Assembly: GCA_951406725.2 (NCBI GenBank)
Contig: OX597819.1
Span: forward strand, 93,330,001 to 93,392,000
Direction of reading: 5' to 3'
DNA length: 62,000 bases
DNA from: Octopus vulgaris
Lineage: Eukaryota
Shown here: piece by piece, positions 1 to 62,000 of the stretch
How the letters are laid out: each line of letters starts with the position of its first letter
Numbering within the stretch: the first letter of the stretch is position 1
The notes under the pieces: model-generated
Database searches by the model: none
Told to the model about the DNA's origin: nothing
What the model saw: the letters and a program-made list of their open reading frames with translations, nothing else
Made by a program: the position numbers and the translations under genes

Positions 1-1410
1 TGTGTGCGTCATGTGTCTGTGTGTGTGTCTGTGCGTGTGTGTGTGTGAGCGTATGTGTGTGTATGCGAAATTGTAAGATCCAAGGATCAAAGAGTAGGAA
101 GTTTGTAAGCTTCAAGCAATTCGTTCGTTGTAAGTATAAAGAACAATGTTCATGAACAACAATAAATTATTGGCGCCGAAGGTTTTCCGATATGGAAGTT
201 CGATAAGCTGAACATCTTTTTATAGCTAACGGTTAGTAATCTTAGTTGCCACGAATGCGAATACAAACCCAAATAGGAGTGGAGGAGGTAAAATCCAGGT
301 TACTTTTGTTAGCGATTCGACAAAAAGTGCCCGATAAAATAAGTATTAGGCTTACAATGACAACTCCTGGGGGCTATTTGTTCGACTAAAGGTAGTGCTC
401 CAGCATGTCCTCAACCAAATGGCTGAAACAAACGAAGGAATATATGTATGTATATATTTGTGTACATGTACTCATATATACATACATATATATACATACC
501 TACATATATATGTATATATACATGCATATATGGGTACAGGACATCAAAATAAAACGTTGAACACAATGAGAAACGAAAACATGAATACAAAAACATAGAA
601 AAGGAACTTTTTTTCGAACAACGAAAAAAATAGAGAAACGAGACATTTAACATAAACAATATTCCTCTACATCAGTTGTCCCTGTTTCATCTACTCCGCG
701 TTTTGAAAGCAAGGACAATGCGCGACTTCGTTGAAACAGTCCTTCCCGCAAGGCAAATTAAATAAAATTTGGGATTTTTTTGCGGAGGGTGAAAGTGGTA
801 ACAAGAACAGAACAGTGAGAACAAGACAGTAAACGCAAATGGGGAGGACTGTTAGGTCAAGACGATAGAAACATTATTATGAAGGCTAGGAAGACGAGCT
901 TATGAAGGAGACAGTATAAGCAAGTGTTGTGTTTTGGAAGGAAATGGGCAGAAAGATAGATTCCCTTTTGTCACGTGTCAGCGACGAGAGAGAGACAAGG
1001 AGGAAGAGTGAGAGAGAGAAGGAACGGTGAAGAGGAGAGTAGAAGAATAGGGATGGGTGAGAGAGAACACCAGAAAGGATGAAGAACAAGAGAGGGAGAG
1101 AAGAGAGATATTAAGATAAGACTTACGTGGAAAAGGATGTGTGGCTTTCAATCATATAATAATATAAATAATATATAAATATATGCATATATACTGATTT
1201 TTTCGTTGTTTGAAAAAATGTTCGTTTTCTATGGTTTTGTTTTAATGTTTCCGTTTCTCATTGTGTTCAACGTTTTTTTGATGTCCTGTACCCACATATG
1301 CATGCATATATGTATATATATGTAGATATGTACATATATGTATATATGCATATATTTATATATTATTTATATTATATGATCGAACGCCACACATCCTTTT
1401 CCATGTAAGT

Positions 1411-1451
<41 letters not shown>

Positions 1452-2044
1452 CAATATTTCTATGTTTCTATATGCCTACATACATACACACATAAATTCA
1501 TACATACATACATACATACACACACATACATACACACACACACATATACATACACAAATACATGCATACATGCATATATACATACATACATACACACATA
1601 CACACACACATACATACACACATACATACACACATACATACACAAATACATACATACATACATACATATATACATACATACTTACATACATACATACATA
1701 CATGTTGATATATTTATGAACTTAGACATGTTTCAACTAGAAACTTTCAACGGAATAAGATAGCTGTATTGCAGGCAATACGTAAGGTACTTAGATGTTT
1801 GCCGCTGTTTATTTATAGATAGAAAATTAAATATATTTAGTTATGCATCAGGTGCACATGCATATATAGATCCCATGATACGTCCTTGATGTATCATTGC
1901 ATGACGGCATAATTGTGCTTAGATTCCGTTTGACATTAACCCTATCAGTGTGAATATTATTTTCTGCATACAAATGTGTGAGAGGTTTGTCTGCGCATTA
2001 GGTGTGTGTACGTATGTATATATATATATATGTATGTATATATG

Positions 2045-2101
<57 letters not shown>

Positions 2102-2879
2102 ATATTTATATATATATATACATGTATATATATATTTATATATATATATACATGTATATATATATATATATTTATATATATTATATATATATATATACAT
2201 GTATATATATTTATATATGTATATATGTGTATATATATTTATATATGTATATATGTGTATATATATTTATATATGTATATACGTGTATATATATTTATAT
2301 ATATATACATGTATATATATTTATATATGTATATATGTGTATATATATTTATATATATATATACATGTATATATATTTATATACGTATATATGTGTATAT
2401 ATATTTATATATATATATATATATACATGTATATATATTTATATATTCATATATGTGTATATATATATATGTATATATTTATATATGTATGTATATATAT
2501 ATATGTATGAATATTTATATATATATAGATATATCATATATGCATGAACCATATGTAAGGATGCTTGTGTGAACATAAACACGCGTATGAACGCGCGCGC
2601 ACAGCACACACCTACGCAATTGCGCTCGTGCATCACCCACACGATATTGATACACGCACAGGTGTGAGTATAGAAGTCACTATAGTGTCCCTTTATCGCA
2701 ATAATAGAATTATGTAATCTGTCATCTGCCTCGTGGACTATCAATCATGAGTGCGCCATATGCTTGTGTAAGTGTGCACTCGTTTCCATGCTTGTGGTTA
2801 GGGTCACGTTATAGTGCCATATTGTAATATTCCTCCTCTTCTCTGTTCTTCACACTCTTTTTCCTCATATATATATATT

Positions 2880-2933
<54 letters not shown>

Positions 2934-2936
2934 TGT

Positions 2937-3324
<388 letters not shown>

Positions 3325-3488
3325 AAGGCGCATGGCTCAGTGGTTAGAGCGTCGAGCTTACGATCATGAGGCTGTGAGCTCGAATCCCGGACCGGGCTAC
3401 GTGTTGTGTTCTCGAGCAAGGCACTTTATTTGGGTAACTTTCTAGGTGCAATCCCATGGTCATTCATGACCGAAGGGGGTCTTTACCC

Positions 3489-3534
<46 letters not shown>

Positions 3535-3755
3535 CAGTTTCCGTCCACCCAATCCCAAGGCTATACGCAGCATAAGACGCTTGCCTAATGTGCAACGCAA
3601 GTGAACTGAACTCGGAACAATGTGGCTGGAAAGCAAATTTCTTACCACACAGCCATGCTGCTGTGTGTTCTTGTGCGTGTTTGTGTGTTTGTGTGTATAC
3701 ATACTTATATATATACATATATATATATATATACATATATATAAAACTACATAAG

Positions 3756-3930
3756 TACATACATACATACATACATACATACATACATACATACATACAT
3801 ACATACATACATACATACATACATACATACATACATACATACATACATACATACATACATACATACATACATACATACATACATACATACATACATACAT
3901 ACATACATACATACATACATACATACATAC
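3756..3930 (+). repeat. (TACA)n microsatellite, representative of many: (TA)n 3189-3312, (GATA)n 7347-7488, 11901-12000, 40205-40278, (CT)n 24964-25062, compound TA/TG/TATG tracts at 1.9-2.5, 30.7-31.4, 48.4-49.0, 57.4-58.0 and 61.3-61.9 kb
   Basis: Directly visible perfect and compound tandem repeats. Confidence 0.97.
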
Positions 3931-4551
3931 TGATATCAAAGGGTAATCAGAAATATTTAAAATTTCCATTACCAGTGGCCTAGCGTGTAGAAAAATTTAG
4001 TGAATAGACTATATATTATTCACATATATACACTGTACATTTAAACACATAAGAGGTATCCATCATAGGATTTCTTTGCACGCTAGAAAGGAAACTTTAT
4101 CCCTAATATTGGTTTGGAATTTAACTGTCCTTTCTAGCGTGCAAGGAATCCTATGATGGATATCTCTCATGTGTTTAAATGTACACTGTATTTATACATA
4201 CATATATAATATACACACACACACACACACATATATATAATATGTGTATATGTACGTATATAATCACCGTGTGTGTGTTTACATGCATGAATATCCATAT
4301 GTGTATGCGAAGGCATGTGGATGCGTATATGTGTCTACGTGTATGTATGCGTCCGCGTATATATATGAGTATGAGCCTGTGTGAATCTGCTTCTGTGTGT
4401 CCTTCAGCTTGAACAATGTGAGCAACAGAATATTTGGTCCCCTATTTCTATTATAGCCTACTTTTGTCTCGAGCAGATTGTGCAGCACATATTGTTGTAC
4501 ATGTCAACAATAACACGTCCATATACATACGCACACATGCATGCTCATATA

Positions 4552-5421
4552 CGAGGATGCACCCAAAAGTAACTGGAGATTTTCCCTGTGAAACCAGCCA
4601 GTTGTAAGTTCCCACTTGATGCAGTCCTCAGGCATCAGTCTGTCGACCGGCGCCGTCTGGTGTGTGCCTACTGTCACGTGGTGTATCTTTGTTTTGTAGT
4701 GCTTCTCTATTCGTCGGTTTTTGCTATGGCTGAAACGAAGGAACAGCGTGCCTCCGTGAAATTCTGTTTTCTGCGAGGGAAAACGGCGGCCGAAACGGTT
4801 GTCATACCTCAAAAAGCTTAGAAGGACGCTGCTATGAGCAAAACGCAAGTTTATGAGTGGTTTTTACGCTTTAGGTATGGTCACTTGTTGCATGAAGTTC
4901 AACCTCATTCAGGACGTCCGTCGATCTCCCGAACGAATTTTTAAAAAGTCACGAAAATTCATGAACTGGTCTTGGTGGACAGTCTTGTTGATATGACTGT
5001 TATGTCTTGGAGCTCCTGCCAACGAATTTTGAGGGAAGAATTGCGAATGGAAAGAGTTGCAGCAAAATTTGCGCCTCGCTAGCTCATGGAAGACGAAAAG
5101 CTGTTACACTTGAATGCGTGTCGTGAACTGAAAGAAAAGTTAGAAATTGATCCAGACCTTTCTTCGAGGGTCATCACTGGTGACGAAAGCTGGCCATACG
5201 GAACTTGCAGATGTGGAAGAGGTGAAGCAATAAACGACAGAGGGGTTAAAAGGTATCACTTTCCAAGAGTTCCAGCACTGCTTCGAACAACGGAAAACGC
5301 GTCTGGACTGATGCATTGCTTCAAATGGAGAATACTTTGGAGGCGATAAAAGTGTAAACATGTAAAACTAAGTGAATAAAATAATATTGCAGAATCCAAA
5401 TTTCTTTTGGGTGCCCCTTCG
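4552..5421 (+). mobile_element. Internally deleted mariner DNA transposon with transposase pseudogene (from 4726)
   Basis: TIRs TA|CGAGGATGCACCCAAAAG and CTTTTGGGTGCCCCTTCG|TA. Decayed reading MAETKEQRASVKFCFLRGKTAAET..MSKTQVYEWF..GRPS..VAAKFAPR..VITGDESW then jumps to the C-terminal ADVEEVK..CFEQ..CIASNGEYFGGD. The second and third catalytic Asp region is deleted, with stops and frameshifts. Confidence 0.92.
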
Positions 5422-5853
5422 TATATACATACAATCGCACACTTATTCGGACGTATTTAATCATAAACATGTGCAAAGACTGAGAACGCATGTGCGTGCG
5501 TATGTGAGCACGGCATGTGTGCAAATGGTAGTGCAATGGTAACTGTGTAGCTACACGAGTGTAAGATACCCCTAACCACTATACAAATTGTTTGTTATAT
5601 ATATATATAATTACTATTTAAGGGTATAGAAAAAATTTGCAGCCTATATGTTGAAAATAGACGCTAAATCGTCTCACCACTTTAAAATCACAAAATGGTG
5701 AGAGGATTTAACGTCTATTTTCAGTATATAGGCTGGAAATTTTTTCTTGGCCCTTAATTATAATTATATATATGATTTCACCTTAATCGGTCTATTTTTT
5801 TATATGTTGGCCACTGATATTTTTTTTAAAATTTTATCCTTTATTACTACATA

Positions 5854-5941
<88 letters not shown>

Positions 5942-6317
5942 GTAATGAGGACTAATGAAAAAATAAGAGGGACAAGTTTTAACAAAGTTTTTATTAGTTT
6001 AAAATGTTAACGGTGAAGATATAGTCTTCGCCGTTTCGAATGTTTGTCCTTCATCAGGGAAAAAGGAAGGAAAAGAAGAATAGGAAAATATAAGAAGATT
6101 AAGCAAAGTGGTGTCTCCGTGTGTGGAATAAGGCTTGTGGGAAGGTGTGAGTGTGGGGTTCGGGTTGTTTCTTGTAGTGTGTGGAGCTGTGCAATTATTG
6201 GAGGATAATGGTGTTGGATAGTTATGGTTTGTATAGTTCGAACTGACAGAAGATGTTCCAGCCTTAATCAGCCCGCTGTTTCAAACAGGTAGAACTACAT
6301 TACAAAATATGTTCTAA

Positions 6318-6533
6318 TATTGGTTTCAAATTTTTGGTACAAGGGCAGCAAGATCGTGGAGGGTGTAAGCCGATTACATCGACCCCATTACTCGGCTGGT
6401 ACTTATTTTATCGACTCCGAAATGATAAAAGGCAAAGTCGACCTCGATGGAACTTGAACTCAGAACATAATGACGAACGAAATGCCGCTAAGCATTTTGT
6501 CCGTCATGTTAACGATCCTGCCAGCTCGCCGCC
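6318..6533 (-). mobile_element. Family B SINE (a similar copy lies at 22017-22235, minus strand)
   Basis: Ends CTGCCAGCTCGCCGCC and contains AAAGGCAAAGTCGACCTCG. Confidence 0.8.
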
Positions 6534-7182
6534 TTAAAATACGCCCTAATATTAAAGACTGTAAGATGTAATACAAGTGAGCGATTTGGTTGCTACTTCT
6601 AGCAAGTTTAGTGACAACAGTGAGGCTTCCCCTGTTTGAACATGTGTATGTACGGATGAATGAACATATCTAAAATTAATTGGGTAATATATGATGTAGT
6701 ATTTGGTGTCTGATGGAAATATGGTGGACGGTTACGACGAGTGGCAGTAATGACAAAGAGGACTGTCTTTATAATGATGAAGGATAGGAAGAGGGGAATG
6801 GGATGAAGGGAGTTATCTACGTAGGTAGAAATGGGTGGATCCAAGGATGTTCAAATTGTTAAATAGAAAACTTGGAGTGTAGACCGGTCGGTCGGACGAA
6901 CGGATGGATGAATGGATGGATGGAGGGACGGACGGATTTATGGATGGATGGACGAATATATGGATGAACAGACGGACGGACGGATCGATGGATGGATAAG
7001 ATGGTTGGCTAGACGAAAAGATAAACAAATGGATGAATAAATGAAATGATAGAGCGAAGAACGGACATAAATATGGATTGATGAATACATTCGGTTGTAG
7101 AATTAATGCATGTCTCTGCGTATGTAATTTTATTTGTGCGTGCGTATGTGTGCGCTGATACATACATACATTCATAAATACT

Positions 7183-7216
<34 letters not shown>

Positions 7217-7270
7217 CACATATCAATATGAATGTGTGTATTTATATATATATGTGTGTGTGTGTGTATG

Positions 7271-7309
<39 letters not shown>

Positions 7310-7382
7310 GAATGTATGTATACCACGTATATGTATACATAAGCATAGGTAGATAGAAAGATAGATAGATAGATAGATAGAC

Positions 7383-7489
<107 letters not shown>

Positions 7490-7587
7490 ATACAAATATG
7501 TGCCAATGCGTGTATACGCGTACTGGAGGAACTAACTGCGAGAGAGAGTGACAGACATAGAGAGGGAGAAAATGGCAGAGTGAGAGG

Positions 7588-7620
<33 letters not shown>

Positions 7621-7769
7621 GCAGACAGACAGAGAGGCAGACAGACAGAGAGGCAGAGAGAGAGAGAGAGAAGTGGTACGAGAGTGGAAAAGGCAAAATT
7701 AAATTGTATACGAGAATGTGTCTCGGCATACAAATGAGTGATTTTTACTGATAGCGTGCATCATGTATT

Positions 7770-7834
<65 letters not shown>

Positions 7835-8121
7835 GCATATATACATATATGTATGCATATATGAATATATGTGCGTATACATATGTGTATGTATACATAG
7901 ACATACATACACAAGTATATATATGACTGCAGATATGAATGATGAGGTAGAGGTAGCTGGATGTATTATTGTAAATGCAAAGAAGTACACGTATAATAAT
8001 CTTATCATTGCTTATATATTTAATTATTCCACGATGTATAAAGTGCTGATATTTTCCCTTAATTTTTCTATTTACCTTTGATACCTTCTTTTTAAATCAA
8101 ATATTTTGTCTCTGTATGAAT

Positions 8122-8595
8122 ATGTGGCTGTGTGGTAAGAAGTTTGCTTCCCAACCACATGGCTCCGGGTTCAGTCTCACAGCGTGGCACTTTGGGCAAG
8201 TGTATTCAACTATAGCCTCGGGCTGACCAAAACCTTGTGATTGAATTTGGTAGACGGAAACCGAAAGAAGCCTTTCGTATGTGTGTGTGTGTGTGTACGT
8301 GTGTGTGTGTGTGTGTGTGTGTGTACGTGTGTGTGTGTGTGCATGCGTGTATGTGAATATATTTGTGTGTGTCTCTTTGTATCTGTGTTTGTCTACCCAG
8401 CCCCATCACCGCTTGACAACCGGCGTTGGCGTATTTACGTCCCGTAGTTAGCGGTTCGGCAAAAGACACCGGTAGAATAAGTACTAGATTTACAAAGAAT
8501 AAGTTCTGGGGTCGATTTTGTGAACTATAACCCTTTAAGGCGGTGCCCTGCATGACCACAGTCAAATGACTGAAACAAGTAAAAGAATAAAGAAT
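8122..8595 (+). mobile_element. tRNA-derived CORE-like SINE with internal (GT)n (family A)
   Basis: GGCTGTGTGGTAAGAAG..GGTTCAGTC..GGCACTTTGGGCAAGTG..GACGGAAAC-(GT)n-..GCTTGACAACCG..AAGAATAAG..GACTGAAACAAGTAAAAGA. The same architecture recurs at 19148, 18240, 56420 and in partial copies. Confidence 0.85.
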
Positions 8596-9637
8596 ATATA
8601 TATATCTTTTATTTTGTTTTAGTCATTAGACTGCGGCCACGCTAGGGCACCGCGTTAAAGAATTTTAGTCGAACTAATCGACCCCAGAACTTATTCTTCG
8701 TATATATATATACGACGGAATTCTTTCAGAATCCGTTTGTCTGTCTGCCGTTATGAATGGCTGTAAGTATGGTTCTGATCATATATGATGTATGCATATT
8801 ACTTTGTTTATATACAATTATAATGGTTCATTTGTGAATGAGTGGTTGAGTGAGCTGCTTGATTTTTATGTGTTGAAGTTTGTGTCCGCGTCAATATTTA
8901 CGTGCAAGCGTACTAATTCGCCTAGCTCTCTACATACGTCTATACAGGTTGTGTATACGTGTGAGAGTACACCCACACACATGTTCTCTCTCTCTCTCTC
9001 TCTCACTCTCTCACTTTCTCTCTCACATCCTTCACTTTCTCTCTCTTTCTCTCTCTCTCTCCTATACATATACACATACACACATGTGCGCACACATACA
9101 AATACACGAAAGGCTATACAGTTAAGACGATCGCTTCTCAGTCACGCGGTTCCAGGTTCAACACTGCCTCTCGGCTATTTACAGACACGTGTGTGTATGT
9201 GTGTTTGTGTGTATATGTGTGCATAAGTGTATGGTGCGTGGTGTGTGTCTGTGTGGACGTTTGTGCATGTGCAATTGTTCATGTGTGTGGACAGCGGCAC
9301 ATCTTTGTGAACATAACAGCTAAGCTTATTCGTCGAGTTTCTGGATTGAAACATTTTATCGCCAAAATACTGAATTATGAAATAAGGCAAAAGTGTAAAT
9401 CAAAGTTTTCTTATATTTTTCATGATTTCATTTCTGCCGTGACTGTTTGAAATAAACCACTTAAGTTCTACTTCACAACGCTTCGCATGAAAGAAACTCT
9501 TTTGCATAGTATACATCCCACCAAATACACAAACATATATAAGTATTTTATGTATATACATAGGTATATATAAATATATGCATATACATATTCATATACA
9601 TACTCATACAAGCTCATATACATGATATATATATATA

Positions 9638-9698
<61 letters not shown>

Positions 9699-10099
9699 GC
9701 CATGGTAGATCGTTAGCCACTAACCGCATTTTTTTCTCTCCTTGTTTTTCCTGCGTCCCTTTCTGTAAAAGAGCGTAGGCTCGAAACGTAAAAGAATTTT
9801 TCTATTCCTGAGCGTTATACTAATACATCTGTTTGTTTTGTACACCACCTGTCTTCGTCTTTTGTTTTTTTTCTCCCTATATATATATATATATATATAT
9901 ATATGTTTGTTCCTTCTCGAGTTCTCGAGGCACACCTGGCTCATAAGAACCGGTTTCCCCGTTTCCTTGGCGTATAGGTTCCCCACCTGGACGGGACGCC
10001 GGTCCGTCGCAGGTGAACTACAAGATGCAGGGGGAAGAGTAAGAGAAAGCTGTGGCGAAAGAGTCAGCAGAAGTTCGCCATTGTCTTCTGCCGGAGACT

Positions 10100-11437
10100 G
10101 ACACGAAATCACAGAGAGTAAGCCATCGGACGTCTCCATGCTGGTCAACGTCCATGTGTCATTACTAATGACTTGAACTGCAGTATTCGGACAGTTGAGC
10201 GGCTGAGTGAACGACACAATGCCACAAAGAGCACTGATGATCGTCCACGCAGTGGCCCACCGAGGGTTACAACGGCACTGACAGCACTTGCAGGACCGAT
10301 TCCGGAGGGCATTGGAATCAGCTAGGCAGACCATGAGGAGTTCGCCGCCGGCTGAGCTCTTTCAATGGGTCTTATCGACGTCCGACTAGGTGCCCCCATC
10401 CTCACAGATCGTCCATGCAATGGACTCAAAAACGTCAGAACTGGCGTTATCAGCAATGCAGGACAGTAGTCTTCTCTGACGAAAGTTGATAATGCATTTT
10501 TGTGGCAGATGGCAGAGCTAGGGTTCGGAGAAGAAGGAGTGAAAGTCATGCCGATGTGTTGGAGAGAGATCCATGAGGAGGACAGAGCATCATGGTACGC
10601 GGAAGGATTGCACTCACCCAGGAACTTGGACCAGTTAAGGCGGCGAGCTGGCAGAAACGTTAGCACGCCGGGCGATATGCTTAACGGTGTTTCGTCTGCC
10701 ATTACGTTCAGAATTCAAATTCCGCCGAGGTCGACTTTGCCTTTCAACCTTTCGGGGTCGATAAGTTAAGTACCAGTTGCGAACTGGGTTGATGTAATCG
10801 TCTTAATCTCTGCGTCTGTCTTTGTTTGTCCCCTCTATGTTTAGCCCCCTGTGGGCAGTAAGAAACTTGGACCGGTGATCTTCCAAAATGTCAGCCAATG
10901 TCAGGCAATGGAGTAACCACTTCATGCTACATCAACCAAGTGTTGGGTCCTCCTCACATTCTGCCCGACTTTGTCATCGGAATCACGCGTTCCAACACGA
11001 CAACGTCCGTGCACATACAACCAGGTTGACAACACAACGTCCAGACACTGCTATAGTCTGCCTTAAGTCCGGTCATGAACCCCATAGAGCACCCGTGGGA
11101 CGAAATCCAAAGAGGGCTAAATGGCATCCGTGCTAGGTCGACAACTGCAGCACAACTCACAGCAAGTTTTAATACAGTGTTGGCTGCTATCCCCATGGCC
11201 TTCATCAATCGTTTGACGCATTCAAAGTACAGATGTCCAGCGGTAATCAATGCTAACGGCCGTCACAGGAGATATTGAGTTCATCTCATTGGATCCCGGG
11301 CACACCGTCGTCATGTGACATATGTGACGTCAAAAATGTTTCAGGAAATGACATTTTATCATTAGGAAAGAACGGTTTCTTAATTAGCGCTCTCCAATCA
11401 ATGCTATGGTAGTTTCTATTGCGGCTTCTATTTAGTA
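10100..11437 (+). mobile_element. Tc1-family transposase pseudogene interrupted by a SINE
   Basis: Fragments CSIRTVERL..DDRPRSG.PRVTT, VVFSDES, FQHDNVRAHT and MNPIEHPWDEIQR..INANG.H.RY* give Tc1 DDE motifs across frameshifts. A TIR-like end GTTTCTATTGCGGCTTCTATTTAGTA lies near 11437. Confidence 0.88.
10639..10863 (+). mobile_element. SINE (family B, GGCGGTGAGCTGGCAG head) inserted in the Tc1 with a 13-bp target-site duplication
   Basis: AACTTGGACCAGT (10623-10635) and AACTTGGACCGGT (10864-10876) flank it. The body contains GTCGACTTTGCCTTTCAACCTTTCGGGGTCGATAA, shared with many other copies in the window. Confidence 0.88.
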
Positions 11438-11478
11438 CGTGTGCGACGTTTCTTTTGTGGTTCAGCTTCTAGACATAG

Positions 11479-11559
<81 letters not shown>

Positions 11560-11811
11560 TAGATACATGCATTTATACAAGCATAGACACACATTTTTAT
11601 ACAATAATTTATTTCGATAATGCATGTTTTCAATTGTTAAATTTAATAACTCCTTGCTGTTTCTTCAGAGCAACTTCTCTGACGATGCTTCAATTCAGAA
11701 ACTAATCGTAAGTTCAAAGAAGAAACTACATTCACACACGCATATGCGTGCACATACGTACACACAAACCCATGCAGGCTTACATGCATACATGCAAGTA
11801 TATTTATATAC

Positions 11812-11888
<77 letters not shown>

Positions 11889-11899
11889 CACGCTCACAC

Positions 11900-12002
<103 letters not shown>

Positions 12003-12477
12003 GACACACCTTTGTTTAATGAATATATATATTGTCAAAACTAATGGAGCTCTTCAAGGACTCGTCCTACATAGCAAGCTCTTTAAACTACCTGTTCTAC
12101 TCAAACACATACAATTTGATACTATTTACAATTTATCCAGTACATTACTTCCATAAACATTCACACACATACATGCATGTATGCATACACAAACGCACAA
12201 CTATATATGTGTGTGTGTGTGCATGTATATATATATATGTGTGTGTGTGTGTATATATGTATATCTATATGTGTGTATATATGTATATCTGTGTGTGTAT
12301 ATATGTATATCTATATGTGTGTGTATATATGTATATATATATATGTATATCTATATATGTATATATATGTATATGTGTATATGTGTATATCTATATATGT
12401 ATATATATGTATATGCGTATATATGTATATATATATATGTATATATGTATAAATATATGTATGTATATATATATATA

Positions 12478-12584
<107 letters not shown>

Positions 12585-12799
12585 CACTCAGTTGGCTGTC
12601 ATAATAAAACTCTGCTCTGACAACCGATGCTGGTGTGTTTAGGTCCCAATAACTTAGCGGTTCGGCAAAATAGACCGATCGAATAAGTACTAGGCTTACA
12701 AAGAATAAGTCCTGGGGTCGATTTGCTCGACTAAAGGCGGTGCTCCAGCATGGCCACAGTTGCATGACTGATACAAGTAAAAGAGTAAAGAGCAGAGTA

Positions 12800-13205
12800 G
12801 ACTTGAGCCTTAATCGCTTGAAACACAAGCCCGAGGCCGGGTCCACGGGCTATGTTCATCACCATCAGAGTTAAAATCTTCGAAGCTACCAGAGAAGAGA
12901 AAAAAGAGAAATCAAACGACAAGAGAGAAAGGCTCGACAAAATCAAACTCATCTCCCAAGGAGTAAATGCCATCGTTTCTTCCATGCAACAACTGGTCGG
13001 CATAGTTATCAATACCATCACCATAAAGGAAGCGATTAGAATACGGGAAATAAAAATGTCGGATGCGAGATAAAGCAAACAATACGATATGATACAATAC
13101 ATGTACTTTTACTTGTTTGATTCAGCTTCACGTGACACAGAGTTAAGGAGGCATCTGATGAGATGGATGTGACCTAGTTACCCACGAAACTTTAAGCTAT
13201 GCGAG
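12800..13205 (+). mobile_element. Probable 3' end of a Penelope-like element: GIY-YIG C-terminal remnant followed by a hammerhead motif
   Basis: ORF 12852-13073 ends IKEAIRIREIKM, similar to the PLE IKEAIxIR..MNRD tail. A type-I hammerhead-like fold follows at 13151-13202. Confidence 0.5.
13151..13202 (+). ncRNA. Decayed canonical-core type-I hammerhead
   Basis: GCAT-CTGATGA-G(A)TGG..GTGAC(CTA)GTTAC-CCAC-GAA-ACTTTAAGC-T-ATGC. Stems I and II are intact; U16.1 is replaced by C. Confidence 0.5.
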
Positions 13206-13379
13206 CCTAGATCAAACTGGTATGAAAGATATATCGATATAGATATGTAGCATTATTGGATTCAGAAGATGTTGCCAAAATCAACAAATGTGAAGATGAT
13301 GAGCTGCGAGCGGCTCTATCAAAATAACTTGGCTGTATACGTGGTTCAATGACTGGATACGCATGTGTATGTATACGTT

Positions 13380-13455
<76 letters not shown>

Positions 13456-13889
13456 TGTATTCATGTATGTATGTGTATTGGTAAATATATATATGTGTGT
13501 GTGTGTGTGTGCGTGTATGTATATATCTTTGTATTTATATATATGTGCGTGTGTGTGAGAGAGATTGTGAATGTGTCTGTGTTTGTATATATACAATATA
13601 CTTTGCCCGTTTAACTGAGACACGTTTTTCACCATTTATTCTTCTTATCTGTAAAAGAGCGTAGGCGCGATAAGTTGAATAAACTCTCTTTGATATTCTT
13701 TCACACCCTTTTGCTTTTCGCATGTTTGAATCTATATATATTTATGCATACATATATGTATATGATCCAACCATGCCAAAAGCAAAATGAATGGTGTGAA
13801 AGAACATCAAAGTAAGGGTGTTAGTTCAACGTTTCGAGCCTACGCGCTTCTACAGAAAAAGAAAAAAACGTGTCTCAATATATATATGT

Positions 13890-14550
13890 AGAAAAAGACG
13901 GGATGTATTTCCACGCAGGAAAAAATGTTGGCAAATTTGTTGTTGAAAATGCACCTAAATTTGAAAAACCTGTAATTGTTATAAAATGAATTTATTTACA
14001 TATATACCAAACTAGTTTCAGCAATATTTTTTTTTATCAATGATAAAAGTTTAGAATTATGAATTAGAAAAGCATGTTTAACAGTCTCAATGTCGACAAG
14101 TTTAAATGTTCATAACAGTCAATAATATAAAGACTGCTGATTAACATATTTAAATGTATAAAATTCAAAAGCGTTAGTAGTGGTCGACAAGAAATAAATT
14201 TCATCAAAGTTTCAGTTATATTGAGTGAAGAGGGAGAAAAACGAGGGAGAAAAACAAGGGAGAAAGAGATTTGGTTTACAGTTTCTGTGATTCTCTTTCT
14301 GTTGTGTGCAGGAACTTTCGCTTGTACCGGATTCCGAAAAACACTCTTACAGGCGAAAGTTGTTTTTTCTAATTCATAATTCTAAATTTATACTATTGAT
14401 AAAGAAAAAATATTTTTGAAACTAGTCTAGTATTAATGTAAATAAATTTATTTTAAAACAATTACAAGTTTTTCAAGTTTAGGTGCATTTTCAACAACGA
14501 ATTTCCTTATATTTTTTCCTGCGTGGAAATACACCTCCTCTTTTGTTATA
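13890..14550. mobile_element. Fold-back element with ~185-bp inverted arms (about 13890-14075 / 14365-14550), each carrying a U3:A8 hammerhead-like motif
   Basis: GTATTTCCACGCAGGAAAAAA..GAAAATGCACCTAAA..ACTAGTTTC..TTAGAATTATGAATTAGAAAA is mirrored by TTTTCTAATTCATAATTCTAAA..GAAACTAGT..TTTAGGTGCATTTTC..TTTTTTCCTGCGTGGAAATAC. Confidence 0.85.
14391..14432 (+). ncRNA. Minimal hammerhead-like motif (U3:A8 core, GUC triplet)
   Basis: TACTA-TTGATAA-(weak A/T stem II)-GAA-ACTAGT-C-TAGTA: 5-bp stem I and palindromic ACTAGT. The mirror copy at 14005-14045 (-) reads TATCA-TTGATAA-..-GAA-ACTAGT-T-TGGTA. Confidence 0.5.
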
Positions 14551-14901
14551 TATATATATATATATATATATAAGACCAATCCGTCGGTTGCGACGACGAG
14601 GGTCCCAGCTGATACGATCAACGGAACAGCTTGCTCGTGAAATTAACGTGCAAGTGGCTGAGTACTCCACAAACACGTGTACTCTTAACGTAGTTCTCGG
14701 GGAGATTCAGCGTGACACAGAATGTGACAAAGCTGATCCTTTGAAATACATGTACTGCTCATTTTTGCCAGCTGAGTGAACTGGAGCAACGTGAAATAAA
14801 GGACACAACGCGCCGCCGGGGAATTGAACTCACGACCTTACGATCATGAAGAGAATGCCCCTAACTACTAAGCCAAGGGCCCTCACACACACACACGTGT
14901 A

Positions 14902-14955
<54 letters not shown>

Positions 14956-14979
14956 TGTATATATATATATATATATATA

Positions 14980-15072
<93 letters not shown>

Positions 15073-15117
15073 CAAGTCAAAATAGAAAATGCTAAAATAA
15101 TTTCATAAAGAACATCT

Positions 15118-15155
15118 CAGTACCAGTTTCGGTCATTTTGAGACCTTTTCAACTG
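15118..15155 (-). ncRNA. Mirror copy of the U3:A8 hammerhead motif
   Basis: The minus strand reads CAG-TTGAAAA-GGTC(TCAAAAT)GACC-GAA-ACTGGT-A-CTG. Confidence 0.6.
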
Positions 15156-15352
15156 TAACGATTAAATAATTAAATTTAGAAAAATTAGAAGAAAAATTTT
15201 TTTAAAGGAATATTTGTATAGTCTTCAAATATAAGTAGCATTCTGCCTTTCTCTGACTCCCTTGTTTGCACTTGTGTGTTCGAGGTCGTTGTGAATATTC
15301 CTTTAAAAAAACTTTTCTTCTAATTTTTCTAAATTTAATTATTTAATCGTTA

Positions 15353-15390
15353 CAGTTGAAAAGGTCTCGAAATGACCGAAACCGGTACTG
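15353..15390 (+). ncRNA. Minimal type-I hammerhead ribozyme motif, U3:A8 core variant
   Basis: CAG-TTGAAAA-GGTC(TCGAAAT)GACC-GAA-ACCGGT-A-CTG: stem I CAG/CTG, stem II GGTC/GACC, palindromic stem III ACCGGT and a GUA cleavage triplet. Confidence 0.65.
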
Positions 15391-15476
15391 AAATGTTCTT
15401 TATAAAATTATTTTAGCATTTTCTATTTTGACTTGTTTTTTCATATATATCAACTCGTGTGTTCCTTTTCACCCTT

Positions 15477-15537
<61 letters not shown>

Positions 15538-16652
15538 TGCATACTTGTGTTTGAAGAGATATGCATGTGTTATACAGTTGGAAAAAACAATATATGTTGG
15601 TCTTTAAGTTTTATAACAGCCTATACGCCCTCCCGCTAAACTCGATTGACATCAAAGGAAACTAACCGAGTAAAAGGCCTAATAAAACTACTTATCAGAG
15701 TTGGGTCTGCTACATCTATGAAAAAGCTGAAGAACATGAAATCTTAAAAGACGTTTAATATAGGTAAAATTCACGTTAGAAGAAATAATACAAGGTAACG
15801 AAATGCAGAGACATTTCTTGTGAAATGTGTGAAATAAATTGAATAGGGCAAAACCAAAATATTCAAGAATATGAAGGAATTGAAGTTTAAGGCTAACATG
15901 AATTGTAAAGCACAAATATTTCATTTACTTTATCACATGCTCAGAATGCAATGAAAATTATTTTGGGCTTATATGATCAAAATTAATACATTGGGTTAGG
16001 GTATATAAGCAACAAATTAATCTTTAACGAGCTAGTTTACTAGTTGCAAAACCACTGGTTGTATGATATTGCTTTTATGTATTATTGCAATCTGGAATGA
16101 GCTAGTGCTATTCTAGCAGAATGAAGATGACCAAAACGAGGTCGAAATCACATGGCGTCCGGGTTAGAATAGTAGGGAGTTCTCTCCATGCTTGCAAATT
16201 ATATCGAGTGCGAAGTGCACTGAATAACCAGCTGGAGGAGGCGTCCATCTGGGGTTAAAATAGCAGTATCATCTGTTCTTATAGAACACCCACGTTTCTT
16301 TAGCAATAAACAAATTAAAGATTCACCTCTTAGAAATTGTCGATGTTGTGAAATTTGAGACAATTATGGAAATTAAAAAATCCAAATTATTCCTTTTCTT
16401 CCAAACAAAAGAAGGAAAATGATCAACTACAGACGCCAAAATAAGGATACTTTAGAAGAATTCTAAATCCGAAACTAAACCGGAAATAGTCAACACTTCT
16501 ACTGAAAGTAACTTCCGTATACATGTGCTTTAAAATCTGTAAAAAGTTAAAGCGCTTATCCATTACGAATGCTTCTTTTCAAAAGATTTGTGTCATTCTG
16601 ACTTTTTAAGATTTTTCTTTTATAATTTATAATTTTTGATTTAAGAAAGTTT

Positions 16653-16695
<43 letters not shown>

Positions 16696-16867
16696 GCATA
16701 CCTATACTTGCTTTATTCGTTTCATACATGTGGCTGCGGTACTGCTGGAGCACCACTGTGATTTTGTACTTTTATATATGTACATATACATGCATATCTA
16801 TATTTATATCTATTTATATCCATATAATATATATTTGTGGGTATGTGTATATAAGTATATATATGTA

Positions 16868-16936
<69 letters not shown>

Positions 16937-17039
16937 CTAGTTTTCTTTTATTTGTCTCATCCATGTGGCTACGGTGCAGCCGCAATGGTAGGATTTCATA
17001 TCAGTGTATGTACTTTTCCTATGGCTGTTGGTCCATTTA

Positions 17040-17755
17040 GTATATGAGACTGTTTAACACTACTGCCCCTCATCTGTACCTCATGCCGGGCCGTTGGTTC
17101 ATCCGGTACTGTGGAGAGGAGTACGTCTAGTTCTGTTTTGAAGCGATTCATGTCTATATTGTGTAGGTTTTTCAACTTTTGGGGTTAGGCATTGAAAAGT
17201 TGTGGGCTTTGAACCCTAAGCTGTTGATGTACATAGGCCTGAATTGAGGGAGTAAAGTCGTAGTTTTTTCAGCCTCACTCTATAGCTCATCTACTGCACA
17301 GTTACAATCTTTTAAATATATTGATGTTTGAAGGCGGTGAGCTGGCAGAAACGTTAGCACGCCGGGCAAAATGCGTAGCCGTATTTCGTCTGGGTAGTAG
17401 AGAAATAGGTATTTCGTCAGTCTTTCCATTCTGAGTTCAAATTCCACCGAGGTCGACTTTGCCTTTCATCCTTTCGAGATCGATAAATTAAGTACCAGTT
17501 GCGTACTAGGGTCGATCTAATTGACTGACCCAAACCCCCAAAATTTCGAGCCTTGTACCTAGAGTAAAAAAGAATATATTCACGTTCAACCGCTTCAAGA
17601 TCTACTGTTTGTTTGATGCTTTGAGGTGACCACAGTTGAGAGCAGGCGGCTGAGAACAAAGTTCCTCCTGAGGGTCAATGAACATTACTTCTTGGTCACT
17701 TGTCTTGAAGAACTTTAGTATCCGTTCTGCCAGTTTCTGGCTACCTTGGCAACAT
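17040..17755 (-). mobile_element. 3' fragment of a CR1/L2-clade LINE, split by a SINE at 17333-17576
   Basis: Minus-strand readings CSQLWSPQSIKQTVDLEAVERE, SYRVRLKKLRLYSL and RFKTELDVLLSTVPDEP resemble the CR1/L2 ORF2 C-terminus. Confidence 0.7.
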
Positions 17756-18239
17756 ATATAATTACAAAAAGAGTTTTCTTTTAATTATTAACTTGTTAAA
17801 AAAATATTAATTTACTAAATAGAATGTCATGAACTTTTCTGGAAGTAGTTTGTATATAGTGATTATTTTATGCATTTTGTATGTAAGCGCTTTCATTTTT
17901 CAAATTTTCCAACACAGGTTTTCCGGACAACAACATAAAGAAATGGGTTTCTTTGCTTTTTTTTTTTGTTTTTGTTTTTGCTCTTTTTAACTTTTTGTAA
18001 TGATGTTAAATATTTCCGGTTTAGTTTCGGATTTTGAATTTTCATAAACAACTATTCTATTCCTTGCAGTTCATCATTTTCATAAGTTTTAAAATTGTAA
18101 ATTGTCGACAGTTTTAATTGCTATTTCCTGCTTAGTTTCAGATTTAGAATGTTTATAAAGTATTCTTCTTTTGCCTTTGTTTTATTTCGTAAAAGGGAAT
18201 ATTTTAAATCTTCCTTTGCACATATGTCTAGATGTTTAC

Positions 18240-18625
18240 TACTCCTTTACTCCTTTACTTGTTTCAGTCATTTGACTGCGACTGTGCTGGAGCACCGCCT
18301 TTAGTCGAGCAAATCGACCCCAGGACTTATTCTTTGTAAGCCTAGTACTTATTCTATCGTACTAGAATAAGTACTAAATAACGGGGATGTAAACACACCA
18401 GCATCGGTTGTCAAGCGATGCTGGGAGGAGAAACACAGACACACAAACATATACACGCACACACATACATATGTACGACGGGCTTCTTTCAGTTTTCGTC
18501 TACCAAATCCATTCACAAGGCTTTGGTTAGCCCGAGGCTATAGTAGAAGACACTTGCCCAAGGTGCTACGCAGTGGGACTGAACCCGGAACCATGTGGTT
18601 CGTAAGCAAGCTACTTACCACACAT
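18240..18625 (-). mobile_element. Family A SINE, minus strand
   Basis: Reverse complement of the 19148-19575 copy, with an internal segment replaced by a local inversion. Confidence 0.85.
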
Positions 18626-19147
18626 AGAACATTCCTTAGAGATGAAACTTTAAGTTGTTTATGCTCATGACTGGTTAGTTTTGTCCCTGTTTCTCCACTT
18701 ATTGCATTATGGGCATAAGATGCAGTATAAATCCTTTAAAATGTTTTAGCCCGAAGGCCGCGGCCATGCTGGGGCACCACCGCTGATATTGATATTTTTG
18801 CTGGGGCACCACCTCTGATATATTTTTGCTTTGAAATTCATGCTTGCATTCACTTTCAATTCCTTCTCATTCGTAAATCTTTGGCTGCTCCTTGTTCAAT
18901 TATTTCAAATGCCCTACAAAAGTTTGTTACTTGTATAATTTCTCTCACCGATGTGATTCTCGCCTTTGTTGCAAATCTCTGGAGATTTAATGGTTTTCTT
19001 TGGCTGTTATTGATTTGTGATTTTTAAAATTATTTGTCAAAGATTTGATTATTGATGTAGAATGAGAGTGGGTATCATGCAGCTGGATGAAGGTTGTTGT
19101 TGTCCTTATGAAAACGGGTGACTACAAATGACATATTTATATTTGTA

Positions 19148-19315
19148 GGAGTGGCTGTGTGGTAAGTAGCTTGCTTACGAACCATATGGTTCCGGGTTCA
19201 GTCCCACTGCGTGGCACCTTCGGCAACTGTCTTCTACTAATAGCCTCGGGCCGACCAAAGCCTTGTGAGTGGATTCGGTAGACGGAAACTGAAAGAAGCC
19301 CGTTGTATATATGTG

Positions 19316-19367
<52 letters not shown>

Positions 19368-19575
19368 TGTGTCTGTGTTTGTCACCCCAACATCGCTTGA
19401 CAACCGATGCTGGTGTGTTTACGTCCTCGTAACTTAGTGGTTCGACAAAAGACACCTTTATAATAAGCACTAGGCTTACAAAGAATAAGTCCTGGGGTCG
19501 ATTTGCACGACTAAAGGCAGTGCTCCAGCATGGCCACAGTCAAATGACTGAAACAAGTAAACGAGTAAAAGAGTA
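19148..19575 (+). mobile_element. Family A SINE, full length
   Basis: GGAGTGGCTGTGTGGTAAGTAGCTTGC head with A/B-box-like motifs, a (GT)n core, and a GAAACAAGTAAACGAGTAAAAGAGT tail. Confidence 0.88.
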
Positions 19576-20194
19576 TTTTCATTTTTTTCACCTTTTGGAT
19601 AAATGTTTCTTCGTAAAGTTCGGGATTATTTCTTTTATTATTTATTTTTTTTTTTTTGTTTTCCGGGAACATATTTAATTCGTGTCATTCTGTTAAACAA
19701 AATAATTTTATTTACATAATTGATAACTTTTTTAAAAACATGTTTCCCTAATTATTGTAACTGATTCAAGTAATTTTTGTAGAAGCTTTTGTGTGTGTGC
19801 GTGTGTACTAATATACTATCTTTAGAAGGAAAACATTGACAGTAACTTCGAGGTTTAGGCTTCGAGCGTTTACCAGTCAGTCTGATGAATAAGTGCTATG
19901 CCAAAACTCAGAAGTAAAAGCTAAAATTTATTCAGTTTAGTATTTGCTTTTTATACAGCTGTACATAACAAAATCGTGCGTCTGCAAACACACCCACCAT
20001 GCGTACGTACATCTATTACATACATATAAACATACATGCGCACGTACATAAATGCACTCTCATAAATGCGCATACATATACCGATTTTAAGTTTATATTA
20101 CATAAATACACACATATATGCACACATACATACACACATACATACATACACACATACATACACACATACATACACACATACATACTTACATACA

Positions 20195-20565
20195 TACTTA
20201 CATACATACTTACATACATACACACACACCAGCACATACATACACACACCAGCACATACATACACGCACACACACCAGCACGTACAAAGATACACACACA
20301 CCAGCACGTACATACATACACACACACCAGCACATACATACATACACACACACATACATACACACACACCAGCACATACATACATACACACACACCAGCA
20401 CGTACATACATACACACACACCAGCACATACATACATACACACACACACAGCACATACATACATACACACCACACCAGCACATACATACATACACACACA
20501 CAGCACATACATACATACACACACACCAGCACATACATACATACATACATACACACACACCAGCA
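20195..20565 (+). repeat. Degenerate minisatellite of ~22-26-bp units (CACACACCAGCACATACATACATA)
   Basis: More than ten CCAGCAC(A/G)TACATACA units. It accounts for the 347-aa His/Thr/Tyr ORF artefact. Confidence 0.85.
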
Positions 20566-20959
20566 ATTAAATACACCCATCGCGCACATACGCTTGTTAG
20601 TAAAGGTGCGTATATTACAGATAGCGCGAACACAGAAAAACTATCAGATTCATTCCAACGAATGAAGTTTACGCATGCAAAGCTGCTCGTTCTGCCCACC
20701 CACCTCTCTCTCTCTCTCTCTCTTCTTCTTCTTCTTCTTCTTCTTCTTCTTCTTCTTCTTCTTCTCTATCTATCTAAAAAATCTCTCTCATTCTCTTTTT
20801 CTCATTCTCACACATGCACGCGAATGAGCGTACGCGTATGTATCAATATACCCGTACTCCCCCTCTCTCTCCCTCCCTCCCTCCCTCCCTCCCTCATTCT
20901 CTCTCGCTCATATATATGTATGTATATATATATATATATATACATACATATATATATAT

Positions 20960-21005
<46 letters not shown>

Positions 21006-21087
21006 TCATTACAGATATAGGGTGAAAAAATTATTAATTTAATAAAACCAACAAATTTCACCTAGTAGTTTTTCGGTATGGAAAAAG

Positions 21088-21215
<128 letters not shown>

Positions 21216-21523
21216 TATATATATATATATATATATATGTATGCATATATGTATGTGTGTGTACGTGTGTGCGTACAAGTGACGTGTGTGTCATGGTTTT
21301 GTGTGTGTGTATGTGTGTATATTTGTGAATGTCCATACACCACCGCCACCACAACCGCCCTCAAGTTACGCACGAGCGCAAGCACGCTTACGCACGCGCG
21401 GCAGATCTTCCCAAGCTCTTTCCACTCACTTCAGCTTCAAATTACAGACTACGCCACTTTCTTTCTTATTTCTTTTCTTTTTTCCCTTCCTTCTTTCTTT
21501 CTTTTTTTTTTAACCGTTTCGTG

Positions 21524-21555
<32 letters not shown>

Positions 21556-22429
21556 CGTCTTTTTTCTTTATCTTCTTACACATTTCTGGACCTTCTCGCG
21601 TGGTTAATGTTTTATCTTTAATCAACAGAATGTGCAGTGTTAGCTGATGTCTGGATGAGAATGATGATTATACGGAAACAAACGAGGAATATTGTATGTA
21701 CGTATGTATGTATGTACGTATTATGCATATATATACATATATATATGTCTGTGTATGTGTGTATATATATATATATGTCTGTGTATGTGTGTATATATAT
21801 ATATGTCTATGTTTGTGTGTATATATATATATATCTGTGTATGTGTGTATATATGTCTTTGTATGTGTGTATATATACATATCTGTGCATGTGTGTATAT
21901 ATATATATATATATGTCTGTGTATGTGTGTGCATATATATATATGTATGTATATATGTATGTATGTATATGGATGTGTATACACACGCACAAACACAAAC
22001 TCACACACACATGTATACTGGTTTCAGTTTTTGGCACACGGTCAGCAACTTCGGGGGTGGAATTAAGTCGACTACATCGTCCCCAGTACTCAGCTGATAT
22101 TTATTTTATCGGTCCCAAATGGATTAAAAGGCAAAATCGACGCCGGCGGCATTTGAACTTAGAACGTAATGACGGAAGAAATGCCGCTAGGCATTTTTTT
22201 CTCCGGAGCCGTAACGAATCTGCCATCTCGCCGTCTTATGTACACATGTTTATTATAAACTTATCGAGTATTTATGCGTGTGTGTGTGTGTGTGTGCGCG
22301 CGTGCGTGTGTGTGTACGTATGTATATATATATATAGTATAAACTTATCTAATATATGTATAAGTATTATAAACTTTAATGTACACATTTATGCATATAT
22401 AAGAATATATAAATATATGTATATCTGTA

Positions 22430-22475
<46 letters not shown>

Positions 22476-22599
22476 AATATATATATATATATATATACAT
22501 ACATAGACATACGTATATACATATATACATATATAGAGAGAGAAAGACAGACATGCTTACATCAATCCATTCATACATATATAAATATGTGCGTATTAG

Positions 22600-22632
<33 letters not shown>

Positions 22633-22748
22633 GAGAGCGAGAAGAGCGTATGAGAAAGTGCGTTGGAAGAGAGATAATAAAAGTAAAAAGTACAGAAAAT
22701 GTGTGCCTGCAAACGAGAAAATGTTATTGTTCGTATGTGGATTTACGT

Positions 22749-22849
<101 letters not shown>

Positions 22850-23530
22850 TGTAGCTATGTCTCTATCTGCGTGTGAGTGTTTTGCGCACGCGTTGTCTGT
22901 GCTTTTTCATGCTGACGAGGGTGTGGAAAAGCAGAAGGAAAAAAAGAGAGAGAGGAGGGGAAAATAAAAAGGAAAATAAGAAAGACAAAAGATAAAGGTG
23001 TATGTAATAAATCAATGAAAATGAACGCATGATTGTCTGCATTTGTATTTGTCTGTGTGTGTTTGAGGAAGGAGGGGAAGAGGCTGAGGTATGTTAGCAG
23101 AAGGTGAATTTATAAAGATTGTTGAACGTGCGAAAGTGAGGGAGTGACAACGAAAGGATCAGCGTTAAAGATGAGAGAGGAGGAAACTGACAGACAGAAC
23201 AGAACAGAACAGATAGATGGAAGAAGATAAACAGAAAAGAAAGAGTGCATGTGTTGTTATAAAGAGAGGAAAGAGGAAAACGAAAGCGTATGAATTTAGA
23301 AGAGAAAGACAGTGATAGAGAGAGAGAGAGAGAGAGACAGTGAGAGAAACATACAGAGAGCTAGACAGAGAGAAGGATAGATAATATAATATACAGAGAG
23401 AGAGAGATAGAGACAGACGGAGAAAAACCGAAGTGCGCGTGTGTTTGTGCTTGTTTGTGAGAAAGTTCAAAGAATCTATCGTAGTCTCGTCTTGAAACTT
23501 GCCTGACTGTTTTGCTTTCGCTTTTACCAG

Positions 23531-24202
23531 CTCCATCTCCATCGCCGGTAACATCCACCGCGACTGACACCTCCACCGCCACCGTAACCATATCAACGTC
23601 TCCGCCATCACCTCCAGTCTACCGCCAACGCCGCCCTCCCCCACTTACTTTCCAGTTTTTACGGCTGCTACTACTGATGTTGGTAGCGGCTGCTCAGCTC
23701 CACCGATGGAGGCTCCAGAACTTCAGTGCTTAGGGGATAGAGAAAGCTTGTTGCAGAGACGGCTACAACAGACATACCCAACCGCTTGTTGCAGGGAAAG
23801 AGTGACTGGTGCTGCGAGAAGGCGGCGGCGCTATGAGAGACTGAGACTTATTAACACATTCAAGCGAACACGCTTCAACCAGCAACTACCTTTACGTTAA
23901 ACGCTACCTAGTTTTAACATGGCGGGATCGCGATGCTCCTGAACATATCGGATCGGTTACAAAAGGGATCACAACGCTGTCTGCCCTTACTGTTTCTCTA
24001 CTGTCTAATTCCTGGATGCCGTGGCGTTCTTTTACCACAGAACGGCCACGATCTTCGCCGTTTCATGTGATTTTTACCTTTAACCACAGACAACTTCACC
24101 GTGGTTATTTCTTTCGCTGTTGCTTTTGTCATGGTCTGCTGAGTCAAAACTCTTCCGTGTCGGTTGTATTGTCGGATAGGATGATTTGCAGATGATAAAG
24201 AC
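23531..24202 (+). promoter_or_regulatory. Probable 5' UTR part of the Cav3 exon, with a 3' splice site at 23530 and uORFs
   Basis: Branch-like CCTGAC (23502-23507), a pyrimidine tract and CAG (GCCTGACTGTTTTGCTTTCGCTTTTACCAG|). The following ~670 nt are non-repetitive and CpG-rich. Upstream ATG ORFs at 23706-23900, 23919-23942 and 24016-24195. Confidence 0.5.
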
Positions 24203-24717
24203 ATGGCTGAAGAGGTTCCCGCCGCACGAAAGACGTCAACGCCGAGAGCTAGATCTTCTTCTTTGGTCTCCAAGATCAGAGAGGACAGCAATCTGAGCGT
24301 CAACCCCGCTTTACAAGGGGACAGAGAACCTGGAGCGGTGGCGAAAACCGATGAGGATATCAACAGAAATGCTTCTGATGTTGCCGCAGTTGCTCCCTGT
24401 GTCACTCAATCTAACCCTTCCCCCAGTAGTACGTTTAACAATATCAACAATCATAACAACAGCAACAACAACAGCAACAACAACAGCAGCAACAGTAGTA
24501 CAAGCAGCAGCAGCAACAACAATAATAATAACGTTAATAATAATCATAATAATCATAATAATAAATCGGCAAGAATTATTGCCAACACAACCGAAACGGT
24601 GCATGACGAACCAGAAGAGGAGGAATTACCATACCCAGGATTTGTACCGACGGCTTTATATTGCCTCAATCAAACCAACAAATTGCGTTGGGTTTGCTTG
24701 AAAATCATTACTTGGCC
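24203..24717 (+). CDS. Cav3: First coding exon of a T-type (low-voltage-activated) calcium channel alpha-1 subunit: cytoplasmic N-terminus up to the start of IS1
   Basis: The translation ends EEEELPYPGFVPTALYCLNQTNKLRWVCLKIITWP, matching the Cav3 pre-IS1 motif (vertebrate CACNA1G/H/I: PYPALAxxVFFxLxQxxRPRSWCLRxVCNP-WFE). The ATG has good context (GACATGG) and an in-frame TGA lies 21 nt upstream (24182). The ORF-track tail YPFKSQ is intron read-through. Confidence 0.9.
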
Positions 24718-24727
24718 ATATCCTTTT
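24718..24727 (+). other. U12-type (minor spliceosome) AT-AC 5' splice site, phase 2 within the Pro codon
   Basis: ATATCCTTTT starts exactly where Cav3 similarity stops (TGG CC|ATATCCTTTT) and matches the U12 donor consensus RTATCCTT. Confidence 0.88.
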
Positions 24728-24961
24728 AAAAGCCAATAGTTTTTACAGCTGTTTTCACTTTTCTCTCTTAAACTCTTACGTTCTCTATTTCTCCCTCTCT
24801 CTCTCTGCTCTCTTTGTCTTTCTGTTTTCTCATTCCCCTCATGCTGTTTTTATTTGTTTATCCATTTATTGTATTTATCTATGTATTTATCTATCTATCT
24901 AACAAGTTTATCCAGCAAGCTTGTCATAACTCTTTTGCCACTGCAATTCACACTACAATCA

Positions 24962-25064
<103 letters not shown>

Positions 25065-26011
25065 CTTTCCTGTCTGTCTATCTATCTCATCTGACATACA
25101 CTTTCAGACACATGTACATACACATGCACATGCATACACACACAAACACATAACAAACACACGCCTTGACATACACAAACTTCGATTGTTCTACACACAC
25201 ACACACACACACGCATTCACCCAAATACGCACATAACAAGCAAGCATACACACATACGCACACACACACGCACACACGCACACACAAACACACACACACT
25301 AATACAAACAACACACTCACACACACATTTGGTTTGTTTCCCTTTTCTGTTCACCTAAGTTTTTGTTCAAACTTCTAAAGTGTTTATTACTTGAGAAAAT
25401 TGCAAAAGCAGAAACCTCAGCAAAAAAAAAGGGAAATATAGAAAGAAAAAAAAGAATTATAATAATCATTATTTGTCTATATATTCATAATTATTATTAT
25501 TATTATCAATATAATTACCGTTATTGTTGTTGATTGTATATAATATTCTTATTGAAAATTTTAAATTAATTATTTCTTTCTTTATTGATGCGTAAATTTA
25601 TCGTTTAAAATTATTTATTTGGAGAAAAAAAAAGAGTAAAATAGGAATTATACTTGTATTTTATTTCACACCTTCAGAATATAACTAATTATCTTTCTAA
25701 TTCCACGTCATATAATATTTCATTTAACTGTACGTGAAATAAATTCGAATTGAGTTTTTTTTTTCTCCCGTTATATATGTATGTATGCGTGATTATGTGA
25801 TTATATATAAGTATGGTTGCATGCGTGTATCTATGGCTGACTGAATGGATAGAAGGATGGATAGAATGATGGATGGATGGATGCATAGATGGATGTAAGG
25901 ATGTGTGTATAGTTACACACACTCACATGTATACTTATACATATATATATATGCATATTATGCATGTATATATATATATATATATATATATAAAAGTTTA
26001 TGTATGTATAT

Positions 26012-26061
<50 letters not shown>

Positions 26062-26343
26062 CGCGTGTGTGTGTGTGTGTATACATATATATACATGTAT
26101 AAACAGAGAGATGGATGTGTGTATTTATGTATCTATGGACGTATGAATGTAGAGACTGATGATGCGATGTATCCATGTGTACACGTATGTATTATATCGA
26201 TGAATATACAGATGAATGGATGGATGAATGATCAGAGCGGTATACCTGTATAAGTGTGATGCACATGTGCAATCCTGTGTATTTAATGTGTATATATACA
26301 TATATATATATATACATATATACATATATATATATATATATTT

Positions 26344-26439
<96 letters not shown>

Positions 26440-26717
26440 TCAAGCACTCGGCTTTATAACTGTTTTTAGTACCTGCAGATATTCATTAATATACACACGT
26501 ACAATCATATATGCGTGGTATTCATTCTGTACGCCTATAGATCAGTAGTCCATGAATTCAACATACATGCAGCGTGCAAACACAGATACACCGTAATATA
26601 TAAAAGTACTTACATATATGTCTGCATGAGAATATACGCACGTATATAGATTTTATACTAGCATTCATAGGTAGACTCATTCACGCAAACATAAGTGTAT
26701 GTATGTGAGCCCTTATA

Positions 26718-26788
<71 letters not shown>

Positions 26789-27342
26789 AATAGTCACATA
26801 TACACATCTTAGTATATGTGTATATGAATGTATATATGTTTGTGTGTATGAGTGTCAACGATCATGTGTGGATCTAGGTACAGTGAGCCATATACATGCA
26901 ACTGTTCATGCATACATATATATAGAGAGCGAGAGAGAGAGACAGACAGAGAGATAAAGAGAATGAGAGAGAGAGAGAGACCGAACTAGTGACAGACAGA
27001 CAGAGAAGCACACAGACACACAAACAGATATATCCCTACATATGTATACATACGCACACACATATATTCACACAAACATATATACATATATATACATACA
27101 TATATACATGTGTGTGTGTATATATGTATATACTCATACATCATAAAATAGTATTCTCATGCATAGAATTTTACACTATATATATATATATATATATACG
27201 TATATATGTGTGTGTTCGTGTGTGTATATATATATATATATATATCTTGCTCTCACAGCTCTTACGTATTCTTCTGCACAGCTGAGATATTCTGTTGAGC
27301 GCACATATCCTTATTCACTTTCTTTGAATTTTTTTAAAGGTT

Positions 27343-27414
<72 letters not shown>

Positions 27415-27607
27415 TGTGCGTGCGTGTGTGTGTGTGTGTGTGTGTCTATGTGCACGCGTGAGTGTCCGGGGGTCACTGGTGGATCATATTAAATTCTTCA
27501 AAAGGAGATAAAACTGATTGATCTTCGTAACGAAGCTGAATCCCATGAGAAAAGGACTTTGGATGTCTCCGGCGTCAGATTCTGATATGTATGCATGTGC
27601 ACCGATA

Positions 27608-27664
<57 letters not shown>

Positions 27665-27782
27665 TTACATTTATTAGATTCAGCAACATATATACATACA
27701 TATTTGAAAGCGTGTATATAAGTCAACACTGACGTATTAACGCATACACATCCGTACGTGTATACACAAGCACACAAGCATA

Positions 27783-27841
<59 letters not shown>

Positions 27842-29308
27842 TATATTTATATACGCATACACACAAATACATTTATACGTATATAATACAGACAGCAATC
27901 CATTCATGCATATATGCTTCCGTCCGTGCATCGATACATATACATACGCTTATACGTAAGTACTGACGGACACAACACACACATACACACACGCGTGCAC
28001 GGACACACACACACGCATACACGCAAACACATATACATATATATAGATATGCATGCGTATATAAACATATGAGCGTGCTCAGATCCATTAATTCCGTTGA
28101 CTTGCTGCTTTTCATGTTAGTATACACGCAAAGAGGCCAGCGAGTTGGCAATATAAAAAGCGCTTTAGACTAAATATTGGACGATATTCAGTTTTAGCTC
28201 TCTCCGTTCGCAGTTCAAATCCTACCGTAATCCAATTAATTTTAATTTCTCCTGCTTTGTTAAAATCGTAAAACTTTTATTGATAAAAGTACTATACAAT
28301 GGGTTAAATTAAACCTTCCATATTTTCGTCCTACATAAATTTTAAGTTTGTTACGCTTTAAACCTAGAGGAAAAAGCGCTCCAACCATAAATGTGCCATT
28401 TTTTTTTCTTCCCGTGTTCAGAAACATTGACATCTATAACTACCTGAGCAGATGTATGCTTCTTTTAAAGAGTATACGCTATTATTTACGAAGGTTTGAG
28501 CGGCCACGTAGGGACACTCTGATGTTTCATTCTTATATGGGAGTGTCTTTTCTCATTATCAAATACTGGCCTGTTGTAACTTTTTTTTATTTGGTTCTAC
28601 ATTGTGAATTATGTATTTTTATTAAAGACGTTAGGGTGTGTAAACTGAGGGAGACTTGGTGCGATTTCTAAAAAATACAACGACTATAAAAATGATGTGT
28701 TTTTGACTGATTTTATATAGATGCGATGATAATTCAATATTATACACGACATATAAAGGTGGGATGTTTATAGCGTGAACTTTCGATGTCTGGATTCGCT
28801 ATTCCTTAGCCGCACGGCTTCAATGTTAAGGAAGTGGATTCGAATATGCCTTTCGTTTCTACCACGACTGGATTTGGTTCCATTTTATTTTTGCCTTTGG
28901 CTGTTCATACCGCTGGTTTCGACTTAGTACAGCAAATTCAGAGGATTCTCATACTTGTCTTATCGCAGAACCATTTTCTGATTTCCCAAGGATCGTAGTA
29001 CCCATGATTATATTTCACGATCTCAAAGCCACTCGCTCCGCAACCCTAATTTCAATTAGCTATTTAATGAAACAAAATTATATTAAATAATTCATTTGTA
29101 CATACATAAACAGGCAGACAGACATATACACAGATATTTAAAAAATAAAAATGGTGAGCACCATCGTTTTTTTTATATAAAATAATTTTTTAGTAATTTT
29201 TTTATTAAAAGACACCATATTTCGCGGTACCTCGGATTTTTCTATCGTACAAATACACTTTGAGAAAACACATCATAAATATATGCGTCTATATACATGC
29301 ATGCATGC

Positions 29309-29417
<109 letters not shown>

Positions 29418-29888
29418 TCTATATACATGCATGCATGCATACATACATACATACATACATACATACATACATACATACATACATACATACATACATACAT
29501 GTATGTATAAGATATTCCTCTTCTCTTAATCCTTTCGAAAAGGAAAATGAATAGATCTGGCAGAATCTTCAATGTCGGCCAGAGCAAAAAAAACGTCTTC
29601 AATATTCAATTATGGTTCTTTACGTAACGTGCTAAGTTCAAATCCCCTCCGAGAATCATTAACATGTCCATGCTTCGGAAGGGAATTGATAAAAAATAAA
29701 AGTACCACTTTGATTGATATTCCTATAATTCATCCCAGACTTGAATAGAGTTATAACTGATGAAGTTGACGAGTAAAAATATGTAAACCTCTGCATATCT
29801 TTAAGGTTTTCATTCTCTTTATAGAAGGCATATTTCTATTGACATCAAGAAATTATATTTCAATAGATACACTGTGTATGTATATATA

Positions 29889-29973
<85 letters not shown>

Positions 29974-30704
29974 TTGTGTGTATAAAACGTTTCCTCTTTC
30001 TCCATGGATCCATTATTTGTAGGCTGATATTGGGTTGTCATTATTGCAGTTGTTGTGTTAGCTTTAGGTCAGACGTGATCTAGCAAACCTACATATGATC
30101 AAAGAGGTCCAGTGGTGACCATCTTGTCTTTTAAAGCGCATGTATAACGTAACGTTGTCTGGTTTTTCATTTTCTTATCAAACATAGCTGAGTGTGGAAT
30201 TTGAGGAACAGAAAAATTAGCTGCTGTTTTTAGATGCCTTTTGTGGACTTGTCACTTCCAAGTTCTTACTGCTTGACCCTAGCAAACCTATGACCAAAAT
30301 CAACCATCTGTGTCAACCCTATCGATTTAGGACTATATATATATAAATACGTACACATAGATATATACGCATAAATATATATATATACACGAACACATAC
30401 ACAAACACATGTTTTAGTGTATGTGCATATGACATTATCTAATACGGTTTTTTCATATATCTGAGTTTGTAGGATGTCATGTGAGGGAAATCTGGCTGCT
30501 ATTTCACGCAAGTCTACCTATTATGTTGAGGTTCCGTCATTGGTGCGTAAAACAACAGATAACATAATAGTATTGTGGTTATCGTTGTTATTGTTTTAAG
30601 TTTAACCTAAATCGGGCATATATATATATACGCACATATATATTAACGTATTTGCGTGTCTGTGTGTGTGTATGTGTGAATTTGTTCATTCATAAATGTG
30701 CACA

Positions 30705-30755
<51 letters not shown>

Positions 30756-31264
30756 TTTATATATATGTATATGTGTGTATACATGTATAGTGTGTATATA
30801 TGTATATGTATGTATATATGTATATGTATATATGTATGTATATATGTATATGTATATATGTATGTATGTATATATGTATATGTATGTAAGTATGTATATA
30901 TATATGTATGTATGTATATGCATGTATATGTATGTATACATATGTATATATATATATATGCATATATATGTATGTATATATTTATGTATGTATATATGTA
31001 TGTATGTATATGTATGTATGTATGTATGTATATGTATGTATGTATGTATACGTATGTATGTATGTATATGTATGTATATGTATGCATATGTATGTATGTA
31101 TGTATATGTATGTATGTATATGTATGTATCTATATGTATATGTATGTATATGTATGTATGTAAATGAATGTATGTATATGAATGTATGTATATGAATGTA
31201 TGTATATGTATGTATAAATATGTATGTATATATATGTATATATATGTATGTATATATTTGTATG

Positions 31265-31297
<33 letters not shown>

Positions 31298-31304
31298 GTA
31301 TATA

Positions 31305-31378
<74 letters not shown>

Positions 31379-32128
31379 TATATGTTTGTATGTATATATA
31401 TATGGGTCGAACTATCACCGTGAAGGATCCCCCTCGTTCTCGTTTTGCTCATAACAATATAATAGATAATATAACAGTTTTATTTAAAGAGGAGAGAAGG
31501 GAAAGATGTGTGTTACCAGGTTAAGATTGTCTAGGTCTTATTTTATTGCCTTCCTGCTGGTTTTCCCTTTGAAATATATCAAAGGATCGCTTGCCTTAAA
31601 CGAGCATGAATATCGATTTTTTTTTTAGGTTATATTCTTTGTTTGTTTGTTTGGTTTTTTTCATCCTTTTTTTTATGATTATTTATTTATTTTTTTATTC
31701 CGTTTTATTTACATATTTATGATTTTCATGCAATTCCGTCTTTATAGCTTTATAGCTGTCATTTTCTCGCTGTTGCTATTTGTCATTCGCTTTTCCTTTC
31801 GCGTTGCTTTCTCTATCGCTATACCACTTTCTCTCTCTAATACTTTGCTTCATCCTTTTCTCCTTTCACTCCCTCCCTTTCAATTCTGACCCTCTCTTTC
31901 TCTCACCCGGTCATTCTCTCTCTGATTCCCTTTTATGCTGCATATCTTCAACATTTCATTTTTTTCCCTACTATATCGTTGACATATGCCTTCCGTATTT
32001 TTCTCTTCCTCTCCCTCGGTCAGTTCAACTTTTTCGCTTTCTTCTCAAACTCTCCCCTTCTTTCTTTTATTTCCGTGATGTCTATATATGTTATATGTAT
32101 AAACATATGTGTCTGTGTATATATATAT

Positions 32129-32164
<36 letters not shown>

Positions 32165-32244
32165 TATATGTGTATACATATACATATATATGTGTGTGTG
32201 TGTGTATGTATATATATGTGCATACATATACATATATGTGTGTG

Positions 32245-32279
<35 letters not shown>

Positions 32280-32442
32280 ATACACACGCACACACACATA
32301 TATAAGTATGTAAATATGTATGTATGTATGCACTAGTTGCGTGCGTATAGGTCTTGACATAAGTTATGCATATGGGCAAAAAGTGATTTCTATAAATTTC
32401 ATCTGCATATAATATACAGACGATTTTTGCACATTCCTGTAT

Positions 32443-32502
<60 letters not shown>

Positions 32503-32658
32503 ACACATACACACATATACACACACATGAATACATGTATCCATACTTACATGTCTATATACAAGTATATGTAGACATCCAAACAAATGTACAAACACAT
32601 ACATAACACATACAATAATATCTATATATATATTCATAGATACATACATACATACATG

Positions 32659-32694
<36 letters not shown>

Positions 32695-32813
32695 TATGCA
32701 TGTGTGTATCTACCTGTCAATATTTCTCATTAAGTGATCCAGTTTGCTTTTTTCCTTTCAATATTTTCCTATTCTCTCTATCGCTCTCACCTGACTATAG
32801 CTTTCTTGATCTT

Positions 32814-32847
<34 letters not shown>

Positions 32848-33008
32848 TCTCTCTCTCTCTCTCTCTCTCTCATATTTGTTCGGTTCTCTCTTCCTGTCTT
32901 TATATCGCAATCATAAAAATATCTGTGTACATTTTCATGTCCCTTTCATGTCCCTGGAAAGTATTTGTCTTTCTCAATACTTCGTTGTTTCCTTACCCCA
33001 CACACACA

Positions 33009-33039
<31 letters not shown>

Positions 33040-33117
33040 TCCTCTCTCTCTCTCCCTCTCTCTCTTTCCTCTCTTTCCCTCTCGCTCTCCCCCCTCACAC
33101 TCTATTTGTATGTATGA

Positions 33118-33161
<44 letters not shown>

Positions 33162-33163
33162 AC

Positions 33164-33226
<63 letters not shown>

Positions 33227-34568
33227 GTTTATACTTACATATATATATATATATGTATATATATATACATGAACACACATACAAACAAACATATGTATGT
33301 ATGTGTGCATGTATAGTATGTTAGTGAAAGTACATTGTTACTTCAAACTTCTCGTTCAGTTTATGCCAACTGATCTTCAGACAGCAAAATCAAACGGTTT
33401 CTAAAATATTCTTCCCATTAAATAGGTTCCTGATGTGTTTTCCGTATTGCATTTTGGGTTAACAAGAAGTTGAAAGGTGAATAACTCGTTGCATATAAAT
33501 ATTCCATCAAGCGGGATTTTTCTTTGTGTTAGTTAGAAATATATGACTAAGTTCTAATAACAATATATGACTAAGAAAAGAAGGAGAATAAATTATTGGT
33601 ATATGAAGTTACTAAAGTGTTAAAATGTTATTTGGAGATTTGGGCCTATAGATATAATAAACTACTCAGGAAAGTGTCATAACCTTCTCAAATTTAATTC
33701 GCAAATGTGTACGAATGCTATGAAAGCTCACCTGTATTATTCAAACTCCTGCCATCCAACAACAGTTTTTATAACCTTTATTATTAACATCAGTAAATTA
33801 TGATATAACATGTTATTGAACAACGGAATTTTCCACAATAAAACTCAAGAAGCTTGTGGCTTGAGAAATCATGTCTCTCCAGCCTATATCATCCAAAATC
33901 AAAAAGATACACCGAAAATATTATTTGGTTCACAATTGTCATTTCTTTAAACATTAAGTCTAATATCCCTAAAAGGTTCTAATAAATATTAATATTTTAA
34001 TCAAACACCGATACAGAAAATTATTCAACAGAAACAAGCTTAAACTTAGTTACAACTGTACTACAAGTATGAAATAGTCTAATGAGCTCACAACATGCAG
34101 AAATACTAATTGTCGCCGTTTTACAGATTTTGCAATGCTGAAGTGGTAATATATAAAATAGAAGTCACCTCCACCAAACCAAACCGTTACACCATGACTA
34201 AATACTTCGCAGGAATGACGGCGTGTAAATTTAAACACTGATAGTTGAACCATACCGTTTTTTTTCTAGCAATCTAGAAATGAAGTATACAATAAAAATC
34301 ACATCTGGAATTTGACGAAAATTCTTCTGATTTCACCATAAGAGAGATGTTCCAGAGATGCAAGGCATCAAGAGATAAGTCAAATTTTATGGGTTGTGTG
34401 AGACTGAGTTGAGCTTCATCTTTAAAAATGCCGTTAATAAGTCTGCAACCTATTTAAATGTCAGATCAGATTTCTTCACTAAATGTCGCCACTTCAGCAA
34501 GTACCTCCTACAGCACTGCAATGTTACACCAGCAGTTGATTGAATACTTAACTATTTACCAAGTACAA

Positions 34569-34613
<45 letters not shown>

Positions 34614-35404
34614 ACTGTGCTTCCCATTCTTTCACCCCTCTCTTTTCTTCTCTCCTAAGCGATGAATACACACTCCTTATTTCATAATAATTCATAACGA
34701 TATTTCTTTTGATATTCTCAAATATTTCATACTGATTTCCGTATGCCAGATTAGATCAATAATTATTTACTAAGGACCACCAAACACTTTCTCTCTCTCC
34801 TTCTATATCTCTTTACTCTCTTTCTCTTTTCCTCTTCAGTTGTAGCACACATTTAGGTATTGGTCATCTCATTACACTTTATGCTATTGCATTCTTTGAT
34901 ATCATATATTTTCAACACCTCATAACACTTCATATTCATTTTCATTTAGCACCTTTTAATCCTGACCCTCCCCTACACTTTTACCTTTCCTCCATTTCCC
35001 TTAATCCTATATTTTTAAGTACTTTACATTCAAACGTTTTTAAGCCTTAAACTTCACTGTATGGAACTACCTAATTAATATAACCCACTTCTAAAAATAT
35101 TTATACGTAACGATTGAAACTCTCCATAATTTTTCATTTCATTAAATGCAGCAATGATATTCTGTATAGCACGAATATTTTTCACGGATATGACAGAAAC
35201 TAGTTTAAATAAATTCGTTCGACGATTACTAGGCTTTACTAAGAATGAAACTTGCAGTTACGATATATTAACATTAATGGACTTTACCATTTCAAATATA
35301 CTTCACTGTGCAATATGTATTCAGGACTTTAATTACATTAGTAATAAACAACTACAACAGTCACTCATCACACACACATATATGTGTGGTGGTGGTGGGG
35401 GAGA

Positions 35405-35715
35405 AGTTGTTCTTGAGTTTGAAAATGCACCGAAATCTCAAAAAGTATAGTCGTTATTAAATTTCGACAACTTTTTTCTTATCAATGGTACAAATAAATG
35501 AAATAAAGTGTTTAGGAGAGTTTAAAGTTACAGGGTAATTCTATTTATTTATTTGTACCATTAGTAAAAAAAAAATGTTGAAACCGGTTTGGTTATTTGA
35601 TTAAATCTATTACAAAATTTTAAAATGACTACACGTTTTCAGATTCAGGTGTATTTTCAAACCTCAAAACAAATTCTTCTATATTTTCTCCTGCGCTGGA
35701 ATACACTTCTCTCCA
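35405..35715. mobile_element. Decayed fold-back element related to the 13.9-14.55 kb element
   Basis: GAAAATGCACCGAAATCT / AGATTCAGGTGTATTTTC and TCAATGGTACAAATAAAT / ATTTATTTGTACCATTAG are inverted. A degenerate hammerhead ACCA-TTAGTAA-..-GAA-ACCGGT-T-TGGT lies at 35557-35593. Confidence 0.6.
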
Positions 35716-35961
35716 TATGTATATTTTACATTCTGCGGAGAAATGGCTAACATATATGCTTTCGATAAAACTGTTGCTCCCGCAAAGCAAATTAAATACA
35801 ATTTGAGATTTTGCGGAGGGTCAAAATAGGTAACACAAACAGTACAGTGAAAACAAACAGGAAGGGCTGCTAAGCCTAAACTAGGTTGTGGTGGCGAACG
35901 CGTGAAGTAAGCTAGGACAGGAGACAAACAAACTAACGTCTTCCTTCTTCCAGCTACAACG

Positions 35962-35994
<33 letters not shown>

Positions 35995-36119
35995 TCAATG
36001 GTCACGCGAGAGCCACGGGAGCAAGGGAGGAGGAGTGAGGGAGAGAGAGTGACAGAGTAATAGGATAGAATAGTGGAAGAAGAGAAAGTAAAAGAAATCG
36101 AGAGAGAAAAACGAAGGAG

Positions 36120-36187
<68 letters not shown>

Positions 36188-36286
36188 AAGGGTGGAAAAA
36201 TTGGATATTAATTTAATAATACCATCAATTTAACACCAAGTGGCTTAGCGCATAATTATATATATATATATATATAACAAAATGTA

Positions 36287-36333
<47 letters not shown>

Positions 36334-36451
36334 TACATTTTGTTAAAGCTGCAAAAATTACAAAAAGGCATATTACTCTAATTTTGGTATTGGAGTTCTA
36401 TTTTCAATATTGTTTTACACTTATGTGTACACCTGTATATATATGTGTGTG

Positions 36452-36506
<55 letters not shown>

Positions 36507-37660
36507 TGTGTATGTGTATGTATGTGCGTGTGTGTGTGCCTTTCGGAGCATCCAGCATGTACCCTTTCATTATCAAATTAAAGAATGCTCTGTATGTGAT
36601 CGTGTGTTTGAATGGTGGTCTACCCAAATCTATTTTGGGCTCGTTTCAAATACGTATATGTATCTCCGCCCCCTCTCTCTCTCTCTCTCTATTTCTTTCT
36701 CCATGTGTGTGTGTGTGTGTGTGTGTGTGCAGACCGATATATCAACATAAACAGAGATATATATGGATACAAATACACTATAATAAAATCATGTGTTCAT
36801 AAGACAGGCTGCTTTTAAACGATAACACCTGTGTTACATAGTTACATACAGGTAAGAATCAGCCAAGTAAAAGAGCAGAGAATTCTCCAGTAATTGCTTC
36901 CATTTCTCCATTTTGCCATGTTATAAAAATCACCGTTGCTAAAGCAACTCACCAGCATTGTTAAAAATTGAATAAACTTGGTGAAATCTGCTGTAAAATA
37001 TCCGTTGGTCTTCTTGGCTGCATGCGTTGAGTGGAACTGTGCGTGCTTCTGCACGTGTGTTTCTGTGCGTGTGTGTGTGTGTATATATCTGTGTGTGTGT
37101 GTATATACATGTGTGTGTGAGAGTGTCTTGTGTGTGTGAAGACGTGACATTTAGTCTGCGTAGATTTCCGAACGTGACCTCGTGTATGATTCTGCGTCTG
37201 GTTCTATACGTGACGTTACTGAGCGTGTGTGGTTTTAATCGTGACATCATGTATGTACATCGGAGTCGGTTATTTTAATATGCAATATTGAGTGTACATT
37301 TGTGCATCTATGCATACGTGTGCAAATGTACGCGTATGTATGCATATATGCACATACATGTATCTGTGTTTAGGTAATATTTACGCAGAAATCAGGCACG
37401 TATGCGCTAACAATTTAACAAACTTCGATTATGCGTAACCTCATGTAACTGTGTATCATGTAGGTGTGTGTGCGTGCGAGTGTGTATGTGTGTTGAGTTT
37501 ATTTTAACGCACGCACGAATCAATAATTCAAGACTGGTTGTATGTTTGTGCATGTACGTGAGTTTGTGTCCTTGCGCGTGTGTGTGTATGTATGTATATA
37601 AATACATCATACAGGCAAAAATGAATGCGGGAATATATAAGTATGTATGTACGTGTGTGG

Positions 37661-37869
37661 ATAGGTAGGTAGACATGAGGTAGGTAGGTAGGTAGGTAGG
37701 TAGATAGGTATGAAGGTAGGTAGGTAGGTAGGTAGGTAGGTAGGCAGGTAGGTAGGTAGGTAGGTAGGTAGGTAGGCAGGTAGGCAGGTAGGTAGGTAGG
37801 TAGGTAGGTAGGTAGGTAGGTAGGTAGGTAGGTAGGTAGGTAGGTAGGTAGGTAGGTAGGTAGGTAGGT
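37661..37869 (+). repeat. (GGTA)n tetranucleotide array
   Basis: About 50 TAGG units with a few CAGG variants. Confidence 0.95.
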
Positions 37870-38680
37870 GAATGTGTGTTGGTATGTGGATAAGACGGGG
37901 GTGTGTCCTAGCTCTTAAGGAAGACCATGCAATTTTCAATATCAAAAATATAATTGGAATAAGGTACACAATGTAAGGTGTCTTGTTCCCAGTTGTCTCT
38001 CACAAAAATGAAAGTGTTTTATTAAAATCTAATTTGTTAATTACATTCGTTTATATCTTTGGCGAGCGTTGCTTGCCTTGCATCGTATGTGCACGCATCT
38101 ATATAAGCTGCAAGGAAGAATGGACGCCATGTTAAGAAATTCATTTAGTCTCGATTTCGAGCATGAGACGTTTTGGCGAAGCCATGTCGGCGCCGCCTAT
38201 TTAGAGACGTTGGTTCGGTGCAGTCTTATTTGACATAGAATATTTTCATGTTTTTCCTATTTTAGTATTTCTCTCGTCTTTACTCTCTTTGTCTCTTTCT
38301 CTGCTTATGTATGCGGGCATCTACTTATGTTTCTGTATATTTGTAATGTTTCACATTCAGCGTCTCTTTTAGTCTCTCTATGCCACCTTGCCCTCCCCCT
38401 CTCTCTCTATCTATATATCTATCTATCTCTATCTTTATCTATTTCTCTATCTCTATTGCGTGCGTGAGTGTAAATATATATTTTGTGTTTTCATGCAGAA
38501 AATAAACAGAGTACTCAACACATAAGAGTGTATAGAGTCTTTCCATCAAATATAAAATTTCATGCGATTGATGCCAGTCAACCATTTTCTTGGTTTCACA
38601 GTATTTCACTTGCGTGTTTTCACCTGTACATGCATATACACATATATGTGGATGTGGGTTTATATACATATACGTGTAAG

Positions 38681-38721
<41 letters not shown>

Positions 38722-39174
38722 ATATTCATACATACATACATATGTCTGTGTGCATGCGTATGTATGTATACTTACATAAATATATACATGTTCATAAATA
38801 TAAAAATGCATGTTTACATATATATACATATATATATAAATACACACTCACACACGCGTATACATATACATATGTGTATAAAAATTGTTATGAATCAAAA
38901 AAGTGCAGGAATAAAAGAAATGAAATTGAAAATGCACAAAGAATATATTAAAATTAATTAGAATTTAATTATATTTTTAAATTATGAAATATAGAAATAC
39001 ACGTCACCGGTTTCACATTAGATTTTCAAAAGTATCTAGTAGATGGAACTGTGACACGAATTATATATACTCTCAGTCCATTTCAACTTCATTTCTGATA
39101 TGTATATACATCAATGTAACCACACACTTACTGTTGGCGATTTCTTTTTCTTCTTTGGACTTTTCCTTTTCTCT

Positions 39175-39207
39175 TTTCTGACGAAAAGCTTTGCTCGAAA
39201 CGTCAAA
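39175..39207 (+). ncRNA. Minimal hammerhead-like motif (ACGT palindrome, GUC triplet)
   Basis: TTT-CTGACGA-A-AAGC(TTT)GCTC-GAA-ACGT-C-AAA. The stem II closing pair is mismatched relative to the 43424 copy. Confidence 0.45.
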
Positions 39208-39370
39208 TTCTCTCTTTTTAAGACATTCATTGTGTACACCCTTTTGTCCGTTAATCATATTATTCGGGTTTTTTTTCAAATTTTAAATTGATTGTTTATC
39301 TGATTGTTTATCTGAATTGGCTCCATAACTATCGTCTCGGCCACAACATTGGAGCTCTAGTAATCCGTGT

Positions 39371-39411
<41 letters not shown>

Positions 39412-39595
39412 CACACACATACACACACAAAGTATGGGTGTTTATTTCACAGGTGATCTAAACGATTAGGTACACTAGGTAAGGGTTGTAACGGATTACT
39501 AGGGCTCGAATGTTGTGGCCGAGACGGTAGTTATGGAGCCACTGCAGATTTCCAATAATGCGGATAGATAATTGTTAAAAAAGACAATAAACGTT

Positions 39596-40120
39596 AAGGC
39601 AAGACAAACATCTCGAGTTATATACATTATTATTATTGGAAAAAAATTCTGGGAGTATGGAATATTCCGTCATCAGAGACAAATAGGGAAAATGAGAAAG
39701 GTATAGATTTATGAAATGAAGACATAGAGGACAGGAGTCCTCTATGACATAAAAACTTAAAGAAATAAGGAGATTAAGAGAAAGAAGAAAAAAGAAGCAT
39801 AAAAGTTCACAGTTCAACTTTCTGAAGTTGTAGATATAAGGACTTAGGTACAATCCTGCGTAGATCTATGCATTTCTTTCTACAACATCGGAAAGTTGAA
39901 CTGTGAACTTTTATGCTTCTTTTTCTTCTCTCTCTTCATCTCCTTATTCCTTTACTCCTGTCCCCTTTGTCGTCATTTCATTAATCTATACCCTTCTCGT
40001 TTTTCCTGTTTGTCTCTGATGACGGATCATTCCATACTCTGAGATATCCCAGAAACAGCTGTGAGACTTTGAATTTTTTCCAATAATAATAATATATGAC
40101 TTAAGATGTTTGCCTCCTTA
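39596..40120. mobile_element. Fold-back element with ~240-bp inverted arms (39596-39834 / 39879-40120), PLE-terminus derived
   Basis: AAAAAGAAGCATAAAAGTTCACAGTTCAACTTTC..GTTGTAGA versus TCTACAAC..GAAAGTTGAACTGTGAACTTTTATGCTTCTTTTT. Both arms contain GTCTCTGATGACGG. Confidence 0.85.
40012..40067 (+). ncRNA. Type-I hammerhead-like motif with palindromic stem III; cleavage triplet mutated to GUG
   Basis: GTCT-CTGATGA-C-GGAT..ATCC-CA-GAA-ACAGCTGT-G-AGAC. Confidence 0.5.
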
Positions 40121-40122
40121 GC

Positions 40123-40279
<157 letters not shown>

Positions 40280-40773
40280 TATTATATGCATATATATATT
40301 ATATATATTCACTATGTGTGTGTGTGTCTTTGTGTCTGTGTTTATTCCACCACCACCGCTTGATAACTGGCCTTGGTGTGTATATGTCCCCATCATCTAG
40401 CGGTTCCGCAAAAGAGACGGATAGAATAAGCACCAGGCTTTAAAAAATAAGTACTGTGGTCGATTCATTTGACTAAAAGAATTCTTAAAGGCGGTGCCCA
40501 GTATGGCCGAACATATGGTATAATTATAAACAGGGCAAATTTTAGCCATTTATCCACAAACTAATGTGTGTCTGTCTGTGTGTTTCCCTAAAACTTGATA
40601 ACTACACAACCAATTTCATTCAAATTTTACACATACCTTACTTAGGGTCCATGTAGTGCCATGGGCAGAAATATGTTCAACTTCTTGCCTGGGGCGAGCC
40701 CACAGCAATATCATATCTTCTCCACTATTTCAGTATTACGTGTTAAAAGTGAAACAAAAATATCTCTCAATTG

Positions 40774-40812
<39 letters not shown>

Positions 40813-41686
40813 TACAAAATATAAAGTTATATCTTGAGATCGTTAGTGACAACAACGCTCAACATATATAACAGACTGGAAGAGTAGTGCTCAAATGAGC
40901 TGTATACACTTTTTAATTCGAGGGGAGGCAATGCGAGCAGCAACTACAAGAGCACTACAAAATCCACAGAAAGATAAAACACATATATGTATTCATTTAT
41001 ATCTACAGAACAGATATAAAGCCCGACGTTTAGAAATATATAGTAATATATAAATGTATAAACATCATATAAAAATATATTGTACGCATAAGATCCCCTC
41101 GACGTTCCATAAGAAATTTAGAAATAAAAATAGCAATAAAAGTTAGAGGTAATAATAACAATTGAATTAAATATAGTAAATATAGTAAGTAGTAATTAAA
41201 ATAAAACTAAAGTATGGTAATTAAATCATAATATAACAATTAAAAGAAAAAATAGCAATTAGTATAAAATGTATCAAGGACTTGAACTCGAATATGTGGC
41301 TTTGCATGAATTGGAGAAATTAACATAAAAAATTTAATTGAGTGCAGAAGTGAATTAGTCCAGATGGAGCTGTGCGCAATACCATTTACTATAGCTGCTA
41401 GATTGAATTATATACTTATAAAGTAGCATTCAGTATCTATAAGAATTTTTGGGAGTACGTAACGTCTGGTCTTTCGCATGTAGCAGTTATGTAATTGTCC
41501 ATTTGTTTCCGTGTACTATGCGTTGTGTGTAAAATACATCCTGACGAGGGGGGTGTCAATTTTAAATATATGATATGTTTCATATTAATTGGCGCATCTC
41601 CGAAACGGCCTGAAGATGAACTTTTATGTATTTTTGTAAATTTGTATGTTTATCTTCTATGTATTTTTCTCTGGAATTTTAATTCG

Positions 41687-41721
41687 CATTATGAACCCGG
41701 CAAAACCGGGTCATAATGCTA

Positions 41722-41723
<2 letters not shown>
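41687..41723 (+). mobile_element. Helitron 3' terminus (hairpin plus CTAG|T)
   Basis: CATTATGAACCCGG-CAAAA-CCGGGTCATAATG-CTAG-T followed by (TA)n. Confidence 0.55.
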
Positions 41724-41779
<56 letters not shown>

Positions 41780-41788
41780 TACATACAT

Positions 41789-41837
<49 letters not shown>

Positions 41838-43423
41838 CAATCTTGATCAACTTTCTTCTAGTACATGTTGGTGTTCATCAGTTTTTTTGCCGTTCCTCTC
41901 TTGTTCACAGCCAAAATATTAAGTTTAGTGCTGAGATTTTCTAGCAAGAGTCAGCTGGTTTAATACAAATTTCCATCTCGTACTTGCATATTGTACATAC
42001 ATCTCATTATACACGCTGGGTTTCGTTTTGCTTGTTATATCTATTTTCTTTTTGTTTGTTTTTTTTAATGGTGTCGTGCTATGCTATTAAGCGCAGATCC
42101 AGAAACCTCCATACCTCGTTAGTGCTTTCAAGTTTTATTTCCATCCGTATTTGTTTTCTATTTATGTTTTGTAAAGCACTCCAATTTTACCAACATAATT
42201 AGTTTACGATATAATTGAAAAACAACTTATGCGCGATCGCGTTAACTGCTAGAAGTAGCGAGCAAATCTGCTATAAATTAAAGGTACTGCTTTATAAAAG
42301 ATACGTTACATTATATAGTTCTAGAGTCACAATACCGAAAAAATTACAGGACAGTTGCGGTCGGATTGTCTTTGATCAGAGCTCAGTTTGATTGATCAAG
42401 ACTGACCTGAAACTGAACAACAACACCAGCAAGAGCAACAGCTGGAGGCGCAATGGCCCAGTGGTAAGGGCAGCGGACTCGCGGTCGGAGGATCGCGGTT
42501 TCGATTCCCAGACGTGTGTGTTTATTGAGCGAAAACACCTTAAGCTCCACGAGGCTCCGGAAGGGGTGGTGGCGACCCCTGTTGTACTCTTTCGCTCCAA
42601 CTTTCTCTCACTTTTTCTTCCTGTTTCTTCCTGTTTCTTGTCTGGGGTTGACCTGCTTTCTCTTCTGGGGGTCTTACGAATAGCAAAAGACCACGTTTTG
42701 GACTTCTACCATTAGGGACGAAGACCGCTTCGCTCAACAAACAAACAAGCAGCAGCAACACATTAATTCCTTTATGCATTGGTTCCCGTTCAAGTTTGAA
42801 CGACGTCGACATTCATCTTTCGTTATGGCAGGGTTTAGATCATTTAAATGCGTGCCAACCAGTAACTAGGCTTTAGTTACACCTTAAACGTTGGAATAGC
42901 TGAGTGGTTAAGAAGCTCATTTTTCAACCATGCGGTTTCAGGTTCAGTCCTGCTGAGTAAATTTTTGGATAAAAGTTTTTGCTGTAGCCCCTGACCGGAC
43001 AGTGTCTTGTGAGTGAATTTGGTTAACGGAAACTGGTTTACGAAGACCATCTTGTGCATATATATTTATATGTATATATGTGTGTGTCTATCTGTCTTTG
43101 TGTTTGTTTGCCAATGCCCCAGCACCACTTGACAACTGCTGTTGGTTTGTTTACGTCCACGCATGAAACCGACTGATGCAATAAGTACCAGGCTCAAAAT
43201 AGGGTAACTCATCCCACCACCCTGCTCCCTCGCACTGTTGTCACTATACCCCCCAATCGCCCCCTCTCCACTGCCGAGCGCTCTCTCCTCAGTAGGGGAC
43301 TCCGCTTCACGCCTCTCACGCGTCACTGCGACGAATTTGAAGCTTTCAAAATGTGACCGCGTGTGTACCGTTGGCAATTTTTTTTCCTCCGTCTTCCCTT
43401 CTCTGGATCTTCCCTTTTCCTAT

Positions 43424-43458
43424 GTTTCTGACGAAGAGCTCCGCTCGAAACGTAAAAC
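43424..43458 (+). ncRNA. Minimal hammerhead-like motif (ACGT palindrome, GUA triplet) in a PLE-type terminal remnant
   Basis: GTTT-CTGACGA-A-GAGC(TCC)GCTC-GAA-ACGT-A-AAAC, with 4-bp stem I and stem II. A PLE-like tail follows and ends in (TA)n at ~43560. Confidence 0.6.
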
Positions 43459-43949
43459 CCTCCTTCTTCCCTTCCTGAGCGTCCAGTAATACTATATTTG
43501 TTCCACGTCCTCGCGTTGTGTTTTCTCTTGGTGTTTTCATGTTTGGATTAACTTTATATATATATATATATATATAAATATATATACGTATATACGTATG
43601 TGTGTGTATATATATATATATAAACATGTATGTATTTGTGTGTGTGTGTGTGGGAAGGCGCATGGCTTAGTGGTTAGGGGGGTTGCACTGACATTTGCGA
43701 GATTGTGGATTTGATTTCCAGACTAGGTGTTGCGTTATATTCTTGCGCAAAGTACTTCCTTTCACGTTGCTCTGCGATCATTTCGTCATCTGACACGTGG
43801 CACACAGTGCACCTGTACAGGTAATGTTGATTTGGTGGAGGGTGTGAGCTTATGTGTACACAAACATTTGATCTTGATAAACAAAAAATCTGTGTGGTTC
43901 TTTAGTAAGACATTCTTCAACCCTCATACATCGTCTAACGACGGGAGAG

Positions 43950-43988
<39 letters not shown>

Positions 43989-44232
43989 ATATGTACGCAT
44001 AACTATATATATATGTATATATGTACGCATAACTATATATATGCATACACATGTATGTATGTACGCATGAATGCATACATGTATAAGTATCAGCGTGTGT
44101 GTATGAATATATATATATGTACGCATAAATAAATATATATATATATATACATGCATATGTATGTATGTACGCATGAATGCATACATGTATATGTATCAGC
44201 GTGTGTGTATGAATATATATATATGTGTACGC

Positions 44233-44269
<37 letters not shown>

Positions 44270-44327
44270 CACATGTATGTATGTACGCATGAATGCATAC
44301 ATGTATATGTATCAGCGTGTGTGTATG

Positions 44328-44391
<64 letters not shown>

Positions 44392-44706
44392 GCATATAGA
44401 TATATACACACACAAATTCACATACATGTGTGTACATCATAATGCACATGCATACTTCTGTATATACATTATGAGCTCCCTATTTTAAAGCCAGTAATGT
44501 ATAATTTCAAATTTCCAGATTTACTTGTTATTCTTTGCAAGTTGAGTGACCGCGTTGAACACTGGTGGGTGGAAAGAGAATCCTCGCCTGCGGCTCAATT
44601 TTGAAACCGTCCTCTGTTGATATCCTTAATTGTAAAATAGATACCGTTTATGCCTTAAGACGAAAACATTCATTTAATATAAACACTGTACAAATTTCAT
44701 CATCGT

Positions 44707-45600
44707 GGCGGTGAGTAGACAGAATCGTTACCACGTCGGATAAATGCTAAACGGCATTTCTCCCTATCTTGCGTTCTAAGTTCTCATTCCACCGAGGTCG
44801 ACTTTGCCTTTTATCTTGTCAGGATCGATAAAATAAGTACCGGTTGAGCGCTGGGGGGTTAATGTAATCGACTTATCCTTCCCCTTTGACATTGCTGGTC
44901 TAGTGCCAAATTTTAAAATCATTAATTAAATAATTGAATTACAAGCACGTAGAGTGATTCGAATTGAATATTGCTAATGGTATTATTTACCAGTCATAAA
45001 GCGGTGAGCTTTCAAAATCGTTAGCGGCATTTCGTCCGTCGTTACGTTCGGAGTTCAAATTCCGCCGAGGTCGACTTTGCCTTTCATTCTTTTGGGGTCG
45101 ATAAATTAAGTACCTATGAAACACTGAGGTTGATGTAGTCGACTAGTCCCCTCCCCGCCTCACCCAAATGTCAGGCCTTTAGTAGAAAGGATTAGTTAGC
45201 AGTCATAAGGCGGTGAGTTGGCAGACTCGTTAGCACTTCGAGCAAAATGCTTAGCGGCATTTCGTCCGCCGTTACGTTTTGAGTTCAAATACTCAGGAGG
45301 TTGACTTTGACTTTTATCCTTTCAGGATCGATAAAATAAGTACACTTTGAACACTGGCGACGATGTAATCGACTAATCCTCTTGTCCAAAATTTCAGGCC
45401 TTTTTACCTAGAGCAGAAAGGATTATTTACCAGTCTTATAAGGAATCAGTTGGCCGAGTTGTCTGAGTGTCGAAAAAAAGAGAATTGTTTTGTAGTATTT
45501 CTTCCGGAACTTTATAATCTGAGGTTCGAATTTCGCCGAGGTTAGCTTTGCTTTTTACCCAACTGGAAGATGAAAATCAGTACCAGTCACGTACTGGACA
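44707..45600 (+). repeat. Head-to-tail array of four family B SINE copies
   Basis: GGCGGTGAG heads near 44707, 45000 and 45209, plus a decayed copy at ~45441. Each contains a CCGAGGTCGACTTTGCCTTT-like core, with a recurring linker ATTATTTACCAGTCATAA. Confidence 0.8.
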
Positions 45601-45653
45601 ATTTTGTGTAAATCAGAACATTATTATTAATCAAGGACTCGGAATCATTTTCC

Positions 45654-45696
<43 letters not shown>

Positions 45697-46714
45697 GAAA
45701 GATAGACAAATAAATGGATATAAACAGAAAAAAATCAAAATCAACTAATTCTCGCCTGATTATTATTCAAATGCTGATGCCAACCGGTTCGAAGCCTAAG
45801 TAAAACAAGAAACAAGTGTGGCATTGAACTCAGTGCTAGCAATCTCTTCTCATTAAAAAACAAAAACAACAGCTTGCTACATAAGCTGCCCAAATAAACC
45901 AAACACCTCTGTATCCTAATGGCAGGAGACGGTCTAAGGGCTATAAGCATTAAAGCCTCTGGCAGTCTCCAGTGTCTCCGAGAATTTGCAAAATGTACAG
46001 TGCGAACAGCATAATAATATAGTCAGTAACGTGATGATAAAAATGAAGATTATATTATGACGGAGACATTAATATCTTCATCAATATTCAAGTGGCTTTC
46101 TTCGTAAGTCGTCTGAATCGGTAACGGCGTAATGAATATAAACAGACACAAACAGAAAGAAGCATCAGTGAGATTAAGACGACGGCTCTTATATAGTTGT
46201 TTCTCAAGCTAGAAATACCAGCCAAAATTCTCCCCCAGTTGTGTCCTCTACAATCTTAATAAGTGAGTGATAGATACTGAATGCTCAAGACAATGATGGC
46301 TCAAGACAATGATGAATGATATAACGCTTTTGAGCAGAGACCTGTTTTCTCAGCAACAAGAGCATGCTTTCCATTTGTTTTCTAACGTAGACAACGAATA
46401 ACAGATTTCCAGACAGAACTGTGTAACTGATTAAATCAAACTCATTGCGTGATTTCTTTGTTTTGTCGAATCTCGGACAACAACAAAAAAAGAATAATAA
46501 GTCAGCCCTGGCAGGATTTGAACTCAAAAAGTAACTTCCATTTTTTCTGCGCTCTCGAGTTACAAAAAGGCTCCTTCTGACTTCCGTGCCAAGCGCCGTG
46601 TGGGTGTCATGAAGTTTTGAGAGAGAACAACATAGCGGTTACTTGTTACCAACCTAAGAGTAATTTTGTGTAAAATACTATCGAACTGATACAATAAGGA
46701 CAAGAATGGTTTTA

Positions 46715-47420
46715 GAGCTAACGCAATTAGAAAGATGAAAGTAACGCAAAGTCGACCTCGGTGGAATTTGAACTCAAAACGAAAAGCCGAAAGAAAGACA
46801 TGCCGTTAAGTATTTTGTCCGACGTGCTGACGATTCGGCTTATTCAACTAATAATAATGATTTCAAATTTTGGCACAAGGACAGCAATTTTGGGTGAAGA
46901 GATAAGTCGATCAGATCGACCCCACTTCTTGACTGGTACTTATTTTGTCGATTTAATGCTAACGATTTTGCCAGCTCACTGCTTTATTCAATTAATAATG
47001 ATGATATCTAACAAGGATGCATAATCACATTTTGATGGGAAGGACACTGTCAATTACATAGGACTTAGTATTTGATTAGTACTTTAATTTATCGACCCAA
47101 GAAAGATAAAAGGCAAAGATGACGTCGGTAGGTCTCGAACTCAAAGCGTTAATGAAACGATTCTGCCGATCTGCCGCCTCCTCCATCTTTCGAAATGTTG
47201 CTTTCACGCACAGATACAAGATCTCAGATCTGAGAGAAGGGATACAGTCGATTATATCAACCAACTACTGGATGGTTCTTTATTATATCAACCCTGAGAG
47301 GGTAAAATCAAAGCTGACTTCGATGAAACTTGAACTTAAAATGTAAGGAGATTTTTATTTTTATTTTATTTAATTTATTTTTTTTTTTTGTCCTACCCTT
47401 AAACGATTCTGCCAATCCTA
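46715..47420 (-). repeat. Cluster of three to four family B SINE fragments on the minus strand
   Basis: Repeated AAAGTCGACCTCGGTGGAATTTGAACTC / GGTACTTATTTTGTCG / CTGCCAGCTCACTGC motifs. Confidence 0.75.
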
Positions 47421-49100
47421 CCCAACACTCTTCTGAAGTATCAAAACCTTAGCGCTATTATCCCACCTCCGCCACTTAACACTGCCTCTATCACTAAGAT
47501 ATATTTTAAAATAAAATCTTAGCATATCACTGTGGATAAAAGGAAAACCTCATGCATGGTCCATTCATGCTCACCCTGCCTTTTAAGGTAAACAGACCAG
47601 TCATGGAAATGAAGAGATATGCAGGAGTGGAGGTGTTACCTCACTTTTCAGCAAAGGGAGAGGTTCTTATAGCGTCTATACCCCCTTCCTTCCTAACTTC
47701 AGTCTCACAGATCATAATACAAGCCCATTTTATTTTCCAAAACCCATTTCATTTTCATCATAGAATCAGACATAAAGGCTAATACAAAATTCCCTAGATC
47801 CTGAATAAATACTAACAGCTTAAAAATACAGGCAGAGAGCTGTTATGTCGTCGACGTCGTCGTCGTCGTTCAAGCTGCTAGAAATAACTAACAAACGATC
47901 CTCAAATGACAACTGTTTGCACACTCTTCACTTTCTACGGCAGTGGACTATATACTGAAAATACGAATGGCTGCGTAACTTCTAAATTGAATTCAACTAA
48001 TTAAACGGTAACACCTTGAAATCCAAGCAAGGATTACAAATTAAAGGATTGTGCTTCCGATCTTACTCATTATCTATGCAAAAAGAAAACAGAAGGAACT
48101 GGGCCACGTGGTAAGAATGGCATCTCAAAGATTTATTTCAGCAGACACTCCCCACTGAAAGAATATGTACTAATGTAAAGATAAATGTCAAGAAGACACG
48201 GGGTGGCCAGCTCTGGGTGATGTGATCTGATCTCAGTTACACAAGTAGGTAGCAGGGTTAGACTAAGACAACGCCTTGGGGGAAGGTACTCGTAATGAAT
48301 GAGGTGTGTGATATTCAGCGGTGTTTTAACCTGATACACACTGGGTGTTCCAGCGAGACAATATGAATGAATAATATACATGCCAAACGCACTGACAATC
48401 CTCATACACAAATATGTGTATGTGTATGTAGATATGTGTGCGTATATACATATATATGTGTGCGTATATGTATATATATATGTGTCTGTGTGTGTGTGTG
48501 TAAATATGTGTGTGTGTGTGTGTGTAAATATATGTGTGTATATATATATATTTATATGCATATATTTATATGCATATATTCGTATATATATTTATGCATA
48601 TATGCATACGTATATATATCTGTGTGTATGTATGTATATATGCATATATATATGTATGTATGTATGTATATATGCATATATATATGTATGTATGCATATA
48701 TGCTTATATATATGTATGTATATATGTATGTATGTATGTATATATGCATATATATATGTATGTATGCATATATGCTTATATATATGTATGTATATATGCA
48801 TATATATGTATGTATGCATGTATGCATATATGCTTATGTATATATGTATGTATATATGTATGTATATATGTGTGTATATATATATATGTATATATGTATA
48901 TATTTGTATGTATAAATGCATATATATATATATATATATATGCATACATATAAATATATCTGCATATATATGGAAATATGTGTAGTGTATACATACATAT
49001 CTATATACACATACATACGCATATATGTGTATATACATGTCTATTCGTGTATGTTATATATATATATATATATATATATAATGTACACGCAAACACACAC

Positions 49101-49133
<33 letters not shown>

Positions 49134-49165
49134 ATGTACACGCAAACACACACATATATATATAC

Positions 49166-49534
49166 ACTAGCAGTATCGCCCGGCGTTGCTCAAGTTTGTA
49201 AGGGAAATAACTATAAAGCATTTTTAGAGAGTTATAGCCAAAAAATAGCCAAGAAATGGAAAAAAAATTATGGTAAATTTTTTTTGAGAGTTAAAAAAGG
49301 TCGAGTTGCGTCCCCTAGACAGTCTGTGGTTTGTGTTTCTGATTCTCGACCCCATGTCGAATTTATCGATTTTTTTCAGAACTGGTGGAACTTTACAAAA
49401 TTTTCGCTGTGTTTGTTTTGAATTATGACATTGGGCTATGTGTGTGTCAAGTTTCATCAGAATCGGTCGAAAGCAGTGGTCAGGGTGAGGGTACAACCAA
49501 ACAGACACACAGAAACACACACAGACAAACTGCC

Positions 49535-49560
<26 letters not shown>
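49166..49560 (-). mobile_element. Non-autonomous Helitron-like element inserted in a TA-rich minisatellite
   Basis: ACTAGCAGTATCGCCCGGCGTTGCT is the reverse complement of a hairpin+CTAG|T Helitron 3' end. The other end has AAGTTTCATCAGAATCGG..ACAGACACACAGA..TTTATATATA, typical of Lep1/HINE-like elements. The same AATGTACACGCAAACACAC repeat lies on both sides. Confidence 0.7.
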
Positions 49561-49569
<9 letters not shown>

Positions 49570-49579
49570 GTACACGCAA

Positions 49580-49630
<51 letters not shown>

Positions 49631-49681
49631 GTACACACAAACACACATATATATATATATATAATGTACACGCAAACACAC

Positions 49682-49724
<43 letters not shown>

Positions 49725-50330
49725 GTACACGCAAACACACACACACATATGTATATATATATATATATATTGTGTGCACATACACACACACACACGCATA
49801 TATATTTACTTACATATGCAAACGACTTGCTAGAAACAGCAGCCAAATTTCCTTCAAATCACATCTTACTGCTTTAAGAAAAAAACATGTTGCCTAATGT
49901 GGTCATGAGTTCCTTGCACACGTCGGAAATAGATAGGATGGATGGTCACGGCAGGAATGTATTTGATCATAGAACAGCCAGGATCTGGGATTAAACAACA
50001 GCAACAATCAAAAGTGTAACATATGTGTGTGTGTGTGTGTGTGAAAGTGTATGAGTGTGTGTGTTTGTGAATGTATGTCTGTATAATAGGGTGGTGGTAG
50101 TGGTGGTGGTCGCTGTCACCGTTATGACCATGGTTACGATGATGATGGTGACTGTGTCCATTGCGTCAGTCTTCTTTGAAGTATAATTAATTCCACAGTA
50201 ACAGTTAATTCCTGTAATTTGTCGCTGATGACAGAGAACACCGTAAGGATGAGACCAGACTCTGCATAGTAATAATAATAATAAGAAGAAGAAGAAGAAT
50301 GATAATAGTAAAAATATCAATGATAATAAT

Positions 50331-50706
50331 AATAAGAGCACTCAGAGAGGGCAAACCTCCGCCAAGGCAACACCATCGTCCTCTCAACGATTAGCCGAAG
50401 ATGATTTTTTAAAATGAGAATATCTGAAATAAATTCGACTGCTTTCACAAACGAGAATACTAAAAATTAATCCGACCGCTCTCAAAGATTAAGTAGAAAA
50501 ACAGGAAAAATAATCCAAAATCCTTGTCCGGTATCGAATCGATCCCCAAATCTAATCAGTTCGTGCCAGTCACGAGGCTAAACATCTCTGAAAATTTCAT
50601 CCAAATCCATTCAGCGGTTCTTGAGATATCTTGTCCAAGGGCAAACAGACAAACAAACAAACGCGACTGAAAACAATACCCTTGCCTTCGCTAAGTCGGA
50701 GGTATT
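50331..50706 (+). mobile_element. Helentron/DINE-1-like non-autonomous element
   Basis: Subterminal inverted motifs ACCTCCG (50355) and CGGAGGT (~50697), an internal AAATTTCATCCAAATCCATTCAGCGGTTCTTGAGATAT block, and an ACAGACAAACAAAC microsatellite near the end. Confidence 0.55.
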
Positions 50707-51894
50707 AAGGAAGATGTCCGTATTTGGTTGTGCAGCATTAGCCATGCGGTTAGTTAAGAAGTTTTGTTTTCTCACCTACGCGAATCAGGTTTCAAATCCA
50801 CTTTCAAAAGCTCGTTTTTATCATAGTCTCGAGTCAATTAAAGTCTTGCGAATGAAATTTGGATGGCAGAAATTCTGTGTAAGTTCCTCTGAATGATTGT
50901 TCTTGAGTCGTTACCTGAAAGGGGAAGACGAGGAATTTGATGTTCTCGTACGGGGTTCTACCTTCTCCTATAGGGAAAAGAAATATAATTTCTCAGACGA
51001 AGATTCAGCTCCGAAACATAAACTTATTTAAATTCATGAAATTCAGTATACAGTTTGACATCGATAACCCAAACATGACGGGCGGGGAGCATTTTATTCG
51101 ATAATCCATTGCTCGGATAAATGAGATGATCGTAAAGAAAGTGAAGCTATACGGATCAGAATTTACGTAAAAAGAGAAAATGGTAAAATATATTGAGAGA
51201 TTTTGTCTTTTAGACGATAAAATGTTGTGCTCTCGCGCAATCAGTAGTACCTTTCCACCACGATCCGGTCTCTGTAAAATTCTTATTTTTCTTTTCGATT
51301 CTCAATGGTGATCACTTTCTCTCCACAGACATGGTAAGAGCATCAAACTTGATTACTTGTAACGGATACGTAGTGAGATCAAAGTAGTAGTGCGATGAAT
51401 GCACAACTGATTTTGCCTTACATTTACATCCTTCAGCATGACAGCCATTTTTGTGTTAAAATTGCTTTAAGGACCAACTGAGATCAAATTGGTGGCCTGA
51501 TCGATAACTGTAAACAATTGGTGGCGCTTTGATAACTGTAAACAAAGGAATTGATGACACGACCGTCGCAAGAGTGTCAGTTATACATCTTTGAGGTATC
51601 AGATTTACTTAATAAATTCAATTATTCCAAGTTATTTTTTGCTATTGTAAACAAAAAACGAAGTGCTTGCACCGGTATTACACTCAAGTTGGGTTACAGG
51701 CAATATGGCTGATTAAGTATAAACGGGACTTTGAGATTTTAATCTGAAATTCATATAATTAATATTTGGCTTACCATAGTTATACAGACTAAGTCCATAT
51801 AATTATTGCTGACACTAACAAGTACTAGTTCCTTTGTTTTTATGATTTTTTAAAGTGTAACTTATTCATTATTATATACGATTATAAATATGAT

Positions 51895-52649
51895 AGAAGG
51901 TGCCGAGCTGGCAGAATCCTTCGCAACATTTCGTCCGCTTTTACGTTCTGAGTTCGAATTCCGCCAAAGTTAACTTTGCTTTTTATTCTTTCAGAGTCAA
52001 AAGAATAAGTACCAGTTAAGCACCAGGGTCAATGTAATCAACTAACATTCTTCCCAAAATTTTTCAGACTTTGTGCCTATACTAGGAAGGTTTATACTTA
52101 CAATAGGAGTAAAAGTGGTCGGATGGTTAACAAGTTAGTTTCGCAACCAAGAGACTACAAGTTCAATCTCACTGTATAACATTTTGCGCAAGCATCTTCT
52201 AACATATTCTTAAGTCTACTCAAGTTTTGCGAGTGAACATCTTAGGAAACGGGATATGTTTGGAAGCCCGTCGTATGAGAATGGACTATAGCTATATTTC
52301 AATGAACCAGTCTTTTCACATGTCACACAGTCTTTTCGAGAATTCCACTAAGAGTATCTGCATCTGTAAAATATTCAGCCACTAAAATGTTTAATTTGAT
52401 AAGTAGTTGTTCTTTACAGCGAACAATTGGAACACTCGTCGTCGAATACGACGGGGAATTATTCACATAGACAATTATTCACTATACAAAATTAATAAAC
52501 GAACATTGAAATATTAGTCTTATTTTTCTCTATCTTGTGATGCATGTGATTGGTGTACCTTTATCAGGCGAGCAGTCGTGATGGGTATAATGGGCTTCAT
52601 ATATTTGTTCCCTAGTGTCACTTTGATGGCATGCACGACTCCCTTACTC

Positions 52650-52683
<34 letters not shown>

Positions 52684-53853
52684 TCACATTTCTTCTCAAA
52701 TTTGTGGAGAGGGGTCTAGTTGATTGCATCGACTCCGTTGTTTCACTGGTACTTAATTTATTGACCCCGAAAGGATGAAAGGTAAAGTCGATCTCTGCGG
52801 AATTTGAACTCAGAATGTAGCGATGGACGGAATACCGCTAAGCATTTCGTCCACAGTGCTTATGATTCTGCCAGCTCGCCGCCTGAATAATAATAATAAT
52901 GATGACGATGATGATGATGAAGGACTCTATCGGCGATGACGTATGCGTGTTCAGCTTTTGCTGAAGACCTGCACAAATTATTTGTTTATGGTGATCAAAT
53001 GTACAGGTTGCACATTAGCTTACTCCGTCCATCAAATCGACGCTGCTGGAACAGGTACACGGTGCGTCACGGATGGATCAGGTGTCGAAGTGATCGCAGA
53101 GCAACGCGAGATGAAATGTTTTGGTCAAGAACACAACGCACCAGCTGATCCAAGAAACGAAACCACGATCTCGTTATCGTGAGTACAACTCCCTAACCGC
53201 TAAATGGATATAAAGACACAAATTTTTATCGGGAGATGTTAGTCAATTAAAATCAGTCACCAGTACTTAACTGATATTTTATTTTATCGGCTCCAGAGAA
53301 ATGAAAGCAAGGTTGACCTCAACAAAGATTGAATTCGGACGGTAAAAGAGCATCACTAAACACTGAAAGTCATTTAGTCCGACGCTTTACCAATTCAACC
53401 ATCTACTATTTCCTTTGACACATGCACACATACAAGATACTTATAAAGGAATTTGTATGCTTGAGTAAGTTGACTCACAGCGGACACTTATTTTATCGAT
53501 CATAGAAAGCCAAAAGACAACCTCTCTTTAGATTCGAACGTAGACCCTTAAAGTACGTTCTTAAATACCACAAGTCATTTTGTCTAGAGTTCTACTGATT
53601 TTGCCACCCACCGCATCGTTTATGTCAGTGTAGAGTAAATTATATCTTCAATTTTAATATAACCTTGGTTGTTCTTTGAAAAGATAATGACGACGATGAT
53701 GATGACGACTGATAACTTTATTTATTCCTCTCGCCAGTCTCGGGTGTCCTCGAAGATGCTGTAATTGCTACTGTTATTACTCTGACTTAGCTATGAAAAA
53801 AAGATTACGATAAAAGAAAAAATAGTTAAACACACACAAGCATACACATACAC

Positions 53854-53886
<33 letters not shown>

Positions 53887-56230
53887 TACATACGCACACG
53901 TATTCACACTTAAATATAAGAAAATGTTAACATTTTTGTACTATAATTGTCAGGGACAAGTACCTCTGACAAAGAAATTATAGGAAATCGGTGTGTCCTT
54001 TTTTAAGGAAATTTGATGCCCTTTTACCGGCTTGTGATAGAATTTTGGATGAACCTGAAGGTTTATGACAGACACTAAACGTGAATTATTTTTTCCTGTC
54101 GTTCCCATTTAGTTCAATAAAAATAATGTCTCATCGGAAACATGACTTTTCTTACTGCTGCTGCGTCTATCATAACTGCTTATTAAAACACATGAGATAA
54201 CTGCTTATTCAAACAATAATGTGACTGAGGTTCTTGGCATTCTCAGCTTGATCAATCGTTAACATTTGGTTGCAAAACAAATGAGAGGGTTACTACAAGA
54301 TACCCTTGTCATTGTGGCGATAGCAGTCAACTTTATCAAATCGAATGCACTTCAAGTTCTTTTTGAGGAAATTTGCGACAAAATTGACGGAAACTTTGAA
54401 AGTCAATTGATGCATACAGCAGTGCGATGATTATCAAAAGATAATTGTCTTTGTTGCTTTGTGGAACTTTTGGACAATATTGTTCCATTTCTAAATAATA
54501 AGTAACTTTATGAACAGCTGATTGCTGCCAGATGTAATATATTTTATCTCCCAGACATATTTCAGAAGCTTAATTTTCTGATCAAACAGTTATAAGGAGA
54601 AAATGATAATCTAATAACTCGCAAAGAGACTATTAATGCTTTCATTGAAAAACTCAAGCTATTCAGAAATAATTATAGGATGTCGAGAGTTGGTGCAGTT
54701 TCTGACTGTGTTCATAGAATCTGAATTGAAAGTTGATAATATTTTCATTTGTTGAGCCTTTTAAGTATTAGTACAAGTGATATGAAAGTTCGGTTCAGCG
54801 ACTTACTCGAGACGAATATTTCAGAATACTATGCTTGTAATAAACCTCTTCTGTCACCTTCTTCTTGCGACGGACGCAATATCTTTCAGAGTTGATAATA
54901 CCTGGAATCGTTGATGTCTGCTGGGCTGTGAAGGTTTACGCTCTAACCCAACTTAAAAAGTACTAACAGCACCACGATTCATTTGGAATTCTCAGTCGTC
55001 GTCTCTTGCTGGGAGAAGCCTTTGAGCCATCTGTGTCAGTCAACTGAATTCAGTATTTGATGGAGACATATTTTTGTTACATCCAGTAAAATGAAAGATC
55101 CTCGAAAGCATTTGAACTCCAAACGTAAAGAACGTAACTACAGCAGCTCTAACGGTCCTGCCAGTTTACCAGTCATCAGCAAAATGGTGAAACGGAACTA
55201 AAGTTTTACAAATTTTCAAAGGAGAAACTATCTCAAATTTATGAGTTTTTAAAATTTAAAGATCCCTAGTTTGTAAAAGATAACAGGACTTTGAATTATT
55301 CTGCATCTATTGACTTCACGTTCTGAGTTCAAATTACGCCGTGGCCGACTTTGGACTTCATTCACTTGGGGTTCGATAAAATAAGTACTAGTTAAGTATC
55401 GGGGTCGATGTAACTGACCATCCCCCTCCCCATTTCCAGCCTTGTGCTTGCAGTAGAAGCGATTATTTCTAACATAAACAAAGCAGCGAGTCGGACAAAA
55501 TGCCTAGCAGCATTTATTTCGACTCTTTATATAATGAGGACAAATTGCGCCAAGATCGTTTTCGCCTTTCATTCTTTCAGGGTCGATGAAATAAGTACCA
55601 GTCAAGTACTGAAGTCTTGGTTGTCAACTAAACCCCACCCCTAAAAATTGCTGGCCTTGTGCAAAAATTAGGATAAACTCGTTCAGACATAAGCACAAAA
55701 CCTGAAAGTTAGAGAATAGAATTCGTCGATTAAATCAACATCTTACTTTATTTATGCCACACCAAAGTTGGTTCTAGGAAGATTTGAACTCGAAACCAAT
55801 GCGATGATAATTGCTTGTAAAGGCGGTGAGCTGGCAGAAACGTTAGCGCGCCGGGCTAAATGCTTAGCGGTATTTCATCTGTCTTTACGTTCTGAGTTCA
55901 AATTCCGCCAAGATTGACTTTAACTTTTCATCCTTTCGGGATCGATAAATTAAGTACCAGTTGCGCACTGGGGTCGATCTAATCAACTGCTCCCTCCCCC
56001 AAATTTCGGGTTTCGTGCCTAGAGTAGAAAAGGTTAATAATTGCTTATAATATAAGGACGAGGCCAGAAATTGGCGAGTTGATTATATCCATCCCAATGT
56101 TCGACTGGCACTTATTTCATCAACGCCGAAAAGATTTAAGGTCGACCTCAATGGAATTTGAATTCACAGCGCTAAGACTGACAAAATTCTACAAAGCATA
56201 TTGTCTGTATGTAAACGATTCTGATATCAA
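51895..56230. repeat. Dense field of family B SINEs in both orientations (+: ~51895, 55290, 55480, 55821; -: ~52715, 53225, 53475, 55050, 56045)
   Basis: A shared TTCTGAGTTCAAATT..GACTTT..CATCCTTTCGGGGTCGATAAA..AAGTACCAG core occurs on either strand. Confidence 0.75.
54222..54720 (+). pseudogene. hAT (Buster/Charlie, ZBED5/SCAND3/FAM200-like) transposase relic
   Basis: Reading INR*HLVAKQM..AVNFIKSNAL..LFEEIC..LMHTAVR*LSKDNCL..FYLPDIFQKLN.L..QL*GENDNLI..INAFIEKLKLF matches the HRxHLVAK / LLHTEVRWLSKG / YLxDIFxKLNxLNxxLQG motifs, with in-frame stops. Confidence 0.85.
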
Positions 56231-56421
56231 TTGTATGAAAGCAAGAGCGATAACAATTGATAGAAAAGTAGATAGATATACGTACATACGATTGTGTGCG
56301 CGCGCATGCCTGAATGCGTTTTGAACATATATATTAAGAATCTCAGATGAGTAGGAAGAGGACGAGACGTTTAGGCGGTGGAGCAGATGTCAGTTTGATT
56401 TAATGCCAGAGCTCGAATAAC

Positions 56422-56830
56422 TCTCTTTACTCTTTTACTTGTTTCAGTTATTTGACTGCGGCCATGCTGGAGCACCGCCTTTAGTCGAGCAAATCGACCC
56501 CAGGACTTATTCTTTGTAAGCCTAGTTCTTATTCTATCGGCCTCCTTTTCCCGAACCGCTAAGTTACGGGACATAAACACACTAGCATCGGTTGTCAAGC
56601 GATGTTGGGGGGACAAACACATACACACAAACACATACACAACACATTATATATACATATACATATATACGACGGGCTTCTTTCAGTTTCCGTCTACCAA
56701 ATCCACTCACAAGGCTTTGGTCGGCCTGAGGCTATAGCAGAAAACACTTGTCCAAGGTGCCACGCAGTGGGACTGAACCCGGAACCATGTGGTTGGCAAG
56801 CAAGCTACTTACCACACAACCACTCCTGTG
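56422..56830 (-). mobile_element. Family A SINE, full length, minus strand
   Basis: CTCTTTACTCTTTTACTTGTTTCAG...CTACTTACCACACAACCACTCC, closely similar to the 18240 and 19148 copies. Confidence 0.88.
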
Positions 56831-57428
56831 CGCCTTTCTTTTTTCTCTCTGATCGTTAAAAATAAGGTGCAGCCAAGAGCAAGGTGCGATCCAAGCAACA
56901 GTTCTCTTCCATACTAAAGTAAAATATAATAATAATAATAACATTGTAGCCTTGTGCATGTCATAGAAATTAATATGACCATCGTCATCATTATCATCAT
57001 CATCATTATTATCAACATCTTTTATGATCATCCTTATTCATTCATCATCGTCATTCATCATTTCTGTATCGTTCGCCGCAAATTTCTGTTTCTTTTTTTT
57101 TTTTTTTTTTTTTTTTCCTGAAGTAGGAAATGCAAACCATGAGGTAAAGTGATTAATTTTTTTTTATCAGTTAGTTACTTCCACGTTCCTATGCGACTAT
57201 TTCCATGAGATAACTCACTCATTCCCTAGGCACACACATGCAGACATAGAAACACGTGTGCGCTCCCACTCACACATGTATACTTACGTACGCAAACTCA
57301 CAAAGAGGGAAAGGTGGCGTATTTGGCTTATATATGTGGATGTGGCTGTGCGCCAACTTCATGCAATATCATTTTACTAATGACGTTTAAGAACGTGGTT
57401 AAATATACCAACATACATACATACATAC

Positions 57429-57462
<34 letters not shown>

Positions 57463-57981
57463 GTGTGTATGTATGTATGTATATATATACATGTGTGTAT
57501 GTGTGTATGTATATATATACATGTGTGTATGTATATATATACATGTGTGTATATATGTATGTATATATATATACATGTGTGTATATATGTATGTATATAT
57601 ATATATGCATGTGTGTATTTATGTATGTATATATATATGCATGTGTGTATATATGTATGTATGTATATACATGTATGTATGTATATACATGTATGTATGT
57701 ATGTATGTATGTATGTATGTATGTATGTATGTATGTATATGCATGTGTGTATGTATGTATGTATATATATGCATGTGTGTATGTATATACACACCTACAC
57801 TCAAATACATTCACACGTATACACGTATCCATATTTACATGATGTATGTATGCCTGTACATATGGATATATAAACATACACACACATACATGCATGTAAA
57901 CTCACGCATATCCATTTTACTAATGACTTTTAAAAGCCTGATTATATATCTATATATACGTGAGCCTTTCTATGTGTGCAT

Positions 57982-58039
<58 letters not shown>

Positions 58040-58214
58040 GTATGTATGTAGGTATGTATATATGTATGTATATCCACACACAATATTCATTCATGCATTT
58101 CTTACAAGTGTATGTAGGTGCGTGCTTGTTCCGAACATAAACAGTCAAGACTCCACATATAATGACGTGTATTATTCGTAGAATCGCATACACCTCCGCA
58201 CCTCCACACATACA

Positions 58215-58245
<31 letters not shown>

Positions 58246-58488
58246 GTACAGATACGCACGCATTACACCATATACATACGTCACACAAAACAAGCATAAT
58301 TTTTACACACATACGCAACACACAAAAACTATTTCATTGAGAGGATTCTGTGAATGGTTTTATTTTTTTGTTTGTTTGTTTGTTTGTTTGTATTCTTTAC
58401 TTGTTAGCTTTATCAAGTTCAGCAACATAGAGTTTCCAACGCATAACATCGAACCATACATACATTTATGCATCTTATCCATCAATCC

Positions 58489-58528
<40 letters not shown>

Positions 58529-58762
58529 TCATACGTACATGCATGCATTACGTTACATTAGCATTGCATTACACACATAGGCAGAGATTTTAACAGTTTC
58601 AACCTGTCAGATATGATAGTCTTACTACAGCTTCAATAATACTATATATCCATTTAGCTGGATTTGTTTTTAGATGGGTTTTTTGGCAAAAACTTGTAAA
58701 GCTTTAACGATAGGGAGTTTAGCTGAATTGCTTTACATTGCTTTCATGCAACCGCACGCACA

Positions 58763-58813
<51 letters not shown>

Positions 58814-59770
58814 GCACACATGCACGCACGCACGCACGCTCGCACACATACGTACGCTCGTATAAGCTTCTTGTATATGTTAATAATACCTGTATGTATG
58901 TATGTATGTATGTATGTATGTATGTATGTATGTATGTATGTATGTGTATAGTATAATACATAAATGTATGTAGGTATATACTCTGTGTGTGTGTAAATAT
59001 ATATACACACACTCACATGTCATGAGAAACACGCTATCTTAAAGATAGCGTATTTGTTATTGCCATATCTATGTTGAGTTTTCTAGATTCGTTTCTTTGT
59101 GCGCTGAATCCAGATGTCGCTAAAGTTAACTTTGTCTCCCATTTCATTCTTTAAAAGGCCTTAAATATAATAAAATTTCAGTAGTTCAGACGAGGGTTCG
59201 TCTAACCTCATTTCCCGTTACTCTCGCTGCCTTCCACTCTGAAACAAATCAGCTATGCGCTGACTTCTATACATAAGATGTCCAAGAGATATTGTATGTC
59301 ATATCGGCGTTCTGGCGATTGCAGCAAGGTGTGGAGACCCAAGGAAAAGAGAATGTCTATATAGGAGCAGGCATGACTGGTAGAAATAACAACCGAATCT
59401 TCCTTTAAATATGCCTTATGCAGGCATGAAGTAGTTAAGAAGCTCGCTTTGTATGCCACATGGTTTCAGATTTGGTCTCACTGCGCGGCACCTTAGGCAA
59501 GTTTCCTCTACTATATTCCCGGGCTGACCAATGACCTCTGAGTGAATGTGACAAGCAGAAACTGTGCTGAAGCCCATCTTATCTGTATATATTTATGCGT
59601 CTTTGTGTTTGCCACCCACATACACACACAGCCCCACTGACAACCGGTGTCAGCTTTGTTTACGTCCCTGTAGCTTAGAGATTCGGCAAAAGATACCAAT
59701 TGCATAAGTACCAGACTTTAAAGTATGTACTGAGGTCGATTTCTCCGACTAAATCATTCAAGGTTGTGAC

Positions 59771-60173
59771 CAGCGCTAGATTAACCATTAAGCAAAATAT
59801 AAACGTGCTTAGGGCATCAAAGGAAGTGGGGGTACTACAGAAATGGTACTTACTAAAATAATATTCGAGGTAGCGTAAGTGATCGGAAATATAATTTCTA
59901 AGTGTTCATGGTGTCATAGTGAGGATTTGATTGAAGATTTTACAATTAGAAAAAAGTAGGAGAAAATTTTTGAAATATAAAGTGGAAGCATAAAAAAAAG
60001 ATAAAATAAACATTTCCTCCCATCTTACTCTTGGTTTTGCTTCATTTTGAAAAACAAAAACAAAAAAGAATCATTTTATGGCTTATTATTGTTTAAATTT
60101 TGAATTACACGTATATGGTGGCACTAAAATCTTTTAAGTGCTTAGGACCTCAATGGGTCTTAATCCGGCCCTG
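59771..60173. mobile_element. hAT-type MITE inserted into a SINE
   Basis: Ends CAGCGCTAGATTAA and TTAATCCGGCCCTG, with 8-bp flanks GTTGTGAC / GCTGTAAC (6/8 identical). The SINE tail resumes at 60182. Confidence 0.55.
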
Positions 60174-60796
60174 GCTGTAACCCTGCATGACCACAGTCCG
60201 TTGACTGAAACCAGTAAAAGATTTTAAAATGTGCATATATGTGTGTATATACACCCATTCATAAGTGTATATACAGCCATATACATACCTGTGTGAATAC
60301 GGGTTTGGACTTTACATTTGATAAGAAGATACGATGATAGATTAATATTCGCAGAATTGCGACTCATTTTAAATTCATTGAAATATTATATACATTCGTG
60401 TACATACACCTATAGAGGCACGTGCACCCCCCACCACAATATTTATAAGCATACACACATTTGTACGTACATACACGTAAGCATACAAACGTACACAAGT
60501 ACTGGCAAGTGTACATAAGCCCATATATGTCTATACGTATATACACACAAACACACACACATCCCTTCTTGGAAAAAGAAAGACGCCGTCGTGGCGTGCA
60601 ACGTGTCTTGGGTATTTAAATCTCTAACGAAGTCCATTCCTCTGCGAGTCTGCAAACAGCTGATTTCTTTCATAAAGGAATGCAATCAGTGAAAGGAAAA
60701 TTGAGAGAAGAATATATTGCACAAATGAATTGCAGCTTTATGCATGCATACATACATATATACATACACACACACACACACACACAAACACACAAA

Positions 60797-60878
<82 letters not shown>

Positions 60879-61645
60879 CCAGAGACATAGTAAATTGGAG
60901 GTAGTCTGTCCCCCGGTAGTCTGAGAGGGCTCAGAAATTTAGCTAGCCAATCATGCCGGCAACTTAAGGTGGTGGGTGCCAAAAGTACTTTTGACTTCAA
61001 GCATTGAAACCCTGTCTATGCCATGCATACATATATGTATATGTGTATGTATGTGTCTGTGTTTGTAATTGTAGTTCTGATGACGCCTGTTGAGGTAGAA
61101 ACACGTGTTCGTGACTGTCCTCTTAACTCGAGACAATGCACCAGTTAAATTCATATCAAATTTGGACAATTCTCGTGTCTTAAGATTATCTTCCCTTTCT
61201 CATACGAATATCAATTGCCATGTGTAATTGGGAGACATCCCCTAGAAGCGGATATAATTTTAATAAATCAAGAATTTATTGTTATTTATATCTATATGTA
61301 CATTCAATTATGCACTCAGACACACAAACAATAATGTATATGTATACATTTATATACTTTTATACACATATACATATATATATATATGTATGTATGTATA
61401 TATGTATGTATATGTATGTATGTATATGTATGTATATATGTATGTATGTATATGTATGTATGTATATGTATGTATGTATATGTATGTATATGTATGTATG
61501 TATATGTATGTATATGTATGTATGTATATGTATGTATATATATGTATGTATGTATATGTATGTATATATATGTATGTATGTATGTGTATGTATGTAATGT
61601 ATGTATATGTATGTATGTAATGTATGTATGTAATGTATGTATATG

Positions 61646-61690
<45 letters not shown>

Positions 61691-61775
61691 GTATATGTAT
61701 ATATATATATGTATATATGTATATATGTATGTATATGTATGTATGTATGTATATATGTATGTATATGTATGTATG

Positions 61776-61810
<35 letters not shown>

Positions 61811-62000
61811 GTATACATATATGTGTGTACATGCGCACGTGAGCATATATGTTTACATACACGTGTAAATATATGCGTGTATATATGTGTTTGTGTGAAT
61901 GCGCATGTGTGTAAATGCGTGTTTGTATTTCTGATTTTCTCTTTTCGTTCTTGGGAATATAGAAAAGCTTTTGTAAACTCAATGGAAAGCCACAATGAAG

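What the first reader, a model, noticed from the sequence alone, without database searches (positions are those of the whole stretch)
13890..15441. Fold-back elements whose two arms each carry a U3:A8 covariant minimal hammerhead ribozyme
Seen: two separate long inverted-repeat elements (13890-14550; 15067-15441), plus a decayed relative at 35.4-35.7 kb, have a complete type-I hammerhead layout in each arm. At 15353 this reads CAG-UUGAAAA-GGUC/GACC-GAA-ACCGGU-A-CUG; at 14391, UACUA-UUGAUAA-stem-GAA-ACUAGU-C-UAGUA. The usual CUGANGA core is replaced by UUGANAA in all four arms, so C3 and G8 changed together to U3 and A8. Known: C3-G8 is a Watson-Crick tertiary pair whose compensatory swap can retain activity, and Penelope-like elements carry minimal hammerheads with palindromic stem III that act as dimers. 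Inference: these MITE-looking elements are tail-to-tail PLE terminal repeats of families using a non-canonical core, which standard CUGANGA searches would miss. They may be a non-autonomous, ribozyme-processed mobile family.
Basis: partly seen in the sequence, partly recalled or inferred. Interest (0 to 1): 0.8.

Follow-up and report, generated by a model that had tools for sequence, protein, structure and literature searches.

The report
Inverted Penelope-element tails with variant hammerheads
The two fold-back repeats are pairs of truncated tail ends of Penelope-like retrotransposons inserted back to back, each carrying a small hammerhead ribozyme motif with a swapped core base pair (U3:A8); both features were published in 2014, so this is a real but ordinary example in a new genome.

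Summary
Both inverted repeats exist (148 nt at 97%; 158 nt at 86%). A strict minimal-hammerhead descriptor hits the window 3 times against 0 in 200 shuffles.

The arms are not MITE ends. They are the 3' ends of two Penelope-like element (PLE) families whose full copies encode a reverse transcriptase plus a GIY-YIG endonuclease. The motif lies in sense with that ORF, 54-118 nt before the element's 3' end.

Each fold-back is an independent head-to-head pair of 5'-truncated copies with the 3' ends pointing outward. They sit in (TA)n and have a one-sided ~40-nt tail, which is the published PLE insertion architecture.

Across 11 PLE families the three helices and the 3:8 pair covary: 85.9% of cells paired against 60.8% shuffled, and N3:N8 = UA x5, CG x4, AU x1.

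In this genome, UUGANAA...GAAACCGGU occurs 9,053 times and the canonical CUGANGA version 186 times.

Cervera & de la Peña 2014 already described U3-A8 minimal hammerheads in PLEs, and motif pairs on opposite strands. So this is a new member of a known kind. Cleavage is untested. The fold-backs themselves look like dead insertion by-products, not a ribozyme-processed mobile family.

The parts
13890..14330 (-). Element 1, left copy: 5'-truncated 3' end (~440 nt) of PLE family B. Its 3' end is at 13890, abutting (TA)n.
   Evidence: Many genomic copies match positions 4-441 of the 661-nt query. Parent loci L033, L037, L049, L053 and L050 carry PLE ORF fragments (30-54% identical to P0002) on the strand that makes this copy sense.
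14005..14045 (-). Degraded U3:A8 minimal hammerhead: UAUCA-UUGAUAA-AAAAAAAAUAUUGCU-GAA-ACUAGU-U-UGGUA.
   Evidence: Read. The core, GAA, the palindrome and stem I are kept; stem II is weakened relative to the family majority ACAAAAAAUAUUGUU.
14364..14550 (+). Element 1, right copy: shorter 5'-truncated 3' end of the same PLE family, ending in the ~35-nt terminal extension ...UUUUUUCCUGCGUGGAAAUACACC.CCUCUUUUG and then (TA)n.
   Evidence: Query positions 475-661 match the opposite strand of the same loci; alignment of 36 copies.
14390..14433 (+). U3:A8 minimal type-I hammerhead motif: AUACUA-UUGAUAA-AGAAAAAAUAUUUUU-GAA-ACUAGU-C-UAGUAU. Predicted cleavage is after C at 14427.
   Evidence: Strict descriptor hit.
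15067..15296 (-). Element 2, left copy: 230-nt 5'-truncated 3' end of PLE family A.
   Evidence: Many genomic copies match 1-230 at 97% and continue into a longer element with an RT/EN ORF.
15118..15155 (-). U3:A8 hammerhead motif: CAG-UUGAAAA-GGUCUCAAAAUGACC-GAA-ACUGGU-A-CUG, with one G.U in helix III.
   Evidence: Hammerhead_HH9 15.4 bits at 15087-15166 (-).
15294..15441 (+). Element 2, right copy: 148-nt 5'-truncated 3' end of PLE family A.
   Evidence: It is co-linear and on the same strand as the 3' UTR of the 774-aa ORF in L061 (9361-9508 against ORF 6320-8641).
15353..15390 (+). U3:A8 minimal type-I hammerhead motif: CAG-UUGAAAA-GGUC-UCGAAAU-GACC-GAA-ACCGGU-A-CUG. Predicted cleavage is after A at 15387, 54 nt before the element's 3' end.
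   Evidence: Strict descriptor hit; HH9 17.7 bits. The homodimer MFE forms stem II in each monomer plus an intermolecular ACCGGU helix III.
15442..15481 (+). One-sided ~40-nt tail extension CAUAUAUAUCAACUCGUGUGUUCCUUUUCACCCUUAUACA, present only at this end of the pair and followed by (TA)n.
   Evidence: The start of the same extension (CATATATATCAA) lies at only one end of each of the 15 fold-back copies, either left or right, and the longer version is seen in L059. [quoted passage not shown]
35402..35677 (.). Decayed inverted pair related by eye to family B. The right arm reads UACCA-UUAGUAA-...-GAA-ACCGGU-U-UGGU (G5->A); the left arm keeps UUGAUAA but has lost helix III.
14900..15066 (.). 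(TA)n / (CA)n microsatellite that served as the insertion target. (TA)n also lies at 13878-13888, 14546-14575 and 15482-15536.
   Evidence: (TA)n targeting by PLEs with the CX2-5CxxC linker is described in PMC8557442.

Best explanation
Each fold-back is the product of one insertion event of a Penelope-like retrotransposon (PLE) into a (TA)n microsatellite. The event left two 5'-truncated copies of the element's 3' end in inverted, head-to-head orientation, with the 3' ends outward and a short extension at one side only.

The two elements come from two PLE families of this genome, about 45-50% identical in protein. [quoted passage not shown]

The hammerhead-like motif is a constitutive part of the PLE 3' region (pseudo-LTR). 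It lies in sense with the ORF. It is a minimal type-I hammerhead whose helix III is a 6-nt palindrome (ACCGGU or ACUAGU), and in these lineages the C3-G8 tertiary pair has been replaced by U3:A8.

Inferred from the published model, not shown here: in transcripts of tandem or partly tandem PLE copies, or between two RNAs, two motifs pair through the palindrome into an extended helix III and cleave after H17 (GUA/GUC), trimming the RNA to unit length.

In the truncated inverted pairs of this window the motifs are passengers. They are on opposite strands, cannot dimerise in cis, and are buried in a long hairpin if transcribed through. So the fold-backs are dead-on-arrival by-products, not a mobile family of their own.
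For: PLE identity:
- L059 holds a 2.6-kb copy whose inverted ends are those of element 2 and which has an RT-Cterm/CCHH/GIY-YIG frame.
- L061 has a 774-aa open frame with RVT_1 (6e-8) and GIY-YIG (1.7e-4).
- The EN domain has 18,812 first-look candidates in the genome. The 150 scored were 93-100% identical, and many lie in 784-aa open frames.
- Element 1's parents carry a different PLE ORF, 30-54% identical.

Orientation and architecture:
- The motif is in sense with the ORF.
- The inner junctions differ among 15 fold-backs, the tail is one-sided, and the flanks are (TA)n.
- 13 of 13 close motif pairs are ordered (-,+). Paired EN hits also run (-,+), and same-strand EN hits lie about 4.4 kb apart, suggesting tandem copies.

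Real hammerhead:
- 3 descriptor hits against 0 in 200 shuffles.
- Homologous PLEs from other assemblies carry the motif at the same place, with canonical, U3:A8 or A3:U8 cores, and twice per locus about 3.9-4.4 kb apart in L063 and L070.
- Over 11 families, 85.9% of cells are paired against 60.8% shuffled (0/500) and 33-46% for slid partners. 11 of 13 pairs change on both sides. N3:N8 = UA 5, CG 4, AU 1.
- Genome counts: U3:A8 9,053 (control 64), C3:G8 186, C3:A8 279, U3:G8 183. There are 1,286 more with helix III ACUAGU. Many different complementary stem II sequences occur: GGUC/GACC, AGUC/GACU, GAGA/UCUC, GAGG/CCUC, GAUG/CAUC, CAGU/ACUG.
- The same stem II (GAGG..CCUC) occurs with both CUGACGA and UUGAUAA cores.
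- The dimer fold forms an intermolecular helix III.

Literature: PMC4209133, PMC8557442, PMC6765202.
Against: - No cleavage data exist for any of these sequences. Published PLE minimal hammerheads cleave only weakly in vitro, even as dimers (PMC4209133).
- Stem I of element 2 is only 3 bp.
- Stem II of family B needs a bulged nucleotide, or else pairing of A9, to form.
- I could not show an upstream pseudo-LTR copy of the motif for the full-length element in L061.
- The clade assignment (Neptune-like) rests on motifs read by eye, not on a phylogeny.
- The 11 representatives were chosen by me from motif-filtered lists. For the octopus-side single copies there is some selection bias.
Confidence: 0.85

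Rival explanations
1. The conserved hammerhead-shaped motif is kept not for self-cleavage but as a structured 3' recognition or priming element for the PLE reverse transcriptase/endonuclease. Its resemblance to an active ribozyme would then be vestigial in the U3:A8 lineages.
For: The motif sits at a fixed short distance (54-118 nt) from the 3' end, where target-primed reverse transcription would start. PLE minimal hammerheads cleave poorly in vitro (PMC4209133). Naiad PLEs proliferate without canonical hammerheads (PMC8557442).
Against: The invariant positions are exactly the catalytic ones: U4 G5 A6, A9, G12 A13 A14 and A15.1-U16.1. H17 is never G. The 3:8 tertiary pair covaries as Watson-Crick. 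The mixed cores C3:A8 and U3:G8 occur mostly as scattered mutated copies rather than as large families. A mere protein-binding hairpin would not be expected to preserve these features.
Confidence: 0.1
2. The fold-backs are MITEs: non-autonomous DNA transposons of the Tc1/mariner or Stowaway kind with long terminal inverted repeats and a TA target-site duplication. The hammerhead resemblance would be a chance feature of AT-rich TIRs.
For: Long near-perfect inverted repeats, small size (375 and 661 bp), flanking TA, and thousands of related copies.
Against: The arms are co-linear with the 3' UTR of an RT + GIY-YIG ORF. tblastn with the PLE protein finds nothing in the window, so the copies there are non-coding. 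Inner junctions and arm lengths differ from copy to copy. One end carries an asymmetric ~40-nt tail. The flanks are long (TA)n tracts, not a 2-bp duplication. The motif covaries across families and species.
Confidence: 0.02
3. The fold-backs, or short tail fragments like them, are an autonomous class of ribozyme-processed, circular-RNA-forming non-autonomous elements (animal retrozyme-like) mobilised in trans by the PLE machinery.
For: Animal non-LTR retrozymes are proposed to derive from PLE pseudo-LTRs (bioRxiv 10.64898/2026.07.22.740005). This genome has ~359-bp tandem arrays with a canonical hammerhead and the same GAAACCGGU box.
Against: The window's elements are inverted, not direct tandem, repeats. 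Each has a unique junction. A transcript through them carries only one sense motif and folds into a long hairpin.
Confidence: 0.03

Closest known systems
Minimal hammerhead ribozymes of Penelope-like elements, including the U3-A8 core variant (Cervera & de la Peña 2014, Mol Biol Evol, PMC4209133; Lünse, Weinberg & Breaker 2017, RNA Biol, known to me only through citation in PMC6765202)
   Same: Type-I layout. Short palindromic helix III, implying action as a dimer. Location in the PLE terminal repeat. Extreme sequence variability with compensatory changes. U3-A8 in place of C3-G8 (about 1,300 hits in Schistosoma mansoni). Motif pairs 100-700 bp apart on opposite strands.
   Different: A different host genome: 2.8 Gb, which I take to be a cephalopod by inference only. 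Here the U3:A8 form is not a minority variant but outnumbers the canonical core about 50:1 for the ACCGGU class (9,053 against 186). The G10.1-C11.1 pair that the 2014 paper calls highly conserved is replaced in several families here by A-U, or by a U...U flank.
Penelope-like elements with C-terminal GIY-YIG endonuclease and CX2-5CxxC linker (Neptune/Nematis type; Arkhipova 2006; Craig et al. 2021, PMC8557442)
   Same: RT + C-terminal GIY-YIG with CX4CXXC and CCHH. Heavy 5' truncation. Inverted 5'-truncated partner copy forming inverted repeats. One-sided 30-40-bp tail. Insertion into (TA)n. Hammerhead in the terminal repeat.
   Different: No phylogenetic placement was done. The window itself holds only non-coding tail fragments.
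Animal non-LTR retrozymes (tandem ~170-400-nt repeats with type-I hammerheads that give circular RNAs)
   Same: The same kind of hammerhead, and a probable PLE origin. This genome also has ~359-bp tandem arrays with CUGACGA...GAAACCGGU.
   Different: The window's elements are inverted pairs of unequal arms, not direct tandem repeats.
MITEs / fold-back DNA transposons
   Same: Small size, long inverted arms, TA-rich insertion sites.
   Different: The arms are retrotransposon 3' ends. The junctions are variable, the tail is asymmetric, and there is no fixed TSD.

Membership tests
Hammerhead ribozyme (type I, minimal/dimeric) | Conserved core nucleotides U4 G5 A6, A9, G12 A13 A14, the A15.1-U16.1 pair, and H17 not G | tested here: met
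   All are present at 15353-15390, 15118-15155, 14390-14433 and 14005-14045. These columns are invariant in the 11-family alignment A2.
Hammerhead ribozyme (type I, minimal/dimeric) | Position 3 and position 8 form a Watson-Crick tertiary pair (C3-G8, or a covariant) | tested here: met
   U3:A8 in all four arms. Across families UA x5, CG x4, AU x1, other x1. Genome counts: 9,053 U:A and 186 C:G, against 279 C:A and 183 U:G.
Hammerhead ribozyme (type I, minimal/dimeric) | Helices I, II and III supported by compensatory changes | tested here: met
   85.9% of cells paired against 60.8 +/- 2.9 shuffled (0/500). 11 of 13 pairs change on both sides. Slid-partner controls give 33-46%.
Hammerhead ribozyme (type I, minimal/dimeric) | Reaches the curated score of an Rfam hammerhead model | tested here: not met
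   No hit at gathering score. Hammerhead_HH9 scores 17.7 and 15.4 bits against a gathering score of 52. This is expected for minimal PLE motifs that lack loop-loop contacts and a closed helix III.
Hammerhead ribozyme (type I, minimal/dimeric) | Site-specific self-cleavage after H17 | not testable with these tools
   Needs in vitro transcription or RNA-end mapping. The thermodynamic dimer fold is compatible.
Penelope-like element (EN+) | Single ORF with a PLE-type RT and a GIY-YIG endonuclease | tested here: met
   Met in the parent copies: P0002 has RVT_1 6e-8 and GIY-YIG 1.7e-4 (22.3 bits, just below Pfam's cut-off of 22.6). Its homologues carry precomputed RVT_1 / GIY-YIG / DUF8422 / HTH_animal hits. 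The window copies themselves are non-coding fragments: tblastn finds nothing in the window.
Penelope-like element (EN+) | 5'-truncated copies in tandem and/or inverted arrangement (pseudo-LTRs), with a one-sided 30-40-bp tail | tested here: met
   Variable junctions and a one-sided CATATATATCAA... tail. (-,+) order in 13 of 13 pairs. Motif repeated about 3.9-4.4 kb apart in L063 and L070.
Penelope-like element (EN+) | Hammerhead motif in the terminal repeat, in sense with the ORF | tested here: met
Penelope-like element, Neptune clade | CX2-5CxxC linker upstream of GIY-YIG, the CCHH motif, and placement in an RT phylogeny | tested here: inconclusive
   CGRPNCGIC (CX4CXXC) and C..C...H...H were read directly in P0002. 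No reference PLE sequences were available for a tree.
MITE / DDE DNA transposon | Uniform internal sequence between the TIRs, a fixed-length TSD, and termini matching a transposase-encoding element | tested here: not met
   Junctions differ between copies. The flanks are (TA)n tracts. The termini match the 3' UTR of an RT/EN element.
Non-LTR retrozyme | Direct tandem repeats of a short unit, each with a hammerhead in the same orientation | tested here: not met
   The window's elements are inverted pairs. Tandem ~359-bp arrays exist elsewhere in the genome.

The most novel reading that the evidence does not exclude
In this genome a whole, recently active PLE lineage with more than 10,000 motif copies uses U3:A8 rather than C3:G8 as its working hammerhead core, and the canonical core is confined to a minor tandem-repeat family. 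If these motifs cleave in vivo, a catalytic-core tertiary pair has been swapped and fixed across many TE families. Model- or descriptor-based ribozyme annotation that demands CUGANGA would then miss about 98% of the hammerheads in such genomes.
Probability: 0.4. Interest if true: 0.45.

Novelty: new member of a known kind. Interest (0 to 1): 0.3.

Why it matters
It gives a clean natural example of covariation at the C3-G8 tertiary pair of the hammerhead core: U:A, C:G and A:U on otherwise homologous motifs. It shows that in at least one large invertebrate genome the variant core is the majority form.

In practice, short fold-back repeats in (TA)n tracts of such genomes should be annotated as twin-truncated PLE insertions rather than as MITEs. 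Ribozyme censuses based on Rfam thresholds or CUGANGA descriptors will undercount heavily.

It does not reveal a new mechanism. Both the variant core and the inverted architecture are already in the literature.

Tried and rejected
- Rfam at gathering thresholds found nothing in the window. E-value mode gave mostly microsatellite-driven miRNA false positives plus the two weak HH9 hits.
- Pfam on the truncated ORF P0001 was nearly blank. The full copy P0002 was needed.
- Two whole-genome searches with the long protein failed on the server. I therefore could not fetch the ~4.4-kb tandem units or more family representatives from this genome.
- The A3:U8 pattern search in this genome was not enriched over its control (349 against 309). 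A3:U8 is therefore supported only by one foreign family (L063).
- L071 showed no motif with my filter.
- L064 fits only if an extra A is allowed after C3, so I left it out of the covariation alignment.
- The window's canonical motif at 43424 (helix III ACGU) misaligned in MAFFT and was dropped from A2.
- Lünse et al. 2017 is not held in the library.
- ARAGORN finds no tRNA gene in the window, so the tRNA-like look of the repeat at 14566-14886 is my reading only.
- The MITE reading and the amplified-fold-back-family reading were considered and rejected on the junction evidence.
Full report
**What is in the sequence.**
The window is AT-rich, microsatellite-rich eukaryotic DNA: G000 contig C6, in a 2.8-Gb genome of 227 contigs. 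I take it to be a cephalopod, but that is inference only.

Both inverted repeats are real. The arms are 15067-15214 / 15294-15441 (148 nt, 97% complementary, 79-nt spacer) and 13878-14035 / 14402-14559 (158 nt, 86%). A third, decayed pair lies at 35402-35677. All sit inside (TA)n tracts.

A strict minimal-hammerhead descriptor requires stem I, YUGANRA with a Watson-Crick 3:8 pair, stem II, GAA, a perfect palindromic helix III, H17, and the return strand of stem I. It hits the window three times: 14390-14433 and 15353-15390 (both U3:A8), and a canonical motif at 43424-43458. It gave no hit in 200 dinucleotide-preserving shuffles.

The opposite arms carry the motif on the minus strand. 15118-15155 has one G.U in helix III. 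14005-14045 has a weakened stem II.

Rfam reports nothing at its curated thresholds. There are only sub-threshold Hammerhead_HH9 matches on the two arms of the second element.

**What the arms are.**
The 375-bp element has thousands of relatives in its own genome. Many match only its first 230 nt at 97% and continue into longer elements.
- L059 holds a 2.6-kb copy bounded by the same inverted ends. It has an open frame ending in a CX4CXXC motif and a GIY-YIG domain.
- L061 holds a 774-aa open frame with RVT_1 (6e-8) and GIY-YIG (1.7e-4).
- The endonuclease domain alone has 18,812 first-look candidates in the genome. The 150 scored were 93-100% identical, and many lie in 784-aa open frames. This is a young, very abundant Penelope-like element (PLE).
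- The 661-bp element derives from a second PLE family. Loci that share its left 440 nt carry ORF fragments 30-54% identical to the first family.

In both families the hammerhead motif lies in sense with the ORF. In the two parent loci checked (L061, L033) it is roughly 800 nt downstream of the stop codon, and in the window copies it lies 54-118 nt before the element's 3' end. tblastn with the PLE protein finds nothing in the window itself, so the window contains only non-coding tail fragments.

**Architecture of the fold-backs.**
In each pair the left copy is antisense and the right copy is sense. The 5'-truncated heads therefore abut in the middle and the 3' ends point outward. This is head-to-head, not tail-to-tail.

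Fifteen fold-backs of the first family were aligned in full. Their inner junctions and arm lengths differ, so they are independent events and not copies of one amplified unit.

One end, and only one, carries an extension beginning CATATATATCAA. In the window this is 15442-15481.

Among the first 100 genomic motif hits, 13 pairs lie within 5.1 kb of each other. All 13 are ordered minus then plus. Paired endonuclease hits show the same order, and same-strand endonuclease hits about 4.4 kb apart also occur, suggesting tandem copies.

This is the published PLE insertion structure: heavy 5' truncation, an inverted 5'-truncated partner forming inverted repeats, a 30-40-bp tail at one end, and a bias for (TA)n in clades with the CX2-5CxxC linker (PMC8557442).

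**Is the motif a real hammerhead?**
Homologous PLEs (44-57% protein identity) from unrelated public assemblies carry a motif at the same place. The non-canonical cores among them are:

| Locus | Core | Stem I |
|---|---|---|
| L067/L068 | UUGAAAA (U3:A8) | CUUC/GAAG |
| L063, upstream copy | AUGAAUA (A3:U8) | UUCC/GGAA |

L065/66, L069, L070 and L072 all have the canonical CUGAYGA core.

L063 and L070 show the motif twice, 3.9-4.4 kb apart, as expected for pseudo-LTRs.

On a MAFFT alignment of 11 family representatives (A2) I counted pairs for the hammerhead structure, including the 3:8 tertiary pair and the palindromic helix III:
- 85.9% of cells are paired, against 60.8 +/- 2.9% in shuffles (0 of 500 reach it).
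- The covariation score is 0.607 against 0.167 (0 of 500).
- 11 of 13 pairs change on both sides.
- Partners slid by 1-3 columns give only 33-46% pairing.
- The 3:8 pair is UA x5, CG x4, AU x1, with one mismatch.

Exact pattern counts over the whole genome:

| Core + N10-20 + box | 3:8 pair | Matches | Reversed-pattern control |
|---|---|---|---|
| UUGANAA ... GAAACCGGU | U:A | 9,053 | 64 |
| CUGANGA ... GAAACCGGU | C:G | 186 | 25 |
| CUGANAA ... GAAACCGGU | C:A | 279 | 42 |
| UUGANGA ... GAAACCGGU | U:G | 183 | 29 |
| UUGANAA ... GAAACUAGU | U:A | 1,286 | 158 |

The mixed-core hits are mostly scattered single mutated copies of U3:A8 families.

The U3:A8 hits fall into many families with different but complementary stem II sequences: GGUC/GACC, AGUC/GACU, GAGA/UCUC, GAGG/CCUC, GAUG/CAUC, CAGU/ACUG. 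One stem II (GAGG...CCUC) occurs with both CUGACGA and UUGAUAA cores.

Because copies of a transposon decay neutrally, it is this between-family pattern, not copy number, that argues for selection on the master elements.

**How it most likely works.**
Shown here:
- the motif is a conserved, covarying part of the PLE 3' region;
- its helix III is a 6-nt palindrome;
- two copies are predicted to pair through that palindrome while each keeps its own stem II.

Inferred from the literature (PMC4209133, PMC6765202): in transcripts of tandem or partly tandem PLEs, two motifs form an extended helix III and cleave after H17, trimming the RNA to unit length.

Not shown: any cleavage by these U3:A8 sequences. 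Published PLE minimal hammerheads are weak in vitro.

In the window's fold-backs the two motifs are on opposite strands, so one transcript has only one sense copy. A read-through RNA folds into a -214 kcal/mol hairpin that buries it. These particular elements are best seen as dead-on-arrival by-products of insertion.

**Comparison with what is known, and novelty.**
Cervera & de la Peña 2014 (PMC4209133) defined minimal hammerheads in PLE terminal repeats. They explicitly reported a U3-A8 in place of C3-G8 covariation, with about 1,300 hits in Schistosoma mansoni. They also noted dual motifs 100-700 bp apart on opposite strands.

So the central idea of the finding is correct but not new. What is specific here is the host genome, the roughly 50:1 dominance of U3:A8 over the canonical core for this helix III class, and the departures from the usual G10.1-C11.1 pair. 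I rate it a new member of a known kind.

**Caveats.**
- The clade label (Neptune-like) rests on motifs read in the protein, not on a tree.
- The representatives used were picked from lists filtered only on GAAA + palindrome + an upstream UGA. The choice among the octopus single copies was mine.
- A3:U8 is not enriched in this genome.

Noticed in passing
window 43345-43560 (+), motif at 43424-43458: A ~215-bp interspersed repeat that ends at a (TA)n tract and carries a canonical minimal hammerhead, GUUU-CUGACGA-AGAGCUCCGCUC-GAA-ACGU-A-AAAC, with a 4-nt palindromic helix III. Copies at 80-90% identity turned up in 6 of the loci fetched for other reasons (L003, L005, L035, L043, L055, L059). A weak partial copy lies at 39150-39207. 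It is probably the tail of a third PLE family or a SINE-like derivative.
   Followed up: partly
G000:C1:20002279-20004541 and similar places (C1:92886706-92887455, C2:144931920-144933592, C3:51540161-51541932): Tandem arrays with a ~359-bp period carrying the canonical motif CUGACGA-GAGGCAAUACCUC-GAA-ACCGGU. Several arrays switch strand once in the (-,+) order. They look like animal non-LTR retrozyme arrays and share stem II and helix III with U3:A8 PLE families.
   Followed up: no
window 14566-14886: The stretch between the two fold-backs is itself a composite interspersed repeat. Parts of it recur at 86-93% in L036, L040, L052, L060 and L061 and at window 3044-3084. By eye its minus strand starts with tRNA-like A and B boxes, which would make it SINE-like, but ARAGORN calls no tRNA anywhere in the window.
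   Followed up: partly
L059 709-1140 and 2575-2665; L061 3' UTR: The 3' UTR of PLE family A contains a long (GAA)n/(GAT)n microsatellite whose length varies between copies. This produces spurious poly-Arg, poly-Glu and poly-Lys open frames.
   Followed up: no
Proteins P0032, P0062, P0075, P0083, P0089, P0103: Close PLE homologues are deposited as proteins of bacterial gill symbionts of clams (Solemya velum symbiont, Candidatus Thiodiazotropha MAGs) on ~3-4-kb contigs. These are almost certainly host mollusc retrotransposon contigs mis-binned into symbiont genomes.
   Followed up: no
L064 3590-3650: One foreign PLE tail has CCAC-CAUGAAGA-...-GAA-ACCGGU-C-GUGG. Stem I is perfect only if an extra A is inserted between C3 and U4. 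This could be a core insertion variant or a mutated single copy.
   Followed up: no
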